Shown here: one piece after another, positions 1 through 54,864 of the stretch | Position numbering within the stretch: the stretch's first letter is position 1 | How the letters are laid out: the number at the start of each line of letters is the position of its first letter | NCBI GenBank assembly: GCA_030531905.1 | Contig: JAUNMG010000007.1 | Location: 1-54,864, forward strand | Length of the DNA: 54,864 nucleotides | Direction of reading: 5' to 3' | Source of the DNA: a bacterium | GTDB taxonomy: Bacteria > Bacillota_I > Bacilli_A > RF39 > UBA660 | The notes under the pieces: generated by a model | The model's input: only the letters and a program-made list of their open reading frames with translations | What the model was told of the DNA's origin: nothing | Database searches by the model: none | Made by a program: the position numbers and the translations under genes

Positions 1-8397: not shown

Positions 8398-10122
8398 ATG
8401 AATAATAATGATTTAACTAATGAAATTAGATCAAAAGTTGATATTGTTGATATCATAGGAGAAAGAATACCTCTTGTTTCTAAAGGAAAAAATTTCTTTG
8501 GAGTATGTCCTTTTCATGAAGATACAAACCCATCTATGAGTGTGTCTAGAGAAAAACAAATTTATCGTTGTTTTTCTTGTGGCGCTAGTGGTAATGTTTT
8601 TACTTTTTTAATGAATTATGAACATATGAATTTTAAAGAAGTTTTAAAATACTTAGGCGATAAAGTAGGGGTAAATACATCATTTATTTCTACTATAAAA
8701 ACAAGTAACAAGTTTGATAATTTTTATAAGGCTTATTCTCTTAGTCAAAAATACTTTCAAAATAATTTAAATTCTGTTGAAGGAAGAGTTGCTAGGAAAT
8801 ATTTAGAAAATCGTAGTATTAATGAAGATATTATTAAAGAGTTTGGAATTGGTTTATCTTTAGATAAATATGATGATTTAACTAAACTTTTACAAAATAA
8901 AAATTATGATTTAGCAACACTTAATAAAATAGGATTATCTTCAGATACTCATGATATATATGTAAATAGAATTATGTTTCCACTTCATGATCCATATGGT
9001 AATATTGTTGGTTTTTCAGGTAGAATTTATAACGGGGAAAAAGCTAATAAATATGTTAATACCAAAGAAACTATAATCTTTAAAAAGGGTGAATGCTTAT
9101 ATCATTATCATATAGCAAGAGATAGCGCAAGAACTAGTAAATGTGTAATAGTAATGGAAGGATTTATGGATGTTATAAGAACTTCTTCCATTGGAATTAA
9201 AAACACAGTAGCCATTATGGGAACAGCTTTAACTAAAGAACAAATAAAACTTATTAAAAGATTATCTAATAATGTTATTATCTGTTTAGATGGTGATGGC
9301 CCTGGAAGACACGCTGCTAAAAATATAGGTGAAGTTCTAAATGATGAAGGATTTAATGTCAAGATAGTTACTTTACCTGATCCAGATGATCCTGATACTT
9401 TTATTTTAAATAACGGAAAAGAACGTTTTGAAGCATTGATTGAAAATGCTTTAAATTATAGTGATTATAAAATACAGACTTTAAAAGAGAATGTTAATTT
9501 TCAAAGTGAAGAAGAATTATCTAATTATATAAATAATGTTTTAATAGAAACTTCTAAGATAGATGATGAGATACGAGTTGAAATAATTTTAAAAAAACTT
9601 GCAAAAGATTACAATATAGGGTATAATACACTCGAAAAAAGGTTTAATAATTTGAAAAAACCAAAAGAAGAAGCACCAAAGATTGAAAATATCAAAAAAA
9701 TCCGTAAAAGAAAAGATAAATATCAACAAGCAATGGAACAGATAATTAATTTTATGCTTAATAATTCCTGGGTAATTGAAATGGTAGACAAAGAACAAAT
9801 TATATATCCTACCAATGAGTTAAGACTTCTTGCCAGTGAAATTATTTACTACTTTAAAAAACACCAAGAGTTTATTTTGGCGGACTTTTTTACGTATTTA
9901 CAAGATAAACCTGATTTGTTAAAGCTACTTAATGATATTGTCTCAAATAATTATATTGAAACGGCCTCAAAAGACTCCTTATTTACTTATTTTAAAGTAA
10001 TGAGAAATTATAGTATGTCTAGGCAGATAGAAAGATTAGAAGAGAAAATGAGACAAGAACAAGATCCTGATAGACAGGCTTTGGTAGTAGAACAGATTAG
10101 AAAGCTAAAGTTAGGAGAATAG
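8398..10122 (+). CDS. dnaG: DNA primase
   Basis: Zn finger [10 protein letters not shown]...CFSCG; RIMFP; TOPRIM EGFMDV and LDGDGPG; DPD. Confidence 0.97.
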
Positions 10123-10124
10123 AT

Positions 10125-11216
10125 ATGGTTGGAGAAATTAAAACACTAGATGAAAGAAAAAAAAGATTAATTGCCTTAGGTAAAAAACAAGGATTTGTTA
10201 CATATGAACAATTAGCAGATGAATTAAAAGGATTAGATGTAGATAGCGATTCACTAGATGATTTATATAATGCTTTAACAGAAGCAGAAATTGAAATTGT
10301 TTCTGAAGATGGTAGTGATGATGCTAGTGGAGAAGAAATCACAGATACAGTTCAAGTTGAAGATTTAACAATGTCTAAAGATATCAAAATTAATGATCCT
10401 GTTAGAATGTATTTAAAAGAAATTGGACGTATTAACTTGTTAACTTCAGATGAAGAATTTGAGTATGCAAAACGTGCTGAAGAAGGAGATGAAGAAGCTA
10501 AAAGAATGCTTGCTGAATCTAACCTTCGTTTAGTTGTATCTATTGCTAAACGTTATGTAGGACGTGGAATGTTATTTCTAGATTTAATTCAAGAAGGAAA
10601 TATTGGACTTATGAAAGCTGTAGATAAATTTGATCCAACTAAAGGTTATAAATTTTCAACATATGCAACTTGGTGGATAAGACAAGCTATCACTCGTGCA
10701 ATTGCTGATCAAGCAAGAACAATTCGTGTACCAGTTCATATGGTTGAAACAATTAATAAACTTGCTCGTGTTCAACGTCAATTAACTCAAGATTTAAACC
10801 GTGAACCAACAGATGAAGAAATAGCTAAGAAGTTAGGAATTACTGTTGAAAAGGTTCGTGAAGTATATAAAATTAGTCAAGATCCAGTATCTTTAGAAAC
10901 ACCAATTGGTGAAGAAGAAGATTCACATTTAGGAGATTTCGTACCAGATGAAAGAGATTTAGGACCAGAAGAATATACAACAGTTGAAATGCTAAAAGAA
11001 GAATTAGCAGGTGTATTATTAACTTTAACTGATCGTGAAGAAAAAGTTTTACGCTTACGTTTTGGACTTGATGATGGACAATGTAGAACTCTAGAAGAAG
11101 TAGGACAAATCTTCGGAGTTACTCGTGAACGTATCAGACAAATTGAAGCTAAAGCACTTCGTAAATTAAGACATCCATCTCGTTCTAGAAAACTAAAGGA
11201 TTTCTTAACAGACTAA
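10125..11216 (+). CDS. rpoD: Primary RNA polymerase sigma factor SigA/RpoD
   Basis: [71 protein letters not shown]; follows dnaG. Confidence 0.98.
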
Positions 11217-11881
11217 TGAAAATAAATGATAGACTTAAAAAAATAGGGGATTTAGTGGATGCTAATTCCCTATGTTTGGATATAGGGTGTGATCATGCTT
11301 TATTAGATATTTATCTAGTAAAAGAAAAAAATCAACAGAAAGCAATTGCGTCAGATATTGCTTTAGGACCACTTGAAAAAGCAAATGAAAACATTAAAAA
11401 ATATAGAGTAGAAGATAAAGTTATTACTCGTTTAGGCAATGGACTTGATACATATACAGATGATATTGATACAGCAATAGCATCAGGTATGGGTGGACGT
11501 ACAATTATTGGTATATTTAAAAATAATTTAAAAATAACTAAAAAATTAAACCAGATAATAGTGTCCCCAAATAATTACCAGAAAGATGTTCGAAAATTTT
11601 TTACAAGTATTGGTTTTTATATAGAAGATGAAGAATTAGTTAAAGATGGAAAATATATATATCAAATCATAAAATTAAAAAAGGGAAGGAAAAGATATTC
11701 AAAAAAAGAAATGTTTTTTGGACCTGTTTTACTTACTAAGAAAAACAAACTATTTAAAGATTATTTTACTAGAGAATTAACATCTAGAAAAATAATGATA
11801 GATTTACTTCCTAAAAATTATAGATTAAAAAAATACCTAACAAAAAAAGAAATAACTATGATAGAAAAAGAACTTTCATAG
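11216..11881 (+). CDS. trmK: tRNA (adenine(22)-N1)-methyltransferase
   Basis: DIGCDHALL, RLGNGL, SGMGG motifs; conserved position after sigA. Confidence 0.9.
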   Translation: MKINDRLKKIGDLVDANSLCLDIGCDHALLDIYLVKEKNQQKAIASDIALGPLEKANENIKKYRVEDKVITRLGNGLDTYTDDIDTAIASGMGGRTIIGIFKNNLKITKKLNQIIVSPNNYQKDVRKFFTSIGFYIEDEELVKDGKYIYQIIKLKKGRKRYSKKEMFFGPVLLTKKNKLFKDYFTRELTSRKIMIDLLPKNYRLKKYLTKKEITMIEKELS

Positions 11882-12244
11882 TTATTTTTTTTCTTTATTA
11901 ATACCAATCATACTACCAAGTACTGTAGTTATTATAAAAATTAGATAATATAAGATAAGTCTTAATTTAAAGTATGGTCTAAAAAATATTAGTGATATTA
12001 CTAAGAAAATAGCGACTATCAAACTACCAAGTTTGAATCCTTCAAGATAACCTTTTTTATCTGTCTTTTTCCCTAAATTATAACTTGACATAAATAAAAT
12101 TAATAAAATTAGAAGTGGTCTTAAATACTTTACCAAATTACTACTTATAATATCAAAATAATAAAATGTTGATACTATTAATAAACCTACAAATATTGAG
12201 ATTAAAGTGGCTATTAATTGTTTTGAAAATGATTTAATATCCAT
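11882..12244 (-). CDS. TIGR04086/YrzE-like four-TM membrane protein
   Basis: Four hydrophobic helices, GKK..KKGYLEG, GSMIGIN end; ATG 12244 with GGAGG RBS; divergent from DUF421 gene. Confidence 0.7.
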   Translation of the reverse strand: MDIKSFSKQLIATLISIFVGLLIVSTFYYFDIISSNLVKYLRPLLILLILFMSSYNLGKKTDKKGYLEGFKLGSLIVAIFLVISLIFFRPYFKLRLILYYLIFIITTVLGSMIGINKEKK

Positions 12245-12322
12245 GTAATGTTCCTCCAGTAAAACATATGATGATGTATAAAAAAATATACCATTAATCA
12301 TAATAAGATTAGAGGTGAAGAT

Positions 12323-12961
12323 ATGGACGTTTTAATAGTTTTGTTTAGAACCTTACTTTTCTATGTAATCATTACGGTAGTTTATCGTTTTATGGGAAAA
12401 AGAGAAGTAGGAGAATTATCAATAATGGATTTAATTGTCTCAATTTTAATAGCAGAACTTGCAGCTATTGCGATAGATAAATATAAATCAAATCTTTTAA
12501 TAACAATAATACCTATATGTGTCTTAGTTCTTGTTCAAATAGTAATTGCCAAAATATCCTTAAAAAGTCCTAATGTTCGTGAGAAAATAGAAGGAGTTCC
12601 ATCAGTTATCATTAATAGAGGAAAAATTAATTTTAAAGAAATGTTAAAACAAAGATATAATTTAGATGATTTATTAACTCAACTTAGAGAAAAAGGTATT
12701 AGATCAATTGATGAAGTTGATTATGCAATATTAGAAACTAGTGGTAAATTATCAGTATTTGAAAAAGGAAATAATAAGAATTTTCCACTACCAGTTATCT
12801 TAGATGGAGAAATAGATTATGAAACTTTAGCTCAAATCAAAAAAGATGAACAATGGTTAGATAAAGTTTTAAAAGAAAGAAATCTTGTTCTTGATAATGT
12901 TTTTTATGCCTTTTATAAAGATAAAAATTTATTTATAATTGAAAAAGAAACTGTTAAATAG
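12323..12961 (+). CDS. DUF421 (YetF/YrbG-like) membrane protein
   Basis: RFMGKREVGELS..D, EGVPSVII..G, LREKGI..I.EV.YAILETSGKLSV. Confidence 0.88.
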   Translation: MDVLIVLFRTLLFYVIITVVYRFMGKREVGELSIMDLIVSILIAELAAIAIDKYKSNLLITIIPICVLVLVQIVIAKISLKSPNVREKIEGVPSVIINRGKINFKEMLKQRYNLDDLLTQLREKGIRSIDEVDYAILETSGKLSVFEKGNNKNFPLPVILDGEIDYETLAQIKKDEQWLDKVLKERNLVLDNVFYAFYKDKNLFIIEKETVK

Positions 12962-13009
12962 ACAAATTTCTTAAAAAAGAACACCTATAATAGTTATGGG
13001 TGATTTTTT

Positions 13010-14179
13010 ATGAAAACTAAAATTTTAGTACTATTTGTCTTTTTATTAGTAGCGTATCTTTTTTTTATTCCTGTAAAAGACTATGAAAGAAAAGCTTCAA
13101 AAAAAGAAGAAAAAAGGGCAGTATTTATAAGTTATATGGAACTTCAAAAATACTTAAAAGGTAAAGATGAAAAAACAGCTAAAGCTAATATTAATAAGAT
13201 GATTTCTGCTTTAAAAAGTAATAAATTTAATATGATTATTCTTCAGGTAAGAAGTTTTTCTGATGCTATATATGAATCACAATATTTTCCTTGGAGTATG
13301 GTAATATCAGAAAATGAAGGAGAAGCTTATCACTTTGATGTTTTAGCTTATTTTATTGAAATGTCCCATAAGAATAATTTAGAATTACATGCTTGGATTA
13401 ACCCTTATAGAATTAGAACTAATAATGATGTTAGTACTATAACTGTTAAAAATCCCGCTTATAATCTTTTAGAAACAAATGATGTTGATATAAGTGATAA
13501 TGGGATTTATTATAATCCAGCATCTAGTAATGTTCAAAAACTAATTTTAGATGGTATAGAAGAAATTTTAGAAAACTATCAAGTAGATGGAATTCATTTT
13601 GATGATTATTTTTATCCTAATTTAGATATAGATAATGAAAATTATTTAGAATATTCTAAACACAATGATATTTCTAAAGATAAATATCATTTATTAATGG
13701 TTAATAATTTAGTAAAAGAAACTCACAAATTAACTAAAAAACATCATGTTGTATTTGGTATTTCTCCAGAAGGAAATATAGAAAATAACTATTCTAAAAA
13801 TCAAGCAGATGTATATACATGGGCTAAAAGTAATGAGTATGTTGATTATTTAATGCCTCAAATTTACTATGGATTTCAAAATGAAGCAGCTCCTTTTTAT
13901 AATGTTTTGAAAAAATGGGATAACCTAGTAAAGGAAAGTGATGTAAAAATCTTACCAGCACTTGCTTTTTACAAAAGTAATCAAGAAGATTTATATGCCA
14001 AAAATGGTAAATATGAATGGATAGAAAATGATGATATTATCATGAGACAAGTTCTTTTAAGCAGAAATATGCAAAGTTATGCAGGATTTGCTTTATTTAG
14101 GTATGATTCTATTTTTAAAGAAGAAGTGACAGAAGTTGTCAATAGTGAAATAAAAAATTTAAAAAAGATAATGGATTAG
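13010..14179 (+). CDS. Glycosyl hydrolase-like 10 (YngK/YddW-like) exported protein
   Basis: LQVR...DA.Y.S, ELHAWINPYR, YQVDGIHFDDYFYP, FGISP.G, VDYLMPQIY; N-terminal signal. Confidence 0.85.
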   Translation: MKTKILVLFVFLLVAYLFFIPVKDYERKASKKEEKRAVFISYMELQKYLKGKDEKTAKANINKMISALKSNKFNMIILQVRSFSDAIYESQYFPWSMVISENEGEAYHFDVLAYFIEMSHKNNLELHAWINPYRIRTNNDVSTITVKNPAYNLLETNDVDISDNGIYYNPASSNVQKLILDGIEEILENYQVDGIHFDDYFYPNLDIDNENYLEYSKHNDISKDKYHLLMVNNLVKETHKLTKKHHVVFGISPEGNIENNYSKNQADVYTWAKSNEYVDYLMPQIYYGFQNEAAPFYNVLKKWDNLVKESDVKILPALAFYKSNQEDLYAKNGKYEWIENDDIIMRQVLLSRNMQSYAGFALFRYDSIFKEEVTEVVNSEIKNLKKIMD

Positions 14180-14212
14180 AAATGTTTATGCTATAATTAA
14201 TTTGGTGATTAT

Positions 14213-14689
14213 ATGAATAATAAAGGTTTTACATTGGTAGAGTTACTTGCTACTATATCATTACTTGCTGTTTTAATGATGATAGCGGTACCTAATATTA
14301 TTGGAGTTGTTAATAGAAATAAAAACAAAACATATGTTGAGGATGCTAAAAAATTAGTTGCTCTTGCTGAATATAAGGTTAGATCAGATCCAGCTAATAA
14401 GCCAACAAATAAGGATATCTTTTGTTTTTCAATGAAAACTTTAGGAGAAGCAGAATTTGATACAACCGCTCCGAATGGTGGAAAATATGATGCTGATAAG
14501 TCTTATGTAAAAGTTACAAAAGGTGAAGATAATGCCTTACAATATAGTGTAGTGTTAGCAGAAGATAAGGATGGAAAATTTATTGGTATATTGAATGAAA
14601 CATTAGCTGATAATCTATATAAAGATAATGATATTGTCTCATTAATTACGTCTGGAAATGTTAGTGAATGTAGTGGGGTAAAAAAATAA
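14213..14689 (+). CDS. Type IV pilin / prepilin-type N-terminal cleavage-methylation protein
   Basis: NKGFTLVELLATISLLAVLMMIAVP class III signal. Confidence 0.9.
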   Translation: MNNKGFTLVELLATISLLAVLMMIAVPNIIGVVNRNKNKTYVEDAKKLVALAEYKVRSDPANKPTNKDIFCFSMKTLGEAEFDTTAPNGGKYDADKSYVKVTKGEDNALQYSVVLAEDKDGKFIGILNETLADNLYKDNDIVSLITSGNVSECSGVKK

Positions 14690-14759
14690 TATTATATTAC
14701 TTGATAAATGAAAATATATGTGATAATATTTAATTATATTGAAAATAGGAGTGGTACTA

Positions 14760-15314
14760 ATGAGTATTAAAAAACTAATGAGTATTAAAAAAAATAATAA
14801 AGGTTTTACATTAATTGAATTATTAGCAGTAATAGTTATTTTAGGAGTTTTAATGATTATAGCAGTGCCAATGGTAACAAAATACATAAAGCAAGCAAAA
14901 CAAGATGCTTTTGTTGATACAGCTAAGGCATATATTAATTCAGCAAGATATGGTTACCTAAATGGTGATTATACAAATCCAGAAGACCCTAAAGGTAATT
15001 GCGATACGCTAGATTCTGGAACTGGTGGTACAATTTATATAAAATTCAGATATATTGAGGTTGACAAAACAGGTGGAAAATCATCTTTTAATAAAACAAT
15101 AGAACAAGATAAAAGCTACGTTAAAATAAAATCTACGGAAAATGGTCAGTATATATATTCGGTATATATGATAGATGATGGTGGTAATGCTATAAATGAA
15201 ACTGAGGAGAAAAATTTAACTAGAACAAGCGTTGTAACTAATGGAACTTCAAATATTGTTCCAGCTTCTGCATGCAAACATGATACTTACGATTACTTAC
15301 CTAAACAATCATAA
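14760..15314 (+). CDS. Type IV pilin / prepilin-type N-terminal cleavage-methylation protein
   Basis: NKGFTLIELLAVIVILGVLMIIAVP; ATG 14760 follows AGGAG RBS. Confidence 0.9.
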   Translation: MSIKKLMSIKKNNKGFTLIELLAVIVILGVLMIIAVPMVTKYIKQAKQDAFVDTAKAYINSARYGYLNGDYTNPEDPKGNCDTLDSGTGGTIYIKFRYIEVDKTGGKSSFNKTIEQDKSYVKIKSTENGQYIYSVYMIDDGGNAINETEEKNLTRTSVVTNGTSNIVPASACKHDTYDYLPKQS

Positions 15315-15394
15315 AAAGCAAGAACTTAGATTTTTCTAAGTTTTTCTTATGCAAAAATATAAATTTATGTTATCCTATTGATAGGAGTGATTTT

Positions 15395-16279
15395 ATGAAT
15401 GATACATTGTTAATTGGTAGCCATGTTGCCTATAAAAAAGATAGTCAAATACTAGGAAGTCTAGAAGAAGCATTAAGTTATGGTGAAACAACCTTTATGT
15501 TTTATACAGGAGCTCCTCAAAATACCATGAGAAGTCCAATTAATGAAGAACTAGTTGAAAAAGCAAAACAAAAAATGAAAGAAAATAATATAGATTATAG
15601 TAAAGTAGTAGTTCATGCCCCATATATAATTAATTTAGCTAATAACACATCAGAGGAAAAATATAATTTTTCAATTAATTTTTTGAAAGAAGAAGTATCA
15701 CGTTGCGAGAAACTTGGAATTAAATATATGGTTTTACATCCAGGAAGTCATGTAGGTCTTGGAGTAGATGTTGGTATAAAAAATATCATTGATGGCTTAA
15801 ATCAAATACTTGTAGACACTTCTGTTACAATTCTTTTAGAAACAATGGCAGGTAAGGGCAGTGAAATAGGTGTTAATTTTCAAGAAATAAAAAAAATAAT
15901 TACTGGTGTTAAAAATAAAAAAAATATTGGTGTGTGCCTAGATACATGTCATTTAAATGATGCTGGATATGACGTTAAAAACTTTGATACGTTACTTGAT
16001 TATTTTGATGAAGTAGTGGGATTAGAATTCGTAAAATGTATTCATATAAATGATAGTAAAAATGAAATGTCTTCTCATAAAGATAGACATGAAAATATTG
16101 GATTTGGAACAATTGGATTTGATAGTTTAATAAAAATAATTTACAATGAAAGACTAAAAGATATTCCTAAAATTTTAGAAACACCATATGTAGGAAAAGA
16201 ATCTCCTTACAAATTAGAAATAGATATGATAAGAAATAAAACATTTGATTCCAAATTAAAAGAAAAATTAGAAAAATAA
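15395..16279 (+). CDS. nfo: Endonuclease IV
   Basis: IGSHV, HAPYIINLAN, VLHPGSH, LETMAGKGSEIG, CLDTCH, HINDSK...KDRHENIG, ILETP. Confidence 0.95.
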   Translation: MNDTLLIGSHVAYKKDSQILGSLEEALSYGETTFMFYTGAPQNTMRSPINEELVEKAKQKMKENNIDYSKVVVHAPYIINLANNTSEEKYNFSINFLKEEVSRCEKLGIKYMVLHPGSHVGLGVDVGIKNIIDGLNQILVDTSVTILLETMAGKGSEIGVNFQEIKKIITGVKNKKNIGVCLDTCHLNDAGYDVKNFDTLLDYFDEVVGLEFVKCIHINDSKNEMSSHKDRHENIGFGTIGFDSLIKIIYNERLKDIPKILETPYVGKESPYKLEIDMIRNKTFDSKLKEKLEK

Positions 16280-16288
16280 AAATTTATG

Positions 16289-16319
16289 GAAGCGTATAAA
16301 ATAACGCTTCTTTTTTTTG
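16289..16319 (+). terminator. Intrinsic terminator after nfo
   Basis: gaagcgt-N8-acgcttc followed by T run. Confidence 0.7.
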
Positions 16320-16407
16320 TCAAATATGTGTAAATAACAAAAAAAACTTAAAAAAAGTTAATTTCTTAATTTACAAAGACTGGTAGTTAGAGTAATATAT
16401 AATTAAC

Positions 16408-16435
16408 CAGTGGTAGAAAGTGGTGGAAAGTGGGG
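16408..16435 (+). promoter_or_regulatory. MraZ operator (GTGG direct repeats)
   Basis: GTGG at 16410, 16420 and 16430 (10-nt period) just upstream of mraZ, matching the known MraZ binding repeats. Confidence 0.75.
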
Positions 16436-16441
16436 GATTAT

Positions 16442-16879
16442 ATGTTCATGGGTGAATATCATCATAATATTGATGATAAAAACAGACTTATTATTCCTTC
16501 TAAATTCCGTGATGAATTAGGAGAAGAGTTTATTATTACTCGTGGAATCGATGCTTGTTTGTTTGTCTACTCTAAGAGTAGCTTTCAAAAAATCGTTGAT
16601 AAATTAGAAACCCTACCATTTACTAAAAAAGATGCTAGAAACTTTAATCGTTTCTTCTTATCTGGTGCTGCTGCAGTAGAATTAGATAAACAAGGACGTG
16701 CAGGTATCAGTCAAACATTAACAAATTATGCTGCTTTAGATAAAGAGTGTGTTGTGATTGGTGTTGGTGATCGTCTAGAAATTTGGGCCAAAGAAAATTG
16801 GGATAATTTCTATAATTCTGCGAAAGATAATATGTCTGATATAGCTGAAAACTTATTTGATGGGGGTCTAGATTTATGA
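16442..16879 (+). CDS. mraZ: Division/cell wall cluster transcriptional repressor MraZ
   Basis: MFMGEYHHNIDDKNRLIIPSKFR, ELDKQGR, IGVGDRLEIW; start placed at the conserved MFMGEY. Confidence 0.95.
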   Translation: MFMGEYHHNIDDKNRLIIPSKFRDELGEEFIITRGIDACLFVYSKSSFQKIVDKLETLPFTKKDARNFNRFFLSGAAAVELDKQGRAGISQTLTNYAALDKECVVIGVGDRLEIWAKENWDNFYNSAKDNMSDIAENLFDGGLDL

Positions 16880-17802
16880 AGCATATAAGTGTTTTATTAG
16901 AAGAAGCAGTTAATGCTCTTAATTTAGACGAAAATAGTATTGTTGTTGATGCAACACTTGGTTATGCAGGACATAGTAGTGAAATTTTAAAAAGAATAAA
17001 AAGAGGAAGACTATTCGCCTTCGATCAAGATAGTGAAGCAATTAAATATAGTACTGATCGTTTAACCTCGGTTGGTACTAACTTCACTATCATTAAAAGT
17101 AATTTTGTTCATTTAAAAGAAAAATTAAATGAATTAGGTGTTGAAAAAGTTGATGCTTGTTTATTTGACCTTGGAGTATCTTCTCCACAACTAGATGAAC
17201 AAGAAAGAGGCTTTAGTTATCATTTGGATGCTAAGCTTGACATGAGAATGAATCAAGAACAAGATTTTAGTGCTTATGATGTCGTTAACACCTATAGCAA
17301 AGAAGAACTTACAAAAATCTTTAATGATTATGGAGAAAGTAAGTTTTCAAGAAATATTGCTAATAAAATCATAGAGTATAGGAAAACAAAAAATATTGAA
17401 ACAACTTTAGAGTTAGCAGAAATAATTAAAACAGCTGTACCTATGAAATTTAGAATAGACAAACATCCAGCAAAACAGATTTTTCAAGCTATTAGAATTG
17501 AAGTAAATCATGAACTAGATGTTATAGAACCAGCCTTAGAACAAGCTTTAAGTATGCTTAATGTTGGAGGAAGAGTTGCAGTAATTACATTTCACTCCCT
17601 AGAAGATAGAATTGTAAAACGCTATTTCAAAAATGTTAGTGAAATAGATATAAAAGTAAAAGGACTTCCAAATATACCAGAAGAGTATTTACCGGATTAT
17701 AAATTAGTAGTTAATAAAGCTATACTTCCTTCAAAAGAGGAATTAGAAAATAATAAGAGAGCAAGAAGTGCAAAACTTAGAGTTATAGAAAAAATTAAAT
17801 AA
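16876..17802 (+). CDS. rsmH: 16S rRNA m4C1402 methyltransferase
   Basis: HISVLLEE, DATLGYAGHS, DLGVSSPQLD..ERGFSY, FQAIRIEVN, ITFHSLEDRIVK, RARSAKLR. Confidence 0.97.
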   Translation: MKHISVLLEEAVNALNLDENSIVVDATLGYAGHSSEILKRIKRGRLFAFDQDSEAIKYSTDRLTSVGTNFTIIKSNFVHLKEKLNELGVEKVDACLFDLGVSSPQLDEQERGFSYHLDAKLDMRMNQEQDFSAYDVVNTYSKEELTKIFNDYGESKFSRNIANKIIEYRKTKNIETTLELAEIIKTAVPMKFRIDKHPAKQIFQAIRIEVNHELDVIEPALEQALSMLNVGGRVAVITFHSLEDRIVKRYFKNVSEIDIKVKGLPNIPEEYLPDYKLVVNKAILPSKEELENNKRARSAKLRVIEKIK

Positions 17803-17808
17803 AAAGGG

Positions 17809-18123
17809 ATGATTTTCATGAAAAAGAAAAAAATGAAAAAACAATTAAAGATGTCTAAAACAGAAAAATTCTTATATACTTTAGCAGTTTTTCTATTATT
17901 AGTATCTCCACTTTCTATCGTGTTTTCCAAAGCAACACTTGCAAAAATAAACTTTGAAGTTGAACAACAAAAAAAAGAAATTGAAAAACAAGAAAAAACT
18001 AATGAAAGTATTTCTATGACAATTGATGAGTTAGCGTCTCTTACAAAAATCCAAGAGGTTGCAGCAAACCAAGGATTGAGTTATAATAATAATAATATAA
18101 GAACAATTACAGAAGATAAATAA
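17809..18123 (+). CDS. ftsL: Cell division protein FtsL
   Basis: Basic N-terminus, single TM, coiled coil; position between rsmH and pbp. Confidence 0.8.
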   Translation: MIFMKKKKMKKQLKMSKTEKFLYTLAVFLLLVSPLSIVFSKATLAKINFEVEQQKKEIEKQEKTNESISMTIDELASLTKIQEVAANQGLSYNNNNIRTITEDK

Positions 18124-18140
18124 TAAACGGATGTGATAAG

Positions 18141-20285
18141 ATGAAGAGAAAGAAAAAAACTAGAAATAGTATAAAATATAGTAAGCTATTCATTTTCTCT
18201 TCTCTTTTTTTGTTTGTAGTGATGATAGGAAGAGTAATAGAGTTATCAACATCAAAAACAATTGATGGTGTGAATCTTCAAGAACTAGCTAGTAAAAGAA
18301 CCAGTAAAACAGAAATATTAAAAGCAAAAAGAGGAACAATTTATTCTAGTGATAATGAAGCTTTAGCACTAAATGTTTCTTCTTATAAACTAATAGCCTA
18401 TCTAGATCCAAAAAGAACTGAAAATAAAGATAATCCTCAACATGTTGTAGATAAAGAAAAAACAGCTGAGGCACTTGCACCAATTATTTCTATGGAAAAA
18501 GATGAAGTTTTAAAATATCTTAATAAAGAAGGAATTTATCAAACAGAATTTGGTAGTCATGGTAAAGGTCTTTCTGAATTAGATAAAAAGAAAATAGAAG
18601 ATTTAAACTTACCAGGACTAGATTTTGTTGAAAGTTATAAAAGATATTATCCTAAGGGTCAGTTTTTATCATATACACTTGGATATGCTAAAGCAAGTAG
18701 TGATGATGAAGATGATATTTCAGGTGAGATGGGAATAGAAAAGTATTATGATAAAATCTTAAAAGGTAAAGATGGTTATGTCACATATCAAAAAGATTTA
18801 AAAGGATATAAAATAGCTGATACTAAAGAGTTAAGAGAAGATGCAATTGAAGGAAAAGATATATATTTAACAGTTGATAGTAATATTCAGTTTTTTATAG
18901 AACAAGCCCTAAATAAAGCTAAAGAAGAGTTTGGATATGAATGGTTTACAATGGTAGTAGCAGATGCTAAAACAGGGGCAATTTTAGGACTTGCTTCTTA
19001 TCCATCATTTGATCCTAACTTAAGAAATATGACTAATTATTTAGACCTTACAGTAGCATCAGCGTATGAACCTGGTTCTACTATGAAAACATTTACTTAT
19101 ATGGCAGCTATGGAAAACGGTGTTTATAATGGAAGTGAGGCCTATAAATCAGGTACTTATGAAACAGCTGATGGAACTGTAATTGGTGACTGGAATCGTA
19201 ATGGTTGGGGTATGATAAGTTATGATAAAGGTTATGCTTTATCAAGTAATGTTGGTGTTATTAACTTAATTAAAAATCATATGAATTCAGCTATGTTAAG
19301 ACAATATTTTAGAAAACTTGGATTTGGTTCAAAAACAGGAATATCTTTACCAAATGAAGTAACTGGTACAATGAACTTCAAATACGAAACAGAAATTTAT
19401 AATGCTGGATTTGGTCAAGGAATTACAACAACACCAATGCAAAACATTCAAGCTTTAACGCCACTTACAAGTGATGGAATGTTACTTGAACCATACATAG
19501 TTAAAAAAATTGTAAATCCAACTACTAATGAAGTAGTAATGAAAGGTAAGAAAAACGAAATAGAGCGAGTTGCTTCTTCTACAACAGTTGAAAAGATGAT
19601 CCAGTTAATGGATGATACAGTTAATGGAATAGGCAATACTGGTAGTGGGTATCGTATTGATAGTCATGAACTTATAGGTAAAACTGGTACTGCTCAAATA
19701 GCGGCAGAAAATGGAAGAGGTTATTTAAATGGTAAAAATGATATAATTTCTTCTTTTGCAGGAATATATCCTAAGAGTAATCCTCAAATAATTATTTATG
19801 CTTCTGTAAAAAGACCAAGTAATGGTAGTCAAAAACCAATATCTAATGCTGTAAAAGAAGTTGTTTTGAATACAGGAAAATACTTAGGAACAGAAAAACA
19901 AGCTGCTACAGATCAAGTGATTGAATATAAATTACCATCGTTTATTAATAAGAATTTAGAAAAAGTAAAAACAACTTTAACCAATAATGGTATGAATTAT
20001 CAAATAATTGGGAATGGTACTAAAGTAGTTAAACAATATCCAGCTTTTAAAACAACAGTTACTAATAAGGATAAAATATATTTGATAACTAATGATAATA
20101 ATTATGTAATTCCAAATGTTGTAGGTCTTTCTAGTAAAGAAGCTAAAAGTTTACTTGAAATACTTGGTGTAAAGGTAAAACTAGAAGGTAGCGGTTATGT
20201 AAAGATTCAAAGTATTTCTGAAAATACACCTATAACAGATGGTATGGAAATTGTTTTGAGTTTAGATAAAAAATTTGAAAGTTAG
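18141..20285 (+). CDS. pbpB: Class B penicillin-binding protein (PBP2B/FtsI type) with two PASTA domains
   Basis: RGTIY, RYYP, EPGSTMK (SxxK), SSNVG (SxN), GKTGTAQ (KTG); dcw cluster position. Confidence 0.9.
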   Translation: MKRKKKTRNSIKYSKLFIFSSLFLFVVMIGRVIELSTSKTIDGVNLQELASKRTSKTEILKAKRGTIYSSDNEALALNVSSYKLIAYLDPKRTENKDNPQHVVDKEKTAEALAPIISMEKDEVLKYLNKEGIYQTEFGSHGKGLSELDKKKIEDLNLPGLDFVESYKRYYPKGQFLSYTLGYAKASSDDEDDISGEMGIEKYYDKILKGKDGYVTYQKDLKGYKIADTKELREDAIEGKDIYLTVDSNIQFFIEQALNKAKEEFGYEWFTMVVADAKTGAILGLASYPSFDPNLRNMTNYLDLTVASAYEPGSTMKTFTYMAAMENGVYNGSEAYKSGTYETADGTVIGDWNRNGWGMISYDKGYALSSNVGVINLIKNHMNSAMLRQYFRKLGFGSKTGISLPNEVTGTMNFKYETEIYNAGFGQGITTTPMQNIQALTPLTSDGMLLEPYIVKKIVNPTTNEVVMKGKKNEIERVASSTTVEKMIQLMDDTVNGIGNTGSGYRIDSHELIGKTGTAQIAAENGRGYLNGKNDIISSFAGIYPKSNPQIIIYASVKRPSNGSQKPISNAVKEVVLNTGKYLGTEKQAATDQVIEYKLPSFINKNLEKVKTTLTNNGMNYQIIGNGTKVVKQYPAFKTTVTNKDKIYLITNDNNYVIPNVVGLSSKEAKSLLEILGVKVKLEGSGYVKIQSISENTPITDGMEIVLSLDKKFES

Positions 20286-20849
20286 GTGGAAGAAATGAAT
20301 AAAGATAAAAAATTGTTAATGGGAACAATAATAGGAATTTTAGTATTTATATTAATTGTTATTGTAGTTGTTATAATGAGTTTTAATACAAAAAGTAAAA
20401 ATGTTAAATTAACTACAAATTACAAAGCATTAATAGGAGTAAAATTAGAATCAGATATAATATTAGTAATTAATCAAAAAGATAAAGTTTCTAATATATT
20501 ATTTTTAAATAGTAAAAGTGTTTCAACTTTAGCAAATCAAAAAATAGAAGGAAAGTCATACGACAAAGCAATAGAATTAATAGTTGATAAATTAAAAAAC
20601 AAAGAAGAATTTAATCACTCAAGTAATCTATATTTAATTAAATATGATAATGATTCTATATATAATAAAGTATTAGAACAATTTAATAAACAATTTGTTA
20701 TTTATGGAGTAGATAAAAGTATTGTAGAACAAACTTCAAGTATCAATTTTAAATTAGATGAATTAAAAATTAGTAAAACTGATAATAATATAGATAATTT
20801 AAAGTCATTATATGATTATTCTAAAAAAAATTTAAAAAGTAGTAATTAA
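20286..20849 (+). CDS. Membrane-anchored hypothetical protein, weakly resembling the RsgI-type extracytoplasmic domain
   Basis: N-terminal TM; IILVINQKDKV...N...IEGK...AIELIV pattern; family call is tentative. Confidence 0.5.
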   Translation: MEEMNKDKKLLMGTIIGILVFILIVIVVVIMSFNTKSKNVKLTTNYKALIGVKLESDIILVINQKDKVSNILFLNSKSVSTLANQKIEGKSYDKAIELIVDKLKNKEEFNHSSNLYLIKYDNDSIYNKVLEQFNKQFVIYGVDKSIVEQTSSINFKLDELKISKTDNNIDNLKSLYDYSKKNLKSSN

Positions 20850-21050
20850 AATATTTGGAAGCATTTAGTAATACTATTAAATGCTTTTTTATATAGATAA
20901 TTATTAAAATTTGGCTATTTTTTTAATTTAATTATTAAAATTCATAATTTTACATATAATAATAAATGTTATATTATTAAAAAAAATTTATAAATCTCTT
21001 TTGTTTTTGAAAGATTTATAATATAATTAATATAAGATAGGAGTAAAGTT

Positions 21051-21167
21051 ATGGTAAAGATAGGTTTATGTTTATTTGGTTTTATTATTATTAGTCTATT
21101 GACATTATTTGGATTTTGTTCATTAGTAGTAGCAAAAAAATCAGATGAAAGATTATTAAATAAATAA
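21051..21167 (+). CDS. Small membrane peptide (38 aa), not in ORF track
   Basis: AGGAG RBS, ATG 21051, MVKIGLCLFGFIIISLLTLFGFCSLVVAKKSDERLLNK, stop 21165-21167 directly before the RBS of the next gene. Confidence 0.65.
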   Translation: MVKIGLCLFGFIIISLLTLFGFCSLVVAKKSDERLLNK

Positions 21168-21183
21168 GAAGGAGTTAAGAAAT

Positions 21184-21786
21184 ATGAAAGAAAATAAAAG
21201 TAAAAGTTTATTATTATTAGTAATTGGAATATCTTTAACTGTAGTTGCTGTTGTAGGTGTTACATATGCATGGTTTAGAGTAACTAGAAGTTCTGATACT
21301 ATTAATAAAATTAAAGCAGGAAGCTTAGAAATGACATTAGATGATACTGCAACAGAAGGTATAAAATTACTAAATGAAGTTCCAAGAAGTTATTTACAAG
21401 GAATGAAGACAGAGGAATATACATTTACATTAACAAATACAGGTACAACAACAAATGATTATACAATCTATTTAGATGATGTATTAAATTTTACAAATGA
21501 TGATGGAAATGAAGTAACAATAACAGATGAAAATAAGTTAGAAGATACAAAAATAAGATATATTTTATTAAAAGATGGAGAAAGTGCAGCATCAACAAAA
21601 TCAAAATTATTAAGTAATGCAACAGAAAGAATCATAGATACAGGAAAGATTACAAGTAATCAAACAATAAAATATAGTATGAGAGTTTGGATAGACTCTC
21701 GTGCAGAAAACGAAGTAATGGGAAAAATGTTTAATGCAAAACTTAGAGTAGAAGCAACTCAATCAACAACAACAGTATCACCATAA
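21184..21786 (+). CDS. SipW/TasA-type signal surface protein (short paralog of 5682-7082)
   Basis: GVTYAWF...INKIKAGSLEMTLDD; near-identical to N-terminal domain of 5682 but ends after RVEATQS. Confidence 0.75.
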   Translation: MKENKSKSLLLLVIGISLTVVAVVGVTYAWFRVTRSSDTINKIKAGSLEMTLDDTATEGIKLLNEVPRSYLQGMKTEEYTFTLTNTGTTTNDYTIYLDDVLNFTNDDGNEVTITDENKLEDTKIRYILLKDGESAASTKSKLLSNATERIIDTGKITSNQTIKYSMRVWIDSRAENEVMGKMFNAKLRVEATQSTTTVSP

Positions 21787-21917
21787 CTATAAAAAACTCC
21801 TATGAAAATTAAGATGAATCGTATGATTCTCTTTTTTTTGGATGTTGTAATTGCATTTTTTGGGATTTTGTGATATAATACGTACCTAGAAAGAGGGGGG
21901 GGGAAAAAAAATATTAA

Positions 21918-22340
21918 ATGGAAAAAAAAGAAATGAAAAAAGCGCTTGTCTATACAGGTTTAGGATTGGCTATGGGACTTTCTATACCAACACTTACTAC
22001 TTTTCGTTCAGGTGATAAAGAAATTATTAGAGAATATGATGAAGAAACAGATGAATATGGAGTTATTTATCATGAATCAAAAGAGGATTATGATGATCCA
22101 AGGGAAAAATATACTATTAATAGGGGTTCAACTTATGTTAGTTTTGATGAAGCAGTTACCTCAATTATTGAAGAATGTAGAAATGATGGAATGGACGATG
22201 TAGAAATTGCAATTGGATTAAGAAATATGTTTCATGAGCATAAAGAATTTATTGAGCCATATATTGATACGACTATGTCTGAAAGATTCCAGGCAAGAAT
22301 GGATAAAGTTCCAGCAAAACAATTAGTTAAGAAAAAATAG
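21918..22340 (+). CDS. Hypothetical protein with N-terminal hydrophobic segment and basic C-terminal tail
   Basis: Own sigma-A-like promoter (TTGCAT...TGATATAAT) and downstream hairpin; ends KQLVKKK. Confidence 0.65.
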   Translation: MEKKEMKKALVYTGLGLAMGLSIPTLTTFRSGDKEIIREYDEETDEYGVIYHESKEDYDDPREKYTINRGSTYVSFDEAVTSIIEECRNDGMDDVEIAIGLRNMFHEHKEFIEPYIDTTMSERFQARMDKVPAKQLVKKK

Positions 22341-22572
22341 TTCAAAATAAATAATATTATAAAACACCTTCGAAAGAAGATGTTTTACTATGGCTAAAAA
22401 GGACAAAAATTAAATAAAATAAATCTTGTTATAACAATAAGATATATTAGAAGTAGTTATAAGTATAGAGATAGATGCCTATTTTATAAATTACGAAACT
22501 TAGAAATTAATTTCTTGTCTATTCTTTTTTCTTTTGATATAATTGAAATGAATAAAGATAGGGGAAATAATT

Positions 22573-23223
22573 ATGGCAAAAAAAGCATATCGAGTTAAAA
22601 AGATAAGACCAAATGAAAACTACGTGCAAAAAGAAAGAAAAAAAACAGTTAAGACTGATATAAAAAAGTCTTTTACTAGAGAGATAAGACTATTAATCTT
22701 CTCTATTTTCCTAATGGTTGTTATGACAATGGCCGGTACATATTCTATTTTTAATTCAACAGAAAAGGAAGAAGAATACAACACAATAACAGTTGGTACA
22801 CTAAAAGTTGATTACTTAAAGGATAATACTAATCTGACCTTAAATGGAACAAACCAAATAAGTGATGAAGATGGTTTAAAACTAAAACCATATACTTTTA
22901 AAATAACTAATTTTGGAAGCTTTAATGCTTCATATAAAATTAGAATTGTTGACGATCAAGATATGATTAATGAAGACAAATGTCAGAATAAACTATTACC
23001 TAAATCATTTATTAAAATAAGTATTAATGAAGAAGAACCAGTATTACTTGAAAATTTAAAAAATATAGACTATACGGTGGCAACAGGTACGCTAAATCCT
23101 AAGGGAACAATTGATTATGAAATAAGAATGTGGATAGATGAAGGTAAGACAAAAAAGGATTTAACAAAACATTTTCATACAAAAGTTGTAGTTGATGATG
23201 TTAATTTAAGTACAGCAGGGTAA
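22573..23223 (+). CDS. SipW/TasA-type signal surface protein (distant paralog)
   Basis: AGTYSIF...NTITVGTL...YTFKITN.G...Y.IRMWID, same fold pattern as 5682/21184/35293. Confidence 0.7.
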   Translation: MAKKAYRVKKIRPNENYVQKERKKTVKTDIKKSFTREIRLLIFSIFLMVVMTMAGTYSIFNSTEKEEEYNTITVGTLKVDYLKDNTNLTLNGTNQISDEDGLKLKPYTFKITNFGSFNASYKIRIVDDQDMINEDKCQNKLLPKSFIKISINEEEPVLLENLKNIDYTVATGTLNPKGTIDYEIRMWIDEGKTKKDLTKHFHTKVVVDDVNLSTAG

Positions 23224-23319
23224 GATAGATGCTTTTTTGAGTATCTTTTTTCATGTACATTGACAAACAAATGTTTGTTATAGTATAATCGATATATTGA
23301 AGAAAGTAGGTATATTATT

Positions 23320-23880
23320 ATGTATAATTATATGATTGGAAAAATAACAGAAATTGACTTTAATTCTATTACACTTGAAACTAATGGAATAGGATACTTG
23401 ATATATGTAGCTAATCCATATTCATTTGTGGAAAATAATGAATATAAAGTTTATCTATATCAACAAATAAAAGAAGATGAACATTCTTTATTTGGATTCA
23501 TTAATAAAGAAGAAAAAGAAATGTTTTTAAAACTTATTTCTGTTAAAGGTCTTGGTTGTAAAATGGCTCTACCAATTTTAGCAGCATCAACTCCTTCTGG
23601 AATAATTGATGCAATTGAAAGAGAAAATATTTTGTATTTAAAAAAGTTCCCTAAAATAGGTGATAAATTAGCTCGTCAAATAATACTTGATTTAAAAGGA
23701 AAATTAAACATTAGTGTTAATGAAACTTTAGAAAATGCTAATTCTAATGATGAGTTGAAAGAAGTATTAAAAGGACTAGGATATAAAGAAAAAGAATTTA
23801 AAAATATTATTGGTCAAGTTGATGCTAACTTACCTATAGAACAACAGGTTAAAGAAGCACTAAAGCTACTACTAAAATAG
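23320..23880 (+). CDS. ruvA: Holliday junction branch migration protein RuvA
   Basis: GIGYLIYV, LFGF...EKEMFLKLISVKGLG.K.AL, KIGDKLARQIILDLKGK, L.GLGY. Confidence 0.95.
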   Translation: MYNYMIGKITEIDFNSITLETNGIGYLIYVANPYSFVENNEYKVYLYQQIKEDEHSLFGFINKEEKEMFLKLISVKGLGCKMALPILAASTPSGIIDAIERENILYLKKFPKIGDKLARQIILDLKGKLNISVNETLENANSNDELKEVLKGLGYKEKEFKNIIGQVDANLPIEQQVKEALKLLLK

Positions 23881-23892
23881 GAGGTTACTTAG

Positions 23893-24897
23893 ATGGAAGA
23901 AAGTATAGTTAGAAATGTAGAAGTAGAAGATGATGGCATTTTGGATAATTCAATTAGGCCAGAAGTCTTAGATGAATATATTGGACAAAAAGATGTTAAA
24001 GAAAATATAAAAATATTTATTGAAGCAGCTAAGATTAGAAAAGAACCATTAGATCATGTTTTATTATATGGTCCTCCTGGACTTGGAAAAACAACTCTTG
24101 CTTATATTATTGCCAACGAGATGGGAACAAATATTAAAACAGCAAGTGGTCCAAGTATTGAAAAGGCAGGGGACCTTGCTGCAATTTTATCAACATTAGA
24201 AGCTGGTGATGTGTTATTTATTGATGAAATCCATAGAATTCCAAAATTTATCGAAGAGATATTATATCCAGCTATGGAAGATTTTACTTTAGATATAATT
24301 ATAGGTGGTGAAGGTAGTAGTAAAAGCATAAAAATAGATTTACCACCATTTACTCTTGTAGGAGCAACAACTCGTGCAGGGGATTTGACTTCACCTTTAA
24401 GAGATCGTTTTGGTATTATCTCAAAGTTACAATTTTATACAGATGATGAATTAGAAAAAATAGTTAAAAGAACAGCACGAGTATTAAATACATCAATAGA
24501 AGATGATGCTGCAATGGAACTTGCAAAAAGAAGTAGAGGTACACCAAGAATTGCTAATAGACTCTTAAAAAGAGTTAGAGATTTTGCTTTAGTAACAGGT
24601 GATGGAACAATTACTAAAGAAATTACTAATCATGCCTTAGAGCAACTTAAAGTAGATAAATTTGGTTTAGATGATGTTGATAGACAATTATTACTAACAA
24701 TAATAGAAAAATTTAATGGTGGTCCAGTTGGAGTAGAAGCAATTAGTAGCTCAATAGGTGAAGAAGTAGCGACAATAGAAGACGTTTATGAACCTTATTT
24801 ATTACAAAGAGGTTTATTAAAAAGAACAAATCGTGGACGTGTTGTCACTGAATATGGATATAAGATTTTAGGAATAGATTATTCAAAAGAAAAATAA
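23893..24897 (+). CDS. ruvB: Holliday junction branch migration helicase RuvB
   Basis: [54 protein letters not shown]. Confidence 0.98.
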
Positions 24898-26612
24898 TCT
24901 ATTTTTTTGCAAAGAGAAAAACAACTAAAAATGTCAAAGATTTATTTACTAAAATAACAAAAAGTGTTAAGATATGTGTCAAAAGTTTTTATCTGTTAGG
25001 TAGGAAAAAGTTAAGTGACATTGTAGAGGAGTATAATAATGAAATTAGATTACAAGACAATTAAGCAATTAGAACCACAACATATTTTGCAAAAAATGTC
25101 ACCAGTATTTGATGATATTTATAAAGAAATAGACTATATGGAAATGTCAAAAGAGGAGTTTTATGATTTAGTATTGAATGATATTATTGAATCTAAAGAA
25201 AAATATAATGGCGATGTTTTGTATGAAAAATATATTAGAACTAAAATAAGTTCATCTCTTACTAAAAAAATAAAAGAATATTTTATGGATCAAGAAAAAA
25301 CTTATGTAATTATAAACAATTATATAAATACTCGTTTAAACTTGGGTGTTACAATTGATGATTCAATTAAAGAAATAAAAAAATTAAATAATTTTTTTAA
25401 TAAATATGATTACATTTCAAATCCAGATGTACTATTAAAAATAACTCAAAATAATAAAAAAATTACGAATATGATAGAGACGATTATTGGCAAGAATAAA
25501 AGTAAAATTACACTTGATGATTTAGAAAAAGATTTTGACAATAGCACAATAGTGTTATTTGAAGTCTATTGTATGTTAAATAATATAACAATAGAGGAAT
25601 TTGCAAAAGATGATATTAACTTAGATGATATTACTTTAACTGATAGTGTAAAATTATACTTAAAGGAGATATCCGCAAGGCCACTTCTTTCAGTAGAAAA
25701 AGAAAGTTAGCTAAGCAAATTTTAAATGGAAATGAGGAAGCTAGAAAAATATTTATTGAAAGTAATTTAAGGTTGGTTGTCAGTATAGCAAAAAAATATA
25801 TTGGTATAGGTTTGTCCTTTTCTGATTTAATTCAAGAAGGTAATTTAGGTTTAATAACTGCTGTTGAAAAATATGATGTAAATAAAGGTTTCAAATTTTC
25901 AACATATGCAACCCATTGGATAAGACAAGCTATTACTAGAGCAATAGCAAATAAGGGAAGAAATGTAAGAGTTCCGGTACATATGTATGAAAAGCTAGGA
26001 ATTTATAAAAGAACAGTTGCCAATTTAGAAACAAGATTAAATAGAAAACCAACATTAAATGAAATAGCAAACGAAATGGGATTATCAATTCCAAAAGTGG
26101 AAAAATTAGATAATCTTCAAATCGATACTATAAGTATGAATGAATTAAAAGGTTATGATAAAGATACTGAATTAGAAAGCCTCATTCCATCATCAAAAGA
26201 AAACCCCGAGGATGTAGTGATAGCAGGCACAATGCAACTTGAAGTGAGAAAGTTATTAGAAGAATGTAACTTAAAACCAAGAGAAATAGAAGTGTTGATG
26301 ATGAGATTTGGATTTGACGATAAAAAACCAATGACTCTTGAAAAGATTGGAAAGAAATTTAATATATCAAGAGGATGGGTGCACCAAATTGAAAAATCAG
26401 CGTTAACGAAACTTAGATGCTCTAAAAATATAAAAAAATTTGCTGAATATATGTATAATCCAGACGAGTCATTAGAAAATATACAACTATTTAGGAAAGA
26501 ATATAGGGAATCAGGAAATAAATTTAAGACATTAAAAATAACTTCAAAAGAAGAGGTGTTAACACCGAAAAATAAAAAAGAAGATAAACTAGCGTCAAGA
26601 AAACATCAAGCA

Positions 26613-26733
26613 ATGAAAAAGTCATTATCTAATTCAAATAACAATATAAAAGAAGAAAGTGAAAAATTTGAAACAAAAGAAGATACTATAAGTAATCAAG
26701 AAAAACAAGAAGAAAAATTACCAACAAAAGAAA
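26613..26733 (+). repeat. ~120-bp imperfect direct repeat (further copies at 26985-27105 and 27764-27884)
   Basis: Encodes [36 protein letters not shown] three times. Confidence 0.85.
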
Positions 26734-26762
26734 TAAATGAAAAGCGTAGTTATTTAGCTACA

Positions 26763-27359
26763 TTAGAAAAAGGAGAAAAAGAAAATATGGCAAGAAAATA
26801 TCAAACAATATATGAATATTTAAACGATTACACAAAAGAACAAATAGATGAAATGTTAGAAAAATTATCAGACGAAGAAAAAGCATTAGTATTAGCTAGA
26901 TATGGTGAAGACTTAAATAATCCGGTATTTGGAAAACTTAGTAAGCAACAAAGAGATAGGTTTTATGGAGCTCTAGTTCCTAAAATGAAAAAACTATTAT
27001 CTAATTCAAATAACAATATAAAAGAAAAAAGTGAAAAAATTGAACCAAAAGAAGATACTATAAGTAATCAAGAAAAGCAAGAAGAAAAATTACCAACAAA
27101 AGAAAATAGTCCTGTAAAAACAAATGTAGAAACTATTACGAAAAGTGATTATATTGAGATGTTAGAATTACTGAAAACACCAATATTTAATAAAATGAAA
27201 GATGTATTAACTATTAAAGAAACAGTAATTATTTCTTTAAAATTTGGGTATATAGATGAAAAATATTTTTCTGATAAAGCAATTGCTGAATTTTTGGGAA
27301 TAGAACAAAATGAAGTTATAGAAATATCGAAAAAAGCATTACTATTGTATAAAGAAAAT
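26763..27359 (+). repeat. ~597-bp near-perfect direct repeat, copy 1
   Basis: Matches 27542-28138 (offset 779) with only a few substitutions; includes an AGGAG RBS and ATG. Confidence 0.92.
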
Positions 27360-27541
27360 ATAAATAAATTTATTGATCATGCGATAGAAGTAATAACAGA
27401 AAATCCTTCAAAATTAATTAAAACAAATCAAAATAAATCAAAACAATCTAGGATATTAAAAGGATAATAAAAGATTAAGTCATGTTTTAAAATAAATGAT
27501 AAAGATTATATAAATAAAACTAAATAACCAATCAGCATTAC

Positions 27542-28138
27542 TTAGAAAAAGGAGAAAAAGAAAATATGGCAGGAAAATATCAAACAATATATGAATATTT
27601 AAACGATTACACAAAAGAACAAATAGATGAAATGTTAGAAAAATTATCAGACGAAGAAAAAGCATTAGTATTAGCTAGATATGGTGAAGACTTAAATAAT
27701 CCGGTATTTGGAAAACTTAGTAAGCAACAAAGAGATAGGTTTTATGGAGCTCTAGTTCCTAAAATGAAAAAACTATTATCTAATTCAAATAACAATATAA
27801 AAGAAAAAAGTGAAAAAATTGAACCAAAAGAAGATACTATAAGTAATCAAGAAAAGCAAGAAGAAAAATTACCAACAAAAGAAAATAGTCCTGTAAAAAC
27901 AAATGTAGAAACTATTACGAAAAGTGATTATATTGAGATGTTAGAATTACTGAAAACACCAATATTTAATAAAATGAAAGATGTATTAACTATTAAAGAA
28001 ACAGTAATTATTTCTTTAAAATTTGGGTATATAGATGAAAAATATTTTTCTAATAAAGCAATTGCTGAATTTTTAGGAATAGAACAAAATGAAGTTATAG
28101 AGATATTGAAAAAAGCATTACTATTGTATAAAGAAAAT
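27542..28138 (+). repeat. ~597-bp near-perfect direct repeat, copy 2
   Basis: Duplicate of 26763-27359; supplies the RBS, start and first ~190 aa of ORF 27566. Confidence 0.92.
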
Positions 28139-29341
28139 TACAAAGAAACTAATAGTAATGAAAAAACTATACATGATGATTTTAATAATTTAAAAGAATT
28201 AGCAGAAAATTTTCCTGATAATGATAAAATTCAAAAAAAATTAATAGTAATAAGTAAACAGATAACTGAATATATAAAAGAAAAAAATTATGAGGAAGCA
28301 GAGAGAATAGCAAAAAAATTTCCAAACAATGAGGTGATACAAGGACAATTAATTACCATATATATGAAACAAGAAGAATATGATGAAGCAATTGAAATAG
28401 CAAAAAAATTTCCAAACAATGAGGTAATACAGGGACAATTATTAAATATCCGATTCTGTATTAATGATTCAAAAGAATTTCCTACTGAAATAAAAAATAT
28501 AAGAAGTAAACTATCCTTAGGAAAAGTATCTTATATGGACATAGAAACTTTAGATAACAATAAAGATAAAATTTCTGCCAATGATTATATATTAATTAAA
28601 CTTGCTATATATGACAAAATGGGATATAAAAAACAAGCAACTAGTATTTTAAAAGATGATACTATGCTTGATGCTGATATTAAGAAAAAATTAACTTCAT
28701 ATTTAGAAAAGAAAAGAGCAATTTTTGATTTAAAAAAGTGGGATATTTTAATTGGTTGGTCTAGTGATTTAGATGAATATCAGAAAAATGAAAAAGAACA
28801 AGAATTGAATAAAAGTAGTGAACAGGAAAATTACAAAGAAGCTAATAGTAATGAAAAAACTGTTCATGATGATTCTAATATCACACATACTACAAGTAAA
28901 TCTTCACCCTTACAGGCAAATAAAACAAAAACTAACCAGATACCGGTTAGTCTAAAAAATGTAAGTAAAATATCAAATTCTCCATATTCTATAAAAAAAT
29001 TATCTCAGAAAAAGCAGATTAGTACTACTAATAATAGTAGTAAAGATACAATTTATGATCATTTAAGTTACGACTATAAAGAAAAAGTTTTTGAATTAAA
29101 AGTACAATATTATGCTGATATGGGAGTATCTGATACAAGAGAATCTGCAATATATAAATATGATAGATTAGAAGATATTCTTGTATCTAAACCTAATCAA
29201 AATAATTTGGAGTTACTATTACTTATGCTTGTTGGTGATATGAATATTAATATAGAAAAAGAATATCCTAAGGAGTATCCTAAAATATTACAAAGAATAA
29301 AAGATAAGAAGACAGAGTGTAGAAATAGTGAAAATAATTAA
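27566..29341 (+). CDS. Chimeric hypothetical protein: duplicated sigma-region-4-like module, TPR-like 30-aa repeats, unknown C-terminus
   Basis: N-terminus identical to the tail of the sigma gene; IAKKFPNNEVIQGQL repeated at 30-aa spacing. Confidence 0.7.
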   Translation: MAGKYQTIYEYLNDYTKEQIDEMLEKLSDEEKALVLARYGEDLNNPVFGKLSKQQRDRFYGALVPKMKKLLSNSNNNIKEKSEKIEPKEDTISNQEKQEEKLPTKENSPVKTNVETITKSDYIEMLELLKTPIFNKMKDVLTIKETVIISLKFGYIDEKYFSNKAIAEFLGIEQNEVIEILKKALLLYKENYKETNSNEKTIHDDFNNLKELAENFPDNDKIQKKLIVISKQITEYIKEKNYEEAERIAKKFPNNEVIQGQLITIYMKQEEYDEAIEIAKKFPNNEVIQGQLLNIRFCINDSKEFPTEIKNIRSKLSLGKVSYMDIETLDNNKDKISANDYILIKLAIYDKMGYKKQATSILKDDTMLDADIKKKLTSYLEKKRAIFDLKKWDILIGWSSDLDEYQKNEKEQELNKSSEQENYKEANSNEKTVHDDSNITHTTSKSSPLQANKTKTNQIPVSLKNVSKISNSPYSIKKLSQKKQISTTNNSSKDTIYDHLSYDYKEKVFELKVQYYADMGVSDTRESAIYKYDRLEDILVSKPNQNNLELLLLMLVGDMNINIEKEYPKEYPKILQRIKDKKTECRNSENN

Positions 29342-29425
29342 ACCGATATTTAATATCGGTTATTTCTTTGAAAAAAGGACAAATATATGTTATAATTTAC
29401 TAGATTTAAAAAGTGAGATGATTAT

Positions 29426-30043
29426 ATGGAAAAAAGCTTGTTTAAAGGAAGTAAAAGTTTAAAAGAAAAGAAAAAAATAATAATGAAAAAACTGGAAGAA
29501 TGTATTAATATAAATGATAGTATACTAGAAAAAGGAATTAAAACATTAAACTCTATTGATGAAACTGATACTAGATTTAATTGTTTATTGAATAAGATTG
29601 ATAGATGTGTAGATAAAAGAAAAAGTAGTCCTGTAAAAATGAAGTTTTTATTAGTGACTACAATAATATATAAAGATTATTTAAAAGAATACTCAAATGA
29701 ATCTATTCTTACTCTTGCATCTACTGCTTTTTCTTCAGCAAGTTATGAAGATATTGAACTTCATCTAGGAGATTTTGTCCCAAAATATAATGATAAATTT
29801 TTGAAAGAAATTTATAAAAGACAAAAAGACTTTGAGAGTATTTTATATGATTTAACCGCTATGGATATGATTTATGATAATCTTCTAGATAAATCAAGAA
29901 TAAGTAGGGAAGAAAAGAATAATATGTTACTTAAAATATATAAGGCAATGTCAAACAAAGAGGTTTTTGGTATAGAAAATAAGATATATGAAAATACATG
30001 TAACAATATGGAACAATATGAAACTAAAAAGATGAGGAGATAA
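29426..30043 (+). CDS. Hypothetical protein
   Basis: 205-aa ORF with sigma-A-like promoter (TTGAAA...TGTTATAAT); ends TKKMRR. Confidence 0.65.
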   Translation: MEKSLFKGSKSLKEKKKIIMKKLEECININDSILEKGIKTLNSIDETDTRFNCLLNKIDRCVDKRKSSPVKMKFLLVTTIIYKDYLKEYSNESILTLASTAFSSASYEDIELHLGDFVPKYNDKFLKEIYKRQKDFESILYDLTAMDMIYDNLLDKSRISREEKNNMLLKIYKAMSNKEVFGIENKIYENTCNNMEQYETKKMRR

Positions 30044-30049
30044 TTAGTT

Positions 30050-31075
30050 ATGAAAACAGAAGATTTTGATTATAATTTACCAGAAGAATTAATTGCACAA
30101 ACACCTTTAAAACAAAGAGATTCTTCTAGACTTATGGTGCTAGATAAAAATAGTGGCTCCATAGAACATAAACATTTTACTGATATAATAGATTATTTAG
30201 AAGCAGGTGATACTTTGGTTTTAAATAATACTAAAGTTTTACCAGCAAGACTTATTGGGGAAAAGAAAGAAACAAAAGCAGTGATTGAAATTCTTTTACT
30301 TAAAAATATTGAAAATGATGATTGGGAATGTTTGGCTAAACCAGCAAGAAGAATCAAAGTAGGAACAGTTGTAAGTTTTGGAAATGGACTTTTAAAAGCA
30401 AAATGTATAAAAGAACTTGATGATGGAATTAGACATTTTACCCTAATTTATGATGGTATTTTATATGAAATTCTTGATAAATTAGGAACGATGCCATTAC
30501 CACCATATATTCATGAAAAACTAGAAGATCAGTCTCGATACCAAACAGTTTATGCCAAAGAAGTTGGCAGTGCTGCTGCACCAACTGCTGGACTTCACTT
30601 CACTAAAGAGTTACTAAAAAAAATAGAAGATAAAAAAATAAATATTTGCTATGTAACATTACATGTTGGTCTTGGAACATTTAGACCTGTAAGTGTTTCT
30701 AATGTTAAGGATCACAAGATGCACAGTGAGTATTATCATATGAGTAAAGAAGTAGCTGAAACACTTAAACAAACTAAGAAGAATAAAAAACGTATTATAA
30801 GTGTTGGAACTACAAGTACAAGAGTTTTGGAAACAGTTATTACCAAATATAATGATTTTTGTGAATGTAGTGGATTTACTGATATCTTTATTTATCCAGG
30901 ATATAAATTTGGAGCGGTTGATGCATTAATTACTAATTTCCACCTACCAAAGTCAACTCTTGTTATGCTAGTTTCAGCTTTAGCAGGAAAAGAACATATT
31001 CTAAATGCTTACAATATAGCAGTAAAAGAAAAATATAGATTCTTCTCATTTGGTGATGCAATGTTTATAAAATAA
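30050..31075 (+). CDS. queA: S-adenosylmethionine:tRNA ribosyltransferase-isomerase
   Basis: [30 protein letters not shown]...[45 protein letters not shown]. Confidence 0.98.
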
Positions 31076-31089
31076 GGGAGAGGATACTT

Positions 31090-33389
<2,300 letters not shown>

Positions 33390-33444
33390 AACAACTACAT
33401 AAAAATTATTTGCAAACCTCTTTAACTTTATGCTATAATAAAGA

Positions 33445-33620
33445 TGTCTGAAAGATGCGAAACTGGTAACTTATAAAACCGACTAATTTGACGATACGGG
33501 AGTTCGGATCTATTACTGGTGTTGAATATCTGTATTTATACAGAGATCCTAAAGGTAATGTATGGACACCCACCTGTACATATGCAGGTTTTATCGTCTA
33601 CTAAGCCGCTCTTTTGGATT
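33445..33620 (+). ncRNA. ssrS: 6S RNA
   Basis: Promoter TTGCAA(33410)...TGCTATAAT; 5' GTCTGAAAGATGCG pairs with 3' CGCTCTTTTGGAT; Firmicute 6S-like GGGAG...CACCCACCTG...CAGGTT core; near tcdA as in Bacillus. Confidence 0.8.
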
Positions 33621-33678
33621 TTTTTGTTTGTATAAAATTTCTATATATGTTATAATAACTCTTGCTGAGGTGATGACA

Positions 33679-34503
33679 ATGTTAATAATGCCTATATTAA
33701 ACACTAATAAAAATGGTGATACTAAGATATATAATGTTGAAGTAAAATTAAAAAATGCATCAAAGGTAAGAGAAAATACATTAGTAAACGGAATTGTTGA
33801 TTCAAATGTAGTAGTTGGAAATTCATCATTTAATGATTCTATCTATAACACTAAAAATAAAGAAAATAACGTAATTGTTAATTTTATTAGAAATCATCAT
33901 TATCGTGATAAAAATAGATTTTTAGTTACAACAAGGAAACATTCTGATAATAATTATTATGATTTGTATAGTGTTGAAATGCCACCTAAAAAGGTAACAA
34001 CAGGATTAGATAATTTATATGGACAAGCCATTCTTGATATGCAGAAAGAAATACCTAATATAAAAAAGGGAAGATACATATCATTAGAAAAATTAGGTTC
34101 TGTAGATCATATAAGTGACGAAAGATTAAAAAAACTAAAGTATGTTGTTGAAAATTCAGCAGATGAATCTAATCTAGAACACCTATTATTGGCAAATAAT
34201 TTAGGAGATTTAAGTTCAACCCTTGAATTTATTAGATTGTTTGATTTTACAATTTTAGATGAAGCTACTATTTCAGAAAAACAGATAGTAGATTTACTTA
34301 AATCATTTGATATTATTTCAACTAGAGATAGTAAAAGTTTAGAAAGATACTATAAAATTGCAATTGAAAATAAGAATGCTTATAAAAAATTAAGTGTATT
34401 GAGTAGGATACTTACTAGTAAACCAATTAATTTAATTCAAAGAAATCATAATAATAAAGTTCTTATTAAAACTCAGGATAAAAGTTCAGGTAACATGGAA
34501 TGA
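33679..34503 (+). CDS. Hypothetical protein
   Basis: Start moved to the ATG after the GAGGTG RBS (the ORF-track start at 33562 lies in the 6S RNA); overlaps tcdA start by ATGA. Confidence 0.65.
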   Translation: MLIMPILNTNKNGDTKIYNVEVKLKNASKVRENTLVNGIVDSNVVVGNSSFNDSIYNTKNKENNVIVNFIRNHHYRDKNRFLVTTRKHSDNNYYDLYSVEMPPKKVTTGLDNLYGQAILDMQKEIPNIKKGRYISLEKLGSVDHISDERLKKLKYVVENSADESNLEHLLLANNLGDLSSTLEFIRLFDFTILDEATISEKQIVDLLKSFDIISTRDSKSLERYYKIAIENKNAYKKLSVLSRILTSKPINLIQRNHNNKVLIKTQDKSSGNME

Positions 34504-35192
34504 AAGAAAAAGAGTTAAATCAATTTTCTAGATTGGAATTATTAATTGGTTGTGAAAATGTAGAACTTCTAAAAAATAAGAGTGTGTTGATAGTTGGTCT
34601 TGGTGGAGTTGGAGGATTTGTTACAGAATCACTAGCAAGAAGTGGTATTGGTAATATTTCAATAGTTGATTATGATACAGTTGATATTACTAATATAAAC
34701 AGACAGATAATTGCTCTTCATTCAACTCTTGGAAAAAAGAAAACAGAACTTTTTGAAAAGAGAATTTTGGATATTAATCCTAATTGTAATGTTACAGTAT
34801 ATGATACCTTTCTAGATGAGAATAATTTTTCTAGTATAGTAAATGATAAGTATGATTTTGTTATTGACTGTTGTGATAGTGTTCCTACAAAAAAATTGTT
34901 ATTATTTGAAACTTACAAAAGAAAAATCCCTTTTATATCATCTATGGGTACAGCTAATAAAATGAATCCAAATTTATTAAAAATAGTAGATATAAAAGAG
35001 ACTATAAATGATCCTCTTGCTAGAATAATACGAAAATATGTAAAAGATATAAATATAAAAGAGAGTGTAATGGTTCTATCTTCAAGTGAACTTCCTAAAA
35101 AAAACGGTGTTAATTTAGGATCGAATTCATTTGTTCCAGCTAGTGCCGGACTATTAATATCCAGCTACGTAATCAATAATTTGATAAAATAA
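34500..35192 (+). CDS. tcdA: tRNA threonylcarbamoyladenosine dehydratase (ThiF family)
   Basis: VGLGGVGG, LARSGIG, D.D.VDITNINRQ, SSMGTANK, DPLAR, SFVPASAGL. Confidence 0.9.
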   Translation: MKEKELNQFSRLELLIGCENVELLKNKSVLIVGLGGVGGFVTESLARSGIGNISIVDYDTVDITNINRQIIALHSTLGKKKTELFEKRILDINPNCNVTVYDTFLDENNFSSIVNDKYDFVIDCCDSVPTKKLLLFETYKRKIPFISSMGTANKMNPNLLKIVDIKETINDPLARIIRKYVKDINIKESVMVLSSSELPKKNGVNLGSNSFVPASAGLLISSYVINNLIK

Positions 35193-35292
35193 TTGACATG
35201 ATTTACATTTTAATGTTAATTATTTTTTTTTTGACTATTGCTATTGATATAATTTATGGTTATAATTATATCGTAGGATGGAGGAATAAAGA

Positions 35293-35904
35293 ATGAAAGA
35301 AGTAAAGAAAAAAAATAGTGCCTTAATAGTTGCAATTGTTTTAACGTTAGTATTAGTTGCAGGGGCAAGTTATGCATGGTTAAGATTAACTAAGACATCA
35401 ACAGTTATTAATAAGATTAAAGCAGGAAGTTTGGAAATGATATTAGATGATGAAGCATCAACAGGTATTAAATTATTAAATACTGTACCAATGAGTTATC
35501 GTCAAGGAATGGCTGCTACTGATAATGAGTATACATTTACATTAGAAAATAAGGGTACAACAGATAATAATTTTACAATTTATTTAAATGATATTAATAC
35601 TTATACAACAGATAATGGAGACCAAGAAACAATTGCTAGTGGTCAAAAATTAGGTGATAATCACATTAGATTTATTTTATTAAAAGATGGAGAAGAAGCA
35701 ATTGCTAGTAATTCTAAATTACTATCTCAAGATCCAGGTAGAGCAATTGATACTGGTGTAATTAAAAGTGGTCAAAAAATCAATTATAAATTAAAATTAT
35801 GGATTGATTCTAAAGCTGGAGATAATAGTACTGAATCAGAAATAATGGGTAAAAAATTTAATGCTGGTTTAACAGTTGAGGCTTCTCAAGTTATTGGAGG
35901 ATAA
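35293..35904 (+). CDS. SipW/TasA-type signal surface protein (paralog)
   Basis: GASYAWL...INKIKAGSLEMILDD...YTFTLEN.GT...IRFILLKDGE...LWIDSKA; clear paralog of 5682/21184. Confidence 0.75.
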   Translation: MKEVKKKNSALIVAIVLTLVLVAGASYAWLRLTKTSTVINKIKAGSLEMILDDEASTGIKLLNTVPMSYRQGMAATDNEYTFTLENKGTTDNNFTIYLNDINTYTTDNGDQETIASGQKLGDNHIRFILLKDGEEAIASNSKLLSQDPGRAIDTGVIKSGQKINYKLKLWIDSKAGDNSTESEIMGKKFNAGLTVEASQVIGG

Positions 35905-35907
35905 ATT

Positions 35908-35938
35908 AAAAAATCGTTTTTATTAAAACGATTTTTTT
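35908..35938. terminator. Bidirectional intrinsic terminator
   Basis: aaaaaatcgtttt-tatt-aaaacgattttt between convergent genes. Confidence 0.7.
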
Positions 35939-36284
35939 ATATGTAAAATATTGGTTTGTTGGTAGTGGTATTATAATTACTATTGCTTGAATCTATTTCA
36001 ATATTACTACTTGTAGTATTTTTTGTATTATTATCACTGCTGCCACCATCTTTAATGGCATCAGCTATTTTAAACATTGTTTTAGCGTTACTTATAATTG
36101 GCTTAATTTGATAAACTAAAGGAATTGCTTGGTTTATAATTCCTAATCCTTTTTGAGTGTTAGATAAAATATTTCCCCAATTTATTCCTCCAGCGATTCC
36201 TCTTGCAGCAGAAGCACCACCAAATAATCTTGAAATTAAGCTTGGCCTATATAAACTTTGATATATAAATGGATTATTATACAT
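35937..36284 (-). CDS. VrrA/YqfQ family protein (sporulation-associated)
   Basis: WGNILSNTQKGLGIINQAIPLVYQIKPIISNAKTMFKI and terminal KPIFYI resemble YqfQ; ATG 36284 after GAGGTG. Confidence 0.7.
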   Translation of the reverse strand: MYNNPFIYQSLYRPSLISRLFGGASAARGIAGGINWGNILSNTQKGLGIINQAIPLVYQIKPIISNAKTMFKIADAIKDGGSSDNNTKNTTSSNIEIDSSNSNYNTTTNKPIFYI

Positions 36285-36409
36285 ATTAGACACCTCTATT
36301 ACAATATATGTATATCTTAACTAGATTGTTAAATAAAATTATTGTTTGATTATTTTATTTATGGTATACTTAATTTAGATAATAAGGAAAAGAATAGGGA
36401 GGAAAAGTT

Positions 36410-37855
36410 ATGGAAACAATGATGAAACCATTTATTTTTGTATATCATGTAGTTAGTAAGATATTAAGTTTTCCTTCCAATCTATTAAAAAAATCAAAAT
36501 TTTCTGTAGAGGAAAAGATAGAAACAGGAATTTTAGCAAAAGAAAAACAGAATAATATAATAGAAAGTAATAATATTACTAGTGATAGTCAAAACCAAGT
36601 GGATAATAATTTTTCAGGTATTGGTAAAAAAAAGAGAACGATTAAACCGCTGATTTCTTATAAATATGTGATTATAAATTCAAATAATAAAAAGATAAAA
36701 GGAACATTTGATGCTGAAAGTGAAAGTGATGTTAGAGCGTTTTTGAGTAATGAAGGATATCAAATAGTAAGTGTTGATGTTTGTAAGCCATATGACATTG
36801 AAATAGGCGGAAATGGCAAAATAAAATCTTCTTCTCTAGCATTTGCACTTACTCAGTTATCTACCTATATTAAAGCAGGTATCACTTTGGTTGATTCTAT
36901 GAGAATTTTAGCAAAACAAACGACAAGACGAAATGAAAAAAAAGCTTATGAAAGAATTATTTATGATTTATTAAAGGGAGAGGATTTTTCTACAGCTTTG
37001 GAAAAACAAGATAAGAAATTTCCTAAATTATTAGTTAATATGGTAAGAACTGCTGAAATGACTGGGGATTTACCAACTATATTGGATGATATGGCAGATT
37101 ATTATAAATCAATAGATCAAACAAAAAGACAGATGATAAGTGCTTTAACTTATCCAGCAGTAGTTTTATGTTTAGCAATAGGTGTATTGATATTTATGCT
37201 TATGTATTTAGTACCTCAATTCGTTGAACTTTTTGAAAGTCAAGATGCAACACTTCCAGCTATTACTTTATTTATAATTTCAGCTAGTAACTTCTTAAAG
37301 GCAAACTATATATGGTTATTTGTATCGATTATAGTTGTTATAGTTTTACTTTTCTATTTATATAAAAATGTTGTTAGCTTTAGAACAGCAATTCAAACAA
37401 TTCTAATGAAATTACCAGTAGTCGGAAATATTATTATATATAATGAAGTTGCAACTTTTACAAAGACTTTTGCTTCACTATTAAATCATGGTGTATTTAT
37501 AACAGATAGTATGGAAATACTTTCAAAAATTACAAACAATGAGATTTATAAAAGGATAATTAATAAGACAATTAGTAATTTAGGAAAAGGTGAGTCAATA
37601 TCTGTCTCTTTTAAAGGAGAATGGGCTTTTCCTGTAATAGCATATGAAATGCTTGTTACAGGAGAAAATACAGGACAACTTGGTTTGATGATGGAAAAAG
37701 TTGCTGATCACTTTCAAAATTTACACAAAAATTTAGTTACACAATTAAAAAGTCTAATAGAACCAATAATGATAATTATACTTGCGATTATAGTTGGAAT
37801 AATTTTAATATCAATTATTTATCCGATGTTTGATATTTATGGAAAAATTCAGTAG
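36410..37855 (+). CDS. pilC: Type IV pilus platform protein PilC / T2SS F family
   Basis: QLSTYIKAGITL, AEMTGDL, SALTYPAVVL, GENTGQL..MM.KVA, LIEP, YPMFDIY. Confidence 0.9.
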   Translation: METMMKPFIFVYHVVSKILSFPSNLLKKSKFSVEEKIETGILAKEKQNNIIESNNITSDSQNQVDNNFSGIGKKKRTIKPLISYKYVIINSNNKKIKGTFDAESESDVRAFLSNEGYQIVSVDVCKPYDIEIGGNGKIKSSSLAFALTQLSTYIKAGITLVDSMRILAKQTTRRNEKKAYERIIYDLLKGEDFSTALEKQDKKFPKLLVNMVRTAEMTGDLPTILDDMADYYKSIDQTKRQMISALTYPAVVLCLAIGVLIFMLMYLVPQFVELFESQDATLPAITLFIISASNFLKANYIWLFVSIIVVIVLLFYLYKNVVSFRTAIQTILMKLPVVGNIIIYNEVATFTKTFASLLNHGVFITDSMEILSKITNNEIYKRIINKTISNLGKGESISVSFKGEWAFPVIAYEMLVTGENTGQLGLMMEKVADHFQNLHKNLVTQLKSLIEPIMIIILAIIVGIILISIIYPMFDIYGKIQ

Positions 37856-38629
37856 GTGAGGTTAATGGAGTTAACATATATTTTGTTGTTTTTTATATTA
37901 GGTACGTATATGGGATCGTTTTATACTGTAGTTGGTTTAAGATTACCTAAGAAAGAAGATTTTATATTTTCAAGATCAAGATGTGATCAGTGTAAACATC
38001 AATTATCATTAATTGAAATGGTTCCTATACTTTCGTACTTTCTATTAAAAAAGAAATGTAGATATTGTGATAGTAAAATTAGTCCTCTTTCTACTTATAT
38101 AGAATTATTTACAGGTGTTTTATTTGCAGTATCATATTATAGTTTTTCGTTTTCATATGAATTATTAATAGCTTTAGGTATAATTTCTATGTTGATGATT
38201 ATTGTAGTTTCAGATTTAACATATCTTATAATTCCTAATGAAGTATTAGTTTTTTTCTCTATTTATTTCATTATTATTCAATTTTTATCTTTAGGGTTAA
38301 AAAATACTATAATACATATATTAACAGGATTATTCTTATTTATTTTAATGTATTTGATTATGATATTAGGAAATCATGCTTTTAAAAAAGAAAGTATGGG
38401 TGGGGGAGATGTCAAATTAATGTTTCTTTTTGGATTAGTATTAGATCCACTACTTGGGGCATTAACTATATTCTTAGGAAGCTTTTTTGCTTTACCTATA
38501 TCATTATTTCTATACTTTACAAACAAAGAAAAAATAATCCCATTTGGTCCCTTTCTAGTTATGGCTTTAGCTTTTATCTATTTTACTAAAATAGACTCTA
38601 GTATGATAATTAATTGGTTTAAATTTTAA
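37856..38629 (+). CDS. pilD: Prepilin peptidase (A24 family, PilD/ComC)
   Basis: GSF..VV..RLP, RSRCDQC, P+LSY...KKCRYC, MGGGDVKL, IPFGPFL. Confidence 0.92.
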   Translation: MRLMELTYILLFFILGTYMGSFYTVVGLRLPKKEDFIFSRSRCDQCKHQLSLIEMVPILSYFLLKKKCRYCDSKISPLSTYIELFTGVLFAVSYYSFSFSYELLIALGIISMLMIIVVSDLTYLIIPNEVLVFFSIYFIIIQFLSLGLKNTIIHILTGLFLFILMYLIMILGNHAFKKESMGGGDVKLMFLFGLVLDPLLGALTIFLGSFFALPISLFLYFTNKEKIIPFGPFLVMALAFIYFTKIDSSMIINWFKF

Positions 38630-38678
38630 GAAAGTATTACTTTCTTTTTTTCTTATTTTAGTTTATTATATAGAAAAG

Positions 38679-39992
38679 GTGAAGTTTATGAAAAAAAATT
38701 TAACAATATTACCAGCTGATACTTATACAGTTATTAATAAGACTGTATTAAGTAGTAATGATAGAAAAATTATTACAATGTTATACCAACCAATCATAGG
38801 TTATACTGCATCTAGTCTTTATTTTAGTCTAATAGATGATTTAGATAAATTAGAACTAATTAGTGATGATTTAACACACCATCACTTGATGGCAAATATG
38901 CAACTTAAACTAGATAAAATTGTAGAGGCTCGTGAAAAATTAGAGGCCATTGGACTTTTAAAAACATATTTAAGAAAAGATAGTATTAACCACTATGTAT
39001 ATTTAATTTATTCACCATTATCAGCAAATGAAATATTTAATCATCCTATCCTAAATATAGTTTTATATAATAATCTTGGTAAAATAGAGTACGATAAATT
39101 ATTAAACTATTTTAAAATTCCTAGAATTAACTTAAAAGATTACGAGGACATTACAGTAAACTTTGATGATGTATTTTCACCTATTCCTGGTAAAAGTAAT
39201 ATTGTTAATGAAGATATTATAAAGAAGGATACAAATAGCTTAATTTTAAATGAATGTATTGATTTTGATTTATTAATATCATCTATACCAACAGAAATGA
39301 TAAATAGTAGATGTTTTTCATCTGATATTAAAGAATTAATTAACTCTTTAGCATTTACATATAATATTGATGATCAAACAATGATAAGTTTAGTTAGGGA
39401 TTCAATTAATGAAAAGGGATTAATAGATAAAACAATCTTAAGAAAATCATGTCGTAATTATTATCAATTTGAGGAAGGTGGTAGACTACCAACTTTAGTT
39501 TATAATAAACAACCTGATTATTTAAAGAAACCTGAAGGTGATATGAGTAAATGGGCTAGAATGGTTTATACTTTTGAAAATATCTCTCCATATGATTTTC
39601 TAAAGGCTAAATATAAAGGCGTTGAACCAACATCTAGAGATTTAAAATTAGTAGAGAATTTATTAATTGATCAAAAACTTCAGCCAGGGGTAGTCAATGT
39701 TTTACTAGCCTACGTTTTAAAAATAAACAACCAAAAATTGAATAGAAATTATATTGAAACAATTGTTGGACAGTGGAAAAGACTTAATGTCGAAACCGTA
39801 GAAGATGCAATGAATATAACATTAAAGGAACACAAGAAATTAAAGAAGATTATGTCTAAAGATCAAAAAGTAAAACTAAAAAAGGAAAATAAAGAATCAT
39901 TACCAGCGTGGTTTGATAAAGATATTGATAAAATTAATCCAACAGATGATGAAAAGTTAGAATTAGATAATATATTAAAAGAACTTGTATAA
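38679..39992 (+). CDS. dnaB: Replication initiation and membrane attachment protein (Firmicute DnaB helicase loader, DnaD domain)
   Basis: LYQPIIG...SLY, AREKLEAIGLLKTY, GVVNVLL.YVL, YIETI...W...VETVEDA, LPAWF. Confidence 0.88.
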   Translation: MKFMKKNLTILPADTYTVINKTVLSSNDRKIITMLYQPIIGYTASSLYFSLIDDLDKLELISDDLTHHHLMANMQLKLDKIVEAREKLEAIGLLKTYLRKDSINHYVYLIYSPLSANEIFNHPILNIVLYNNLGKIEYDKLLNYFKIPRINLKDYEDITVNFDDVFSPIPGKSNIVNEDIIKKDTNSLILNECIDFDLLISSIPTEMINSRCFSSDIKELINSLAFTYNIDDQTMISLVRDSINEKGLIDKTILRKSCRNYYQFEEGGRLPTLVYNKQPDYLKKPEGDMSKWARMVYTFENISPYDFLKAKYKGVEPTSRDLKLVENLLIDQKLQPGVVNVLLAYVLKINNQKLNRNYIETIVGQWKRLNVETVEDAMNITLKEHKKLKKIMSKDQKVKLKKENKESLPAWFDKDIDKINPTDDEKLELDNILKELV

Positions 39993-40039
39993 TTTCCTTA
40001 TTTATGGTATAATATGCCCAATTAAAGGGGTAGGTTATT

Positions 40040-40531
40040 ATGAATAAAGAAATAAAAGAAAGATTAAAATCCATTATATTTATATTGGTATTCTTAAGTA
40101 TTACTACTTGGTACTGGTATGGTCCAAGAGAAGAATTAGCAAATCTTGCTGCAAACGTTTATAAATACAATAGAGAAGTTTCTATACTATCTAGTGATAA
40201 AATAAAGTTAAATAATAACTATGAATTTAAGATTCAAAATAAAACAAATAAAATTCAAAACTATGAATTAATTTTAAACAATGACTACTTTAAACAAAGA
40301 AAAACTAATTGTAAATTATTGTCAAATAATTATCTAAAATATCAATTAAATAGTGGAAGTTCTAACATTGAAGAAAGAAATTTAAGTACAGATAGTGTAA
40401 TCTATAGAGGTGTGCTTAATCCAAATGAAATAAAGGATTTTTCAATAACAATAAAATTAGATAAAGAGAATCTTAATCAAGATGATTGCTTTTATCCAGT
40501 AATAAAAACTAGTACTTACAATAAAATATAA
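40040..40531 (+). CDS. Membrane-anchored protein, distant relative of the TasA-type paralogs
   Basis: TM then YEFKIQN...YELIL..D...C..L...LKYQLN...G.L.PNE...I.LD, aligning by eye with 22573-23223. Confidence 0.55.
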   Translation: MNKEIKERLKSIIFILVFLSITTWYWYGPREELANLAANVYKYNREVSILSSDKIKLNNNYEFKIQNKTNKIQNYELILNNDYFKQRKTNCKLLSNNYLKYQLNSGSSNIEERNLSTDSVIYRGVLNPNEIKDFSITIKLDKENLNQDDCFYPVIKTSTYNKI

Positions 40532-40599
40532 ATTCTTGTAATTTATATTTTATTATGATATGATTTACTAGTCTAATAAATAAGCTTAGGTGAAGAAAA

Positions 40600-41100
40600 A
40601 TGTTTAAAGAAATTTATGAAAAAGAATTTATGTATATAATAAAAGATATATTAAATAATGATGAATTTTTGAAAACAAAAGAAAAAGTTCATCATGGTAT
40701 AACTAGATATGATCATTTAATGAGAGTATCGTATTATTCTTTTTTGATATCAAAGTTTATGAAACTAAATTACAAAGAGACAACAAGGGCTGCTCTTTTA
40801 CATGATTTTTTTATAGATGAAACTAAGGATGATAACAAAATACAAGCCTTACAAAGACATCCGATGTATGCTTTGGAAAATGCAAAAAAATACTATGATT
40901 TAACTTCCTTACAAGAAGATATTATTAAAACACACATGTTTCCTGTAACCTTTGAACCTCCTAAATATCTAGAAAGTTGGATAGTTGATTTAGTGGATGA
41001 TTTTGCAGGTGTTTATGAGCAATATAAAAGTAGCTGTAAACAGTTAAAAGCTGCATCTACATTTTTACTAATATTTATCGTTAATTTTATTCAAAAGTAA
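40600..41100 (+). CDS. HD-domain phosphohydrolase
   Basis: HHGITRYDH..RV, RAALLHDFF, HP..AL.NA, DII.THMFP. Confidence 0.85.
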   Translation: MFKEIYEKEFMYIIKDILNNDEFLKTKEKVHHGITRYDHLMRVSYYSFLISKFMKLNYKETTRAALLHDFFIDETKDDNKIQALQRHPMYALENAKKYYDLTSLQEDIIKTHMFPVTFEPPKYLESWIVDLVDDFAGVYEQYKSSCKQLKAASTFLLIFIVNFIQK

Positions 41101-41128
41101 TTGTTATCAGATAAATTCTGATACTTAT

Positions 41129-41205
41129 GTCTTCGTAGCTCAGTAGGATAGAGCAATCGCCTCCTAAGCGATAGGTCGGCAGTTCGATTCTGCCCGAGGA
41201 CACCA
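41129..41205 (+). tRNA. tRNA-Arg (anticodon CCT)
   Basis: Acceptor GTCTTCG/CGAGGAC, D arm GCTC..GAGC, anticodon arm ATCGC-CTCCTAA-GCGAT, T arm GGCAG-TTCGATT-CTGCC, encoded CCA. Confidence 0.97.
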
Positions 41206-41242
41206 ATGGCGAATCTGTTCGAACTATTCGAACTTTAAATAT

Positions 41243-41270
41243 ATGAATCAATCAGAAATGATTGATTTTT
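41243..41270 (+). terminator. Terminator after tRNA-Arg (inside island left end)
   Basis: aatcaatca-gaaa-tgattgatt followed by T run. Confidence 0.75.
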
Positions 41271-41299
41271 TCGTTTTTTGAAAAAATCATAGAAAGGAT

Positions 41300-41578
41300 T
41301 TGTCTATGATAAATATTATTAAAGAAGAAATTGAAATTGAAGAATCTTTAGAATCGAGGTTAAGAGTAATATGTGATTTTTGTAATACTACTCCAACAAT
41401 AATAAATGGAAGTATTAGAAGAATTGATAAAACTAATTTAACTTATATTGAGCCACATAGAATATATATTAAAAACAATTTATATCTAGCATTTAATTAT
41501 TCTAGTGAAATATATGTTAATAATTTAGGTAAAAAAATTAAATTATCAGAACTTGAAGATTATATAAAACAAGCATAG
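41300..41578 (+). CDS. Small hypothetical protein at island left end
   Basis: 92-aa ORF with AAAGGA RBS; contains CDFC; function unknown. Confidence 0.6.
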   Translation: MSMINIIKEEIEIEESLESRLRVICDFCNTTPTIINGSIRRIDKTNLTYIEPHRIYIKNNLYLAFNYSSEIYVNNLGKKIKLSELEDYIKQA

Positions 41579-41581
41579 GTC

Positions 41582-43807
<2,226 letters not shown>

Positions 43808-43855
43808 ATTTTGGATAGACCTAAAATGAACTATAAAAGAGAGGTAGTAAATTGT

Positions 43856-44062
43856 ATGAAAAAAGAATTTTATAATATTAAATATGGTAAATGTAATTTA
43901 TTAGATAAGGAGAATAAATTGTATTTAGTATATGCTGAAAAATGTGATTTACATTATATAGTTTGTACTTATATTGATGATATGGGTACTATGATGGGAC
44001 AAGAGTTTTTTGAAACTTTAAAAGAAGCAAAAGAATATTTTGATGAAAATAAAGAAGTGTGA
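43856..44062 (+). CDS. Small hypothetical protein coupled to the relaxase gene
   Basis: ATG 43856 after AGAGGT RBS; stop overlaps the GTG of the next ORF. Confidence 0.55.
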   Translation: MKKEFYNIKYGKCNLLDKENKLYLVYAEKCDLHYIVCTYIDDMGTMMGQEFFETLKEAKEYFDENKEV

Positions 44063-45444
44063 TTTTTATGGAACTTGTATATTCACTACATCTTGGTAGT
44101 GATAAAAATAAAAAGAATTCAGTAAGAGCAAGTGCTAAAAATAATGTAAGTGGAACTACTTCTAAAAGTAATAATGCTATACAAAATGCTAAACAATTAT
44201 CAAGAGTTGATAAACATAATTATAGAAAATATGATAATAATCAAGAGGATATTTGTATCGTAAGAGGAACTAATTCACTCTATGAAGATGTTAAACAATT
44301 ATATTTAGATTTATTTGAAGAATCTAAAATTAAGTATAATGAAAAACAAAGAGAAACAAGAAAGATAAATGATTATTTCTCTCATATATCAGATAATGCT
44401 AAAAATGATTTAGCTTGTGAACTAATTATTGAACTTGGAAATAAAAAATATTGGGATACAAAAGATATGGATTTTAAAAAGAAAATGACTAATGTATATA
44501 AAAAACAAGTTGAAGATTTAGAAATGCTAGTTCCTAATTTTAAAATAGCAAGTGCAATTATTCATTATGATGAAACAAGTCCACATATGCATATTGTAGG
44601 TGTTCCTATTAAAGAAAAAAATAAATATGGTATGGAATTACAAGTTGGTAAATCTGATGTATTTACAAAGGATTCTTTAAAAGTGTTACAAGATAAAATG
44701 AGAACGCTTTGTATTGAAGAATTTAATAAAGAATATGGATTAGATAATATTCTTAAGAAGAAACGTAAAGGAAGAAATAATGACTTTCTTGTTAGTGAAA
44801 TGGATAACTATAGTGAAATGCAAGAAGCAATAGAAAAACACCAAATGAATTTAGAAAAAGCAAATGAAAGTTCAAAAGATTTAGATAAAAATACAAATGA
44901 AATAAAAGATATTGTTAATGATTTAAAGAATGTTCCTTTAACCAAAAATAGTTACATATTAAAACAAGAAGATAAGGATAAATTAGTAGAATATTTAGAT
45001 AAAGTTGATAAAACAAATAATGACTATAAAACTATTCAAGATTTATCAGTATCATTAAAAGATATATCTACTGAACTATCAGAAAGCAAAGAAACAATAA
45101 AAATATTAAAACAATCAAATGATGCTTTAGAATTAAGAAATATCAATTTAAAAACTGAAAATTCTAAATTAAAAGAAAAGAATAAAACTCTACAAAAAGA
45201 ACTAGATAACATTAAAGAATTATTTGAAAAGATTAAAAATAAAATTAACAATCTATATCACTTCTTTGTAGATAAAATGTGGGGTAATAAAGAAAAACGT
45301 GATAAATATTATCCAGTTGCTTATGAATTATATGGTAAGAATATTTTAGATGAAGAACAAATAAGAGGTATATTAGGAACTAAACAAAGGTCAGCAGAAA
45401 TAGATAGAGAGTCAAAATCAAGAGATGATGATTTTGAATTATAA
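44059..45444 (+). CDS. mobV: MOBV/Pre plasmid recombination-mobilization relaxase
   Basis: HNYR motif I, AIIHYDETSPHMHIVGVP (HxDE..PHxH), LQD, long C-terminal coiled coil ending RDDDFEL. Confidence 0.88.
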   Translation: MIFMELVYSLHLGSDKNKKNSVRASAKNNVSGTTSKSNNAIQNAKQLSRVDKHNYRKYDNNQEDICIVRGTNSLYEDVKQLYLDLFEESKIKYNEKQRETRKINDYFSHISDNAKNDLACELIIELGNKKYWDTKDMDFKKKMTNVYKKQVEDLEMLVPNFKIASAIIHYDETSPHMHIVGVPIKEKNKYGMELQVGKSDVFTKDSLKVLQDKMRTLCIEEFNKEYGLDNILKKKRKGRNNDFLVSEMDNYSEMQEAIEKHQMNLEKANESSKDLDKNTNEIKDIVNDLKNVPLTKNSYILKQEDKDKLVEYLDKVDKTNNDYKTIQDLSVSLKDISTELSESKETIKILKQSNDALELRNINLKTENSKLKEKNKTLQKELDNIKELFEKIKNKINNLYHFFVDKMWGNKEKRDKYYPVAYELYGKNILDEEQIRGILGTKQRSAEIDRESKSRDDDFEL

Positions 45445-45530
45445 TGCTGAAAATATATAAATATATGATATAATTAAAATAGATTTTGTATAATCATTAT
45501 GATTATACTTTTTTATTGGAGGAAAGATTA

Positions 45531-46076
45531 ATGAAAAAACAAAAAAATATAGATGATGCTTACAAAAAACTAGAAATGATAAATCAATGGATTAATAATT
45601 CAGATAGTAAATCATCAATTGTTTTAGGTTTAGTAGGAATTATTTTTACAATTGTTTTTACTAACACAAATTTTATAAATAATATAGAAAGAATTATTAG
45701 TGAAATTAGTAAGCATATAATTTTTAGCGATGTTTTATATATTATATTTTTTATCATTTCTATTGTATGTTGTTTATATGGGATTTGGTCTTTAATAAAA
45801 GTATTAGTCCCTACAATTAAATCAAAAAATGTGAAAATAAAATCATATTTATTTTTTGGAAGTATAGCAAAGTATTCTAATTATAAAGAATATAAAGAAG
45901 AATTTTTAAAAGCAAATGGTGATGATATTATTGATGATTTATTAAATCAAATATATCAAAATTCAATTATTTGTAATAAAAAATATATTAATTTTACAAA
46001 TGGATTAAAATACTTTTTATTAGGTTTTGTTAGTTCGTTAATAATATTTGAATTAGGTGTATTAATTTATTTATAG
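45531..46076 (+). CDS. Pycsar transmembrane effector (PycTM/DUF5706-like)
   Basis: WINNSDSKSSIVL, TM helices, YLFFGSIA, DLLNQIYQNSIIC..KY..F..GL; ATG 45531 after GGAGG; adjacent to a cyclase. Confidence 0.82.
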   Translation: MKKQKNIDDAYKKLEMINQWINNSDSKSSIVLGLVGIIFTIVFTNTNFINNIERIISEISKHIIFSDVLYIIFFIISIVCCLYGIWSLIKVLVPTIKSKNVKIKSYLFFGSIAKYSNYKEYKEEFLKANGDDIIDDLLNQIYQNSIICNKKYINFTNGLKYFLLGFVSSLIIFELGVLIYL

Positions 46077-46086
46077 GAGGTTATAA

Positions 46087-46821
46087 ATGTATTACAATTA
46101 CAAAGAAGGTAAAAAGAAAATTGAAGAAATTTTAAATAATAATACAGAAATTCAAAACAAAGAAGTACCAAAAGATGATAGTAATTTTACCTACGATAAT
46201 GGTATTAAAAGTTGGATTGGATCTATTTTTGTTGATATAGTTGGTTCTAAAAAATTAATTGAAGGAGAAAAAGATATAGTTGTAGCAAAAGTGTTAAGGA
46301 GTTTTACATCTGAAATAATATCAATAATGAATAGTAGTGATAACGTAAGACAAATTGGTGTACGTGGAGATTGTGTATATGGAGTATTTTCAACACCATA
46401 TCAACCTGACATATATGAATTGTTAACTATTGCTACATACATTAATTGTTTAATAAAAATGTTAAATAAATTATTAACTAAAAAGAATCTTCCAAATATT
46501 AACGTTGGAATTGGAATTGGCGTCGGCGAGGATTTAATAGTTAAGGCAGGAAAAAAAGGGACTGGAATAAATGATAGAATTTGGATCGGAAAAGCAGTTA
46601 TTGATGCTTGTGTTTTAGCTGATAAGGCAGGTAGAAATGGAAATGCTATTATAGGTGTAAGTAGTCTTGCTTATGAAAATTTTATAGAAAAATTAACTGA
46701 AGAAAATTCTGAAGCACCAAAATGGTTTACTCAAAAATTTGATTTTGATTTAAACAAGTATTCATATTATGGCAATATTATAGATAATAGTTTTAACAAA
46801 TGGATTGACGAAAATTTTTAG
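46087..46821 (+). CDS. pycC: Class III nucleotide cyclase, Pycsar PycC-like
   Basis: IFVDIVGS and RGDCVYGVF metal-binding Asps, VGIGIG, IWIGKAV..A..L; operon with TM effector. Confidence 0.8.
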   Translation: MYYNYKEGKKKIEEILNNNTEIQNKEVPKDDSNFTYDNGIKSWIGSIFVDIVGSKKLIEGEKDIVVAKVLRSFTSEIISIMNSSDNVRQIGVRGDCVYGVFSTPYQPDIYELLTIATYINCLIKMLNKLLTKKNLPNINVGIGIGVGEDLIVKAGKKGTGINDRIWIGKAVIDACVLADKAGRNGNAIIGVSSLAYENFIEKLTEENSEAPKWFTQKFDFDLNKYSYYGNIIDNSFNKWIDENF

Positions 46822-46923
46822 TAGAATATTATAGTTATTGATAAATTATTAATATTTTAATAAAATTAGTAATAAATTAAAAAATGCTGTATAATAGATA
46901 GAAAGTTAAGGGAGGTTTTGAAC

Positions 46924-47730
46924 ATGAGTAATAAAAAGAAGAATAAAGATGTATTAATTATGATAGGTGGAGAATCAGAAACATTTAAAAGAGTAACTAA
47001 AGGTGATAGAATTAAAACTAAAGATGGTTATTATATAGCTGGTGAAACCGTCAAAGAAAACATGAATAGATGGGAACAAAATTTATTAGAATCTGAAAAA
47101 AATTTAAAAAGATTGAATGGCAAATTGGAGAAAGAAGTAAAAAAGTCCACAAAGTTAGATTTTAAAACATGGTTATATTTATATATTACACATGCCGTTA
47201 GAATAGAACATCCTCCTGTTATAGATGTAGAAGATAAAAGAACAATGTATGTTAAAGATAGTAAAAAAAATGAAGTATATGTATTTAGAAATTACGATGA
47301 ATATAAAAATTACTTTTTAATGTATCTAGATAGTATTGAAGAAGACATTATAGATTTAGCAATTTATACTAGAGGAAGTAAAGGTCAAATAATTGCCTTA
47401 AAAGGATTATGTGAACATATTATTGTTAAGAAAAAAATAAATGACTTTTATAGTTCAATAACACAAGAAAAGATAGATAAAATTCATGCTAAAGGAAAAC
47501 TCACTCCTTTAGAAGCCGTACAAATGTGGGAATCCTTTGATTTATGTGTTGAAGGAAGTAAATCAATTTTCTCTAAAAGTAGATGCCAATATTTTGATTA
47601 TAAATGTCATGAATGTTTAATGGAATCTGCATCACATAAATTGGAACATGATCCAATTGAATTTGAATTGGTAAATTCAACTAAAGAAGAACAAGGACCA
47701 GTTAAAAAACTAGTTCCAAATAAGAAATAG
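46924..47730 (+). CDS. Hypothetical cargo protein
   Basis: ATG after GGGAGGT; C...RC......CHECL Cys cluster; ends EEQGPVKKLVPNKK. Confidence 0.7.
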   Translation: MSNKKKNKDVLIMIGGESETFKRVTKGDRIKTKDGYYIAGETVKENMNRWEQNLLESEKNLKRLNGKLEKEVKKSTKLDFKTWLYLYITHAVRIEHPPVIDVEDKRTMYVKDSKKNEVYVFRNYDEYKNYFLMYLDSIEEDIIDLAIYTRGSKGQIIALKGLCEHIIVKKKINDFYSSITQEKIDKIHAKGKLTPLEAVQMWESFDLCVEGSKSIFSKSRCQYFDYKCHECLMESASHKLEHDPIEFELVNSTKEEQGPVKKLVPNKK

Positions 47731-47741
47731 GAGGTTTAACT

Positions 47742-48527
47742 ATGGCAAAAATATTTAGTGAAGATGCGTATTGTTTAGGATTACTATATTCATATTTATT
47801 TGCGGGTAAAAAAATGGTATTAAAAGATGATTTAGATGAGTATTATAAAGCTATTGAGAAGAATTTAGAAAATACAGGTGCAATGGATTTATATGCTACT
47901 GTGTGGCATGATGATGATCCATGTATTTACTATCCTAGTGAAGGTAAAAATGGAGAAGTGTATTATGTTTTATATCCTAATTTCGATATAGATAGAGCAA
48001 AATCAAAATATATTGGTTGTTTGTCGACACAAGTTTTAGTTGCAACACAAGAGGAAAATGCACTTAATTGTTTAGGATTACAATTAAAAGATGGAAATAT
48101 TTGTAAAAGGAATAATTACCATATTGGTATTGTTAGTGCTCCTACATTTATGAATCAATTTATTGAAAAATTAAAAAGTGGAGAATTAAAAATAGAGACA
48201 TGTCCTCAAGTTGAAGTAGATTCAGAATTAACTGAAGAATATATTATAAAACAATTAGAATCGTATCAAAAACTGCTCGAATCTGAAGTTATTGAAAAAG
48301 CAACAAATAAATTAATCATACGAGATGCTAGTTATTTAAAAGAAGAAGCAAAAGTTGTTGAAATTAAAAAAAGTGAAGATCATGATAGATTAGTTGATGA
48401 AGCAAATGTAAGAATTGAAGAAGGTAGAAGAAGAGAAGCTAAAGCTTGGCATGATGCTCAAAATTACATTGTTGATTATAATGAAGAAGGGCCAGTAAAA
48501 AAATTAGTTCCAAATAATAAGAAATAA
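47742..48527 (+). CDS. Hypothetical cargo protein
   Basis: AGGAGG RBS; ends EEGPVKKLVPNNKK. Confidence 0.7.
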   Translation: MAKIFSEDAYCLGLLYSYLFAGKKMVLKDDLDEYYKAIEKNLENTGAMDLYATVWHDDDPCIYYPSEGKNGEVYYVLYPNFDIDRAKSKYIGCLSTQVLVATQEENALNCLGLQLKDGNICKRNNYHIGIVSAPTFMNQFIEKLKSGELKIETCPQVEVDSELTEEYIIKQLESYQKLLESEVIEKATNKLIIRDASYLKEEAKVVEIKKSEDHDRLVDEANVRIEEGRRREAKAWHDAQNYIVDYNEEGPVKKLVPNNKK

Positions 48528-48667
48528 TGAAGGTATAGGAATATAACTTTTAAAGTTATTTATAATAAAATTATTGCTCATATTATTATGATTTGTTATA
48601 ATTTATATAGATTGATTCATATGAATCGTTATTGCCGAAAAAAAGTTGTAGACCTCTACGTCGTCGG

Positions 48668-48741
48668 CACCAGATTGATATGAAACTCGAACTTTTTCGG
48701 GATAACATAAAAACTACTTTCAAATTAAATTAAAGGTAGTT
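48668..48741 (+). repeat. att-like junction repeat, copy A
   Basis: CACCA-gattgatatgaaac-TCGAACT-ttttcgggataacataaaaactactttcaaat...aaggtagtt; homologous to 49263-49334. Confidence 0.8.
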
Positions 48742-48882
48742 GTATTTTATTAATTTAAAAATACACTTGCAAATTGTCAAAAATTAACATTTATTAATTG
48801 GAGAAAATATGGTAGATAAAAAATAAAGGAAATAAGAAACCTGAAATTGATAAGAACAAAAAAATATATATGGAGTGTAAAC

Positions 48883-49149
48883 ATGGGTAGAACAAGTGAA
48901 AATGACTTTATTTCCAGAATAAAAGAGATAAGAAAAAATATGAACTATACTAGTGCTGTATCTAGAACAGAACCTGTTGCTAAAATTCCCATAAATGGTG
49001 CAAAATTAGAAGAATTGGATAGGAGTATTAGAGAAAAATGTAGACAAAATCATTTAGAAAATCATAATTTAGAAGATAATGATGAAATTTATTATGCTGG
49101 TAATTCACAGGAAAAATGTTCAGTAAAGAAACTGACAAGAAAATACTAA
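48883..49149 (+). CDS. Hypothetical protein (sole gene of unit 2)
   Basis: ATG 48883 after GGAGTG; ends SVKKLTRKY. Confidence 0.6.
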   Translation: MGRTSENDFISRIKEIRKNMNYTSAVSRTEPVAKIPINGAKLEELDRSIREKCRQNHLENHNLEDNDEIYYAGNSQEKCSVKKLTRKY

Positions 49150-49262
49150 ATTGCGGTAAATATATTGTTTTTTTAATGCTTTGATGTAATTACTTTAGTT
49201 AGTAAGTTTATTACTTACTATCATCTTTTAGCCTTGGGGTTGTTAGATATACTCTTTCCTTG

Positions 49263-49334
49263 CACCAGATTGATAGTAAACTCGAACTTCTCGAGATAAT
49301 ATAAAGCTACTTTCAAATAAGCAAGAAAGTAGTT
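49263..49334 (+). repeat. att-like junction repeat, copy B
   Basis: CACCA-gattgatagtaaac-TCGAACT-tctcgagataatataaagctactttcaaat...aaagtagtt; homologous to 48668-48741. Confidence 0.8.
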
Positions 49335-49456
49335 TTTTAAATTTTACAAATTGATTTCATCAATTAATGTGTGATGAATATTTTTATATATTTATTGACA
49401 TATATTCAAATAATATTTAAAATATAGTATAATTAAATAGAAATGGAGACTTTATT

Positions 49457-49999
49457 ATGATTGAAATAAATAAATTAAAATCAATGATAAAAAATAATAA
49501 AAACGTATTTAAAGATAATATAAATGATATGACTATAAAATCATCAAGTGGTAATAATATAATTTTTAGTGATTTTAAAGGAAACGAAATAACAGCAGAA
49601 ATTAATGGTAGTGATATAATATCTAGATTTGATGATAAAAATAAGTATGTTAAGGCTACAGAACCATCAAGAGATTTTTTAGAAAGAAAATTAGGAATTC
49701 CATATGAAGAATTTGACAAATTAGATTGTGATGAACAACATAAAATTCTTCAAGCACATAAAAAGAGTTTAAAACCAACTAAAAAAGATGAAGTTCTAAT
49801 GATGATTGGAAGTGGTGAATATTCAACTTTTATCAAAGTAAAAAAAGGTGAAAGAGTAATGCTTAGTGATGGAACTTTTGTTGAAGCAGGTTTAACACTG
49901 GAAGAATCAAAAAGAAGATTAGATGATAAAATGGATGATATGCTATATAGTAAACCAGTTGCCTTAGTAAAAAAAATTAGTAGAAAGTTTAAAAAATAA
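49457..49999 (+). CDS. Hypothetical protein (sole gene of unit 3)
   Basis: Promoter TTGACA-N17-TAAAAT at 49395; GGAG RBS; shares a ~50-aa segment with the N-terminus of 46924; ends LVKKISRKFKK. Confidence 0.7.
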   Translation: MIEINKLKSMIKNNKNVFKDNINDMTIKSSSGNNIIFSDFKGNEITAEINGSDIISRFDDKNKYVKATEPSRDFLERKLGIPYEEFDKLDCDEQHKILQAHKKSLKPTKKDEVLMMIGSGEYSTFIKVKKGERVMLSDGTFVEAGLTLEESKRRLDDKMDDMLYSKPVALVKKISRKFKK

Positions 50000-50026
50000 T
50001 TTTTGGAAATTGGTTTTCCTTTATGG

Positions 50027-50077
50027 CACCAAATTGTTAGAAAATGTCTTGATTTTAAATGATTTCAAGGCGTTTTT
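50027..50077 (+). terminator. Distal CACCA junction with terminator (probable right boundary of island)
   Basis: ggCACCA-aattgttagaaaat (10/14 match to copy B arm), then aaaatgtcttga...tcaaggcgtttt hairpin plus Ts. Confidence 0.55.
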
Positions 50078-50379
50078 ATTATTTTTAAAAAGAGTGGGAA
50101 GATAGAGCCAAAGATAATTTGAAAAATTTAGATTTTTAATTATGAATAAGTATATTATAATCTAAGTAACATAAAAAATAACTATGGACCTATTTTACCA
50201 AACTTTGAATGTTATTCAAATGCCTGCAATAAAAAACACTTTCATTATTATGTAAAGATAACAGTCACTAACTAAATGTTGTTAAATATACTTTGAAAAA
50301 AGTTAAAAAAATAAAAAATATTTATAAAGTTTCAATACTATATGATATAATTTATTTAATATTATTTGTGGTAATTTTT

Positions 50380-51137
50380 ATGACTAAAAAAATTTAATAA
50401 TAAGAGGAATATCATTTATAATTGTAGGTATTGTTTTATTGATATTAATGGTTAATTTTAGTGATACTAAACTTCCTATATTAGGATATCATTCCTTTAC
50501 TAAAGAAAAAAGTAATGATCAATTTGTAATAGAATTAGATCAGTTTGAGCAACAGTTAAAGTATTTAAAGAAGCATAAGTATAAAACTATTGGTTTAGAT
50601 GAGGCATATGATATTTTTAAAAATAAGAAAAAAATACCTAGAAAAACAGTAATGATTACTTTTGATGATGGTTATCAATCTAATTATGATTTAGCTTTTC
50701 CACTTCTAAAAAAGTATAATATGAAAGCAGTTGTGTTTGTAGTTGGATATCATGCCAAAACTAATAAAGATGGATATATGTCTTTAGAAACTCTTAGTAA
50801 AGTAAAATCAGAATATCCTAATGTAGAAATAGCCTCACATACATATAATCTTCACGTTGATGGAGTAGTTGGTATAGATAAAAAACAATTAGAAAAAGAT
50901 TTTAAAAAAATGAATGATATTGTAGATACTAAGTATTTTGCTTATCCATATGGTAAAAATGATAAAACTGTAGAAAAGGTACTTAAAAATAATGGTTATA
51001 AGTTAGCCTTTACTTTTGGTCCAGGTAAGGAGCATAGAAGAGCAGGAATAGAAAAGGATTTATATAAAATTCCAAGACTTAATATTACTAATAATATGCC
51101 AATGTGGAAATTTATCTTAAGACTAAAATATATTTAA
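50380..51137 (+). CDS. Polysaccharide deacetylase (CE4/NodB); N-terminal anchor out of frame at an A7 tract
   Basis: [32 protein letters not shown]; ATG 50380 plus TM anchor joins the frame only if one A is added at 50386-50392. Confidence 0.85.
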
Positions 51138-51153
51138 TAAAAATGTTTCTTCT

Positions 51154-51858
51154 TTATTTTTCAATATTACATATATATGAGATATTATCTAAATAAGTTT
51201 TCTTATACTCAAGTATTTCTTTTTCTGTTTTTATTGTCCAGATGAAAATACTATAATGATCTTTAAAATGTTTATAATATTTTTTTGTTAACATGGTCTT
51301 TTTAATAGCAAGGAAATCAGGTTTTAAATAATAAATTGGAAGATTAGTTTTAAAGATAAAATCAACTATATTTATATTATATTTATCAGTTATCAATAAA
51401 CCAAGCCTATACTTATTGGTTTTCTTTTTTATTTGTTTTACAATGAAGGGATTAAAGGATTTTAAATATACTTTTCCTTTATAGTTTTCTAATTCTTTTA
51501 GAACTAATTCAACTACTAACTTTTTTTTATTTGTATTCTTTATTTCAATATCAAGTAGTATTTTAGAGTTTACCAAGTCAAGTACTTCTTTAAATGTTGG
51601 AATTATTTCATTTGTATTTAGTAACCTCAATTTTCTTACGTCTGCAAAATCTGTATCTTGAATAAATTTATCAACGCCGGTCATTCTTTTTAAATTATCA
51701 TCATGAAATATAACAAGTTTATTATCTTTTGTTATTTGAATATCAAATTCAATAGGAACATTTTTATCTAATGCTTTTTTAAAACTAGAGATACTATTTT
51801 CAGGAGTAGTTATATTATCATGTATTCCTCTATGAGCTATTACTAAATTTTTTTTCAT
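51154..51858 (-). CDS. Glycerophosphodiester phosphodiesterase
   Basis: IAHRG, PENSISSF, IEFDIQITKD..LVIFHDDNLKRMTG, IPTF.EVL, IEIK, SFNP. Confidence 0.9.
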   Translation of the reverse strand: MKKNLVIAHRGIHDNITTPENSISSFKKALDKNVPIEFDIQITKDNKLVIFHDDNLKRMTGVDKFIQDTDFADVRKLRLLNTNEIIPTFKEVLDLVNSKILLDIEIKNTNKKKLVVELVLKELENYKGKVYLKSFNPFIVKQIKKKTNKYRLGLLITDKYNINIVDFIFKTNLPIYYLKPDFLAIKKTMLTKKYYKHFKDHYSIFIWTIKTEKEILEYKKTYLDNISYICNIEK

Positions 51859-51960
51859 AAATACCGCCTCTTATACATTTTATCATAATAGGACACATTA
51901 AATTCATTTTTTCTTGATTTTTTGAAACAATTATGGTATAATTAGACAAGTTTTAGGGGG

Positions 51961-52413
51961 ATGGTAGATATGTTATTTACTAGTAAAGTAGAAAAAGAAA
52001 TAAGAGATGATATTAATTATAATGGTTATAATTATGTTTCTCAAGATATGAAAATGCAGTTATTAAAAGATGCAGTTTCAAATAGTATGGCATCATACTT
52101 AAAAATTGAAAATAGGGGAAATTATTCATTAAGCGATTTAGTTATGGTAATGGATGTAAAAACAAGACTTGAAAGGACAAGTAGGGAAATATTTTCAAGT
52201 TACATTAATGGAATTCTAAATATTGCTAGTGAAATTCAAGGTTCTGTTATATCTTGGAGACAGAGTGATCAAGAAAAATCAAGCTTTAAATATGATGAAT
52301 ATGGATTTGCTAAAGACTTTGTTTCTCCAAAAAATGAAAAAACATCTATGGTTATGTTAGATTTAATAAATGGTTTAGAAAACAGAGATGTACAAAAGCT
52401 ACTAGTAAAATAG
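51961..52413 (+). CDS. Hypothetical protein
   Basis: 150-aa ORF with extended -10 (TGGTATAAT) and AGGGGG RBS; ends VQKLLVK. Confidence 0.6.
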   Translation: MVDMLFTSKVEKEIRDDINYNGYNYVSQDMKMQLLKDAVSNSMASYLKIENRGNYSLSDLVMVMDVKTRLERTSREIFSSYINGILNIASEIQGSVISWRQSDQEKSSFKYDEYGFAKDFVSPKNEKTSMVMLDLINGLENRDVQKLLVK

Positions 52414-52461
52414 TAGTTTTATTTTCTATAAATATGCTATAATATAAATAGGTGAAGAAAA

Positions 52462-54864: not shown

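Follow-up and report, generated by a model that had tools for sequence, protein, structure and literature searches.

We identified positions 41181–41236 of the window (the whole 54,864-nucleotide stretch of DNA analyzed here) as the probable attL site of a 7.5 kb element that was put by a large serine recombinase (LSR) at the 3′ end of a tRNA-Arg(CCT) gene. Including the T-loop/C72-N73 mechanism that we infer for it, we give this reading, which is built on sequence comparison, a probability of about 80%. The junctions of related elements indicate that members of this recombinase clade, even near-identical ones, insert behind many different tRNA genes and behind the tmRNA gene. Integration at tRNA and tmRNA genes is traditionally tied to tyrosine integrases, each of which carries a long copy of the end of one tRNA. 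Judged from the loci compared here, the targeting of tRNA ends, the use of at least 12 genes, and an overlap of 5 bp appear to be unusual for the serine integrase family.

Results

An Inverted Motif Pair Spans the 3′ End of tRNA-Arg(CCT)

The window contains a single tRNA gene, tRNA-Arg(CCT). Its T arm includes the sequence AGTTCGA, which consists of the last two bases of the T-stem and the first five bases of the T-loop (tRNA positions 52–58). The sequence CACCA (C72, the discriminator A73, C74, C75, and A76) lies 13 nt after this motif, and TCGAACT lies 13 nt beyond CACCA. A second copy of TCGAACT starts 9 nt after the start of the first, giving the tandem TTCGAACTA/TTCGAACTT. The initial annotation had reported this arrangement (AGTTCGA-N13-CACCA-N13-TCGAACT, with a further TCGAACT 9 nt on), and direct reading of the DNA reproduced every coordinate. 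It had also described the arrangement as an exact mirror around CACCA. The mirror is real at 41181–41225, but the match at seven of seven positions is particular to this tRNA, because it has A52 and G57; most targets of related enzymes have GTTCAA. The features of the region are collected in Table 1.

Table 1. Features of the Insertion Site, the Island, and the Downstream Remnants (Window Coordinates)
Feature	Positions	Strand	Evidence or remarks
tRNA-Arg(CCT) gene, CCA encoded	41129–41205	+	ARAGORN; also in 11 relatives
AGTTCGA, proposed zinc-ribbon-domain motif of the B half-site	41181–41187	+	GTTCrA.TC is one of two blocks kept in 48 unique target arms
B half-site of attB/attL (3′ part of the tRNA)	about 41181–41202	+	Part of tRNA-Arg(CCT)
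CACCA core, putative crossover within	41201–41205	+	Only sequence common to attL and attR; 5-mer identical between the two ends of 30 of 31 islands
P′ arm, ATGGCGAATCTGTTCGAACTATTCGAACTTT	41206–41236	+	TCGAACT at 41219–41225 and 41228–41234; arm kept in 23 unique arms beside 12 gene types
Hairpin and T-run just past the P′ arm	41246–41279	+	Read from sequence; retained, with base substitutions, in other islands (AATCAATCAGAAATGATTGATT versus AATCAATCGAAAGATTGGTT)
92-aa ORF between P′ arm and LSR gene	41300–41578	+	tblastn homologs in the corresponding position of L023 (74%) and L013 (33%)
LSR, 661 aa	41788–43773	+	Pfam PF00239, PF07508; see text
83-aa ORF, overlaps relaxase start	43811–44062	+	ORF list; weak LPD5 match, below cut-off
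Mob_Pre (MOBV-type) relaxase	44059–45444	+	Pfam PF01076, 4.2e-12; L023 homolog 55%
PycTM effector (Pycsar)	45486–46076	+	PADLOC PycTM, 4.9e-31; Pfam PycTM
PycC cyclase (Pycsar)	46087–46821	+	PADLOC PycC, 3.1e-83; Pfam Guanylate_cyc
Two cargo ORFs (270 and 261 aa), alike at their 3′ ends (repeat D2)	46918–48527	+	ORF list
attR: P arm AAGTTGTAGACCTCTACGTCGTCGG and CACCA (48668–48672), right end of island	48643–48672	+	Arm at 33 places in related loci
Decayed second element	48673–49267	+	P′-like arm of another family, GATTGATATGAAACTCGAACT, TCGAACT at 48687–48693; 100-aa ORF 48847–49149; P-like arm and CACCA 49239–49267
Decayed third element (probable)	49268–50031	+	P′-like arm, TCGAACT at 49282–49288; 180-aa ORF 49457–49999; weak P-like arm and CACCA 50027–50031

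When up to two mismatches were allowed, the spaced pattern occurred once in the window (0.06 expected), and it appeared at least once in 6 of 100 shuffled sequences. TCGAACT itself occurs five times in the 54.9 kb (1.73 expected), a count reached by 4 of 100 shuffles, and all five copies lie at att-type junctions: in the T-loop and at 41219, 41228, 48687, and 49282. What takes the pattern beyond chance is the conservation of the island-side arm, whose consensus in 23 unique P′ arms is tTGacgAATcTGTTCGAACTaTTcgAActtt and which is kept beside LSRs down to 57% identity.

The Island Is a Mobilizable Element Whose Ends Have 5 bp in Common

The island spans 41206–48672 (7,467 bp), with attL at the tRNA end and attR at the right. 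We located the ends by eye and by comparison with relatives; a repeat search of the island had missed them because they have only 5 bp in common. CACCA is all that attR has in common with the tRNA end, and attR contains no displaced tRNA 3′ fragment of tens of nucleotides. The P arm is paired with the P′ arm in 31 islands.

According to the Pfam searches, the LSR is the sole recombinase of the island, and no ORF of 41206–50031 contains a tyrosine recombinase (Phage_integrase-type) domain. There was no VirB4- or VirD4-type match within the 7.5 kb island. By its gene content, therefore, with an LSR, a Mob_Pre relaxase, and no mating-pore gene set, the element is an integrative mobilizable element (IME). 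Its cargo includes PycC and PycTM in neighboring genes, the arrangement that defines membership of Pycsar. The ORFs at 43811–44062, 46918–48527, 48847–49149, and 49457–49999 gave no usable match in Pfam, PHROGs, or PADLOC. The hairpin and T-run just past the P′ arm are likely, from their sequence, to form a replacement terminator for the tRNA. The DNA is represented, always as contigs, in at least 20 sequencing datasets, mostly chicken-gut metagenomes.

Beyond attR, we read 48673–50031 as two decayed elements in tandem. CACCA recurs at their right-hand junctions (49263–49267 and 50027–50031), the last of which is the weakest, and the first two right-hand arms each have TCGAACT 14 nt past CACCA. 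The chromosome resumes after the probable third element, with a polysaccharide deacetylase gene at 50439 and synteny with a related locus (L014) from near 50368. A relative, G006, has the same HD-domain gene and tRNA, but there the genes for polysaccharide deacetylase, GDPD, and transketolase begin no more than 225 bp after the tRNA, compared with a distance of 9.2 kb between tRNA and deacetylase gene in the window. We considered G006 as a clean empty attB and rejected it: a P′-like arm is kept after the tRNA, without a matching P arm, though the island genes are absent. On this sequence the site is best described as unoccupied, not naive.

These comparisons bear on one alternative, that the inverted repeat is a chance match beside a tRNA and that the downstream genes are no inserted mobile element. 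A 7-mer mirror can arise randomly, and the shuffled windows that matched somewhere with up to two mismatches illustrate this. Against it, the arm is conserved over 50 junctions (among the best 80 of 132 loci), a matching right end exists, and the island genes are missing from this site in a relative. We regard a chance origin as close to negligible.

The Recombinase Is a Full-Length LSR

The sequence and the structural model both identify the enzyme as a full LSR. The catalytic domain matches Pfam PF00239 (1.8e-34) and contains the nucleophilic serine; the N terminus aligns to the catalytic domain of TP901-1 integrase (3bvp; 5.3e-19), with YIRVSTEDQ opposite YTRVSTTNQ, and S15 is invariant among 23 homologs. 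It is followed by a recombinase domain (Pfam PF07508, 1.2e-17) and a zinc ribbon with an embedded coiled coil. The Zn_ribbon_recom match scored 20 bits, under the cut-off of 25.3, but the CPKC...CNDC motif is present and its cysteines are invariant. An AlphaFold model (23-row alignment, mean pLDDT 74.7) has long helices at 318–406, and Foldseek matched it to the full-length integrases of SPbeta, Bxb1, and phiC31 (3.9e-21 to 6e-13). The integrase family phrog_95 covers residues 2–484. Residues 485–661 (about 180 aa) lie beyond this match and are conserved; a model of the C-terminal 222 residues by themselves reached a mean pLDDT of 58 and had no counterpart in the PDB by Foldseek at E ≤ 0.001. 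Pfam detected no DUF4368 in the LSR at E values up to 1. LSRs of the phage collection are at most about 30% identical to the window LSR.

Near-Identical Recombinases Are Found behind Many tRNA Genes

We examined homologs in the best 80 of 132 loci, which come from gut “Bacilli/Tenericutes”-type MAGs and encode LSRs 41–97% identical to that of the window, and we tallied their junctions by combining aragorn tRNA and tmRNA calls with a motif search. A tabulation of the tRNA isotypes beside homologous recombinases had been proposed as a check in the initial annotation, and its outcome agrees with the proposal. In 46 of these best 80 loci, the conserved P′ arm directly follows the CCA of a tRNA or tmRNA gene that aragorn calls on the same strand, and four more have the same junction by eye or by another call (L041 and L044, tmRNA-like; L090, Gly-CCC; L098, Leu-CAA). 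In six loci (L043, L046, L048, L049, L056, and L088), the P′ arm adjoins the P arm of another element in a tandem array. Three junctions are ambiguous (L032, L073, and L099) and two motif matches are false (L076 and L085). The remaining 19 loci have no P′ arm; 13 of these have less than 650 bp of upstream sequence, and in the other six the arm is absent despite long upstream sequence.

The 46 aragorn-called junctions (again, among the best 80 of 132 loci) fall at Leu-TAG (11), tmRNA (7), Thr-CGT (7), Leu-CAA (6), Thr-GGT (5), Gly-GCC (4), Thr-TGT (2), and, once each, Arg-CCT, Arg-CCG, Phe-GAA, and Leu-GAG. With Gly-CCC among the four additional loci, at least 12 types of gene are targeted (11 of them aragorn-called). 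The claim that many different tRNA genes are targeted without a long 3′ duplication is therefore borne out: the ends have 5 bp in common in 30 of 31 islands. More distant LSRs (43%–50% identical) that have other P′ arms, GATTGATAGGAAAYTCGRAC and TAGGGAAATTAGTCGAAC, also lie at Thr-GGT (L043) and tmRNA (L102).

Variety of this kind could arise if each recombinase were specific for one tRNA gene, as in tyrosine integrases, and the different neighbors reflected diverged enzymes. The tRNA-Gly islands fit such a pattern, as they carry CTCCA and are confined to two deep regions of the tree, both of which adjoin Leu-targeting relatives. However, three LSRs that are 99.2%–99.5% identical to one another (L070, L074, and L075) are found at Leu-GAG, Thr-GGT, and tmRNA, and the 25 closest pairs listed with differing targets are each at least 97.4% identical (highest, 99.5%). 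A tree of 45 LSRs requires 28 target changes. In addition, the window's own 1.36 Mb genome has the same P′ arm after four genes: tmRNA (C5), Arg-CCT (C11), Leu-CAA (C17), and Leu-TAG (C53); no LSR is left in the copies at C17 and C53. One-to-one specificity is thus very improbable. Pairs of 97%–99.5% identity place enzymes of a single 90% cluster at several targets, the property by which a multi-targeting LSR clade is recognized.

The Arms Point to a Probable Crossover at C72-N73

In 48 unique B arms, only two blocks are conserved: gGTTCaA.TC, from the T-loop (mostly GTTCAA), and gC[A/T]CCA. The P arm follows the pattern rAGTTGTArA...CT.C.....GC[A/T]CCA. An identical 5-mer closes both junctions in all but one of the 31 islands with both ends, and it is CACCA in 25 islands and CTCCA in five. 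The five CTCCA islands have tRNA-Gly-type junctions, and position 73 of attP follows the discriminator of the target. This covariation involves three class changes on the tree, among long branches, and so represents few independent switches.

Seven of the 31 islands differ at position 71, and the two ends differ at position 77; the crossover should therefore lie within 72–76. In a dyad scan of 31 rebuilt attP sites, complementarity peaked at axis 72.5 (0.448; 0.17–0.39 at other axes), and a second peak at 76.0 (76–77; 0.372) is caused by the second TTCGAAC copy. The dyad axis and the covariation at position 73 together make a crossover at C72-N73 more likely than one inside CCA. We conclude from the arms that strand exchange probably occurs at C72-N73, just 5′ of CCA (in the window, C72-A73 at 41201–41202). 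The initial annotation had put the cut in the CCA end; this holds to the extent that the crossover lies within 72–76, but the center is better placed at C72-N73.

Measured from axis 72.5, the P-arm AGTTGTA occupies half-site positions 25–19, the P′-arm AGTTCGA occupies 24–18, and the tRNA RGTTCRA occupies 21–15. The outer motif is thus 3–4 bp nearer to the center in the B arm than in the P-type arms; the GTT lies at tRNA-equivalent positions 49–51 in the P arm versus 53–55 in the T-loop, an inward shift of 4 bp in attB. The sites accordingly follow the plan of LSRs generally, in which attP spans roughly 50 bp as an imperfect inverted repeat and attB is shorter, with its outer motif nearer to the center. 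For the Listeria LI integrase, the zinc-ribbon motif is reported to be shifted by 5 bp between attB and attP, and attB to favor T at 17–19 (PMC3783163). The symmetry around CACCA (axis C74) looks like a B-type half-site set against a P′-type half-site, with the center about 1.5 bp to the left. We also considered the P arm as a T-arm-like mimic of a tRNA, and dropped this idea when its small inverted repeat (GTAGA..TCTAC) proved to be missing from the 85% group.

Relative to a true mirror of the P-arm motif, the first TCGAACT of the P′ arm is displaced by 1 bp, and the second (41228–41234) lies outside the canonical 50 bp attP. The tandem TTCGAACT repeats might therefore bind an accessory protein (the product of the 92-aa ORF, a directionality factor, or a regulator) and not the integrase. 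The copies are direct repeats 9 bp apart, and a small ORF is conserved between the arm and the LSR gene. This ORF, which has no Pfam, PHROG, or PADLOC match, is a speculative candidate for an accessory or directionality factor. On the other hand, elements of other families have one TCGAAC only, placed where it mirrors the P arm (GATTGATAGGAAACTCGAAC), and every TCGAACT copy of the window lies at a recombination junction. We consider binding by an accessory protein improbable.

The Target Site May Be One-Sided

The right-hand flanks (B′) of the islands are not uniform. In 16 of 31 they are P′-like arms of other elements; the other 15 comprise about 11 AT-rich flanks with terminators, 2–3 diverged arms, and one contig end. 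The B′ half lacks the TCGAAC motif in about 11–15 of 31 islands. Because native B′ flanks so often lack the motif, attB looks one-sided, with only the tRNA half needed.

The T-loop and gC[A/T]CCA are the sole conserved blocks in the target genes, and for this reason recognition of the T-loop would be the most economical explanation of target choice. Conservation of the T-loop among targets is no proof that the enzyme reads it, because tRNAs keep the T-loop and CCA for reasons of their own. The island and the multi-tRNA targeting might thus be real and the T-loop mirror incidental, with the enzyme recognizing the acceptor/CCA end or DNA shape and the TCGAACT of the P′ arm serving attP only. The presence of a T-loop in every tRNA, which makes its conservation uninformative, the predominance of GTTCAA over GTTCGA among targets, and the many native B′ flanks without TCGAAC are all compatible with this possibility. 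CACCA alone, however, is far too frequent to account for the observed specificity, and the 61 motif matches (best 80 of 132 loci) include no confirmed left arm that is neither tRNA nor element (two are false and three ambiguous). Moreover, the P, P′, and B arms all have RGTT(C/G)(G/T/A)A, offset by 3–4 bp between P-type and B-type arms, as the zinc-ribbon model expects. We therefore judge an incidental T-loop to be unlikely, although it is the most plausible of the alternatives considered here.

The left half of attL (the B arm) is the tRNA gene itself and the right half (the P′ arm) the conserved end of the element. In the mechanism that we propose, the B-side subunit would recognize features common to all tRNA genes at fixed spacing: its zinc-ribbon domain would read the T-loop GTTCRA at half-site positions 15–20, the C72-N73-CCA end would be the second recognized feature, and the B′ side would be largely free. 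Strand exchange would take place at a 2 bp core, likeliest C72-N73, which reads CA in the window and CT in the subclade specific for tRNA-Gly. With an (A)CCA and a terminator supplied by the element, the tRNA would stay intact.

In the canonical LSR model, attL is no substrate for attP, and insertion beside an occupied tRNA therefore needs explaining. If the right half of the target is free, insertion at an already occupied tRNA is allowed: a new element would insert between the tRNA and the resident element, producing tandem arrays such as those seen here and elsewhere.

A broader proposal is that the clade as a whole uses a one-sided attB (a T-loop at a fixed distance from C72-N73-CCA), such that one enzyme could insert after practically every tRNA or tmRNA gene that encodes CCA, provided that the discriminator of the gene fits the central dinucleotide of attP (CA, or CT in the Gly-specific subclade), and would leave the gene undamaged. 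We put this forward tentatively, at slightly less than even odds.

Discussion

Papers open to full-text search describe tRNA genes as sites that serine integrases do not target, and we found no description of serine integrases that target tRNA ends in open-license PMC and bioRxiv full text; the supplements of Durrant et al. (2022) and the TIGER/Islander database may list cases. If confirmed, our findings would show that high LSR specificity can come from a single conserved half-site, and they would explain the accretion of defense cargo such as Pycsar in arrays behind tRNAs in small-genome gut Bacilli. Island-finding software would gain a reason to check tRNA genes for serine integrases, whose short repeats escape detection. 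A further gain would be a compact, cofactor-free integrase for which any CCA-encoding bacterium already offers many landing sites. If the one-sided reading of attB is true, the target class should be re-programmable by one attP base, and the enzyme might become a broad-host tool for insertion behind any tRNA in bacteria; its use is doubtful in organisms, and likewise in human cells, where the CCA is not encoded in the tRNA genes.

The window LSR resembles canonical LSRs (phiC31, Bxb1, TP901-1, Listeria A118/LI, and SPbeta SprA) in the order of its domains (catalytic, recombinase, and zinc ribbon with coiled coil), in the size and imperfect symmetry of attP, in the outer motif lying closer to the center in attB, and in the very short identity between the two ends. 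It differs from them in its extra conserved C-terminal part, which has no fold match, and in an attB that appears to have one conserved half only. Canonical LSRs use one site, usually in a protein gene, whereas the window clade is found at the 3′ ends of many tRNA and tmRNA genes.

The presence of closely related enzymes at many different sites is shared with multi-targeting LSRs (the TndX/TnpX-like clade and Cp36). According to Durrant et al. (2022; PMC10083194), 63% of the TndX/TnpX-like clade is reported to have DUF4368, and the target motifs are AT-rich or short; the word tRNA is absent from the main text of that paper. The window LSR lacks DUF4368, and, in contrast to that clade, its targets make up one defined gene class with one defined cut position.

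Among Firmicutes IMEs with serine recombinases (Tn4451 and its relatives), the window element has close counterparts in its small size, its combination of a serine integrase with a relaxase, its lack of conjugation pore genes, and its very short repeats (PMC5704250). The same review describes IMEs of this type at low-specificity sites or inside dispensable or ICE genes, which are disrupted. The window family, unlike the Tn4451-type IMEs, inserts at tRNA ends and leaves the gene whole.

In location and ecological behavior, the window element parallels the tRNA islands of tyrosine integrases (Islander/P4-like islands, streptococcal ICEs and IMEs, and tycheposons), which likewise insert at the 3′ end of a tRNA or tmRNA gene without inactivating it, accrete elements and remnants beside the tRNA, and carry defense cargo. 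The enzyme of the window island is a serine recombinase, and the island encodes no tyrosine recombinase. In streptococcal ICEs, the tRNA fragment forms a direct repeat of 12–54 bp (PMC4701971), and in tycheposons one of about 40 nt; the repeat of the window family, in contrast to these long tRNA repeats, is 5 bp. Finally, the tyrosine integrases of streptococcal ICEs and tycheposons group by the tRNA that they target, whereas in the window clade one enzyme serves many tRNAs.

Copies of the Element and Related Families

The P′ arm type of the main island (the family-1 arm, the conserved left end that adjoins the tRNA) also lies behind three more genes in the window's own genome, those for tmRNA (contig C5), tRNA-Leu-CAA (C17) and tRNA-Leu-TAG (C53). 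The C53 copy is only ~500 bp long and consists of the two ends of the element and a relaxase fragment. Genes for related large serine recombinases (LSRs) are present in the same genome on contigs C50 (at about 16740; 59% identical) and C37 (51% identical).

In a second element family the left arm reads GATTGATAGGAAAYTCGRAC; this arm occurs at related loci L013 (in relative G007), L016 and L043, and at 48673 and 49268 in the window. In most relatives it lies behind tRNA-Arg(CCT); in L043 it lies behind tRNA-Thr(GGT), and an LSR that is ~50% identical is encoded 590 bp downstream. A third arm type, TAGGGAAATTAGTCGAAC, is located behind tmRNA in L102.

A CACCA junction delimits each of the two decayed elements behind the main island. 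Each contains one small ORF (100 aa in the 595 bp element and 180 aa in the 764 bp element), neither of which matched a known family in Pfam, PHROGs or PADLOC. At a site that lacks island genes (L014 in relative G006, 610-768), the interval that separates the tRNA from the gene after it still holds a P′-like arm and a terminator, together with a ~45 nt conserved block that L016-L019 have as well. No P arm (right end) matching this P′-like arm was found at the site, and the P′-like arm could be a solo end that remained after a deletion.

Features of the element and its copies
Feature	Location	Detail
Hairpin and T-run carried by the island, directly 3′ of the P′ arm	41246-41279	
Conserved C-terminal extension of the LSR	43240-43773	residues 485-661
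PycTM effector and PycC cyclase	45486-46821	PADLOC 4.9e-31 (PycTM), 3.1e-83 (PycC)
Two neighboring cargo ORFs, no assigned function	46918-47730; 47742-48527	
Two short decayed elements, in tandem, behind the main island	48673-50031	595 bp and 764 bp
Copy at tRNA-Leu-CAA	C17, about 2864-4890	without LSR
Copy at tRNA-Leu-TAG	C53, about 22742-23232	without LSR

Elsewhere in the window, a 564 aa ORF (25773-27467) has sigma-70 regions 2-4 within its first 215 residues; the remaining ~350 residues gave no family match, nor did the next ORF (591 aa) give any match. Contigs containing at least half of the window's sampled words (sequencing runs X1-X20) came from 10 studies, labeled mostly as chicken gut metagenome.

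Hairpin, Integrase Extension and Cargo

The stem of the island hairpin recurs at the equivalent place in other islands (L025-L104) with its pairing kept and its bases changed, as if the island supplied a new terminator to a tRNA severed from its own.

In the C-terminal extension of the LSR, a strand-strand-helix pattern is repeated. The extension is not covered by the PHROG integrase profile, had no fold match in the PDB, and may be an extra DNA-binding module.

The two cargo ORFs without an assigned function share a 38 nt repeat (87% identical) at their 3′ ends, and this similarity suggests a tandem duplication. The PycTM-PycC pair, also cargo of the island, is a complete Pycsar anti-phage system of two genes.
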